DNA from: Rhina ancylostomus
Lineage: Eukaryota
Assembly: GCA_030265395.1 (NCBI GenBank)
Contig: JARFYF010000050.1
Coordinates: 19,244,044 to 19,308,043 of the forward strand
DNA length: 64,000 nt
Direction of reading: 5' to 3'
Shown here: piece after piece, positions 1-64,000 of the stretch
Numbering within the stretch: the first letter of the stretch is position 1
Layout: every line of letters begins with the position of its first letter
The notes under the pieces: model-generated
What the model saw: the letters and a program-made list of their open reading frames with translations, nothing else
Databases searched by the model: none
Told to the model about the DNA's origin: nothing
Position numbers and translations under genes: made by a program

Positions 1-349
1 AAAGACGACAAAGAAGATTTAACTCTGAGAACCATGCATATAAAAGCTCAAGCAACGCATGGGTTTGGACACATTGTTTTCAAAAGTGACTATTGACATG
101 TTCAGTAAAAAGTAAAAGCTAAAAGTGTGGCAAGAGCAGAAAAGATCAGCTGACCTGCTGTCAAAGACCATTGAGTCTTGGAATGAATGATTTTGAAATA
201 ACATCTAGAAGTATAGGTTTAAAAGCCAAAATAATTCAGCAGTAGAATTATATTATGGTCAAGAATATATGAAAGGGATAATCCTAAGTGTGGAGTAAAT
301 TTGTCAGAGATCATTTTAAAAGATAATTAAAAGTCCTGTTGATGGTTTT

Positions 350-3138
350 CCCAGTTTTAATTCCCCCCACCCCCACAAGCACACTTTGATGCTACCAAGT
401 GGAATTTACAGCTACCACATATTTTCTACAGCACACAATTCACATAATATTTCATAAGTAAACATTTATAAAGATGATAGCTATTTTCTTTTCCCCAAAA
501 AGTATAAACAGTGCCTTTTTAAAGCTATTTTTTCTTTTTTTATATTATAAAAAAATGATCCATGGAATACTTATGTGCACATATTGAAAGTGTATAAAAG
601 GATGATTACATTTCTTTCTAAGTCTGTTCCTACTTATTTTAATCTGCGTATATGAAGACAATCATATGCTACTAATCATAATAAATACTCAGTTTTAAAT
701 ACTTGAGTCAGATTGACCTATAATACACCATATTGCAATGGTTTTTGGAATATATTTTAACAGAATATATTTTGGCAGTAAAAAAAGTAAATTCAAAACC
801 AAAAATAAACTACACACAAATTAAAAAATCTCTGCAGCAAGGAAAACACAACATATATTAGAACAGCTCCTTAATTCTGATTATGCTGCCTTCGTCTGAC
901 TACAAAACCTACACAGCATTCAGAACAGACTCCGCTCCTGTTAATCCTCAGAGATGTCAGATTTTGATAACATTACACAAAACAAAATAAAACGTGATTC
1001 CAATTTTTTGGTTCATTCACGCAGTCACAATCTCATTTCATATTTAATAATCTAATCTCTTTACACAATTCACATTNNNNNNNNNNTAGGAACCCTCCTC
1101 GGAGACAATAAATGATTAAAAATATATAAAAAACTTGTATTGGAAAAGGTTGGGATGTTTGCTACTCCAGAGAGACCTCGCAGACTACTTTTGTAATATA
1201 CAAAGAATACTTAAAACTAATGGATATAAAATTCCAAACATGAAAGACCTGTTTTTAGTCTTCCTCCTATTTGAAATATGATATTTTATCATAATAGTTG
1301 TGGTCATAATATTAATTGCATTAAAAGAAACAATATGCAGCTAATTTCTTTTCCATGTGTTTTATCCAGTTCTCTTTAGTAAACATGCCCATTACAAATG
1401 TTTGAAATCTCGACTTAAGGTGATAAAGTGCTTATCAGGCAAATGCCTTCCATTTAGTAAATTGCAGTTGCATTGAATTTTTATAAGTTAGGCATTAATA
1501 TTTGCATAATTGCTTGCTGTGAATAAGGGTCCAAAACTTCTGATCTTTAAAATTCATGTCTAACAAATCCCCGTGTGTTAGCTCAGCTGAGAGAATCATA
1601 TAATTACCTAATGTAAAGAATTGTATTATATATTTTACTGTATTATTATGTTAGCACATTGGAAGCTTTTATGCATAATTTGAATGCCTTTAAAATAGTT
1701 AACTGTACTGAAATATTAAAGTTTTAAAAAAATTACATTTCTTTTGAGCTGCTTTTGAAAGCTTTTAACCAGCAACTGAACCAACTTCAATTGCTGGGGT
1801 CGGCTTATTTTATTAAATTTTGCCATTAGCAACTCCAGAATGATCTGAGGAAATGTGATGACAATTAATGAGGTGACAGCTCAGGAGACATATATGGTGC
1901 ATTGAAGTAAATGAGGCTTGTTTCAATCTTAAAGCAGTGAGGAAAAGAGGAATGGGATGCAGAAAAAGTGGCAAAGCTGGGCAGGAGAGCAATGTTACTT
2001 CCCTTATCAGGCTACATCTTTCAAAATACCCTTTAAGCCCTGTGAAAATCTTTTCTGAAATGATTATGTCAGTGACGTGCCTCTATAGTTGACTTTTATC
2101 TGTTCCCTGTGGCATGACTGCCCTTGGTAACAGAGTGTTGCCATTTGACTTCAAGTGGAACATAGCTGCAACACAGAAAGCCAACACTATTCAATGAGTG
2201 GGTTTCCTCTCCAAACTGTTAGCCACAGTGAGAAATGTTTACACAGTGCCTCCACAGAAGAGGATTAAATGAAATTTCACAATGTCAATTGGAGGTTTTC
2301 TTTTGGTGGAGGAGGTTACAGCATTTTACCTTTTGATTTATAATGAGAATCCATCCTTGCATTGTAGCTGTAGTTAAAGACGTTAGACTGAAGCTGTCTA
2401 CAAGAATAAACTGTTTCCTTTCTCTATTAATCAAATGAGACTCAAAAATGAATATAATGGAAGGCTTTAAAAAAGCTCACTTCACACAATTATGGTTATG
2501 AGGGGAATGTTTCAATCACTGCTCTGGTTGACACTTCAATCCACCAGCCACAAGTGATTAGCTTTGTCAGTTTTGTTGCACTGGCCTGTTGTTAGGTGCT
2601 GATCACATAATAATCTGGGGTGGGATTAGATGAGGAGAGATTAAATGTTGTGCAGCTTTTATCTTTCTGACTATCACCTTAAAGCTGTGTGGCTCATTTC
2701 ATACAAACTCGTGTTCATTTAACTTAATTTAAAATCAACCATCCTGCAAATCTGACAGTCACTTAAAAAAAAGGAAAAAAATATTTTGGCCTAGATCCAG
2801 AGAGCTTTCTGGTTGGTGCAAATCTGTGAAATTGGCATAGTTGCCAATTTCAAAAGAAAACAATGTAGCTGTCAAGTCTTTTTTTCTGTTGTTTTAAGTT
2901 TACACATCAGAAATTTTCTTCAAAGTATATTATACTGAGCAAAACTCAAGAAAAATTTGCAGTAACCACAGATAAAACATGTAATAAACACAAAAAAAAG
3001 CATCTGAGGTAAAAATATCATGTTAACCAAGAGAGCATCAGCACAAAACATTTCTGCATGTCGTGCCGAACCCCCCACAGTTTCTGAGAAGACGTTTCTA
3101 GCCCTGCTGGGTTTTAGTGTGTCTCTGAGTTTCTCTTG
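350..3138 (-). other. RBFOX3: Probable RBFOX3 3' UTR (distal end uncertain)
   Basis: Follows the stop codon, is AU-rich and has no recognisable TE. Minus-strand AATAAA at 1809-1814 and ATTAAA at 1043-1048, 638-643 and 356-361 are candidate poly(A) signals. Confidence 0.55.
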
Positions 3139-3183
3139 CTAGTACGGGGTGAAGCGACTGTACCCTCCTCTGTACAGGCTAGC
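3139..3183 (-). CDS. RBFOX3: RBFOX3 terminal coding exon (ASLYRGGYSRFTPY*), carrying the C-terminal PY-type nuclear localisation signal
   Basis: Minus strand reads tttcatctttgatgttgcag|GCT AGC CTG TAC AGA GGA GGG TAC AGT CGC TTC ACC CCG TAC TAG; phase 0 after GTM. The RGGYSRFTPY end matches RBFOX3, whereas RBFOX1/2 end RFAPY. Confidence 0.95.
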   Translation of the reverse strand, partial: ASLYRGGYSRFTPY

Positions 3184-3613
3184 CTGCAACATCAAAGATG
3201 AAAAAAAAATCAAATAAATATTTTTTAATGTACGAAATGCTACAGCAAAAACAAGCCACAAATCTAATTAAGAGAATGAAGGGAGAAAAATCATCTTAAT
3301 TAATGAAAGCTTTTAGCTAGCAGCTGCTCCGGAGATATGCAAGATTTGAAACCACACGCACGCCACCTCGGCAAATTTAAATCATTTGTCTAAACGAAGG
3401 CATTGCGCTGATGAAGCTCAAGGGAGGGCAGCCTTTTTTTTCTCTCTCTCTGCAAAACGGTTACAGAGGGCTTTGCTGCAATCACCATTCATTAATCTTA
3501 ATGTTTTTCTTTTTTTTTGTTGAGGCTTTCAAAATGGAAAATTGAATTTTTTTTCATCTGTGATGTTGGCTGCAAAGCTAGCTAAAAACCACGTGCATCA
3601 GTAAAAGTATCCA

Positions 3614-3700
3614 CTAGAGTGAGTGTGAGAACTGAGAAAGAGGAAGAGAGACAGAGGAAGAGACACACATACAGAGAAAGGAAACAGTGGGAGAGAGAAG
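3614..3700 (-). promoter_or_regulatory. Long polypyrimidine tract with candidate alternative 3' splice sites (AG at 3632-3633 and 3614-3615)
   Basis: Minus strand ctgtttcctttctctgtatgtgtgtctcttcctctgtctctcttcctctttctcAGttctcacactcactctAG. Confidence 0.5.
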
Positions 3701-6493
3701 CAGTCTATATGTGTATGAATTTACCCCTGACATTGATGGTAATTGTGCAAAAAAAAAGCCTAATCCCTAGATCTTCTTATGCTGATCAGCTAAATATATC
3801 TGTATATCTCCTTATTATTTTAAAACACCTTACATTTTAATTAATTCCCTAGTTGACTTCCCCTCCAATGTGGCCTGCTTGCGTCGATGTACTGGGCATC
3901 AGGGGCCCTCACTTTCAGCATAGCTTCCAGTGCTCTCGCCTATCAGTGACACGGTCTCAGGTTGGAATTAAAAAGAGTACTTTATATTTTTGCCTTGCTG
4001 TGGTGAGCGGTCCCACTTGATTTTAAATTGAGAGAACTCATCACTGACAAGTAGGCTGGATGGAGAGTCACCCATTATTTTATAAAGTTATTAATCTACA
4101 TTTTTAAAAACTCTTAGCAATCAGAATTTTTCCCATTCCAAACTTAATTGCGGCAAATCTATATTATGAACGTAGTTCCTTGAAAAGAATGATGGGTTGC
4201 ACCTAAATATGATATAAAGTAATGAGAAGTGAAATGAATAAGTATGCAGTAAAACATTCCAAACCAAAAGTTGCTTAATTTAGAGCAATTATACCTGTAG
4301 TTTAGGAGAAGCCATTTTGCCCACTCAAAAGTTTAGTAAATAAAACTAATTTCTGTTAGTGCTCTTGCTTCTTCTATGACATCATCAAATATTGTGTTGT
4401 TAGGAGAGAAGTGTTAGTTAGGTCATCTGTGAGGGATATTGCCTGGGTTGGGACATTGACCTTTAACCTCCCCTCATAAGCACTGTGAAACAGTAGAAAT
4501 AAGTGACCAGTCATAGTTTGCAGAATCAATTTAATTCGTTTCTGACCTCCATGTTTCATTTGAACATGAAGCAGAACCAAGTCATGTGACATAAATGTTA
4601 AATCCAAATAAATGCTATAACTGTGTGTGGGTTTTGTGCATTTGTATAGTTCCACGTACTTAAGACCCTGAATGGTTGATCACGTGAGGTCATGTAGCTC
4701 ACCTGTTCCCCTGGTAATAGAATGAAGAAGATTCTTCTTGGTGCCAACAACTCTAGTTTCCAAATCTACACACACAGCTTTGAATGATAACACTGGAGAT
4801 CCAACCTGNNNNNNNNNNATTTGCATGCATTTCACTTCTGCAAGCACAGGACCAGCACGTTGAGATATTCAGTATTCTACTTATTGCCCAGTATAAGCAA
4901 TTGCTTGCTGTTTTATCTGGGATGAGAGCTTGGAATTCAGTGGGATATTGGGACCTTCCCATAGCCTAAAGACAATGGGCAAAAATATTCCATAAAATCA
5001 AATGAACTGTCACAGTTGCACAAAATCCTGAGTTCTTCCAATTTGACTTTGTTGGACTTAAAAGCAAAACTGATCCAAACCGGAGAAAGTTCTGATTGGA
5101 TTTGGTTTGATTAAATCCGTTTGGATTTTGGGTTCAGTTCAATGCTTAATCCCTACCTGGTAAGCCAACCAAGGACTGGCATTGACGGCATTCCTGGAGA
5201 TATCTCTGAGATGAACCGTCCCACTCTCTCTAACGAGGAGGATGCCATGGTTGCAGGAGGTTAACATGGGGGAGGAAAGAAAATGGGGGAAAATGAGTGG
5301 GGGAACAAGAGATTCTCTAACTGGACATGTTGAAATTACAAGACAAAGCAGGCAGGAGCTAAGAAACTTTCTGCTAGTAATGACTAATAGAAATAATATA
5401 GAGAAGATCATTCAATGATGTCAGAGACGAGAGAGGACCAAGTTTAAGTTAGCTAGTCTTTTAGTAGCTAGCAGATTGTTTAATAACAGATTTCTCCCAA
5501 ACTACATAATTTTTGGGTGTATCAGAATGTCTTATAATTACCTTTTTGCATCAAATCAGGCGTTTACAAAGCCATTACCATAAAAGCCTAGGCACAATTC
5601 CCCTGCAGGGTTAATACTGCACTTTCATTATTTTGATGTATTCTTTTACCTATATTTGAAGATGTGTGTTGTTTTGCTACATGTGTGGTCTTTTAAACTG
5701 TGGGATGCATTATCTGTCATCCCACTGCAATAGAATAGCATCTGTAGAAATGGCACTTTTGTCATGGGGTATTAACAGCTTTCTCATGACATAAAAAATT
5801 CTTAACTGCTATCGGTATGTAAATGTTTCAACGTAATTAAATTTNNNNNNNNNNNNNNNNNNNNNNNNNNNNNNNNNNNNNNNNNNNNNNNNNNNNNNNN
5901 NNNNNNNNNNNNNNNNNNNNNNNNNNNNNTGAGGGGATGTAGTTTCTCCCAGTGCTTTCCTGTGTATATCTCTGCGGATAAACGTAGATATGTGACTTGG
6001 GCATCCTTTATGAAACAGATCTACAGATAGACAACCGCAGCCATTTTACCAGCAGTGATTTGTTCTTTCTTTTATCTGTAGGTTTGGTTCATATGTGTAT
6101 AGAGTCACGGACATCTATGGGTACACTACTATACTGTAGTAACTATTACAGAAAGCAAAGGCATCTTCAATCTAGTAGAGAGAAAGGGCTGCACAAACAT
6201 GTGCTAAAGTGTGTTTCTCCTCAGTTTAGGGTTGAAGCAGTTTTAATTAAAGAGCTTGAGTTTTAGGGTTGGTGTTTAACATAAGGTTATGGCAGGATTT
6301 AAAATTTGAAAATGTTCAGCTCTTTGCCCACAGAAGTTCTTACACTGCAATAAAAGTACAACCTATGTGTGCCTGTAAGTGTGTGCCTATGTGGGGATTT
6401 ACGTGCAAAGACACACGCTCACAAAATACATGCTCGTGTTGTTTTCTGTGCAGAATGCCAGTCACTACAGTAAGAGGGGTTATTAATGCTTAC

Positions 6494-6572
6494 CATGGTG
6501 CCAACGCTGTACGTTGCAGCTGGTGCAATTGTGTGGTGGTATGGGTCGGCTGCTGCATAGACTCTGCCATAA
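6494..6572 (-). CDS. RBFOX3: RBFOX3 coding exon, 79 nt ((S)[26 protein letters not shown])
   Basis: Acceptor ctctttgttttccag, donor ATG|gtaagc; peptide matches the RBFOX C-terminal domain and phases fit the neighbouring exons. Confidence 0.96.
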
Positions 6573-7399
6573 CTGGAAAACAAAGAGAAATACTTTCATT
6601 ACAAATCCAAGTCAAGAGTCACCAGTTCACTTACTTTGGGTACACCAAACGTAGGATGAAGTACTCCCAACTTGATAACACAGTGCCCATTTAAATCTGA
6701 CACAAATTCAAAGAGTCAGACAATGGCAGTGCGTGCAATCTACATATATGCTGCTACTTTTCATAGACTGAAGTAAAAGTACAAGCAAAATGTTTCAAAA
6801 TATCTTTTGTAAGGTAGAAATAAAAGCAAAAACTCTTTAAACCCAGCAGTTAGTTTTTGGCATTGTACCCTAACTCGGTGTCCCCAACAGTTAGAAATGA
6901 TATACGGCTCAGATATACTGCTTAGCTATCTTTTCATGAAAACATGCAACACTTCTGAACTGTTTCTGATCTTTGCTAAATTCAATGCACAGTTGTTTTG
7001 TTTGTTAATTGGCTTTATATACATCTATAATATTCCTTGGGCAATTAGACCAGTGGTATGAAGAATTTCACCACACAGCTCTAAGCATTGCCTCAGTACA
7101 GTAATCAAATTGAAGTGGTTAACTATAAACTTTCTACTAGAGGGCACCCCAGTACAGAATTAACAAATGAAGATTATTCCATTTGTGCATTGTCTACCAT
7201 TGAATGCTATGACTGGTCAATTTCCCTTTGAAATTATTAATCTTCTGTTATTTCAACTAAATGTAGCTAATATACAAAGACACATTTTCAAGTAGTGCTG
7301 TATTTATTCAGAAGCCTGATTCTTCAAATGGTATAATTTTAAAAAAGGGTTTGCTCAAGAATCACACACACATTTGGACCTTAATGGGTCCTTAATGGG

Positions 7400-7506
7400 A
7401 CCTTAGTAATGGGTATATGTGCCTGTGATGTTGCTGCAAGTAAGTTTTTCACTGCACCTGTGCATACATGTACTTGTGCGTATGACAATAAACTCAACTT
7501 TGACTT
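7400..7506 (+). mobile_element. LINE 3' tail fragment (Rex/Babar-like)
   Basis: Ends gacaataaactcaactttgacttt, i.e. a poly(A) signal plus short-repeat tail. Confidence 0.5.
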
Positions 7507-8626
7507 TCTTCAAACTTTATATAATTTGTAATGACAAGGAGGTGTTACATTGAGGGTGGACTGCACAGTACAGCAACCTTCACTTTCATCCACACCACTG
7601 ACATTTCAAGCACAAACACCTGGCTAGTAATCGCTTGCAAAGTGAATACAGTTTATGTCACTATTGCATTAGGGTTTCAGTGAGTGAGTGTTTCAAGGTA
7701 ATTTTCAACAGTAAGAAATGGGAATTTAGAAGACCATAAGACATAGGAGCAGAATTAGGCCATTGTGGTCATTTCTATGGCCTTGCATTTTGAGAGTGTT
7801 GGTGGAAAAATGCAAAACCTATTTCTTTTTGTATCTGAGCCAGTCATTGCCATAAATAATAAACTCAAACGTGTTTTTAATCATGTGATGCAACTCTAAC
7901 AAAGCCAGAGAAGCTTTTGTGAAGCAGTTACAGAAAAGAATAAAAAAAAAGTCTTGCATTAACTAAAATGCCTTAATAAAGTACTGAGCTGGCCTGGCCT
8001 GGAATGAACTGAACCTGAATATGTTTTGATAAAGCATAGATTCAAGCCAGGTTAAACCCAACATAAAGAGTTGGGTCCTGAGGGACCCAGACTGTGTTGT
8101 CAGGCTCTGTCATAGGTGCTGTAATTTAACACCTATTTCCCTATATAGTATGAAGGAGATAAAATGTCCAGCCTTGCCATGAGCTATGTAAATGTACACT
8201 TTGTATAGAGGAGGCAGCTATCTTGAACGAGTGGGGAAATATGGGAAAAATAACATTTTTAAAGTGCAAACAATATATGAAACAATTCAAGAGTGTATCA
8301 AGGAAAACATGGAGCTAATTACATGTTTCTACCTGCTTGTTAGAAAGTTCACAGTGTTAAAGAAAAAACATATTGAAAACCTGAGAAAAAACTGGTTCTG
8401 TCCATAGAAGTCACTTCATGAAATCAGTGCTGAAGAAGCCAGTCCAATATATAGTCAAACAAGGAAATATTTATTTAAATCGTCTTTCCAAATTCACTGA
8501 AGCACTTTGATTTGACTGCTGTAGAAATGAATATTACTCAGTAATTAAATACTAATGCTAATTTTTTCCTCTCCAGTGAGCCATTCGCATTTGGTAAAAT
8601 GATCTGCAGTGATGTAAATTGAAATG

Positions 8627-8800
8627 AGTTGAAAGAAAGACTTGCACTTACATTCCTTTCTGAATATCCAAAACAGTTTAAGCCAAAGAAGTAGTTTTTA
8701 ACCAACTGCTGTAATGTTCAAACACAGCAGCCAATTTGCTCTCAGCATGCTCCCAACACAGCTTGACCCCCTCACATGCTTTGCAGGACATGAGTAATGG
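8627..8800 (-). mobile_element. DeuSINE-like 3' tail fragment
   Basis: gaaagaaagacttgcacttac...agccaaagaagta...cagcagccaatttgc, reverse-similar to 39895-40040. Confidence 0.45.
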
Positions 8801-11800
8801 ATATGGAACTCTGTCTCAGACATGACCAATGGACCCTGGATGCTGTTCCCTCTCCATCAGAATTAATCCACAAGAGGTAAGACCAATCAGCTTTCCTGGA
8901 GACTTACAATATTCTAAGGGGGATGGGAAGATAAGATTTCATGCAGTAGACAATGATTTGATTATAGTAAATCTTCTGTAATAAGTGCCAGTCCCTCTTT
9001 AGTTTTGGGCCTGAGATTCCTCTTTCACTCATCTTTGCACCCTGGACTCCGAGAGCCTAATCTGTTGTTTCTGTCAAATGCATGTATGTATCAGGTGCTC
9101 GCCCACAAGTAAATGAGCACATGATACAGGCATATATTTGAAGGATCGATTGATCAGCAATGCACTATGTGTAAAACAGGGATTCAATGGAGCTTGCCCC
9201 CATGTTCCTTCATAACTCTGCCTACCAGGGTAATGTGGAAACACCACCCTAAATTACTTGAGCATCTAAGTAACACACCAGTGAACTGTACTTTCAAACC
9301 TATATCAGAAATATAGGCCAGGATGTTCTCATGTTCAGTCATCGATATGTGCAGAGTTAACCAATCTCATCCAGACTGGTCACTTCAACCTACCTAGTCA
9401 CCCCTGGATGCCTGGGCAAAGAAAAGGAGTGTATCCAACTTTGTTGGAAGGTCAGTGTGAATCTGGGGACAACCAGATTGGGCTCTCATTGAGAGCCCCA
9501 TGGACACCAAAACGCATTGTCAAATGAAGAATGACTAGTGAGGGGAAACTTTAGAGAGATGCTGGGATCTGGGAGACCATAGCCAAGCAAAGACTGTCCA
9601 ATTTCAGGACAGAAAAGCAAGAGAAGGGATGAGAATAAATGGAATGTAATTGGAAAATAAATATAGGTATTTCTTCAATTTAGCATTGTAACAGCTTCTT
9701 AATAAATGTGATGAACTGCATACATTTTAGGAACCACAATGAAATAAAACCTCTTTCTTCCTTTTCTAGTCTCAGTGGTTGAATGCCTATGTTATGACCA
9801 GCTGTGCACTGCTTAGGCCTTGTGTGTTAAGCTTTACAGTTGTTTAAAGAGTTTAAAGAATTTATCTTTTCATTATGTTCTTGTTATGAGCTAATAAATA
9901 ATTTTTAATCGTATGTTTGTTTCAAACCCATTTAAAAATCACAGCCTTGCCTTCAGCAAACCTGCTCTGGTAGTTTCTCTTATGACGGCGGTCTCCTCTG
10001 ACATGCATTAATAAAATGAATGTTTGCCTGGAAAGGCCCGCACCATCAGTTATAACTGGATTTCGCAGTTTCATCTTTTTTTTGGTCAAAGAAATACTTT
10101 CTAAAACTGCAAATGTATTGATCTGTGTGATTGCCAGCAAACATCCAACATCTCAGATACTTCTTTAAAGTGACGGACTGCAAATGAGGTCTGTGTGCTA
10201 CAGATAACAAGGCTGCAGCGAGTGACAAAGCAGCCTTAACCAGGAAAGAGGGAATTCTGAGGGAATCAAGTCAATCGCGCTGCAAATGATGTAATACTTT
10301 AAATAATATGTACATTTAAATCTGTCATCTTTCCACTCAGAGGATTTCTGTGAAAGGACAAATGTCTGGGATATTTCAAAACCAAGAAAGCATCTGCTTT
10401 TGAATAAATTCATATATTTTTCATCTGGGAAAATCCTTTAAAACTACACATACTACAAATAGGCAAATTAATTCAGTGATGCAAACAGTGATTAGATTCT
10501 CTGAAGGAAGATGACCATCTTAAAAGGAAAATCTGAAACATGCCATAAAAAATATCGAACATAGTAAACATAATTTCCCCAGTCTCTTTAAATGCAGCAT
10601 CTTGTCCAGAGCTGTATGGAGATTCTGGAAAAAAAAACAGACATGAAGCAATTACAGTGTTTAACAAGCTGGAACTGAGGTAAAAACGATTGACTACAAT
10701 TTCCTCGCTTATAATTTTCTTTTTCCTTTTTTTTAAGCAGGAGCATAATATTTGCCCTTTCCAGTGATTCCAGTTTACAAAAGTTTTTGGAGAAGTATAC
10801 TTACTTCCATACTCTGAGAAGCAAATGTGGCATTCACTTTTGTTTCTATTGACTTTAAAAAAAATGTTTCTTGAGTGGTGAATGATTTGCTTTCCTCAGG
10901 CATTCTCATTTTCCTGTTTTCACCTTCCTCTGTTCCCTTCGGCAGCTATGTAAAATCTGGATTCTTCAGCATCATTACTGCGACCAGCATTTTACTTTTT
11001 ATTCCATATTTATTTAATTGACTGAATTTAAATTTCTCATCAGCTGTAGTGGGTTTTAGTTTCAGGTTTCTGAAAAGCAACCAGCCCAGTAACATAATCA
11101 CTCTGTTACTGTACCTCAAGCATGCCTGAGGAAGATGTGGTTCAGTCATATTGCTAATGTAAAGTAAAATACAAACAATCTGGGACCGGATTTGTGGAAA
11201 AAGTTTCATTTCTTCAGATGGGGCATTGGCATTACTGCAGTTAATTTCCTTGTAATTCTGTTCACTGTTATTGTGGTAAGTCACTGAGTGCCAACAAAAT
11301 GGCTTAGGACTAGTTTGGTTCTTCTCCAAAACAATTTTCAATAAGCCGACAATTGTTAGTGCTTTGACCAATGGACTGAAACTTTCTACATCAATATCAT
11401 ATCATAAACTCACATGGTATCATAATGAAGAGCAATCTAAAAAAAAGAAATATATACATGATGCTATTCAAAGACTCTGACTATTGTCAGTGAAGATTTT
11501 TCCAAGCCCTGACCAACTCTGCCCAATTTTTAATCCAGTTTAGTTAGTAGCCCTTGGAAATTAATGAGGTGTCCAAAAATACTGATATATGTTAAAATAT
11601 TTTGATAAATTCAGTACAAAACTGTGTTTTAACTCTTGATTCTCATATCTTGCAATGAGCTAGAATTTGACCAGATTGCAAGCAATCTAGAAAAGTCTCT
11701 GCTTTATGGACAATTTTCTTCAAATCATATCCTGGTGGGGTCTGGAATTCAATGCCTAAAAGGTAGAGACAAATGTTGGTGCATGTATAAAGGACTTCCA

Positions 11801-12044
11801 TGATCTCTTGATGTGCCATANNNNNNNNNNCCACTGCTATAGCTGGAAAGTGGAATTCGACTGGAGACCTGAATTTATCCAGCATGAAGAGTGGAGTGAA
11901 TGGTCTCCTCCCATTGATTCTATGCACCTGGACATTCAAACCTGCATGTTTTATACAGGAGTATGCATTGAATTAGTCATGCCCACAGTTTCCAAAATCC
12001 TTAAATTTCCATTAATAACAGTCCTACCAGCATGGCCACCTCTG

Positions 12045-12200
12045 ATAGAGTCATAGATTCATAGTGTTATACAGTACAGAATCAGGATCTTTGGCTTAAC
12101 TTGTCCATGCCGATCAAATTGTCTATCTGAGCTAGTTCCATTTTCCTGCATTTGGCCCATATCACTCTAAACCTTCACTATCTATAGACCTTTCCAAATG
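12045..12200 (-). mobile_element. CR1-clade LINE 3' end
   Basis: atagagtcatagattcatag...acagaatcagg...ttggc...tccatgccga tail, reverse-similar to the end of 40440-40757. Confidence 0.6.
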
Positions 12201-13104
12201 TGATCATTAGCTTTATATGATCAGGAGTCCATAACAAAAGTCACATTGGAAGATTATAATGATTTCCATTGTCATGTCAAATAACAATTTAAATGGTCAG
12301 AAATTTCCTTCACCAGGAGTTGGCACTGCTGTATTCACCAGCATCTCTGACTTTTTCGAGGGTGTAAAGCAGTTGAAGATTCACCTTCATTTCATAAAGA
12401 GAGCTAAAGAATTAGATTTGAAAACATTTTTATTTAGCTCACCCACTCTATCCACTTCTCCTGCTAGAACATTCAAATCAGTTAAATATCCAATGCAACA
12501 ATGCAGGAGAAAGATTTCTCTGGGGAATAGCATTAGCTTTTGCTTCCACACTAATTTGCTCATTTGCAGTTTGGTATCTTCATACTGCAGACTTCTAAAC
12601 TCATGAAATTTTGCACAGAAATAATGTTCTGTTACTTACATTAAGGGATGCAGAGACATCATGGTAGGGGAAGGCTCAGGCCACCAAAGAAGGAACTTTT
12701 CATTTGAATAACTTGCACATTGATAGCTCGCTGCCAAAAAAACTGGTATTCAGTCATTCCACTGTTGGTAAGGTCTGACAAAATCACTGGTTTGATCTTT
12801 ATGACCCTGGAGCCCTCAGGCATGCCATTTTCATGCCTTCTATGAAATGGAGATGGTGGAGACAAATGTTTTGCACTGACTTTCCAACAAGGCATACCTT
12901 CCCTAATATAAAAAAACATGGCTAAGTAGTTCTTGATTACCCTAAAACCACAGCAGAGAGGCAATATTTTCTAATATTCAATCAATGGTTCAGTTTTCAT
13001 TGCCACTTTCCTCAGTCTTTAACCTAACAGCAAAGATAGGAAGTACCCTGGTCACACCACCAGATAACAGATATGGAAAGTACAACACAGAAACAGGTCA
13101 GGAA

Positions 13105-13310
13105 AATCAAAAAAAGCTATAGATGCTGGAAATCTGATAAAAGAAATAGAAAATGCTGGAAACACTCAGCAGGTTAGACAGCATGGTTTTCTAACTTGTT
13201 TTCTCTCTTTCCCAATTTTGAGGAAGGGTCTTTGACTTGAAACATTAATTTGTTTCTCTTTCTGCAGATGCTGCCTGACCAGCTGAGTGCTTCCGGCATT
13301 GCTTCTATTG
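13105..13310. mobile_element. Foldback Penelope-type non-autonomous element with a degenerate hammerhead-like core
   Basis: Inverted arms aatgctggaaacactcagcaggttagacagcat / atgctgcctgaccagctgagtgcttccggcatt; core ttgaggaagggtctttgacttgaaacatt. Confidence 0.6.
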
Positions 13311-14574
13311 CTGAAGGAGGCCACTTGGCCGATGTCAATGTTTATTCTTCGCAAGAGCCTTGTTGCATCCCATTTCATTTAACCCTCTCAGCAAAACCTA
13401 TTCCATCCTCGCTTATCCCTGTTATTTACCCTACCTTCTCTGAAAAGTATCTAGAGCTCCTAGAGGTGAGTCTGATCTTCCTGGTTTTATTTTGAGCTCC
13501 ACACCCCGTTATGAATCATTATGTTTTCAACAAATACTTTATACAGAAACCAGGATAAGAAAGAATGGACATAGTCTGATTTCAGAACCCTAGCCCATTC
13601 AATAGCTGTAACTTTGGATCTGATCCCATTGACAAAAGGGTTGCGCAGCATAGCTGACATTACCAGCAGGTATCAACCATAATATTTAAAGCTGGATAAC
13701 TGACGACTGTGCAGTTTTGGAAATAAGGTGGCCTTTGAGTATGATCTCTGGATAAAATCAGGGACAGTTCATTCCTTGTGACCAGAGTGATGGGCACAAT
13801 TTAGCACTTTAAAAGATATTCAGCTTTTTGGCAGTTGGTGGCTGACTTGCAATTGAATATCTCACACTTGGGATTTACTCAATGCTGACAGTTCTACTCT
13901 GGAGATTCAACAAGATGTCAGTCAGTATCTCAGCACTATCACCATTGAATCTTTCAGTGAGCAACTGTCCAATCCTTCTCTTCTAACCTGTACCATTGGT
14001 TTTTTCTTAGTTATATCAGCCTATGCAAGAGCCAACTGTTAGTCAACCTCAAAATCTACAAAACAAGAGTGGAACAAGTCATTCTTGAACCCAAAGCACT
14101 GCCTAAGAGAAGTATGTATGTATTTTTCCACTGTTGTGCTTANNNNNNNNNNNNNNNNNNNNNNNNNNNNNNNNNNNNNNNNNNNNNNNNNNNNNNNNNN
14201 NNNNNNNNNNNNNNNNNNNNNNNNNNNNNNNNNNNNNNNNNNATGAGCCTTTGCCCCCCTTTAGTCTTGTTGCTGACGAAGTTGGAGGAAATTTGATTTC
14301 AATTTTAGCTGCAGGTGTAGAAATGTATTCCCAGTCAGTAGGGCTAAATGTGTTATGTAATTGTATCGGTGTATTAGATAGTGGTATGAATTTCACAGGT
14401 AGGATATGATGTACCAAAGCGCCTATATAGTGCATATATAGCTTGACCAATTAGAGGTGAAATTCTAGAAACTTTTTTTTTACGCGTTTTATTTCTAGAG
14501 CAAAGAAGAGAAAGAACCTGCAGGGAAAGGACTCCCCAAAAAGGGAAACTGGGAGGAAAATCATATTTTAAATT

Positions 14575-16620
14575 CATTCTATGGGATCTGAGTGTCACTG
14601 ACAAGGCCAGTATTTATTTCCCATCACTGTTTGCCCTTGGGAAGCTGGTGGAGTGCTGCCTTACTGAACTGGTGCAGTCATTGTGTTGAAGTACTCCCAC
14701 AGAATTGGTAGATAGGGAGTACCAGGATCTTTTGCCAGTGATGGTGAAGACATGACAATATATATCTATGTCAGGATGGCAAGTGACGTGATGGCAAAGC
14801 TGCAGGTTTTCCCAAGTTACTGTTGCCTTGTCCTTCTTGATGCTGGAGGTCAGAGCTGCTGGAGAAGGTAGGTGAGTAATTGAAACGTATGTTGTGGGTA
14901 TTACACAGTGCACCGTGCTGGAAGGTGTGAAGTTTTATGGTGGTACATGAGCTGTAAAAGGACATTTTGTTCTGGATGGTGCCAAGTTTCTTGGCTGTTT
15001 TTGGAGTTATGCTCATCCAGCCAAATGAAAAGTATTCTATCACACACTTGACTTGCCCTGTATATTGCTGAAAGGCTTTGAGGTCCCAGACGGTGAGTTA
15101 CTTGCCACAGGCCAGAGGATACCCGACTCTTTACCTACTTCTGTGCTTACAGATTTTGTGTGATGAATCCCCACAATTTGATGGAGAGGTATTTGGCCAG
15201 AGTGGTGTCATAGATTGTCAAGGGTAGGTAGTTAGCCACTCTCTTGCTGGAGATGGCCATTATCTGACATTTATGTGATGTGAATGTTACTTGCCATCAC
15301 CTCAGGTCTAAATGCAGACAAGGTCCTGTTGCAAACTGCCATGGATTTGATTATTTGCTGAGGAGATGCAAATGGATCTTTGTGCAATTGTCAGAAAACG
15401 CCCCACAATTTATAATGGAAGCAGTTGCAAATAGTTGTGCCTAAGACACTGCTCTGAGGGACTCAGCCATCTCCCTTTGTGCGAGGTGTGACTCCAACCT
15501 TCGCAATGTTTTCTCCTTAATGCTCATTGAACAGTGTTATCAGGACATAGTCAGTCAAGAAGCTGCCTTAATGTTCCAGGTACTCACTCTCCTCTCACCT
15601 CTGGAATTCAGCTCTTTAGTACACATTTAGAATATGGCTGCAATGAAGTCTGGAGTCAAAATATGATACTGATGAAATTCAAATTGAGCATCAATGCACT
15701 GGTTATTGGTGAGTAAGGAATGTTTGGCAGCATTGCCGACAACATCTTCCATCACTTTGATGATCATTGTGAGTAAATTAATGAGACAGCAATTTGCCAG
15801 ATTTGATTTGTTCTGCCTTTCATGGACATGACATACATGAGCAATTTTCCATATTGTCAATAGATAGCAGTGTTGTAACTACACAGGAACTGGTAGCACA
15901 GCTAGCACTGGAGCATGTCTTCAGACCTAATATTGGAATGTTGTCATCCTACGGCCTTCACTGTATCTATTGCTGTGTTCCATTTTTTGGTGTAACATAA
16001 CTGGCTTCTGAGATGTTAGGGACCTAGGAAGCTGAGAGGGAACTTCTGGATAAAGATGGTTGCAAATACTTCAGACTTGTTTTCAGCTCAGACATGCTAG
16101 GCCCTGCCATCATTGAGAATGGAGGTGTGCTTGGAGCTTCCTCCACCTATTCATGGGTTAATTATCCATCACCATTCAAGACCAGATGTTNNNNNNNNNN
16201 NNNNNNNNNNNNNNNNNNNNNNNNNNNNNNNNNNNNNNNNNNNNNNNNNNNNNNNNNNNNNNNNNNNNNNNNNNNNNNNNNNNNNNNNNNNNNNNNNNNN
16301 NNNNNNNNNNNNNNNNNNNNNNNNNNNNNNNNNNNNNNGGCTTCATTCTGTCTACTGAATGCTGCTCTTGTCAGTTCACTTTACCAGGTTGAGACATCAT
16401 TTTGAGGTACACCTGTGCTACTCCTGGAATTCCTTTCTGCACTCCTATTGAATCAAGGTTGGTAGCCTGGGTTGATACTAATGTAAGTGAGAGGTATATG
16501 CCAGACCATGAGGTTCCAGATTGTAATGGAACACAACTCCGCTGCTCCAGATGGCCCACAGGACAGGTGTTGTGGTTGGGACAAGTGGGAGCTGGTGAAG
16601 ACTTCTCTGCTCCTCTAGCT
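14575..16620 (-). mobile_element. About 2 kb decayed LINE (CR1/L2 group), 3' portion
   Basis: Starts ggccagtatttatttcccatc...gcccttgggaagctggtgg; same family at 54100-54830 (-) and 38215-38575 (+); only broken ORFs. Confidence 0.6.
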
Positions 16621-17594
16621 CTCATGTGCTCCATCAACAGAGATCTTTGCTACAGAGATGATGAGTCTGAGCTTTGGAATATTCTCCTGACATTTGAATA
16701 AAAGAATGCTCCAGACTCCTTTAGAACAGACAACTTGGAGGAAATTTCTGTCTTTACCTTTTGAAAATCATGCCCTGAGATGTACCTCAACGTGTCAGTG
16801 TGGTACATGCTTCATGCCGATGGTTCAGTCTAAAAAGTGTAGTCAGAATATTCTTTAATGCTGCTCACTTTGCAAAGAGTAAATCAAAGCTGCAGGTTCA
16901 CACTGGAACACACAATGGAGTACATCACCAAGGCCCTAACACTTCTCAGGGTTGAGATGACAGTGATACACACTGCTTATGTTCTCATCCAGTTGATTAT
17001 GACAAATGCATGCTATTGGTGGGAGGCCTCTGCCACTGACCACACACACTGAAAAACCATGGGCGTGCTGCCACTATTTGTAACCCATTAAAATTCATGG
17101 TTGGAAAATTGCAAACGATCGCACCTGCAAATCAATAGTCAGTGGTACAGACTGCCCATGGTTTGCTTCCATTCGTATAATCTGCAAACAATATCAGCTC
17201 TTCCTTTCTAATCTGCTCCAGCATATGGTCCCTAGTCCATCTGACACTTCATTTTAATGCATCCTAATGCTCCCAGTATCATCCCCATGCTCACAACAAG
17301 ATATCTTTTGATCAGAACTTGAAATGCCAAACTCTTGCCTATTTCTATATTGTGATCCAATTATGAGGCCCGAAGGCAAGCACAGAAATTTAAATTTGTT
17401 AGCTTTTGGAGGGGTCCTTAACTCTTCAAGGCAAATATGTGCATATGCACTCAATAACATTGTGTCTCTTTTTTAGATGATTATAGAGAGGTTTGTGCTT
17501 GTGCAACTATCCCTTGAACATATCCCTAAATGAACCCATAAAATAACTACTATTTATTTATTTATTTGGTCATCACATGGTTTTGGTCGCCATT

Positions 17595-18065
17595 ATCATT
17601 GGAGACAGTTCAGAGAAGCTTGACAAGGGTGGGATTGTCTTATGAGGAAAGAATGCACAGTAAGGTCTGTATTCATTGGAGTTTAGAAGAATGACTGGTG
17701 ATCTTATTGAAACATGTCAAATTCTTAGGGGGCTTAACAGGGTAATTTTTGGGAGGATGCTTCCCCTTGTGGGAGAGTCTAAGACAAGTGGGCATAGTCT
17801 CAAAGTAAGCAAGTGCCTATTTAAAACTGAAGTGAATTTTTCTCTCTAAAGGATGTGAATCTTCAGAACTCCTTGCTGCAGAAAGCTGTAGTGGCTAAAT
17901 CCTGGAATGTATTCAATGCTGAGTGAGGTTTCTAATCAAGGGTTATGGGGAGAGGATAGGAGAGTGGACTTGAGGAAAGTTGGACTGGTCATGAACTTAT
18001 TGAATGGTGGAGCAGATTAAAGGGGCCAAATGGTCTACTCCTGTTCCTATTTCATATGATCTTGG
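17595..18065 (+). mobile_element. CR1-clade LINE 3' fragment
   Basis: ctgtattcattggagtttagaagaatgactggtgatcttattgaaaca (LYSLEFRR..GDLIE motif), ending aaatggtctactcctgttcctatttc. Confidence 0.8.
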
Positions 18066-18497
18066 AATCAGCTTGATATTAAGTTTAAGTCTTAACCCAC
18101 TGAATGAATGGATCAGGCAGTGGTTCTTAGTTTAAATAAATCCATTGTTACCTTAACACCATTACAACAAACCTCAATTTATTTACAATCATGCTTGTGT
18201 ACACAATATTTAACCAACATTACTTTTCAACAGGACTTTTTCCCCTGAGTTTGTAAGGTGTGCAGGTTCCAGGTAATTAAGATGCATTTAATAAACACTT
18301 CATAAACTGTATTTGCTAAAATAAAAACCAGACCAGTAATACTATAATAAATGTTCAGACAACTTCACAGCAGGCAGAACTCCCTGTTGTCATCTAGGCT
18401 TTGAGATAAATGTAAGAGGTGAATGAAGGGGCAATGTCCACAACACGAAGAAATGAGGCTATAAATTAAGTGGGGAGCCTGCTTCTGCTGGCCATAC

Positions 18498-18562
18498 CTG
18501 TCACTGTACGCTGCGGCTGCGGCTGCAGCAGGCTGGGCATATCTGTATGCTGCGTAGCCTCC
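18498..18562 (-). CDS. RBFOX3: RBFOX3 coding exon, 65 nt (GGYAAYRYAQPAAAAAAAYSD(S))
   Basis: Acceptor cttctttctgttccag, donor AG|gtatgg; the peptide is visible inside ORF 18365..18619. Confidence 0.97.
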
Positions 18563-21500
18563 CTGGAACAGAAAGAAGAGCTTTGTTACATTCTGTGTGT
18601 AATGGACTGGCACTGCCATAAATGATGTTTGTTCTGGAATGCAGAGGCGGTGAAATGGTCAGAGGTGATGAGCAGCTTTAAGCAGTAGGAACTGGTGAGG
18701 CAGTCAAACAATGAGCAGTGGACTGATAGTCACTACCTATTACTGCCATTTGGATTCAAGAGCCAGTCAAAGCATTCCTGTGGCCTTTAAAGAGTGCCAT
18801 TTACTGCACTTCACTAGGTCATTACCAGTGTTAAAAGTGAGGCCAGGACAAATTCCCCACGAAAGGAATCCTTCTTTGAGTTAGTGCAATGTACAAAAAT
18901 GATGTGTAATTTCAAGCTGCTTGAATAGAACAAAGATCATTGATGTGAAAAGTCTGTGAGACATGTTCACTGGTATCTTGACATGACCCGCCACTGCAGA
19001 TAATTATCTATCCACATTCTCAGATGACAGAGTATCCGTGAAAACAAGCAGACACTTTAGAAAGCAAACAGAGTTAATCCTTGCCTGTAGAATGCTAAAC
19101 CCACTTACTTCCCCTGGTGAATTACCTCGGCTCTTGAAGATTAAAATCTGTGTAAACATTGAAATCCAGCATCAGGGAACGATTCGCCTTGTCAATTATT
19201 TGGGGACTTTCTAATTATTACACTGTTTTTCAGAGACATGCTTTGGATTTATTAAATCTCATCTTTTTGAAAACTATAAGATAGCATAACACTGACAGAG
19301 CTGAATTTCATCCTTTCGTAAAATTTCAAAAGATGCTTTTAGCAGTTGTTAGATTTGTAGTTCTTTCAGATGCTTTTTCATCCTTCATGTAATAAAATAA
19401 TGGTGTTATGGATTTGGTGGTGCTGCTTGGTGCTCAGCTTGAACTGCAGTTGAAGAGCTGTTAAGTAACACATGGATGTGCTTATAAGAGACACACTGGA
19501 GAATTGACGTGCCCTATAACTATCTATCGTGCCCTTTCCAATACATTAATTGCTAACACCAGACTGAAGAAAACAATTTAAATGTTTTGTGGCACTGCTA
19601 CAATTGTGTTGCTGTCAGCTTTACCATTGCTGGAAATACTACGGAACTTGCCCTCGCAAGGTAAATGGAATATTACTAATGATATCGATAACAGTGAAAA
19701 TAACCAAGGAAACCACTGCAGGGAAGGCAATGTGGCTGGGTTCACTTGCTTCTTGTTTCTTGTTGTGACTTTTGTGACTACTGGGGACATTTGATGAAAC
19801 TAAATACTTCCCATTTATCAGAGGACTTCTGTACAAACCTCACGAGCAGTGGGAATCCATTAGTGGCCGAGATGTTTTCCCCACAAAGAAGGCGACTTCT
19901 CATTATTTTGAACTAAAGGGGCATTTATATCATATGGCCAAAATTCTAGAAGTTAGAAGGCACTACAGTTAACGATGGGGATATGTGCTCGGACTTGGAA
20001 TGCTTGAATGGACATGCATGAGCTGCAAAGCTGAAGCTTTGGGTAGGCCGGTGACCTGGCAAAGTGTTTAGTGTCTCAGCAGTGCATGCTGTAAGGGAAT
20101 TAGGCAGAGCTGGGACTTCGATAAAAGATGCAGAGAACATGGCATTGACAGATCGATTTGAAACCTTAATACAGTTAAACCCCTCACCGTGTGAAGCATG
20201 GTGTTAATTAAAACACTGGGATACAGCCTGGGCCCCTGGCATCATGCCATCTCATTCACTTTTGAAACAGCAGTTGGATGAATGGGACTGGGTATTGCAG
20301 GGTCCCACTGAGGGCTGCCTGTCTAATAAAGTCATCCCCTCCCTCCCTCTTATGGGAGTTTTAGGCTCATTAACATTCAGATGGGATTTTTTTTAAATAT
20401 TAACCTAGAAATTAAATTAAAAGGTAAGAGAAATCATGCTGAAGATAGCTTCAATTATACAGCTCTTCAAATAAATCTCTCATAAACCTTTCACAAGGAT
20501 CTTAAATGATTCCTAAACAGCGGCCCTCCTCCTGAAGGTTAATGGTTGTTTCTTCACAATCTACTGCAGCCAATAAATCTATGGTAATTTCTTCTTGGTA
20601 CACTGATAATCTGGGTCCAGACCCAAAGACACATCGCACATAGCTGCTGCTCTCTCTCTCTCAGGATTAGGGTTCCCTTTTTTAAATACAAGGTGTCCAA
20701 AAATGTTTTGGAATTTTTACTTGCTACAAAGGCAATTCATGTCTCACTGGGAGACAGTTTGATGCTGTGGATTCCTTTTCCGTAGGAATTGGATGGAATA
20801 ACTTGAAACTTAATTCACTTTGCAACCTAAAGGGAGACATTGTTTGGATCAACTCATCCAGGTCACAGTGGTCAGGTAACAGGTTTATGCCATCCATTTC
20901 TCTCTTGGATCTTAATATGTTAAGCAGCCCTCCTGGTTAATGTGATTTTCATGTTTAACTAATTCCTTTGTCTCTCTATTCTATTTATAATGATATGTTC
21001 CGAAATATTCACAGGCAGTTTCTGTACCTGGAGACATAACCGGGAAGTAAGCCATTCAACTCTTTGGGCCCTACTCCACCATCCAGTCAGATTACGGCCA
21101 ATTCTGCTTACAACCTCTCAGGAATAGCAAACTGGTGAACACTGCGGGAGCAGGTTGCTGTCATGCGATGGTGTGCACAACATCAGATTAAATGCCAGAT
21201 GTACCTCACTGCAGAAGCAGGTTGGAAAATCCAGTCAAAACAAAGAGTCAACTTACAAAATACACAATTAATCTAAAACTTCTTCTGCATTCAGGCCACC
21301 TGACATAGGTTATGGGGATACAAATCAATTACACAGCCCAAAAGTTCAGGACATTTTAGGCATAAGTGAATTTTGCACCTGAATATACCTTGATTCCCTT
21401 GACCTTTTGTGGCCTCTTTTGTTTCATTTGCATATCAAAGTGGCTTGTCTCAAGTTACAGAGTCTCCTATAAAAGATTCTTTCATCTGCACTTGCTCAGA

Positions 21501-23648
21501 GGCTCTCTTCAAATCACCGGATGACTTTGCCAATTCCTTTTAGAAATTGATCAGTAGTTTCTCTCTCTTCGAATACATTTTTATGGCATATGCCATAGCA
21601 AAAATCTACAAACTTCCTAAATTTGAGGTTCTTAAATGTGGGCCTGGTGTGCGATAACTAACTAATAATTTTCACTCTTAAAGAAGAGAGATGCAAAGGT
21701 AGAAACTCTCCTGAGGCTTCATGTAGTAAATGCACAATATAATGACATATGTCTGTTGAGCTTGTTGTTGAAATTCAGGGCCACTGAAATCATGGGAGTG
21801 AATGTTGGAAGTGGAATACTATGTACAAATGCTACCACATCACGTATCAAGCACATGCACCTGAGACCAGATTATGTGGCATCAGTGCTTTCCTTGGGCA
21901 ATGCAACATTTTGAGTCCACAGGAAATTTCAGCAGACTTAGTGTTGGCAGAATGGATGTTTTCTTTTTTATAACGTCCAGGTTGTAGCCAATAAGGATAT
22001 GTCTAGTCTAACATTTCACGCCCAATCCAATACCATTGTATGTTAAGAACTTCCAGAAACTCGCAAACATTAAAATCCTGTTGTTCAGCAAGGTTTTGGC
22101 CAGGGATTAACGAGTGAAACTTTATTGATAAACTCGAACTGATTCATTAATTGCTACATTGGAAACTGTATGAAAAAATAGTGGACACATTTTGCAATAT
22201 AAGCTTAGGAATTTACTGTGGGGGGTTTAATCAGTAATTTACATTTGTGCACCAAATTTGGTCCTGTCATTTTCATAGAATCAGAAAATCAAGCAACTGA
22301 ATNNNNNNNNNNNNNNNNNNNNNNNNNNNNNNNNNNNNNNNNNNNNNNNNNNNNNNNNNNNNNNNNNNNNNNNNNNNNNNNNNNNNNNNNNNNNNNNNNN
22401 NNAATGAGACCATTTGGCCCTATGTTCCTGCACCTAAATTTCATTACCAACCTTGTAGGAATATGCTGTATCGTTAAACTCGGCATTGTAAACAATTGTG
22501 CCCAAGGGAGGCATAGAACTTGGACCATATTTCTTCTCGAATAAAAATTAAAGTTTGAAGCCATCTGAACCATTAGTCACAGACATTAGGCACAGCTTGT
22601 TTAAGAACCTGCAACTGGGGAAGCTTTCCAATTTTTCATGTCATTCTCACTGATGCCATTAAGATACATTCATAGAAACATGATACAGTGCAGGACTTAG
22701 TTGCATTCTGAAAAAAAACTGCAAAAACAATACCAGAAATATGCCTTTGCTTTCTGTATGCCTAAAATTCTGGGCTAGTTATTATGCCTGCTCTGAACAA
22801 ATGAACAAATGTAATTCCATTAAATTCACATGTACAGCTCTTTAGACTGGGGGTGAAACTATTATGATAAGCCTTGGTATATAGAAAAGCAGAAAACTTG
22901 TGCATGTGAGCCCTGAGACATTTGCACTCAAGGCATAAAGCAAACATCTGGCACAAATGAACACTGAAATTCAGAAGTAACATAATTAAGCACATAGCAC
23001 ACTTGCACACATTTCCTTACTTTTTTAACGCTGGAATTTACTTTAAATCCTGCCTGCCTCTGTCTATTGGACGTACTACACAGAATGTACACCCATTTGT
23101 CCCTGGGCTCCTTCATCATGTTTACACGACAGCTTTCATTCTTAATTAATTAATTTGTTTACAACTATTAATTTGTTGTTTTATATGATGTTTTACAGCA
23201 TGGAAATGTGGGCATCTCTTTAATGCTGATGGTAGCAAAGGAACTCAGTGCTGCATGAACCAGCCTGAATATGAATGGCAGCCCTTTGGGATATTGTGCC
23301 GCAGTGTAGCCCAAGGCTACTTATTTCCATGAAATCCATTATAGTATAAATATTGGCTGCGATGGAAGCCAGTGGCTTACCTAATGGACCACAAACTTAA
23401 AAAAATATGTTTCACACTATGAAGCTGTGCAATATTTAAATCTGGTCTTTCTCCCTCTGCAACCACCACCTCCCAAACTGTAGATTGTATGTCGTGCGGC
23501 ATAATCTGCCAGCAACCCTTGTCCTGTCATTCTATTGTTCACTGATGTCAACCAGAGATGTCCAAGATCTTTTTTCCCCTACATCACTGTCACTGTAACC
23601 CTCTCACAGTTCACAGTCACACTACCCCCGCCCCCTCACTCAAACACT

Positions 23649-23651
<3 letters not shown>

Positions 23652-23729
<78 letters not shown>
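23652..23729. repeat. (CA)n microsatellite, (UG)n in the pre-mRNA
   Basis: Uninterrupted AC run of about 78 bp. Confidence 0.97.
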
Positions 23730-23731
<2 letters not shown>

Positions 23732-23949
23732 ATGCTGTGGAATTGCTTAAGCAATGCTGAGATTTTTTTTACTTACAAATAGTGGTTTGTAGATAAACAT
23801 TTGGCTTTATAGTCCATGGCAATGATAAATATTTGACATATACATTAATATCATAACTCATAATTGCAGGATTAATTTTTTCAACAAAATGATGTAGAGA
23901 AATGCCTGTGACAGTAAAAATATAAGTTAATGGTGACTGAAAAAAGTGA

Positions 23950-24170
23950 ATCTAAAAGCAAAAATGCTGGGAACACTCAGCAGTTCAGGCAGCATCTGTG
24001 GAGAGTGAAACAGAGTTCATGTTTTAAGCTGATAACCTTTCATGGGATGAAGGCTCATTGCCCTGAGACATTCTGATGAAAGCTCATCGACCTTGAATGT
24101 TAACTCTGACTCTGTCTTCACAGATACAATCGGATCTGCTGAGCATTTCCAGCATTATTAGTTTTTGTTT
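23950..24170. mobile_element. Foldback Penelope-type element with two tandem degenerate hammerhead-like cores
   Basis: Arms aatgctgggaacactcagcag / ctgctgagcatttccagcatt; centre gatgaaggctcattgccctgagacatt-ctgatgaaagctcatcgaccttgaatgtt. Confidence 0.6.
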
Positions 24171-26108
24171 TGAAAAATATATTGGCAGGTTTTGTGAATC
24201 CCAGTGCCTCAGTCACCAGCAGTCACTGCAACTATAGCTGGAATCTGAAAGCCATCCATTACCTTTTTGCCCAATAAGCCTGTTTTGTGCATGCAGTTTG
24301 GTGCTCTGATCATGGCTAATGAATAACAATGAGGCAATCAAACAAACCATGAAGAATGAAGGTAAAAAGATTTAATAACTGGGTAATTAAAAGCTTTGTG
24401 AAAAATAATTGCAAATCTGCTCTAAAGACAGATCATCAATTTTTGCTCGGCATTTTCAAAGTCTTCCCCAGTCAAGTAAGACGGTGAAGGTTTCTGAAAG
24501 TCTATGAAGAGAGGCGTAAAAGGATGCACAAGCAAACTTTTAGACATGGCTATTAAGTCCCAAAAATCTGAGAGACCAGAGGTTCCTGAACATAAGTCTG
24601 GATGTTGTGTATGGAGGAAAATCATACTTTTAGGATTTCACTTCCAACAGAGAATTTCCTTTCCTTGAACTTTCCATCTGTTAGAGTTGAAGGGTACAGC
24701 TGCCCTCCTAACTGGAGAGGGAAGTCCTTACTTAGCCACTGTGATCTGGGAATACCAAGCATCGGTAAGAAAGACAAAGACCCAGACTAATATCAGTAAC
24801 TGGTTGACCTTGTTGAATAGACTCAATAATCATTGTCTATCAGTTTCAAAAATGTTCCTTAAATTTTGACAAAAGTTTAAAAGACCAGTGCAAGATCTTA
24901 TCCAAGAATGCCATGAGATTCAATATTTTCAGCAAGTGTAAAAAGAACCCCTCCCATCCGCCCCCACCAACCTTGATTAAGTTTTTCAGAATTAACACCA
25001 GCTTCAATGAAATTGAAAAACTATTGATGGAACATCTGCAACACCTGACATAAAGCTGCTGGGGTCCAGTCATTTCTGATCGTGCCTGCAACCTGGGTTA
25101 AGGTCCTTCAATTTCATCTAATGTTGGTTTTATCACTGTGATCATAGAGTCATCTGAACAGGAGGGTCATTATCTATGCATTGCATGAAACCACGGAAGC
25201 ATTCTATATATACACCAGGTAAGCAGCAGTAGTAATTCAACCTTTAGAGCCATATAATAAGTAACTGTAAACTTGTATTCCGTAACCTAAAATGATCGTC
25301 TATTAAATAAGTTATAAAGAGATATCATTGGTTCTACTTTAGTCATGTTTGGTAATAACATCTGGTTCTATACATGTTAAATGTTTAACTTGTTACTTCA
25401 TAGTGATATTTACATGCTAAATCTCGAGAATCCTTCATTGATGCTTTCTTGTCTGCACTCTTCCTGGAACTGGCTGTTATTAACAAATGCTTTTGCTAAA
25501 ATTCTTTCATTAGCAAATTTAATAAGAAGGCAGCAATTTCTCATCTCATTATTACAAAATCATGATAATTCAAGTTCCAACTTGTAACTATTAGGTTTAA
25601 ATGTTCTTCTTGAGGATTTATTTTGGTTTGACTATAACCTTCATCTACAAAAAATGTACTCAAAGTTATTTAATAGGATAAATTTGTTTAAGATGATTCA
25701 CTCTCATCTTGATAACTGTTAGTTATCTCTGAGTTTTTAATATTTGTTAATGCTAGATTAAGAGTTCTAATTTAATTGGGTGCTTGCCAAAGCAATTCTA
25801 CATTGGAGCAATCCTATCTTTTTCCAAATATCAGATGTATTAAATGAATCTAACCAAGCACCACAAGTCCACTTTAATACTGATCAAACAGCTGCCTCTT
25901 CAAGAAGGTTGACTTATTGATATCCAAATGTTTGCATGATTTGACCTCAGCATACACATCCAACTGAATTCCAATAATTTCCAACAATTTCACCTGTAAG
26001 ACTAGACCGTGTTGCAATCTAAATTACATAACTCCAATAATGGTGACAACAGTCAGCTGAGACTTTAGCTAATCAGTTGACAATGATTGAATTTTAAAAC
26101 ATACTCAC

Positions 26109-26148
26109 GTAAATTTCCGCCCCATAAAACCCATCCTGGTACACAACT
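26109..26148 (-). CDS. RBFOX3: RBFOX3 40-nt B40-type exon ((A)VVYQDGFYGAEIY)
   Basis: ttattttgcag|A GTT GTG TAC CAG GAT GGG TTT TAT GGG GCG GAA ATT TAC|gtgagt; length and peptide match the brain-type B40 exon of RBFOX genes. Confidence 0.96.
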
Positions 26149-27529
26149 CTGCAAAATAATAAGAACAGTATGAATTATCTTTTGCATGTTTGATTATAAA
26201 ATACCACCCATAAACCTGGTTTGATCATAGGGCAATGCTCTACTAATGAGCAAAACCCATCAGCTACAGGGTCTGCTCTACATTCACACCAAACCGATAA
26301 GAAGTAACATTCCTTTGTCAAGTGAAACATGTTCAAATTGAACCTTCCTTAATATATACTGTCCCCAGAAGGCATGTAAGAGTTCAAAATGATCAAGTAA
26401 CTGAGATTTATATATATAGTTTTCAACCTGTTGCTGACGTGATAACCAATGCCAAAAGAGGTCTCATGTTGGCAGCTCTTGACTGGAGATTGACATTCTC
26501 CAGGCTGTGTAGGAGCCTCTGCTCTTGTTGTTGCAGTGCAAAATGGGAAGATTTCTGAGGTTTTCACACAGATGTCACAGCTTAAATCTTGAGAGCCTGA
26601 AGGTACCTTTTAATCATGGGTTTGCCTCTCCCACAACTCCTCCCCCCCCATCCCACTACCACCCACAAAAAAAAACTATAAATCATAGACAGGTTCCACT
26701 AATTCATGGTTATACTGCTGTACAATGGAGCAGTTTGCACTAGAATGGTGCTTTGACAGTGAAATAGAAATAAAAAGCTCTCCCAGCTCAAACTGCGGGA
26801 ATGTTGATATCTAAACTGTCGTGATTTTCTGACGAGATGAGTATGCTATGATAAATTCTATTTCTTCTATATACTTCCTATTTGCATTCTGATACTTAAG
26901 GCTAATGTAGAGAAGCGGAGGTGGTGTAGGTGCAAGGTCATTGTGTATGACGGAAATTTTATACAAGGCACTCACCTCCTGCAAACAGCAAATTGTTAAC
27001 TGAAAGCTCAACTCCCAGNNNNNNNNNNNNNNNNNNNNNNNNNNNNNNNNNNNNNNNNNNNNNNNNNNNNNNNNNNNNNNNNNNNNNNNNNNNNNNNNNN
27101 NNNNNNNNNNNNNNNNNNACTCCCAGAACATTGTGCAATAAATATATTATTTGGGGGATTCAGCAACTATTGATTTTCTTTACAGATTTTGTTAAGCTTT
27201 AGATTATATATGAAATATGAATAATAAATACAGATGATCTTAAGAAATTTGTTAAGGTTTCTGTGCAGTTTTTTTATTCCCTGGTAAGATATTTGTTTCA
27301 AAAAATGTTAGCATTAATTTCCTTTCGTGCTACATTCAAATAAGCAAATCCAATGTGAATTTACTCTTATTTGGATTGATAAATATTTTAAAGAATTGCA
27401 TAATTTAATTTTTCAAGGAAAAGCAGAGACGGATCATAATGTGTGTTATCAGCGATCTAATTACAGACACCAACTATATGTTGTTAATCTCTCAGTCAAT
27501 AGAATCAATGTGCCATTTATTATGTGAAG

Positions 27530-27712
27530 TAAAAATTGAAAATGTGAGGAATACTTGGCAGGTCAGGCAATTTCAGGACAGAAGGAAGAGAAAAAACATT
27601 TCTGGTAAATAACCCTTCCTCAGAGCTTTTAATGAGAGACAATTGAAACATTGACTCTGCTTCTCTCCATAGATGCTCTTGACCTGTTGAATATTCCCTG
27701 TATTTCCATTTT
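27530..27712. mobile_element. Decayed foldback element of the same family
   Basis: Arms gaatacttggcaggtcagg / ttgacctgttgaatattcc. Confidence 0.5.
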
Positions 27713-29024
27713 CATTCAATTNNNNNNNNNNNNNNNNNNNNNNNNNNNNNNNNNNNNNNNNNNNNNTTTAATTTTTCATATCCTCTTTTTCTCATAAAGA
27801 CCTTCAATTTCCAACCTTTTAACATCAAAGTTTCAATTCTGAATGGCATAACTCCAATTTTATTTTGATCTCTTGTTCTGAATTCATCCACCAGTGTAAA
27901 TAGTTTTCCTGTATCCAGCCTATTGAACCCACTTGTTATTGTACACATGTCGCTCAGATCATAGCTAAACAAGCGAATTACAAATCAAATACATGCCAGC
28001 CATTGCCATAATTTAACACTTCTGGAATTCTATTCAGTCAGTTCTGTCAAGTGTCCCCTTCACGGCCAATAATTCTTTCCAGAGACTTGATAGCCAACAC
28101 TATTTGAGAACAAGGCTTTATACAGATTCAGTTCTAAACTCTTGGAATTCAGATCAACATTCCTTTACTCTTATTGATTATTTTCATATTTGTGCACTTG
28201 GTCCTGCAGAGTTGCCTTCCTGAACACCTAATTTTTTTGTCCCACTACATCTCCTAATCTCTCATCACAGAAAAAATATCCTAACTCGTTTTTCATGATT
28301 CACATCTCCTAACATTGTCAGTACAGAAGATTAAAAGGAAATCTAAGATTATTAAAGAAATTTAAAAACAATTAGAATTTTTTTGTTCTGGTGGGGTAAT
28401 CAAAAATAAGAGGAATAACCTAAAAAAAAGGCTATTCATGGGGAGAAAGCACTTCTTCAAATAAACACTTGTGGAAATTGGGTATGTTTCCCCATGCCCC
28501 TGTCCCTATTTCAACGCCCTTCCTCAATGAAGTTATTGAGATTAGTTTTATTAAAAAGTTCAGAACTGAGAGTACGAGAATTGTGTTAGATAAGATCATT
28601 GAGGTTTCTGGATCCATGATTTAATGCACATTTCTACAAAGGGACATTGCCTTTTTGATCAGCATACCCTTGTCTCAGCGTCCAGTCACTTCTTCCCTGA
28701 TAACAGGGTCCAGTAACCTCCTGCTCTCCTGCTTCACTGACTGGTCTGCAGTTATCTTGCTGCTCCTTCCTCCCTTCTTAACTAACAGTCATGCTGGCAA
28801 CTTTCCCATCAAGCAGGTTAAATTCTGAAATGAGGGCACTTAAAAATAACTATTTGTTCTAGTACTCTGGGGTGGATAAAGTCAGTTCCTGAAATCTTGT
28901 GTATCTGAATCCCATTATTCTCTTCATTACCATTTTATTTAGATGAATATTGTTAGGGTTCACTCCTTGGCTTATTTTTAAGTTCCCCTGTGGTTAATAT
29001 TTTGCTTCCACACTGTGATGGTCC

Positions 29025-29125
29025 ACAGTCCTGATGCAGGGTTTCGACCCAAAATATTGACAATTTCCTTCTCCCCACAGATGCTGCTTGACCCACTGAG
29101 TTACTCCAGCAGATTGTTTGTTGAT
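29025..29125 (+). mobile_element. Penelope-type half element with a hammerhead-like core
   Basis: tcctgatgcagggtttcgacccaaaatattgac...gatgctgcttgacccactgagttactccagca. Confidence 0.6.
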
Positions 29126-31484
29126 CCACAGTACTTATTCAATAAGTTTGATGTTTCTCCGTTGTCCATTTCATTCTGAACTGCTGCTGTATTTTATGTA
29201 TTCACCTTTCTCCTCAGCTACTCTGCTTTTCTCAATAAATTTTTAAAGCCTTTTGTTGTTAGCTTTATGTATTCCTCTTTTACACTTCAGGTTATTTGTC
29301 TGGCATCTTTTTGTTGGTTTTAATGCACCCCCACCCTCCACCATTCCCAGTTTGCTGGATTTCCATTTCACTTTGCATTTGTGTAATCTTCTATTTAATC
29401 TGTCGGGCCTCCCTAATTACTCAATGTGTGTAACATCATCTAGTCCTCCAGAGCATGACCCCCTTAGATATTATTCAGACCTGTGCTTGTGGCTTGGCTG
29501 CAAAATGCAAACTGGTATCTGATAATACTTTAAGAAGTATCAGGCTGTATGGAAGCTAAAATGAAGTTCGAAATGATAACTAGCTTCATAGCTTTTACTC
29601 ATCCTTCTAGTATCAAATAAAGAGAATAAAAATGCTAATGTGTGTGACTCCTCAATCACAACCCCACACCCACCCTCTCTCATTTGACAGACTGCAGAAT
29701 GCTAAAGGATCCTGGTGAAAAGGTTGATCTTTTACGTTTACACCAATACTTAGAACAATTATTTAAATGGAAGGAGGGTGAGAAAAAGAGCCAGAGCTTG
29801 CTNNNNNNNNNNNNNNNNNNNNNNNNNNNNNNNNNNNNNNNNNNNNNNNNNNNNNNNNNNNNNNNNNNNNNNNNNNNNNNNNNNNNNNNNNNNNNNNNNN
29901 NNCTGCTTTGGTCCTCTCATTTGGAAGTGCCATTCATGAATGCCCATCACCACGTATGTACTTCCCTGGTCTGAAAGCCGAGGGCCAACCTTGCCAGTTC
30001 TCCACATCCAGTATTCCAGGCAATGTCATGAGTTCATGCTGTTTTGACAGTTGGCTAAACCCTATTCCTCAGCACTGCCTGCTCTAAAAGGTGCAACTGT
30101 TCCTCAACATTTCAAGTATCGCTGGTATTCAGCAAGATTTAGAAACCATTAAAACTGAAATAAATTATTTTTAAAAATTAATAGTTCTAAATAATATTTA
30201 AACAATCTTTAAACACCCCTGAAATATCAAATAATGAAAACTATTAAACTAAATAAAACGTATACTTTCCCTTGTCCTCTTGATTCTTAGCTCTTCCAAT
30301 CACTATTGAAATCAGTGGGGCTTTGGATCCTGCACAAGATCTGACTCATAATGTACCTGCATCATGATGGGGAAACTCAGCAAAATTGGGCTCCAGTTCT
30401 GGACTATGCACAGTCCAGAGGAGTCCAGTACCAGACTGAACTGTCAGATTCAGCCTTACATACACATCTCTCATTAAGTCTGTGATCTCCGTGTTTGACG
30501 GCACATGCGAGGAAATTGTGGACTCACTGTCACTTAAGTGGCTAAATGCTCGGAACCATTGGCATTAGCAAGCAAGATCTGGACAATTAATTAAGCACAT
30601 TTGTAGTGAAAAGTAAGAACTTCAAACATAAATTGAGGACAAATAATTTTCCTATTAAAACTTTAATTAAAATGCCTTCCAATTATGCATCTCTGCTGTG
30701 TAAAACAAATAATCTTTCAAAAGCAAATTTGTCCTCTATTTCACATTAACTAGCTTGTAGCAGCTCACTTCCACCTTGTTACTGCATCATTTGCAGCATT
30801 TTTCTGCCAGTTATTTTTTATTGGCAGAGATATTTATTGTCTATGCTTTTCTTTAAATTAGGAAGAATCATTTCTAAAGGTTGCCCTTTCTAAAGGGCAC
30901 AGTGATACAAAAGTGAACTATCATAGCTTCAATTTATAGGGATTTTAACTTCTGGCCCAAACCCTGGGTTAATGATCGGAGCGCAGAGGTAATCCTTAAA
31001 CCTGTACTTTGTAAACAATTTCACTACAATTAGCATTTTGAGAAAACCTTTCCCCAATGATGTGCCAGAATTCTCATTATGTTTTACAGCTTCAAAGTAA
31101 AACAATTCACATTGGTAAGAGTAGAACAATGCAAAAGGAAATGTCCTTTTGTAGAATCATCTACGGAATGCTTATAGAGTTTGCTTGTAATTTATGCATA
31201 TTATTCTTGGTGCCAGAGCATAACACCATCCACATGTCAAAGTACACATGCAGATGTACAGCATGTCTTACCATGGCCATATCTGAATGGCACACCAAAC
31301 AGCTGTGATGGAACTTAAAACTGGATCAGTTGCAGCATATTTAGAACAGGCTCATAACATCTTGCACTGCAGATCTATTATTTCATATAAATTTAAAGAA
31401 TTTAAACTCCAAGAATATAGTTTGCACTGGACAGTTGACAAAATACATTTGATAAGTCCAGAATGATTTTGCACTGATACTCAC

Positions 31485-31617
31485 GCTCCGTACGTGGGGA
31501 TAGGTGGAGGTGGGGGTGCAGCGCGGAAGGTGTTGTAAACAGCGCGACCTCGCCCCCGTAAATGAGCTCCTCTGTAAGCTACAGCTGCTCCAGCTGCTGG
31601 GTATGGAAAACCAGTCA
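31485..31617 (-). CDS. RBFOX3: RBFOX3 coding exon, 133 nt ((V)[43 protein letters not shown])
   Basis: Acceptor cctctttgtctctag, donor GC|gtgagt; [11 protein letters not shown] family signature, with VTGFPYP and [10 protein letters not shown] being RBFOX3-like. Confidence 0.97.
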
Positions 31618-32309
31618 CTAGAGACAAAGAGGAAAATCAGGTTTACCAGTGGGCCATACATTCATTACAGCTCAATTAGAAGCTAAATTGATTAACTGCT
31701 TCATGCGAGTACTTGTTTGATTGAGCCCATTATGTAGCATATTGCACACAAAGAAAAACATCCCAAACGAAACCTTTCTTCAAACTTACACCTTTCTAGC
31801 ACTGCTCATGTACAGAGAAATCTCTATGAGTTTTAGAGGTAAAATAACAGAGGACATTTGGGGGGTGGGGGGGTAAGGAAAAGAGGGGGAGGTGGGGGGA
31901 AGAACTGAAAGCACAACTGAAGGGAAAGAATTTTGAGTGATTTAAAAAAAGGGAGGTTATGAGTTAGTTATTGTAGAAGAGCATTCCAGAAGGTGATAAG
32001 TATGAAGGGCTGAGGTGAATGATGGGAGACGATGGATGCAGGGGTGAGAGGTGTGGAGCTGTGAGATATGGGGAGGTGAGGGGTGAGGGTATTGTTGGGG
32101 GAGGAGAGGGGTGAGGGTATNNNNNNNNNNNNNNNNNNNNNNNNNNNNNNNNNNNNNNNNNNNNNNNNNNNNNNNNNNNNNNNNNNNNNNNNNNNNNNNN
32201 NNNNNNNNNNNNNNNNNNNNNNNNNNNNNNNNNNNNNNNNNNNNNNNNNNNNNNNNNNNNNNNNNNNNNNNNNNNNNNNNNNNNNNNNNNNNNNNNNNNN
32301 NNNNNNNNC

Positions 32310-33000
32310 TGTTACTATAAGAGAATTTCAATACAGGAGTAAGAGGTCTCATTGCAATTGTATAGGGCCTTGGCAAGAAGGCACCTGGAGTACTGTGTAC
32401 AGATTTGGTCTCCTTACCTAAGAAAGGATGACATGCCATGGAGGGAGTGCAGCAAAGATTCACTTGACTCGATGGCAGGTTTGCTGTATGAACTGGGACT
32501 GTATTCTCTAGAGTTTAGAAGAATGAGAGGAGATTGAAACTGACAAAATTCTTCAATGGTTTGACAGGCTGGATGTAGGGCAGGTGTTTCCTCTGGCTGA
32601 GGAGTCTATGTAGGGGTCACAGTTTCAGAATAAGGGGTGGGCTAATTAGAGCTATGATAAAGAAATATGTCTTCACTCAGAGGGTGAAGAAGTTTTAGAA
32701 TTTTCTACCCCAGGGGGATGTGGATGCTTGGACATTCTGTTCATTCAAAAACAATGACCAGTAGGTTTCCAAGTGTTATGGGAATCAAGGGGTATGGGGA
32801 TATTGTATGAAAATGGCACTGCGATAGAAGATCAGCCACAATAGATGAATTTGTAGAGCNNNNNNNNNNNNNNNNNNNNNNNNNNNNNNNNNNNNNNNNN
32901 NNNNNNNNNNNNNNNNNNNNNNNNNNNNNNNNNNNNNNNNNNNNNNNNNNNNNNNNNNNAGATCCAAATAAGGTCCTCCTGTTCCTAATTCCTATATTTG
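32310..33000 (+). mobile_element. CR1-clade LINE 3' fragment
   Basis: ORF 32352..32537 LYRALARRHLEYCVQIWSPYLRKD...LGLYSLEFRRMRGD is the CR1 ORF2 C-terminal signature. Confidence 0.88.
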
Positions 33001-33045
33001 TATACTCCTACAAGGTACAAAGGGATTTGTAAAGTATACAAAGGG

Positions 33046-33362
33046 ATCAGAATTAGAATCAGAATCAGGTTTATTATCACTGACATACGTCGGGAAATTT
33101 GTTGTTGTGCGGCAGCAGTACAGTGCAAGACATGAAATTACTATAAGTTACCAAAAAATAAATAAAATAGTGCAAAAGATGAACAAGGAGGTAGAGTTCA
33201 TGGGTTCAAAGACTGTTCAGAAATCTGATGGTGGAGGGGAAGAATCTGTCCCTGAAACATTGAGTGTGGGTCTTCAGGCTTCTATACCTACTCCCTGATA
33301 GTAGTAATGAGAAGAGATAATGTCCTGGGCGGTGAAAGTCCTCAATGACGGATGCTGCCTTG
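33046..33362 (-). mobile_element. Rex/Babar-like LINE 3' fragment
   Basis: Tail atcagaattagaatcagaatcaggtttattatcactgac followed by decayed body sequence. Confidence 0.6.
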
Positions 33363-36300
33363 GGGAGGTTTGTGCCGTGATGGAGTGTGAGGGGTATAAT
33401 GAGGGTGTGGAATGGTGCAGGGGATGAAGGGTGTGGGAAGTTGTCTGCATGCCGGTTGGGGGAATAGGTGATGGGTTAAGGAGGCTGAGAGAGCAATTAA
33501 TAATGGTGGAAGGTTGGGGGGGAGCTGGTGACTGACAATGGTGCAGGGTGGAGGAGATTGCTGAGGTGACTGAGGGTGAGGATAAAATTCTTCCTATTAC
33601 TTGTCTGTAACGTGGGGTGAATAAAATGGAATTAGTGTAAGATTCACGTAAAAGCACGCTTGATGGATGGCATGGTCATTGGGCTGAAGGGCCTGCCTCC
33701 ATGCTGTATGACTCTTTGAGTACGAAAAAATAATTGTACTGCTCAGGACAGGGCTGACAGAAATCTTGGTCTTAATTGGGGTAAGAGGATCAGATGCATT
33801 ATTCAAGATGTTTATCTAGTAGCAAACAAGGTGTACATTGAAGAAATTTATCTTGAGATAATAAGGGGAGAAATCAGGACAGGGTTGATGGACTTGTGAG
33901 GGAAGTGGGAGAAAGTTCTTGCAGTAATATGTGAAATGCTGGGGAAGACTCTAAACAACACAAGGCCTCCATTCCACACATCTCAGCACAAAGTGACAGT
34001 TAGGAAGTCCATCGAGTTAAGGGCGGTGGTTATGCAGCTGCAATTCAAGTTGTAAAAGCTATGTACATCAATTAAAGCTGCATGACAAGGGAGAAAAGTA
34101 ATAAAAATCTCTCATGCTCAGAATATAAGCTGAGAACCTGTTTAAAATGCTCTGTGCTGTAAGTCTCTGCAAAGACTCAATGATGAGAAATGTGATTAAT
34201 CTCCTCTGAAGCTGACTCCCTTTGGTCACCCTCTACCACCTCCAACCACACCAAACCTGTTCATATAATAACTGCCAATAAACTCTTGATGAATACTACC
34301 TTACTACAAAATTATCTACTCCATTGTTGAACTGACCCTGATGCAGAACTCCAGTGAAAGCTCATCAGGAAGACTTTTAACAGGTAACAGGAGATGCAAT
34401 AAAAGAATTAATTTTGCTCTCCTGTTTCACACAGAAGGCAGGGAAGTAACAGTGGAAGAACGAGAAAGAGGCAGTTTTAGTGTATCGCCTGGTTTATTGG
34501 CAGTTTTAACATTGATCTTCTTGACTATTAGATATTATGGGCAAGCGGGCATTTAACACACCATTGAAAAGATGTGGAAAACCATTTTCTAGGGACGTGG
34601 TTGGACCTTTTTTGGGAATGGTTTTAAGGTTAATAGAAATAATTCTCTGGGCGATCTACATGAATATGAAATTTGGATACATTTCAAGTCATGGAATAAC
34701 AGTCTGAGCCTGATACCAAACTGAATAATTACAAATGTTAATGAGACAATGTTAACTAGAGCTCTTTTCAAACCTTCTGGCCCCTAATATTAAAAAGAAC
34801 TAATCAGTAAGAAACAAATAGTAAGAAACTCGTATAGAACTGGTGCCAGGATTTTGAGGGCTATACAGTATTGTTGGTCATCAAGGAAAGGTTCTAGCAT
34901 TGGGCTGCAGACACAATTAGCAATGAACACCAATAGTAATTGACTAGGATATTGAAGAAAACAACACTCCACACTGCTTAATGAAACATTCAAGTCAGCG
35001 CCGGTCTCCGAGAACACACCAGTTCACCTTTACGGACCAGAACATGAGTATCAGACTTATGACAGGAGTGGGCTATAGTTATTGGCAAGTTATAATTCAC
35101 TCAAGGAATAAAATACAAATGTTTCTATGGTGTGAACTGCATTCTTAAACACATTTAGTAATTCTGAACTCAGTGGTGATTAATGAATAGAAGATGAGGC
35201 TGAAATATTTCCTTATATGTAGAAGACCTCAGCACACTGGANNNNNNNNNTGCAACATCCTGCTGCTTGTTCTGTAATTTAAAACAGAACTTGCTCTATC
35301 ATTATTGCAGTCACTTTTGCTGCATGATGGTTCATTATTGTATTTCAATGCAAGTAAAAATTGGAAGATGAATAATAGATAAACTTGGATGGGGCAATGT
35401 GTTACATGTGGTTATTTCCACTCTTTCAAATTCAACCCAGAGTTTATTAGTAAAAATTGTTGTATTCTTTGCCTGTCGCTGTCCTAAGTGGCATCAGTTT
35501 GATGGTTTCAATCCAACCCTTACCGGTTAAGGGGCAAAGGGTATTATTTGATAATCTCACTCAGCGATCACAGTTTGGCTGCAGGGAAGCTAAGGGAAAT
35601 TACTGTACACAGAGGAGCTTTATTCTGTATCTAACCATGTTGCTTTTGACCCAGGAGTATTTTCTGTGGACACTTGCAGCTGAGCTCATTTAAAGGTACT
35701 TCTGGAGTGAGAAATGATATTGAGAGGAAAATCATCTAATTTCTGTTGATAGGTTCTGGACACATGATGTTGGCTTTGTGTTCCAGCAGTGAGCTGATCT
35801 TGTCTCTTCTGTGCTGGTTTCCTGCACTGGAGCTCTTACATAAGAACACTCAGTGGATTCCTTACAATGAGAGTGGCTTATTGATCCAACAGCAATGGTA
35901 CTGATGTGAAACCTTGTTGCAAAATATATTTTAGGTCATTTTAGTACAACCTGTATCAATATTTTCCGTCACTATTGTAATAGAATCATAGAGTCATATA
36001 GCATAGAAACAGGTCCTTTGGCCCACTATGTCCCTGCAGACCTTTTTGCCTATCCAGACTCATCTCATTAGGGCCATATTGTTATGTGCGTTAAAATGCC
36101 TTATATAGGAAATTCCAAACACTGAACTTGGAGAGAAAAATATTTTGCAGCCATAGCTGTGAGAACTCTACTAAATACTAATTCTAGCAAAGTCATAAAC
36201 CTATTCTTTTGGAACATTATTACAATTGTATTAAATAGCAACTGGACAAAATTATTGTCCACTCTAGTGAAATTAATCATTATCTTTTTGAAGCAAACTA

Positions 36301-36453
36301 TGTTGTTGAGCCCTATTCAAGCAAAAACAACGCAGTAAAAGATACTACTGGTGTGAGGCAGGTTCTCCTGGAGTGCAACTGGCAAGATTTATTATGGACA
36401 GAGAACCAATCCCCTACAGAAACTTATAGTTTGGTAGAAACTGCAGGCAAGAC

Positions 36454-38200
36454 ATCTTTGAAAATCCACCATTATGTGAGTGAAATCCCACATTTTCGAG
36501 TGGATCTCACATGAGGAAGGTCTTGGGAGGGAGCTCACTTAGAGTTGTTTTTCCCCAGAATCTCACTAGACTCTAGAACCTTATTAAAATCAGGACTAAA
36601 TTCTGAATTTATGCTTTTGCTTCATTGTCAAAGCACATTGACGACATTAAATGGTGTCCCAGAGCATTCCACGTGCCTTCTTCACCACCTCATTCTCCTA
36701 GGTTGCCACTTTCAGGGACTTTCTATCCCAAGATCCCTCTGTTCATCAACACTCCCTAGGGCCCTGCCATTTACTGTTTGCCCTCCCAAAATGCACCACC
36801 ATGCATTTTTCAGGATTAAATTCTATTTGCTTTTGCTCTGCCAACTTTCCAGCTGATTTATATCACGCTATAGACCTGAATAACCTTCCTTGCTATCTAC
36901 AGCACCAGCAATTTTTGTATTATCTACAGACTTTCTAATCATACCCTGTATATTCACATCCAAGTTGTTAATATACATAACAAACATAACGGTTCCCAGC
37001 ACCGATCCTTGTGATACACCACAGGTCACAGATTTCCAATCGGAAAAGCAACCCTCTACCACCACTCTCTGCCTCCGATTACCAAGCCAATTTTAGATCC
37101 AAGTTGTCAGCATGCCATCTCATCCCATGGACTCCAGCCTCCTGAACCAGTCTATTATGTGGGACCTTATCAAAGGCATTACTAGAGTCCATGTAGACAA
37201 CATCTACCAAATCCCCTCATTAAATTGCTTAGCTACCTCCTCAAAAGATTCAGTTAAATTTGTAAGATAGTATTTCCCATGTACAAAGCCATGCTAACAA
37301 TCTCTAATCCATTTCTGCCCTTGCAAGTAAGATAAATCCTGTCCTTTAGTTTCCCTCCCAATGTGTAAACTGCACAGACAACAGCCAAGGTCAGGATCGA
37401 TCCGACGTGTCTGGAGATGTAAAGCTGTTTTGCACTAACTTTACTGCAAAAATGATGCTCTTTTACTTAAAGCAGATTTAAAAATGATTTAATATCTTAG
37501 ATTTACAAAAGAGTTAATGAATAAATTCTGGCCTTCACTTCACCATCCATTTAAAGAGATTGTAGATGAATTGATGAATGTCAGGGGAATGGACAAGTTC
37601 AAGTGCAACAGCACCTGTGGAATGATCTGACGGTTGGTTAGGTTTAGGGAGGGGTAGGATGGCTACCTTGTCACTAGTCCAAAACCAGGTGTGAAGGGCA
37701 TTTATCAGCATTAGGGATGTCTCTCCTTGTTGGAGTGAAGATAATTACAGAATTAAGCTTTNNNNNNNNNNNNNNNNNNNNNNNNNNNNNNNNNNNNNNN
37801 NNNNNNNNNNNNNNNNNNNNNNNNNNNNNNNNNNNNNNNNNNNNNNNNNNNNNNNNNNNNNNNTGTCTGCAAGGCAAACAGTAAGTTGCAGGGCCCTTGG
37901 GAGTGTTGATGAACAGAGGGATCTTGGGGTACAAGTCCCTGAAAGTAGCAGCGTGGGAGAATGAGGTGGTGAAGAAGGCACGTGGAATGCTCTGGGACAC
38001 CGTATAATCGTCAATGCGCTTTGACAATGAAGCAAAAGCATAAATTCAGAATTTAGTCCTAATTTTAATAAGGTTCTACAGCCTAGTGAGATTCTGGGAA
38101 AAAACAAATGTAGGAGTGAGCTCCTTCCTAAGACCTTTCTCATGTGAGATCCACTAGAAAATGTGAGATTTCACTCACATAATGGTGGACTTCCAAAGAT
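36454..38200. repeat. Inverted duplication with arms of about 330 bp at 36454-36782 and 37873-38200
   Basis: The arms are reverse complements with scattered substitutions, also visible as near-identical ORFs 36545..36856 (+) and 37745..38143 (-). Confidence 0.92.
36655..37345 (-). mobile_element. CR1 LINE reverse-transcriptase fragment
   Basis: ORF 36868..37065 WKSVTCGVSQGSVLGTVMFVMYINNL...IRKSVDNTKIAG is a decayed SGVPQGSVLGP...YINDL...KFADDTK motif. Confidence 0.9.
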
Positions 38201-38214
38201 TGTGTGCTTGATGC

Positions 38215-38575
38215 TTCATGAAATTAACAAACCTTCACAGAAGAGGGATGCTGAACTAACAGTGGGTGTCAGAGGTCCATAGGGTGTTAGGTAGCATGGA
38301 TGGCAGCTCAGATAGTTGCACAGTAGCAGGACAGCAGATGCGTAGGAATGCCATCACCTGCAATTCCCCTCCAAGACATAACCTTTCCCAATTTGGAAAT
38401 ATATCAGCACTGGGAATCAATCCCAGAACTCTCTCCCCAACACTACTTCACCAGGAGGGTGCACTTATTACCCATCCCCAACCACGCTCAAGAAGGTGGT
38501 TTATCATCAGTCCCTCAAGGGCAATCATGGATGGGCAATAAATATTGGCCTGGCCAGGGTTACCCACATTCTACT
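38215..38575 (+). mobile_element. LINE 3' fragment, same family as 14575-16620
   Basis: Ends ctcaagggcaatcatggatgggcaataaatattggcctggccag. Confidence 0.6.
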
Positions 38576-39074
38576 AAACAAAATCAATGCATCTATAGCA
38601 GCATAGATAGCTCTTCCTTCAGAGACAATAGAATTTATGAAGAGCAATGATTTATACCCTAAACACAGAAGTATCACAACTCCGCACCAGAAAGCTTGAG
38701 GCCTTCAATCTGTGGCATTCTACAACACACTACTTTCAGAATGGAAAACACTGAGTAGATGAATCTGAAACAAATAGATTACCCTTTGCATCTATATTTG
38801 CTGATCCCACTGAGAAGACTGTTAATAACAGAGAAATGACTTTGCCCAGACTCTATGGCATTAGTTTGTTTAGCTGTCACCTCTGTGAAAAATGTATCAC
38901 ACAACTTAACTGAAAATATTGAGCACATGATTGTGCACTGTGCTTTAAATGATATCGACCCATGAATGCAGGGTTCTGAATGTGACTCCACTGTGTGTTC
39001 ACCAGAAATGTATGAAAGTAAACAGTTGTTTACTGTTGCCTTGCTCCTGATTTTTTTTAAATATATTTCCTTAT

Positions 39075-39340
39075 AACGTAGGATGAAGCCATTTGGCCCA
39101 TCAAGTCTATGCCAGCTCTCAGAGCAACCATGTCAATTACATTCCTCCATTTATTTCCCTGTCACCTATTTTCTCACAAATGCCCATTAACACCTCTCTG
39201 ATTCTCCCACCACTCACAGAAGGAGCAATTTGCATGGCAAATTAACCTCAAAACCAACACATCTTTGGGATCTGGGTTGAAACCACAGTAACTGAGGAAA
39301 ACTCACATGGTCACATGGACAGCATGCAAACTCCACACTC
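39075..39340 (-). mobile_element. V-SINE/HE1-like SINE
   Basis: V-domain-like gcatgcaaactccacac plus CR1-type tail gccatttggcccatcaagtctatgccagctc. Confidence 0.6.
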
Positions 39341-39359
39341 ACTTAATCGAGTAATAGGT

Positions 39360-40040
39360 TCGCTTCTAAACCAAAAGGTGTGGGAGCAAAATGATACCAG
39401 GGGCTTGAGCACAAAATCTAGGCTGGCATTTTGGTGCCAGGTTGTGAACTGCTGCCTTTTAGATGATAAGAAATGGTGCTTTTTTTCTGATTGTTAAGTT
39501 GGGTGCAAAGTTAACATGCTACTAATTGACAGAGGAGCTGGGGAGTTATTTGCAGTGTCCCGATCAATATTTATTGCACAATCAACTGCACTAAATAAAA
39601 AACAATAAAATTCTTATCATCTGGCATGCTTGGGTCTGTAAGGGTGTCGGACTGGCTGATTTTCCAGAATATTCCTACCAATACACCAACACACTTTCAA
39701 TTCCCTCTTTTTTGATGCTGCACAGCATTACAATAAACTTTCCGGTGACCCCAGTAAGTCTCAGGGGTGTTCAGGAACTGGGGCCCAAGTGAGTTTCAAG
39801 GGACTGCGAGAATCTGGGCCCTGGTGAGTTTCAAGGGAGTGCAGTAAACATCAGCTGGTGAGCCAGATACTGAAATGTCATAGAGTCAGATAGCAGGTGA
39901 TCAGAGTTTTACAGAATGTGGTGATTATCATGTTCCTGATTTTGGAAACTTGCTGTGCACAAGTCAGCTGGCACACTTCCAAAATGACAACAGTGACACT
40001 TGTTAAAAAGTACTTCATTGGCTGTAGAGTCTGTTGGTAT
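39360..40040 (+). mobile_element. DeuSINE-like element, interrupted at about 39600-39895
   Basis: gagcacaaaatctaggctg...gctgccttttagatga...gggagttatttgcagtgtcc...caatatttatt, then tail cttgctgtgcacaa...acaacagtgac...aaaagtacttcattggctgta. Confidence 0.5.
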
Positions 40041-40439
40041 TTTGAATGCATATCTGCCTGCCTGTCTGCTTTTCTTCTGAACTTTGTGATTTAGGATACT
40101 CTAAAAATTTGGCACTATAATGATCAATATTTCAAAAGCAAAATGCTGGAAATCTGCAATAAAATAAAATGTTCTGGAAATATTCAGCATTTCAGGCAGT
40201 ATCTACAGGAGTTAATGTTTCAGTTCAATGACCTTTCATTAACAGTTCATGTATTTTCCTGTTCCCATTACGAGTACCCTTTGACAGTAAGCTGCAACCC
40301 TATTTTGCATCAACTTGCATTGAAGTCAGGTGTCTCACTACTACTGAGACTACAAAGGTGATGTCAAAAGATAAAACATTAATCAAGCTGCCCAAGTTTG
40401 GTAAGGGATGGATTTCAAAAACTTGGAGAAGATGAGAAG

Positions 40440-40757
40440 GAGTATACAAAATTATGAGGGGCATCGATGGGGAAACCTTTCCCCTAGCTTAGGAATCTAA
40501 AACTGGACGGCATAGATTTAGGGTAAGTGCTAAGAGATTTAGATGGGATCTGAGGGAAAAATCTTTTCCCATTGTGGTGGAGGCAGGTACTCTAACAACA
40601 TCCAAGAAATGTCTTGAATTGCCAAGTCATAGAAAGTTATAGACCAAGTGCTGGTCAATGGGATCACTGCAGATAAGTAGTTGATGCTCAGCATGGACAT
40701 GGTGGGCCAAAGGGCCTGCTTCTGAGTGGAATAACTCCTTGACTTTATAACTCTATG
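40440..40757 (+). mobile_element. CR1-clade LINE 3' end
   Basis: gtatacaaaattatgaggggcatcgat...gcatggacatggtgggccaaagggcctg...actctatga tail. Confidence 0.75.
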
Positions 40758-41388
40758 ATGGTTGAGAAGTGAAGAAGTTTAAGGAAGAATAAATGAAAAT
40801 AAACTACAGTTTTTCAAGCAGAGAGAACCAGCTCCATTGATCCCTGGTGTCATTATTGAATCACTTGGTTTTCTTATTCTTCACTTTGACATCTTTCCTC
40901 AATGGAGCACTCACAGGAACTACTGTGGGGGCAAACTCCACCACAGAAGTTGGAGGAAAAATGATTAATTTTGCCTTGAGCCTGGGAAAATTTGCAGGAA
41001 GCCGCCATTAAGAGAAATGTGGCTGATCGATGTGTGCTGATAAATGGCCTAGTGTTTGTTTAAGCAAAATTTAGTACCCTTGGTTTTGGTGGGAGGATTG
41101 CAAACTAACTGGTGGCAATCACAAAAAGGACACTTCCTTTCAACTTAACTTTCTGTGGAGCCAGGAAGATTGGGAGTGTTCCCTCAATTCCGCCACCTCT
41201 CTCGATTCACAGCACCCTGCTGCCCACTAATGAGCTCTCAACACTGCTGTCCCCTGCGACTCTAACAGTCTCTGCACAACTGAGAACAAGTTGTAGCACC
41301 TCTTTTACCCCAGTATTCCAATGATTTGTATGTGTTGACTGATATTTATCTCCTTTGGTATTCTGAGCCTCTATCTATGAAACTTATA

Positions 41389-41699
41389 CAGGCCATCCCT
41401 GGGTTATGAATGCCTGACTTACACATGAGCCAGCTCCCATAATGCTATTACATTCGAAAGTCTGACCTTTGATACATATGTTCATTCCTACAAATGGCAA
41501 AACTAGTTTCCTCTCTCTTGCCACTTTCAGTAATTTATTTTCGGTCTTACGTGCTTTTGATGCCATTCATTACAATACTGTACTGTGGAGGCATGGTTAT
41601 CATATTGTGTGATTTTTGTGTATTTTCTGACTTAAGTACAAAATTAATTCATGGACATCTGTAAAAATGAAATCCGTTCATTACTCGGGGATGGCCTTT
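41389..41699. mobile_element. Non-autonomous Tc1/mariner (pogo/Tigger-like) MITE
   Basis: TA|caggccatccctgggttatgaa ... ttcattactcggggatggcct: terminal inverted repeats of about 22 bp with TA on the left flank. Confidence 0.65.
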
Positions 41700-44600
41700 T
41701 AATCCACTTCTGGTTTTGTAGTTTTAGAAGACTGTCTTCCTATGTTGAAAGATTTATGCAAATGTGATATATTATGGATGCTGCAAGTCTGAAATCAAAA
41801 ATCAGAAAATACTGAAAACACTCAGAAGGTCAGGCAGCAGCTGTGGAGAGAGAAATGGAGCTAATATTTCAGGTCAATAACCTTTCTTTAGAATGCATCA
41901 GAGACACCTTGAAATGATTTCTTTAAGAAATTAACCACCTTAAATGTAAAACAACTGTTATCTTCTAATATCTGCTAACTCTCATCTTCAGAGTATGACA
42001 TGCTTGTGAACGTGGCCATGGAAGACCATTTGGCAGTGACCATTCTACAAAGCTGTTTATTTTAATCAATTATCGTTTGCAAATATTGATGGCTACTTTT
42101 TATCAGGTGCATATCATGAGCAAGAGAGGAATGAAGATTGTACATTGAATATATATTCAGTGTTTTAATATTTAATATTGCAATCACCTTAAAGGATTGG
42201 ATTTATTTTGAATTTGTTAAAAGCATCTATTTTGTGTAATTTTGTAGTGGATTTAGTTCTGCGTGGCAGCAGACTTTGCATTGAACATGTCGCATTGAGT
42301 TCGGCTCACATCAGCTGGACTAACTGATCCAATCCTTAAATCCATTTTAATGCATCTGTTTCTGGCAACCTTGAAACAGCTACAGCAGTCAAAACTATTT
42401 CTGTGAGTCAATCACACAGATTAAAAGCAATTTAAACAAAGAGCGAAACATTTCACACATGAAGAGTTCCATACACGCATCTTGTGGGCACTAGCACATT
42501 TGTACAGGCAGATTTTGTTTCCAGCTTCCCCTGATTCCCAGAATTTGCATAACTCCTTAAATCAGTTGATAAGATGAGCACTTTAAATTTTTAATGCTCT
42601 TTTTTGATTTTCTATTCCAAATTCTTTCTACAAGGAGATACATTTAGAGTACCTACTCTGAGTAATGGTCCTGGGATTCCCCAGCTATCTTGAGTTCCTG
42701 CTACCTCGTCCCTACCACATTGTCTTCATAAAAAAGCTTGCTTGCGGTTGATTTTCACAAATATCACTCCCAAAGTTAAATAAAGAGCTCACAATTAAAA
42801 GGCACTTTTTGTAATCTCAGAATATTCCTCTGTCCTTTTCACTGATGCACAAATCTTTTATGTGTAATTGATGCTATAATGAAGGGAAATTTGGAAGCAG
42901 CAAGATGCAGTGGAGAGCAAGGACCAAATAATCTGCTTTTTGGTGATATTATTTGTGGGATTTGATAGCAGGAGATCTCCCATTGAAATAGTGCATTGGA
43001 GCCTTTAAATTTCCATGACAAGGAAGCTGAGACAAAATGTCATTTGAGAGATGGCACTCCTCAGAAATGCAGTGAACGGTCAGTCTGGATTTATCTGCCT
43101 GTATCCTGGAGTCAGACTCGTGCCATTGATCTCATGACCCTAGCCGAGATGGCTACCACTAGTGAGCAGCCTCAAAGTTTTTGACCTATCCACCTAGCCT
43201 ACCCAGATCACACCTGCTTTGTTCCCTCCAGCACTGTCACTGCTAGGGTTTGCAGCCCCAGAACAATGGCACATCTTAGCATGGAGTTCAAGCACCATTG
43301 TGGGCAAATTGCTTCCCTCTGCACATGAGAACTTTGTCTTCAGTGTGCCCTGGACCCCTCAGGTTCTTTTGTTTCCAATCCAAGATTGGCAACTTTCTTT
43401 TCAGTCCTTTCTGGAAGAAGGCTATGTATCATATGGAAGTTGGTGTGCCTCTTTTCAATCAGCTCAATCAGTGTGTTGTTGATGCACAGTATCCCAGCTG
43501 AAGCCTACCTAGNNNNNNNNNNGTGTGAAAATACACGTCTGGTTAGGAAGTCCCTACTCTTGGCTGTGGCTTGCCTGGTTAACTGTGAAAGGAAGTTCTA
43601 TCTTTCACAGGTACTGTGGAAAGAGCAGAAACTTGGCATATCAAGTCCAAAATGAGCACCACAGCTTTTCTCTAGGAATGAAAATAGTCATTCTGGGATC
43701 AAACATCAGTGATTTGACCATCTCTGGAGATGTAAAAGCTACGAGAGGTACATATGCATTACACTAACACATTGCTCATCAATTTTCCCTAACAATGCTT
43801 AAAACCCTTGGTAAACTCAGATATTTATGCTAATCATGGCAGTATAAATGTGCCATGAAAATTTCAGTCCAGAGCTAAAACCAAAGTGATCCTAACTGCC
43901 TTGTCCCCTGTAGCTGGAGGTGGCACAATGCTGTTTCGGTTTAGCCTAACATAAGGAGCTAATAAACAACTCAGGATCCAATACACATCTTGATGATGGA
44001 GCATCATATGCCTCGCATCAAGCACTGTTTATATTTCCCTCTGGCACAAAACTGACAAGTTGATGTGTTAGCAGAAATATGTACTGACCAGGATACTAAC
44101 GACTGCATATGTGTTGGGCGTTCTGGCCTCCAATGACAACTTAAGCACCACTGTATCTGCGAGCAAGTATTCAGCTTATGCTGTATTGTGTACATGTTTG
44201 CAATGTTTGGAAAAACCCAGAAAAACTCATGCTTGCAGTTAATGTGTCCTGTGTAATTAAGGTTATATTAGTCAGTGTAGCTGAATTCACTGGATAGATG
44301 CAGAACAATATCATTTGTCTCAATACTACACTGGCGGGATATTTCAACCTTACACTCTGTTCCATTGTTGGGGACTTATTGTTGCAGACATTCTCATTCA
44401 CAATTTGGTTTATCTATTTTCAGGGCAGAATTGTTTGTAAGGGAGCACACTCAATCACAATTACCTCATTGCAACCAATAACAAATGAATGAGCTATTAC
44501 AGCTGTGCTGATTATTCAATTAAAATGCTAATCAACAGAAGATTAAACAGTGGATTAATCATCTTCTCTTTGAATCAGTCACACATTTGATCTGGTATTG

Positions 44601-44964
44601 TTCTATGGAAGATGGCTGAAATCAGTGTAACAGAATAAAAGAGCAACCTTTCCAATGTACTTTCAGCACTGGGTTAATTCACTAATTGTTAACAGACTGC
44701 ACATAAATTATTGCTCCAAGTGTTTGGTTAATCTTTCACTATTACAGTTCAACCAGTGCACAGCTGGGCAATAGTAATGACCACACATTGATCAGAGCCA
44801 GGGGGAGGGTAGTACAGGTCGTCCTCAGCAATCCCGGGTCAAAGAGGGGAAAACCCTCAACCCACCTTCACTGTCAAAATACCTGTACATCATTAAGCTG
44901 GCTTGTTATGACCTAGTGGGTGAATAACCTCGTGTCATGTACTGTCAAGACTCACTAATTAATT

Positions 44965-45177
44965 GCAACACACACAAAATGCTTCAGGAACTCAGCAGGT
45001 CAGGCAGCATCTATAGAGGAAAATAAACAGCCGGTGTTTCAGGTCGAGACCCTTCATCAGGACCCGAAACGTCAACTGTTTATTTCGATCCATAAATGCT
45101 GCCTGACCTGTTGAGTTCTTTCAGAATTTTGTGTGTGTTGCTCCAGATTCCAGCATCTGCAGAATCTCTTGTGTCTC
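44965..45177. mobile_element. Best-preserved foldback Penelope-type element with hammerhead-like cores
   Basis: Inverted arms of about 80 bp (44965-45045 and 45061-45141); minus strand tcCTGATGAagggtctcgacctGAAAc, plus strand gacccGAAACGTC. Confidence 0.7.
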
Positions 45178-45931
45178 ACAAACTAATTGGACAAGGTAGT
45201 GGAAGACAAATTGCATGCATCCTTATCCAACAAAGAATCTATGTCTGATGGGCAGCTGATAAGTAGAAAGATTGGTAAGAGAAGTATCAAATAAAAGGGG
45301 TATTTGACCAAGCTACCCACACCTGACACCACTGGAAGCATCCTCTTACCACAGGGTCAGCCCACATTCAGTGTTCAGTAAAAGATGGTTTGAGATTCCA
45401 GAAAGCATCTCGAGCAAGAAATCAACATGTGGAACAGCCAGTGAAAATTTCCTCAGGTAGATAATTCTAGCAACAATGTAAGTGTGATCAAAAAGATTTT
45501 ATGAGAAACATTGACAAGCAGAACGTTTTACGAATGTATCTCCAAAGTTGCTGCAAATTTGACAGCTGGAGGAACTCTTACCCCTGAGATACAGACCTTA
45601 TAGTTGTATTGGCCTGAATAAGTTAAGGAAAATAACTTCTTCTGACCACTTAATATAGCCTTAGAGAAAACCCTTAATATTTATGTAGCTATGTGTCACA
45701 TCAAGAAGTCTTAAGCTGATGCACAAAATAACTCATAAAACTGAAGAACTAAAAAAGGGAGCCCATTTTAGGAGAAGTAATGGTTTGTGCGCCAACGCTC
45801 ACCAATTCTCACACTTCACTTGAATCTTAGCTAACCACAAACAATAAGAACATATTTGTATGGCATATTTAACATGGAACCCCCCCTTCCAAGAAGCATT
45901 ACTAAAGCTTTATCAAAACAAAGTCTGCTGC

Positions 45932-46120
45932 TGTGGCGACTTACCTTTCACGAACTGGCTCCCACGATCGTGAGCGTCGTCGGAGGCCCCGACACAAGAT
46001 GGCGCAGGGCACTCTTTCTTTGTGGGCTAGTGGAGCCTGTGAGCGGGAAGGTCACGTGACCTGCGCGTGACGTCAGCGTGGGAACGGTGTTTATTAAAGG
46101 GGCAGCGCACCCCAGTCATT
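45932..46120 (+). mobile_element. Probable LTR fragment rich in CpG and promoter motifs, truncated by an N gap
   Basis: Starts TGTGGCG; contains CAAGATGGCG, AGGTCACGTGACCT, TGACGTCA and a TATA-like tttattaaa in an otherwise CpG-poor intron. Confidence 0.45.
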
Positions 46121-48072
46121 NNNNNNNNNNNNNNNNNNNNNNNNNNNNNNNNNNNNNNNNNNNNNNNNNNNNNNNNNNNNNNNNNNNNNNNNNNNNNNNN
46201 NNNNNNNNNNNNNNNNNNNNAGTTATATGAGGACAGAAAACCACACAAAAAATAACAAACAACATTTAATCATCATCTTTATGAAGGACAGAGAGGTAAA
46301 GAAATTTTGGAAGGAAATTCTAAAGTGAGCTCCACGGCTGCAGACAGTGCTGCCACCAGCAGTGGACTGTTTAAAACTGGGGCTAAATGGGGGAAATTGG
46401 AGATACCTTGGAGAGCTGAAGGACTGAAGGATATTGGAGAAAGGTAGTGAGGGATGAGGCTATGGGGAGAATTGAAAACAAATCCGAGGATTAGAATGAA
46501 GAAATTGCTTAATTAATGCAGATCAGTTAATACCAGGAAACTCAGAAAATGGAGTTAGTAACAAGGGTATGTGAATGATATATACACAAATTTAACATTT
46601 CCACTGAATAATTCCTCACAAGAGGTGAGTGGCCAAGACTTTCAATGACATGTTTTGACAGGTAGGTTTGTTTTTCCTGATCTTTTATATGGATAACAGC
46701 AGTCAAGTATCAAACAGCTAGACAATGGCTCTGGAGATATAAATTAAATCCCACCTTAGCAATTGGGGAATATAAATTTAAGCAATTAAATAATTCTGTT
46801 ATAAAAAGTAAACATGTAACTATGAAACTATCAGAATGCCGTAAAAACACGTCTGATCTGGCTTATATATAACTCCAGACACACCTATATGGTTGGCTAT
46901 TGAGTTCATAGGGGAACAAACAAGGTCAATAAATGCTGGGCTTGCCAGCAAGGTCAAGTTTGCATGAACAAATAAATAAAAAGATAAAAAACTATCCGGC
47001 AAAATGATTTCAAATGGATTTTACCCACTGTACTGAGATCTTCTGAAAAGAAATACCATCTGTTGAGACATTTTACTCAATTTTAATATGATCTTTTACA
47101 AGAAATTCTTACAAAGATGAAGTGATTCAAATAGAGATGACCTTCTCTTTACTCCATATTTCTCACTAAGTGGATCTCACATTTTGTAAGCTGGATAAGG
47201 ATTCAATGAAATTTGAACATCGTTGCGGCGATCTGATTTCAGATAGTCCTGCTTTCAAAGTACCTCCTGCATGCAATGATCGCTTGGTGCTTCATTTTGA
47301 ATTCATGGAACTATCTGAAAGTCGACAAGCAGATCATTGGATGCTGGTTACAGCAGGTTTAAAAGCTATACTCAGGAGTTTTTAAATCAATTTCTAACTG
47401 TGAGAAGGCTTCAGTAAGCAAAACAAGGAGATATTTATGTAAAATATTTGGTGGAAAATTGGACTATGTGGGGCAGCAGAAAAGGGATATAGTCCGTTTA
47501 AACAGGTTACTGGTCCATTTGTCATTGTGGTGAAGCAGATTTGACTGTAATAAAACCAAGCCTGGGGATGAATGAAGGGAGGCTTGCTTGTCATTGGCTT
47601 TGGATTTACAGTCACTGATAGCACTGAATTCCAGTATAGAGAGCCTGCTGATAAACAGTTATTAATTACTGTTTATCCAGTTTATTTCTTTTGAAAGTAT
47701 ATTAAATCCTTCTATAATTATTTGTGAATATATCCAAGGAATGTGGCCAGGCAAAGATGGCTATTTACTGCCTCTCCAGGGAATGCAGAACATATGCCAA
47801 CATTTAGACTTGGCAAACTGCAGCACTACGGTCAGGGAAGAGTAAAGATTTGCTGTAAATTAATCAAGTGAGCTCGACAGACTGCCTTGCTTCGAAACGA
47901 AGGCGGTAGCCATTAAAGATGATTTGGTACAGAATCAGGTAAAGGAAATAAAAATGAAAAATGAGCTCTTTCTGTCACCTGCTTTCATTTCAATCATTCT
48001 GTTTCTTCTTTTCATACTGCTTTCCTGCAGGTTTCTTTATTGCTTTCACTTATTTTCTGACTTGTAAAATTA

Positions 48073-48180
<108 letters not shown>

Positions 48181-50827
48181 TCATTCATCATAGCTAACCC
48201 CAGTGCTTAGCACTTGCCTTCATTCACAAATGAGTAACCACTTCCACACACCAGGGCTGGTAATTACAGCAGAGTTCTAGCTTTGTATTTGTATTTATTT
48301 ATTTGAATACATAATCTATGCAATCACCCATGTAGCTCAAAAAAGTTAAAACAGCACTGAAGCCATATACAGCAGGACATTTAGTGAAAAAACAGTCAAT
48401 TTAACAAAATAAAATAAAAAAATACAGGATCATTTTCTATAAAGCAATGCATGTATAACATGTGGATAAACACCGCTATTTACAGCTGTAAATAACACAA
48501 ATTTATTTCAGTTTCCTGTACATGACCATTGTTCTGGTTGTCTTCCCTGCTCCCATTTCATTTATACACTGTTAATGATCCAAGAGTCATCAGAGGGGAG
48601 GCGGCCTCTATTCACTCTTAGAACAAAACCATCAAGCCCCTTTCTTAAATGGGTTCTGCTATAAATAAAAATTACCTCTCCACGGTGACAATAGTGAGTG
48701 TTTAAAAAATTATTGCAACAGTGTTTATTTAAAAGAGAATCAATCTGGTTTTCAATTAGCCAGGAAATAAAATTGACCCAAATATTTCATTATTATTGAA
48801 AGAGCAGTGCAAGCCATGGCATTAAAATCTGGGTTCTCCAATTGGGGTTAATTTTAATGCATTTAAGATAATGCTGATCAGAAACTGCATATGATAAGCC
48901 AAGAAAATGAAAGCTCACAATGCAGACACATTTCTATGGAGTAACTAATTTTGATGAACAAAATTAAAATCATTTTAAAACAAATTGTAGAATTACGCAA
49001 TAAGCTGCACTTGTAAGGAAAACTTGCAACACAAACTCGTTGGTGAAATAAAGTTCAAATGTCCACTACTCACATGAATGTCAATGATAAATATTCTCCA
49101 TGCAATATTTTTGGTGCACTGGCTAATTACAATGGTCTTAAAATTCTGTGCGATTTACCTTAACAATTACTGAGGAATTTCAACTCCAAAAATTGATATA
49201 ACATTTTATAACGTATCATGTAATGTATCATCACATGCTTAAATTTAAACTGTAAAAGTAAATTTGGTTTTATTTGTAAGAAACAGCAAAAGTGATTATA
49301 ATTTAATAGATTCCTCAAACCAGTGAAATTCTGAAATACATTCAAGATACCCAGACAGATAACTACACTTCTTATTTAAGCATTTGGATGCAACTCCTAA
49401 CTACATAATCAAAAGATATCTTATGAAGCAGCTGCTGCCCTTTTTAAATGCGACATCTAAGCAACATATACAAATTGTTGGTTTTAGTTGGTAATTCTTG
49501 CTTGGTTGAATTTAAAGGAAAATCCATTTGTGATAAACTCTTAGTTAAGATTAAATTCTCTTTCAAAAAATAACATCTCGTACCAAAACTCAGTTTTCTG
49601 TTATTATAAAACTCTTTGATTTTTTTATGCAAATAGAGAGACCAACATTTTTAGATGAAGGCATTATATTTCAAGTTGACTATGTTCCTCCTCATTATAA
49701 TCATATCGATTACATTATAGTGAGAATGCAGTGATCTTGATTACACCTCAGGGTCAATTCTACCACTTGTTTCCAACAAAACAAACAAAAAGGTAGCTGT
49801 CCGTCTACCAGGAGATAAGTGAAAGCATTCAAAATTCAGTGTCTAGTCACTGACATTCTATTCATAGATCTCGATTTGGAAACATCTAATGAACCTAAAC
49901 AGGGTGAAACAGCAAACTTAAAATTCTTCTAATTTGAATTAATTCATAAAAAAAATTAGTCTCTTTCATGGTATTGAACAACAACGACAAATGTAACAAA
50001 GTATCATTGGTGTTCAAAAGACTCTCTTGTCACTCATAGTTGGAGGATTTCCAATTATCTTAAAGTTTTCCAGTTACAGTGGGAATGGAAAGAAGGCCTT
50101 GGCACTTGGAGTGAAAGACTCCAATAACCACAAGCTCCAAAGATCCTGGATGTACAGGAAATCCTGTTCCCCTCGTGGCTTTCAGAAGTAATTGGTTTCA
50201 GATCTGGATAGTCCATACATGGACATCTTATTCTTCATATACTGAATCTATTTGAAGATTTGTTTGATTGCAATTGGACCTGGACTTATTTAAGCATTTT
50301 AAACTTCTTCTAACTTAAAAATCCCATGAAAACAATTATTGTTATCAAACAGCAAGAGCACATTTTGTCTCAGATTTTAAAATTTCTTTACATTATCGTG
50401 AAAGAAATGGGAAATAGAACTACTTAAAAACCACTTGTGTCCTAAAATTACACCATGAGATAATGGTGTACAGACTCTTAATGCATTCCCTTAATGCATT
50501 CCTTTCTCTTTGTTGTTTTACTGGCTGTATTAACCCATTTATTTTAAATAGGCTTACGCCTTCGCTAAAGTAGCAGAGAGGGGAATTCTAGATGCACAAG
50601 TTTAAACACATCCCCCAAAACACAATTGGAAACACAATTGAAGTTAAACAGCTTTTTGTTCTCTAATCTCTTTAGCTTGCAAGATACATCTTTTCAAGAA
50701 AATGATTGGGAAGAAACAGCAACAAAAGCTCAAGGAGGAACAATTTATTTATTTGAAGTTCATGAGTCCTTTGCTGGAGGGCCTAGTAATTGTAAAGAGG
50801 GGAAAGTCTCTCAATGTCAAATGCTTA

Positions 50828-50925
50828 ATCTGAACCTATTTCATTGATTCCACTATGGGTGGTGTCAAGTTTACTTGCTTCAGCTTGACACTGCCCATAG
50901 CAGAATTAATGAAATGGGGTCAGAT
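50828..50925. repeat. 98-nt ungapped hairpin (44-position stem, 10-nt loop)
   Basis: Positions 50828-50871 pair with 50925-50882: 36 Watson-Crick pairs, 5 G-U and 3 mismatches on the plus strand. Confidence 0.9.
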
Positions 50926-51170
50926 ATTACTCATGACTAGATCCCTTAATATACTATAAAATTGTGAATAAAGCCTGTTCTGTCCAGAGCTGGCTATTCT
51001 GCAAAAGCAGTGGACTTAATGCTGTCGAGACATTGCTCTTACAGGCATTAATCCCAGGAAAACCCAGCAGAAAGACCTCTTCATGCAAATACAAAAGAAT
51101 GTCTATGTATTGAAGTGACACAGACTGCTTATTCGACTGAATGCCTTTGGTGGAACATATTGCTCAATTC

Positions 51171-51240
51171 AGTGATTTGTTAGGCAATATTGAGAATGAT
51201 CTCTGAGTGATTTGTTAGGTAATATTGAGAATGATCTCTG
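51171..51240. repeat. Tandem duplication, 2 x 35 bp
   Basis: agtgatttgttagg(c/t)aatattgagaatgatctctg occurs twice with one mismatch. Confidence 0.95.
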
Positions 51241-52173
51241 TTGCAGATGCTTAACCGAGTAGAAACTCTCTCTGCAAATAGTTTGCAAATACTTTTCAAC
51301 ATATGAATATAAAAGAACCAATCTCTTCATTAGATAGGAAAGAAGAGTCCAGGCTCCTAATTAACATGGAGAGGTTTATCAGTTATCAACATTTTAAGAA
51401 TTCATTGACAACTTCTTTAGATTTGCTGACAATCCAAGACCACACCCAAAGAATTTGTGAGATCGCTTTTATGTTGTAACTAATGTCCTAATTTTATTTA
51501 ATAACATTTCTAACAGTTACTCTTCTGTAAAGTCTAATCTTCACAGGTGCTAGGGCTATGAGGACTGTAAGACAGCAAGCACTGACATGTTAGAACAATT
51601 TGATCAGAAGTATATCTAATTTGGATATAGTGCAGTTTAATTGTTTCTGCTAAATACTTCTCACAGGTTTGAAAATACCATAATCAAAGCTGATAACCCA
51701 TTAATTTGATGCTGCAGGAACTAATCTGCCAATGTTTAGACCTGCAATTTTCCTTGTACACTCATGCTTGCATATTCAAGGTTAATTTGATATAAAACAG
51801 GCAGCTCGTACCTCTGAACTTTGACTATTTTTACATTTATTTAGCAAATAGATATTTGAACTGCTGCACAGGACAGAGAATTTGTCCATGATTTTACTGT
51901 GCTTTCCTGATTTTTTGAAATCAGTGAAACTAGACAGATCTATTTAGCTTGTTTTGTGCTTATATAAACACTATTTGCCAATGTTTAGTTCACGTCCAAT
52001 TCAAAGTAGAAAATTTAGCCTTGATTATACCCTACACTGTGGAGACTCCATGTTCAATACTATTTCCAAAGTCACAATTTGGTTGTATTTATCATTACTT
52101 TCAATGTTTTGCTTTAAAATCTTCTATGTAGAAATAATTAAACCATTGGGTCAGCAGCTGCTGGTTGCCTTAC

Positions 52174-52234
52174 CATTTGTATATTGATTGGGGGTCTTTT
52201 TGTTCGTCATTACTCTTGCTGTTGCATTGTTTAC
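52174..52234 (-). CDS. RBFOX3: RBFOX3 coding exon, 61 nt (VNNATARVMTNKKTPNQYTN), end of the RRM
   Basis: Acceptor tttaatcacag, donor ATG|gtaagg; VNNATARVMTNKK is the conserved RBFOX sequence. Confidence 0.96.
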
Positions 52235-54099
52235 CTGTGATTAAACAGTGAAACAAATCACATTCAGGAATTAATGGGACCTTCTTGGAGTAAATCATAA
52301 TGTACTGAATAATCTGTAGTTGACCACACAAAAAAAATTCAAGAACCTTGGAATTGTCTCTATTCAGTCATGTGAAATAATAATCCTGTATTAATTATTT
52401 CACAGAGGACTGTAACAGCTTGTGTGAGTCCCATGATCTTGCTGTAGGCACTCTGTGCATTCTGCAGAACACTACCGGGTTGCGGCAACTCATTTAAAGC
52501 TAAAACTCTATATATTAATCATGATATATAATCGCATAATGTAAAACATCCTTGAAAGAATATTATAAGCTATAATCCCCAGATGGCTTTTGTTGAACTG
52601 TTACAGTTCTAACTATCAGTTTAAGCCGTTGTTTGAACCCATGGATTAGTTACAAGCTTCCCTGGTATCTATGATTGCCTTGACTCCAAATTTTGACTCA
52701 AGTATTTCAGTAATTGCACTAATGCTTATGTTAAAATAGCAGATAAAACAGTTTCATGTTATTCATTCATATGCAAATGTTACACAGCTCAATTTCACCT
52801 CATTTACTTTTGCCAGTGTAGGGAAGAAATGACAGACCTAGGTGAGTTTTTGACCTTTTCTTTGGACTCAAAGACCACATTACATACCATGGTAATGTAT
52901 TCCAAGAGGGACTTGTGGTATAGGTATAAATCATGCTCAGTTTGTCCTGCATTGCTTTTCAATTCCATCTTAAGTGAATATTGTCCATTATATCTGAGTG
53001 ATATATCCAAGTTCCATAATCGTTTATTGTACTAGATCATGATCCCAAGTTCCATGATCACTTATTGGATTACAGCTTTGTGGAAACATCTTACTGTGCT
53101 GTGAACTGATGCCCACTTGGAAAAAAAATTAAGTCTGCCTTGATTTCATGGCTCACCCGTAGCCCCTAATACCAAGAAGCAACAGGCAAAGACAATTAAC
53201 TTGAGGATGATAGCAACTAGCAAAATGAATCAATGAGACAATGAGAGAAAAAACAGCAAGAAAGTGAGAGAAGCTTTTACCAAGTTAATTTACATGCCTA
53301 GGTAATGTTTCAGGAAAATATATAGTTCCTCTCAACAGTCTGCCAAAGTGTGGAAACTTACACAGCACTGATACATGGAGCACCCATATCTGCACTTCTC
53401 AGGCTTATTGGCAACTCCTGACATTTGAATGGATTTGGCAGCAACATTTTTAAAATTACAGTCACAAAAATTCAAATTTAAGTTTAAGTAGCCTTTGATT
53501 TTATTGTAATAAATCAATCTTGAAAACCTGCTGCATTTTTCCACATTGTTGTAGCCACTAAATCTGTTAAATTGACTGGACAATACAGACATTTTTATTT
53601 TAAATCTGATTTATAAAAACCACAATTTCCTCAAACAGATTCTTTGCAACTCCATTCTATTAAGTTCATGACAATGACAATGATTTCTGTCTAAGTATAT
53701 AGTTCTGCAATCCATACACATGATGCATTTGGATTCACATTTATGCAGTTTATTAATGACCTCAATTCTCACCTTTGCAAATGGAAATTCTCAGTGATAC
53801 TCATTTAGATGCAGCAACTGAATGTGTCATGGTCCATTAGAAAATAGTAAAGCCTACTCTCTTTAAATGCCATCCTTCATATCTATCCACAACTTATATT
53901 TAATTATTAAAATCTAATAGCATTGTACAAGATGAATTAAGGGTTAAAGTTTTAATGACAATATTTCTGTAGCTTTTAGTCTCAATTTTTTGGTTAACAT
54001 CATTCCTATTATACTTCCTGATCTTTCGATTTTATGCATCATTGATGCTAATTTACCGCTTCAATCCTTTCAAAGAAAGATATCTAGTCTTAGGTGGGA

Positions 54100-54830
54100 T
54101 ATAGCTATTGCCATCTGGGCCGATGTTCATTGCCCATCCACAGCTGCCCTTGAGAAAGTAGTGGTGAGCTGTAGTTTTGATGTCTGTCAAAATGAATGTG
54201 CCCCCACAGTCCTGATACGTAGGATGTTCCAGGACTTTGATTCAGCAAAGTTGAACAAGTGACAGTACATGTTCTAGTCAAACTGTGTGCAACTTGAAGA
54301 CAATGTGGAGATTCCCTTGTGCTTGCTCCCTTGTCCTTTTGTACAGTTCTTGTACAGTTTACAAGATGTTGTTGAAGAAGATTTGTGGAGTTGCTGCAGA
54401 GTATCCTGTAGAAAGCAAATATTGAAGCTGGGCTCCAAAGGTGGCAAAAGAGGTGGATGGTGAAGTGCTGAACAAAAAAACCGCTTGGTCCTCTTGAGTG
54501 TTCCATCTGTGTCCATCCAGCTAGTGCTGGGTATTCCATTAGCTCCTGACTCAAGCCATGGAGGTAGTGGAAAGGCCTAATTAGTTCAGAAGATGTGCCA
54601 TTCACCATACAAAACCTAGCTTCTGACTTACGTAAGCAGTTTCTCCTTTAATCTGGCTGGTCCAGTTTCTGGTCAATGGTCACCTCCAAAATACATCTGC
54701 CAATGGTACTTCCATTAAATGCCACGGGGAGGTGGTGAGCTTTTTTCTTCTTGGAAGTACTCATTGCTTGGCACTCATACAAGAAAAATGCTCCTCTGCA
54801 TTTATCACTCTGAGCACATGGATTGCTTCA
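54100..54830 (-). mobile_element. Decayed LINE 3' fragment, same family as 14575-16620
   Basis: cattgcccatccacagctgcccttgagaaagtagtggtgagctg...ttccaggactttga. Confidence 0.6.
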
Positions 54831-55969
54831 TTATCTAAACAATTAAAACTAAAGTTCCATCAATTTAATCTGAAATTAATTAAAAGGTACATAAGGGTGA
54901 ACCTAAATTGACTCTAATTTTTCATTCACCAAATCAATGGGAAAGCAAGTGCCTCTCGATGTTTGTCTTGTCACAAGCCCAGGCTCATTAACAGTAGACT
55001 TTGAGAGATCAGCAGGGGTTGATGACTCGCACAAGGCTGGAGAATATATTACAGTGAGAAGATTTTTACTCAATGACTTTCAAGTACTATCTTACAAATT
55101 ATGATTATTATTAAATAATCAGAAACTAGTAGGCAGGGTGGACTTGCTTAAGTGTGTGGTGGATACTTTTTCTAAGTTTTTATGGCACTGATTCATGGCA
55201 TCATTAATGTGGTCCATCAAAGTGCAGTTGGGGTCACTATCCAGGAGTCACTGGCATCGGTTGTAGCACTTCACAAGGACTCAGTCATCGTGACAAAACA
55301 GGCCATGGGATTCTCCATTTCCAAGAGCTAACTAATCTCAAAGTAAAGCATTGATTGTGCTCCCTAGACGTGACACTTTATCAGTTCTCCTGCAGTTCTG
55401 TGGGAGTGCAAATGGCATGGGAAAAGTGCATGTTGCCCTCTCTCAGGATGACAGTAACACTGATTATGGCTGACATCCTCAGTGTGCTTGATTTCCTATG
55501 AGCTGAAGGCTCAGTTGCTGAGTTGATTCAAGAGAGAGAGATGGATAGAGTTTATGATATTGAAGGAATCAAGAGAAAAGGAGGCGAGTGCAGGAAAGCA
55601 GTGCTGAGGTGACACTGAATGATCCTGAATGGTAGAGGCCTGAATGTCTGCTCCTGGTTCTACTTCTGACGTTCCACTGAATGCTCAGTGTGAGAGAAGA
55701 GGAGAATGGTATGTTCTTGCATGCATGTAGAAGATAACAGGTGTGGCTGGTTCCTGCTGGCTGCACTTTTTGTTCCTCTCCATTGTTTCTTGCCTGCTCC
55801 TCTTCCTCCTACAGTTACAATGGCATGAAGCTCGTTGAAACCAACAGAAGTTTCAGCAGAGGGTTAATGTCCTGGCCTTCAGGCACTCGCCAGATGTCTT
55901 CAGAAATTTCCAACAGCCAAAGCTCATGGAGGGCTCCAAAACAACGGACAGACCACTCAAATGGCGATG

Positions 55970-56100
55970 AAAGAGACTGCAGGTGCTGGAATCTGGAGCA
56001 ATAAACAGTCTGCTGGAGGAACTCAGCAGGTCAGGCAGAATCTGTGGAGGCAGAGGGATGGCTAAAATTTGGGTCGAGACCCTGAATCTGTGCTGATGAG
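55970..56100 (-). mobile_element. Penelope-type half element
   Basis: agactgcaggtgctggaatctggagca...tgctggaggaactcagcaggtcaggcag...gggtcgagaccct, matching the arms of 44965-45177. Confidence 0.6.
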
Positions 56101-56330
56101 ATGACCATTTACCGAGCAGAAGCTGATCATCTCCTTTCAAGGTGCTTACAAAGATTGCTCACCCCATGTTTTCTGGGATTGATTTAGAATTGTTAAACAG
56201 AACAACAGGCCTGGAAACGGGATTTGGATTCCAAGGCAAACTCAGGCCTACATTTCTTTATTGTAGGTGGATGGGGGAGATGGGGATGGGGAAGTTGGGG
56301 GGGAGAGGGTTGGGAGAGGGTTGGCAGAGG

Positions 56331-56381
56331 GATATGAATATCTGGAATGAATATCTGGAATGTGATATGAATATCTGGAAT
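56331..56381. repeat. Short tandem repeat (atgaatatctgga) x3
   Basis: gatatgaatatctggaatgaatatctggaatgtgatatgaatatctggaat. Confidence 0.85.
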
Positions 56382-58849
56382 CATGCTCCACCTTCCAGCA
56401 ACTTCCCTGTGTTGAATTATTCCAAATATAAATTACCAACACCATAAACTTCTTTAAAATATTGGGGTTGAAAAGATTATTGCAGAGAAAGTAGTGTGCA
56501 TCTTTTTTGGTGCATTCAATGGGTGCAGTGGGTTGTGCTTGTGCCTCATTGGATAATCTGAAAAAGAAATAGAATATTGGTGAAAGCCTGGTTAAAATAA
56601 AATCTTAAGTGTGGCTGGATCATGCACAGAAATGTCACCGACATGTTTCCCTACATCTGTTGCCTGCAGAGCTCATAAATCACACATCACTGGAAACAAG
56701 TCAGATCTTAAAGAACACTCTCTTTGGGAGCCTCAGTACAACAGCATAAAAGGCAGTCACAGAGGTGATGAAATATTGGTGCAATGAGGGATGAATGGGA
56801 GACACGGCACTTTTGTGCTGTCTGCAAACCTCTCCATATATTATACTGGGCCAATGGACCTCTGTGCTAGTGACTGCGCCATGATGTCCAAAGATGTTAT
56901 GATCCCTTCATGTAATGTTTGTGGACAAAGTGGATATAAAAAATATGCCTAACAGAAACTGTGGCCAACACATCAAAATTCCAGCAGGGAGCCTTTATTC
57001 TGTGTCTCTTTGTTGATATATTAAATTTCTTGTTTTACTGTGAGTGAAAAATGCAGGTCATAAGTTGCACTGTTAAAATCCAATTTCATTTGGTGAATGT
57101 GGAAATGGCTGTTGTGTACTAGTTGAGGTCATTCAATGTGCAACTGATGCTGAGAAAACAGGATCATTAGGTGAAGTGTGCTCAGAAGTGCCCAGTCAAA
57201 TTTTCTGATGGTCACTAATCTGTCTACATGTGATCACTATCATAATCTAATGTTTGAAGTTAGTTTTCTGCACAAATGATGCACAGAAAGCACATGTCAG
57301 TAAGTCCAGCTTCTGGCACATAATTTCAAAATCAACACAATCACTTTAAACATTAACCAGCAATGAGAAAAAAACAATTTTTGCTTTCACAGCTAATTTG
57401 CAAAAGTGTCCCTGAATTTTGCATTAATTAAAATGGCAAACACTTTGGGGAATTAGCCTTCCATAAGCATGAAGGATTTTTAATTATTTTAAAATCTGCT
57501 CTATAAACTGAACTGTTGTGAATATAGTTCCCTTACATCTAAAATGCATATTGTGGGCCACTTGCATAAACTGGAGATTTACTGATAGCTTGTCTTGTCA
57601 CACTAGATTATGGTGCAAATGAGAGACAGATGGAAGAAGTAGTAACACCCTGCACTTTATTGAAATATTGCAGTACATTCATTGGAGCCAATCTTGGACA
57701 TACCTTACTGTACTATTGAGAGATTGCAGTAAACTCTTATACACAGTTGCTTTCTAATGGTTTTACACTGAATTCATTCACCAGTTACTCCGAGAAGCAA
57801 TTCCTTGCATCCTCTATGAATCAAACTACATCTTTAAATGCCTGATATTTAAATATGTCAATTACAACATCCAAGGATCAAGAAAATAAAACCTTTCCAG
57901 TTTGTTCGGATTTATTGGAAGATATTATATGTTATATCTCATGATTTCCTCTTATTTGGTGAGTGGAAGAATAAACAATGCACTAGAATGAAGTTAATGC
58001 TATGGCCAACAAACAACATTTACTTTTAACAAGTAAAGGAACAACAATGAGTACAAATAATACATTTATAAATCTTTCACAAAATATGCAAGATAGTAAA
58101 GCCATCTCTGCACTACTCTCAATGAAAAGCCCTACCCTTGAAAGATGGTCACTGATTCTACATGCCAATAACTATCACTTAAAGCTTCTGATTAGCTTCA
58201 TTTCTGATGTTATCAATCTAATCCTTGTTTTCATATAATACCTCCAAAGCAGTGCTCCAAATTCCCTTGAAGATACCCCACGACAAGAGACCACAATACT
58301 GTATTTCTCATTACTCTGTTTGGGCTTTTAAATATTCTTAAGATTCAAGGAGATGCCTGCCTAGACCAATATAGTTGCCAAATAAACTTATACTGTAAAC
58401 AGCCCCCCAGGGTTTCCATAATTGAATGGATAACATGATCGATTGATCAATTACAAAGACTTTAAAGCCAAAGACCATGAAGTAATCTAAATGATGTACA
58501 TAATTCTACAATGATCAAAACAAGCAGATTGATATTAGCATATTCTTGCATGTCATTTCCACATGTATTTAACGAACCACTGCCGTAAATTCTATGCAGA
58601 ATACCAAACCAGATGAAATCTCAAGAGCAGAGGTGCTGGGCTCCTTAATTTTCTTTCATTTGGGTTGTCTGTTCTGCAAAGGCTTCTTGGCATTCTACAT
58701 GCTTAATCATCTGCAAACTGACCAGACTGTTTGTATTGTTCTCCTAGTGGATTAAGTGGGAGTTCCTGGTTTACCAGGACATTTACAGTTCTTATTTTGT
58801 TGTTTTAAGTGGCCTCAAGAGTCTTCCTTTGGTATGAACACGGAGATAC

Positions 58850-59200
58850 ATTGAATTTACAGAACCAAAACAAGCTATTCAACCCATTTGAACCCATGTT
58901 TCTGATCTACACAAGCCTCTGTCTCACCCTGTCAATATTTTGTTTTCTTCCTTTCTCCTTTGTAATACTTACCTAGCTTCATCTAAATGTATCCAGGTTC
59001 TTCCTAAAAGTATTCAATTTGGTAGTAAGTTCCATATATCAACAAAGCTCTAGGTTAAACAGTTTCCACTGAATTCCTTTTGGGTGCATTAGTGACTATT
59101 ACATTTTCATGATACCAAATTTTGAACTTCCCCCAAGTGGAACCATCTTTTTCATACCTAGCCTATAAAACCTTCTCTCAATTTTAAAAGCCCCTGTTTT
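58850..59200 (-). mobile_element. Highly decayed CR1-clade 3' fragment
   Basis: acagaaccaaaacaagctattcaaccca...ttccatatatcaaca...tgaattcc, reverse-similar to the other CR1 tails. Confidence 0.45.
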
Positions 59201-61840
59201 GTGGCCAATAAAATTATTCTTTTCCAAAAGAGGGCCCCAGCTGGTGTGGTTCATCCTGGCAGTTGTAAAAATAGCCTATTCGATAAAAATGATAACACTG
59301 TGGCCTACTGATTAATCATCTGCGTCCATCCTTCAAATAGGCAGAAATCCCTTTCCTTCTGGGCACCCATCCATTCTGAGATAAGTGCCCAAAGCTACAC
59401 TGTCTTTTCTCAGCTATGGTTCCAGTGGTGGTTTGGCACTGATAACCAATGGGAGAAGAGTTTGCCTCTCATTGCATGCATGGAGCCTGACTGGTGGTGG
59501 AAGGAGAGGGAATTAGCTTTATGATTTAGGGGTGATTTGAATACCAGAGTTTACATGGAATAATTGTGTTTTTCATTCATGATTCAATTTGTGACAACTG
59601 TACAATTTTTTTCATTCAATAAAAGGTAAAAGGATATATCAAAAGTATATATCTAGTTAAGAATTTGATTAAATGGGAAGATTTTAATCTCCTCCACAAA
59701 ACAATAAATAGTTAAGAAAATAGGATTTAGGTATTCAATCATTATGGTGGCAAAATGTTCCACGATGAATATATGTTACAATTAACATTTTATGCTTTAA
59801 GAAAATATGTCAAACTGAAATGCTTTATTTTAGTAACAAATGGAAAAGTTAAAAAGAAACAAATTATGTTCCTGAATTCTTTGAAAAATAAAGCTTTCCA
59901 GTAACAGGCAGCAGTGCAGATCTTAAAGCAATCAAGAAATAAGTTGTAAAGCACCTGCTTCCCACTATATTAAACTGAGCCTTACTTATAAAATGCTTAT
60001 CATGAATAAAATAGAATGAAAATGATATATTGCAGATGGCATGAACTTCATAAATGAAGAGAGATGGAAGGAGATATCGGAAAGTGCCACAGAAATGGCA
60101 TGGATTAGTGATGATGGACTGAAGAGCCCAGGCACAGTATTTCAGGCACTGAGCACTGAATCAGAATCATTCCCCACTATAGACCGCTCAAGCTTTGAAA
60201 AGCCTGTCATGCACTTCTGAAATTCACAAGACAAATTTGCAAAGTCAATGAAATCTGCTAAAATGGGCATGTTCAGCCATCGCAACCTTAACCATTGCAC
60301 ATTCGGCACTAATCATGCTGAACTTATTTGAAAATGTATTTGGAACATACTGAGCGAAGTTATATGAAATCTTTTCAAATTCTTTAGTCTTACAATGACA
60401 AAAAGAGCAGAGATTATTCTGGTTACCTTTATCCTGGTAACAATCTACTCAAACCTCAAAACCTAAACGTTCATTTACAATGACACTACAGTGGACGCAT
60501 AAGGTGTTGTACTTATTTTCTCATGCCTACACCATTGACAAATGAATAATATTATATTTATGCTTGTCGATAGTCCTGAGCAATGTTCTGACTCCAGCTC
60601 CGACTACTTAAATGATATAGCATGCAGTTCTATAATAAATATTTAAAGTAACTTTGGTGCCTTAATTTGCTGTTCACTCTAAGCAATTGCACACATTGGT
60701 CAATACCCATTTGAACCAGTACTGATATCAATAAAAAATGTTATAAATTAGCAAATAATGTTAGAGGCATGTTGATTTTAATCTTAATGGGGGTCTTATA
60801 ATTAAGTATACTTTCTGTAGTATCAATACCCATACATTGTTGATGAATGTAGCACATTGCACACATCTCAGTTCTGCAATTGTATTAATCTATCATTAGT
60901 GGCAAGGATACTGTTCTACTGTATTTCAGAAGTCTCCAGCACTGTGATGCTGCAAAGGAAACAGCCTAAAGCCCCAGGGCATTTATATTCTTCATGCTTG
61001 CACCTAAGCCTGGCAAATTTCAAGCTGAAGAAATTGAATATTCTTATTATTCTGAAGAATTGTAGGTTAATTCCCATGGGATTCATTTAATATCTGAGTT
61101 TATTAGTGAGCCCATAGGTGGACACAAAAACCAATGGAAATGAACAACAACAAAACATCACAGTAAAGATAGCTTAGAACAATTGCAGAAGTATATTCTT
61201 CATAGTGAAAGCTTTCTACATATCTTTAAATAAATAATCACTTGCTCCTTTATCTTAGCAAAGCAAGTGGCGGAATTAGCTGAAATCACTTTTTTCTTTG
61301 GACAACAAGGCAGTGGGCATTTTAACTGTCCCCAGCACAGGAAGTGTTTGACATCACCATAAATGAAAAAAAGTACAAAGTGGCTGTGTCCTGTTTTGAA
61401 GACATATTTGTAAATCCATCGGCTTGATTTCTATTAACATCAGTAGTTTACAAAAATTGAATAATATCTTGTCCTTATGAAGTTCAGATTTTCTTGAATT
61501 CAACATTCAGATTTACCATGGGGAATGGTATTCTATTAAATCAAAACAGAGTTACTTGACTTCTCAGTGACTTTAATTCACAGTATTCATTGTCAGCAGA
61601 ACCTTACAGTTTTCTTTACATTGTTCACCTTGAATACTACAGCATCCTTAGCAAAGAAAGAATAAGGAGGACCACAGCAAGCACTGTGACTCCTTTGCTA
61701 TGTAAAGACACCTGTTTCACTCAACATATTAAGATATGGAAGATGAGAGAGGAAGAAATGGAAAACACACACTAACCAACCAATGGAAATGATGAGGTAG
61801 ACAATCAAAGTAGGGAAAAGAGAAAGAATTGGACCTGCAC

Positions 61841-61933
61841 CTCTATTTTACGGCCTTCTACGATTGTTCCATTTAATTTCTCCCGTGCCCTGTCCGCGTC
61901 AGCACTGGTTTCGAAAGTTACGAAACCAAATCC
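61841..61933 (-). CDS. RBFOX3: RBFOX3 93-nt RRM exon ([31 protein letters not shown]), containing most of RNP1
   Basis: Acceptor ctcttacctgcatgcag, donor GAG|gtgcag. FETS and LNGTIVEG are RBFOX3-type residues (RBFOX1/2 have FENS and LHGTVVEG). Confidence 0.97.
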
Positions 61934-61936
61934 CTG

Positions 61937-61972
61937 CATGCAGGTAAGAGAAAAGGAAAAGAGAGACATGCA
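61937..61972 (-). promoter_or_regulatory. Two RBFOX-binding UGCAUG elements bracketing the polypyrimidine tract of the 93-nt RRM exon (autoregulatory silencers)
   Basis: Minus strand TGCATGtctctcttttccttttctcttaccTGCATGcag|exon; sites at 61967-61972 and 61937-61942. UGCAUG at this acceptor is the established RBFOX autoregulation arrangement. Confidence 0.85.
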
Positions 61973-64000
61973 TATGATTATACAGGAAATAAGACCGTCT
62001 CTTGATACGCCAAGTACACTAGCTGGAACAGCAAGGTAACAAATTCAGTCTACAGGAGCACAGAACAACCAGACCTCAGAGTGTGAAAAGGCAGGAAATC
62101 TCAGAGTGAAAGAGATGGGTGGACCAATTGAAAACATATAACTAGATCATTCACACGTTTGCGGTAATTGTGCCTGCTGAGATCTTGTACTGGATAATTC
62201 CACTGGGGCCATGAGAATGTGTAAGGAGCCAACCTGGAAAGGAATGCTTTTCAGCCCAACATCTGCTCAAAGATGTTTCTTTACATTGCAGTCCTTCCTT
62301 TGGAATGTAACCAGTGAAATAAATTCCGATATGTAAGAGCATAGCATTTAGTCCTGTTACTTATGAACTGAAATACAATCACATTATGTTTTGGGGCATT
62401 TTGCAAAAGAGTGTCAAACAATTTCAAAAGTGATCCGAAGACAGCAACAGTTCCCAACTCCTGGAATTTTCCTTCTGTTGAAACTATATAATATGAAGTG
62501 AAAAAAATGTAAATTTAATTTATCAAAAGCAAATATAATTGGATAGGCTATCAATTGGTAGAGAAAGGCCATTAGATAGCTAAAGGGCTTGAGGAATCAT
62601 AGTTCTGCGGGATCTTAATTCCTGTTTTTGTCTTTGGATGCTATATCATGTATGACACACCTGTGGAAGAACCTAGGCAGAAACATCTCAGAGATTTTGT
62701 TTTGTCCTGTTTTTTTTTATCAGATAAGCTCATAGCTTCACATTGCTTATTGCACACTTGGCAATTCTAGCTCAGCTGTCTAACTCTGTTTGAAAGTTTG
62801 AGTGAAGGAGAGCCCAAGAGGTGTGCCTGTGTATCAGATTCATCCACAAGTGCTGGGTGAAGCCTCACCACAGAATCAGCACAAAGTGTAAGGTGCAGCT
62901 CTTGTGGTCCCTGAACACAAAAGGAGTTGGGTTAATCTCATAATGCTGCTCAGATCATGATCTTGCAGGGAACTGACTGCAGATGACAGCTCTCCACAGC
63001 AGTAAAGGGCTTAGGTTTGAGGAGCATATCTTCAGTCTGCTGCCCTGCATGAACGTAAGCAGATAATTGTTCAGCCAACTAAACAAGCCTAGTGTTGGAT
63101 CACTTCAGAGGATATTGGCTTTGTGGAATCCAAAAATTTCCAACAGTGGAGAGGAAAGCCAAGGGTTCTTCAAGTTCTCACTTTACTGCCAACTTTATCA
63201 ACACCTTCCCCCCTCCCCACCAATCTTTTTCAAGGTGGTTCAATGAGCTGAGGGGTCATCAATGGATGTTGTAGGTGAGTAGAGTTTGAAAGCTTTGCAG
63301 AGTTGAGACACATTTATTTTTAACAGTGTTAGCGATTTGTCCCTAAATGCTGAAGGTACCATGCCATTTGATAACCCACTTTGTTATGTCCACCTGCCTT
63401 AATTAATTTGTTTTTTTTTACCTGCCTTACATGTATAGAATTAATCACCCTGTAGATGCCAATATTATCAAGGAAAGGATAATGTCACTTTTGATAATAG
63501 GTATCATCATTAATGGGGTACAATGCAGGATTAAATCTGATCTGTTTCTTGCAGGATCATGTGATGCTGTGGTAAATTGAACTTTGAGACGGTAACAAGT
63601 CCAATTCAAGACATCAAATATCATCTTCTCAGCAAAACTGAATGTCTTGCTATATAAAAAGCATTAAAAATGGCAATGATTGCTGTTGCCCCTGGGTTCT
63701 AGCAATGGGATAATCAAGATTAGTTAATTAAAGTTTGCACCTAACAGGTAGTCATGGTTGAGATATAGCAACAACTGTGTTGACTTTCGTGAGTTTCTGT
63801 AAGAGCTGGAAGAAGTTAAAGATGGTAGTTACCAGGCACTTAATTTAGATCCTTTCTTCAGTGTTGTCACCATGTTTGCTGTTTTATAATCAACTAAAGG
63901 AACTTCAGTTGACAGGCTGCTAAAAATGATGGACTGGGATCAATTAGTTCCTTTGTCAAACTGTGGGCAGATAATACCAAAATGTTTTTGGTATCAGGCT

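Follow-up and report, generated by a model that had tools for sequence, protein, structure and literature searches.

The nuclear and cytoplasmic forms of NeuN/RBFOX3 arise from the choice between the exon 15 and exon 15A acceptors (passages of PMC3126832), and the question raised by the present locus is whether an RNA structure takes part in that choice. In mouse Rbfox3, exons 15 and 15A have alternative 3′ splice sites (passages of PMC3126832 and PMC11980809), the resulting proteins are distributed differently between nucleus and cytoplasm (passages of PMC3126832), and the stop-only 15A is used 6–7 times more than the NLS exon 15 in neurons (passages of PMC11980809). The mouse Rbfox3 passages of both papers contain no cis mechanism or RNA structure, and no report of a cis mechanism for NeuN acceptor choice, or of a duplex in RBFOX3, was found in open-access literature listings, which present the papers in part. 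The main text of PMC5369223 does not mention rbfox. In the window analyzed here, a stretch of 64,000 nucleotides from Rhina ancylostomus (JARFYF010000050.1), the initial annotation had proposed that an intronic sequence pairs with the 3′ splice site of the NLS exon, hides it from U2AF, and switches protein localization.

The gene is indeed RBFOX3, as had been proposed. The best exon 14 matches are so named, RBFOX3 being the name of most of the named matches among the 120 listed, and shark and ray models align exon by exon. Its exons in the window are as follows.

6494–6572 (−): RBFOX3 exon 14, ending in ...YSVGTM, with the donor GT at 6493; placed by tblastn of RBFOX3 models.
5930–5971 (−): cassette exon A, in frame, visible part; 78 nt in relatives, with the remainder in the N gap 5845–5929; 14/14 match to shark/ray models.
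5157–5229 (−): cassette exon B, 73 nt, frameshifting; 24/24 protein-identical to shark/ray models.
3139–3183 (−): coding part of RBFOX3 exon 15, ASLYRGGYSRFTPY and a stop, the second half of the hPY-NLS, behind the proximal acceptor; 14/14 identical to shark/ray models.

The exon at 3183 encodes a PY-type NLS, as annotated, in the form of the R-X2-PY half of the hPY-NLS: RFTPY at 3156–3142 satisfies the R/H/K-X(2–5)-PY consensus of PMC3126832, and the GTM junction and the -FTPY end that identify the RBFOX3 exon 15/15A event are both present. Tyr/Cys (TAC/TGC) variation was observed at two positions of this exon, 3170–3172 and the 3158–3160 region, in a metagenome-collection contig (L013:1348-1389) and in vertebrate models (ASLY/ASLC, GGY/GGC). 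The description of the exon as the last one is contradicted by our data. Acceptor 3183 is the first of four, and three more lie downstream, outside the window, at about G000:C50:19243738, 19242427, and 19241198 (minus strand; L011:9696, 8385, and 7155), with exons whose reading frame varies between models, two or three frames being used. The acceptor at G000:C50:19241198, ~6 kb downstream of 3183, is stop-only, with TGA first; it is where SDSGMTQVHCTK maps, as do the VTLA tails of 15 models, and it is the counterpart of mouse exon 15A. As far as the published passages on mouse Rbfox3 go, the two loci share the gene, the NLS exon, and a stop-only acceptor giving the short -GTM end, whereas two extra cassette exons, two extra downstream exons, and a distance of ~6 kb to the stop-only acceptor distinguish the present one.

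Competition between these acceptors is real in the shark/ray lineage, judging from 66 gene models (69 proteins examined, three without the junction motif left out) that were picked by cluster and whose counts are not abundances. Acceptor 3183 is used in 21 of the 66 and the stop-first acceptor in 24 (15 mapped by the VTLA tail, nine inferred from the bare stop), while 19 use the two other downstream exons (16 and 3) and two are unplaced; the FTPY end stands in 15/66. A stop-only acceptor located upstream, inside the conserved block, was considered and rejected (0/66 models use an acceptor in 3184–3650), and nothing in 3184–6494 matches the mouse 15A primer well. A candidate 15A at 2761, with a strong tract and TGA first, was also rejected because VTLA maps 6 kb downstream; from 2761, cassette B would read VTVRF..., and the models read VTLA. 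In that part of the 3′ UTR (2700–2790, minus strand), a strong pyrimidine tract is followed by AAG and then TGA at 2761, used by no model examined, and the hairpin over 2761 (2874–2899 with 2761–2786) is weak at −10 kcal/mol.

Exon 14 was expected to be joined to 3183 from 6494. This is a valid donor, but it is one of three, together with those of cassettes A and B. RNA-like contigs from two studies join cassette B (X15) and cassette A (X19) to 3183; the loose end of X15 at 3186 is the cassette B 3′ end, and that of X19 encodes the cassette A 3′ end, matching shark/ray models. The RNA nature of X15, X16, X19, and X20 is assumed, and X15, despite crossing a splice junction, carries a probable-DNA flag. 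Both X15 and X19 end exactly 30 nt into the cassette (31-mer assembly), a faint hint of a second route from each donor to an acceptor whose first base is not G, like the TGA acceptor. Cassettes A and B share a terminal ACCAG, as far as the sequences examined show, and are absent from the bony-vertebrate models examined; a protein search with one cassette B reading frame returned no match. When cassette B is spliced to 3183, the protein ends in ...LVGLPG, exon 3183 is read as Gly-stop, and the NLS is lost. The proposal that alternative acceptors set localization thus holds insofar as NLS-losing acceptors exist in cartilaginous fishes, but acceptor choice alone does not set localization, because cassette B removes the NLS even with 3183.

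The elements that bear on the proposed duplex all lie in the intron immediately upstream of 3183.

3569–3591 (−): element U, with two predicted alternative partners, the acceptor/exon start (3185–3178) or element M.
3542–3568 (−): 5′ arm of the predicted duplex, intronic; 25/27 complement of 3187–3213; pairing P 0.88.
3488–3510 (−): 5′ strand of a second, nested helix (partner 3284–3307), inverted repeat I14; P 0.62, −17.3 kcal/mol.
3244–3334 (−): element M, a conserved intronic block inside the loop; core 3328–3311 complementary to U; 73/92 columns identical in L013.
3184–3213 (−): 3′ arm, comprising a putative branch point at ~3210 (from consensus), the pyrimidine tract, and the CAG of the NLS exon.

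Recounting gave the same figure as first reported: 3542–3568 is the gap-free reverse complement of 3187–3213 at 25/27 positions, and the two mismatches would be C-U and U-U. The arm pair is the longest among 38 inverted repeats in region 2500–7000. Its ungapped complement score is 21. The null sets peak at 12 (120 other 1-kb blocks), 14 (578 random targets), and 13 (300 dinucleotide shuffles), and scores at 12 other acceptors of the RBFOX3 gene range from 7 to 11. An A/U run had been expected to lower the weight of the stem. It does account for 9/27 pairs, yet the 14-nt core that excludes it was found, at ≤1 mismatch, nowhere in 128 kb except the two arms. The complementarity between the arms is real, and its signal is not carried by the A/U run. 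In the 2.2-Gb assembly, the 27-mer pattern matches only at the two arm sites (counts being lower bounds), which agrees with the earlier statement that the arms are unlike the TE families seen in the window: they form a single locus and lack the multiple genome copies of a MITE. Rfam covariance models gave 0 matches at E ≤ 1 in 2000–7000.

Folding predictions place the main helix at P ~0.88. The suggested extension across the AG is also predicted, with 3582–3575 pairing with 3185–3178 over 8 bp (P 0.83–0.92). The predicted duplex energy is −27.1 kcal/mol for the arms alone and −38.3 kcal/mol with the extension, and the predicted duplex covers the branch point, the pyrimidine tract, and the AG. 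Opening the last 20 intron bases is predicted to cost 20.8 kcal/mol at 3183 versus 3.7–10.7 kcal/mol at 10 other sites, two of which were set 1 nt off. The 431-nt region as a whole is unexceptional (6/100 shuffles fold equally well, z −1.54). The statistics of the nested helix at 3488–3510 are weaker because its strand is A-rich. A CT-rich low-complexity tract at 3630–3700 (minus strand) is predicted to pair through 3647–3639 with 3171–3163 in the purine-rich exon (P ~0.7), with low statistical weight.

Element U has predicted duplex energies of −19.6 kcal/mol with the acceptor and −24.2 kcal/mol with M. The U:M pairing, about 13–17 pairs centered on a palindromic hexamer, does not reach significance alone. 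When the growing transcript is folded, U:M is predicted at P 0.71–0.80 before the 3′ arm is transcribed, after which U pairs with the acceptor (P 0.92) in the masking fold. Forcing U:M makes the full-region fold ~35 kcal/mol worse, so U:M is possible only as a kinetic intermediate.

Close relatives point to constraint on this part of the intron. The contig of organism B carries 35 substitutions in 2900–4800, of which 33 are listed, 32 of them in 3600–4800 and none in 3001–3599; that of organism C carries 38, of which 36 are listed, 34 in 3600–4800 and one at 3592. Listed substitutions in 3184–3599 thus number 0 in B and 1 in C, where about 11 and 12 would be expected, a depletion with P 0.001 (B) and 0.003 (C) even if every unlisted change is placed there. 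The gap letters, 13 in B and 15 in C, are all accounted for and none falls in either arm; homopolymer runs are constant in length in the arms and vary in the loop, and the 5′ arm has no listed substitution and no gap in either contig. B and C are not independent, because most of their differences are shared. In organism D, 20/855 positions in 2900–3754 are changed versus 76/1046 (Fisher P 5e-7), with positions listed for 2 of the 20. No compensatory change was seen in the arms, B and C being invariant there among the substitutions listed. Conservation in B and C extends beyond the arms to the loop and 3′ UTR, so it is not specific to pairs and supports a function of the block rather than pairing. 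The exon and start of the 3′ UTR (3001–3183) are nearly invariant, with 0–1 differences in X15, X16, and X20. Over 3187–3650, the RNA-like contigs gave only 35-nt low-identity pieces, and such contigs cannot prove absence. Just 5′ of element U lies TGCACG (3592–3597, minus strand), which we take to be a secondary RBFOX motif and which suggests autoregulation; the change of organism C at 3592 breaks it.

One arm can be followed much further. L013, from a metagenome collection, carries a teleost-type RBFOX3 exon. It is identical to the window at 22/22 intron nucleotides back from the AG and at 38/42 positions of the coding exon, and the intron end is therein more conserved than the coding exon; immediately 5′ of those 22 nt the two sequences diverge. 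In both sequences, a TGAT in the 3′ arm fits the branch-point consensus. When the intron end is translated as a read-through, FSSLMLQ appears in Seriola, carp, and Silurus gene models and in the ORFs P0187 and P0188, and SSLMLQ in five of 120 models from a separate listing; ORF P0188 combines the read-through with ASLCRGG, a form that mammalian models share. On this basis, which is translation rather than DNA, the 3′ arm likely reaches mammals. Element M is also old: its alignment with L013 scores 105 versus ≤37 in 100 shuffles, with an identical 18-nt core, and it lies ~1.2 kb further upstream of the acceptor there. M is single copy in the assembly, and M and the 3′ arm each gave 0 matches in the genome and viral collections searched. 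The 5′ arm was not seen beyond close relatives; L013 begins 46 nt before M, ~200 nt short of where the arm would lie, and the arm is not traceable through ORFs either, because no stop-free frame of 30 aa covers it. The 1.3 kb upstream of the acceptor in L013 contain no complement to the 3′ arm (score 7), and the distance between the arms in that locus would be ≥1.5 kb. A second teleost-type Rbfox3-like last exon (L012:96-190) lacks the 3′ arm, sharing 3 nt, and is possibly a duplicate that lost the conserved element.

Within the genome, Rbfox-type exons were matched at four other sites (G000:C36:34486538, C67:12307048, C75:642416, and C112:22590538). Their complement scores are 6–9, with no such repeat, although the C36 site is not established as an acceptor and the last intron bases at C67 are N; the last exon of C36 was not found within 30 kb. 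The C112 paralog, L019 (G000:C112:22589038-22592070, minus strand), is presumably Rbfox1, judged by its extended C-terminus. It has an in-frame upstream acceptor 78 nt before the NLS exon, and the resulting extension ends in VLSSLQ, which the 3′ arm resembles. The intron end of L019 is weakly like element M, with scores as high in 6–9 of 300 shuffles. The paralog split may therefore be younger than parts of the block.

Taken with the complementarity and uniqueness of the arms, the order of the acceptors (3183 first, the stop-only one ~6 kb later), and the deep conservation of the 3′ arm and M, the folding models lead us to lean toward the view that the duplex weakens acceptor 3183 and lets NLS-less downstream acceptors compete. 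In the pre-mRNA, the intron stretch 3582–3542 would pair with the 3′ splice site of the NLS-coding exon and would lower access of SF1/U2AF. As 3183 is the first acceptor met, this is the position where masking would matter, and as it is proximal, masking would favor the NLS-less distal acceptors. A weaker 3183 would shift the isoform mix to cytoplasmic protein forms, and localization would be set jointly by acceptor choice and the frameshifting cassette B. The masking originally envisaged agrees with the predicted opening cost, but it is not absolute, because RNA-like contigs join cassettes A and B to 3183; a block of 21 kcal/mol at equilibrium would not allow such joins. The duplex may thus act as a rheostat rather than a block, and early U:M pairing, displaced once the 3′ arm is made, may set the timing. 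A bolder version, which we regard as rather doubtful, is a two-state co-transcriptional switch of jawed-vertebrate age, in which U would first pair with M and then switch to the acceptor with the appearance of the 3′ arm, and transcription speed or a helicase would set the nuclear-to-cytoplasmic RBFOX3/NeuN ratio in mammals and sharks alike.

Masking was weighed against other explanations of the same data. It is conceivable, though we would not expect it, that the block acts through protein-binding and splice-signal sequence, with the complementarity left over from an ancient inverted duplication at the locus and retained through constraint on the block as a whole, pairing being of little effect. 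Such constraint on sequence agrees with the conservation of loop and UTR with the arms, the lack of covariation among the changes seen, and the use of acceptor 3183, and the weak likeness of M to the paralog intron end and of the 3′ arm to the paralog VLSSLQ extension would suit a relic. However, 25/27 pairs and an 8-bp extension would hardly be expected to survive in a neutral relic on a site hundreds of millions of years old, and the other paralog sites tested carry no such repeat. That the arms are MITE terminal inverted repeats, or a product of chance, is suggested by two arms ~330 nt apart with an A/T run, but is highly improbable given the single copy in the assembly, the lack of a flanking duplication in the sequence, a score far outside the nulls, and a 3′ arm conserved to a teleost.

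Other readings accept the duplex and give it a different role. It might work through ADAR, whose binding would shield the pyrimidine tract or which would edit the acceptor A or exon codons. A predicted near-perfect duplex of ~35–40 bp (−38.3 kcal/mol) in a neuronal gene fits this idea, as does the blocking of U2AF65 at pyrimidine tracts by ADAR binding reported in a passage of PMC7404189, and the Tyr/Cys variation at two exon positions in vertebrate models is of the A-to-G type. We nevertheless consider it unlikely, since those variants stand in genome-derived models and in genomic L013 and are therefore hard-wired in several lineages; no editing-type change in the exon occurs in the contigs compared, which drop rare variants. 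Alternatively, the structure could aid splicing at 3183: decoy AGs (3408, 3264, 3241) might be looped out, for instance, or the site might be kept in reserve for delayed, regulated release. The loop contains pyrimidine-rich AGs at 3408 and 3264 and a third AG at 3241, none of the 66 models uses an acceptor between 3184 and 3650, and a structure replacing U2AF2 has been published for fish introns (PMC4691745). Yet the arm lies directly over the tract and the AG, a layout that speaks for obstruction, and a helping role is accordingly quite improbable.

Masking of 3183 by the duplex would belong to a known class, that of structures obstructing splice sites (passages of PMC8052449 and PMC7404189). 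Like the PCCRs described in passages of PMC8052449, the arms are an intronic complementary pair beside a splice site, a few hundred nucleotides apart and predicted to obstruct; the same passages report a depletion of PCCRs at splice sites in active use and a tendency to stay clear of branch points, whereas a used acceptor and a putative branch point are covered here. RBFOX3 has 0 occurrences in five supplementary files of PMC8052449, a count outside which the full PCCR catalogue, a browser track, falls; a human pair may already be in that catalogue. Element U, one strand with two exclusive partners at alternative exons, resembles the competing structures of ATE1 (PMC7797038) and the docking/selector sites of Dscam1 (PMC12962786). 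Those systems concern mutually exclusive internal exons and were mutation-tested, while the present case concerns alternative acceptors and is a prediction from sequence. The stem-loop at cTNT exon 5, where MBNL1 competes with U2AF65 (passages of PMC7404189), is likewise a structure at a pyrimidine tract; it is local and has a known protein partner, whereas the partner strand here is 330 nt away.

NeuN/RBFOX3 is a standard neuron marker, and the present finding names the exact bases to mutate. Mammals appear to have kept the target arm, so the question is directly testable. If the masking of 3183 is true, RBFOX3 would carry an unusual case within a known class of mechanism, a conserved duplex that covers an acceptor in active use, branch point included.
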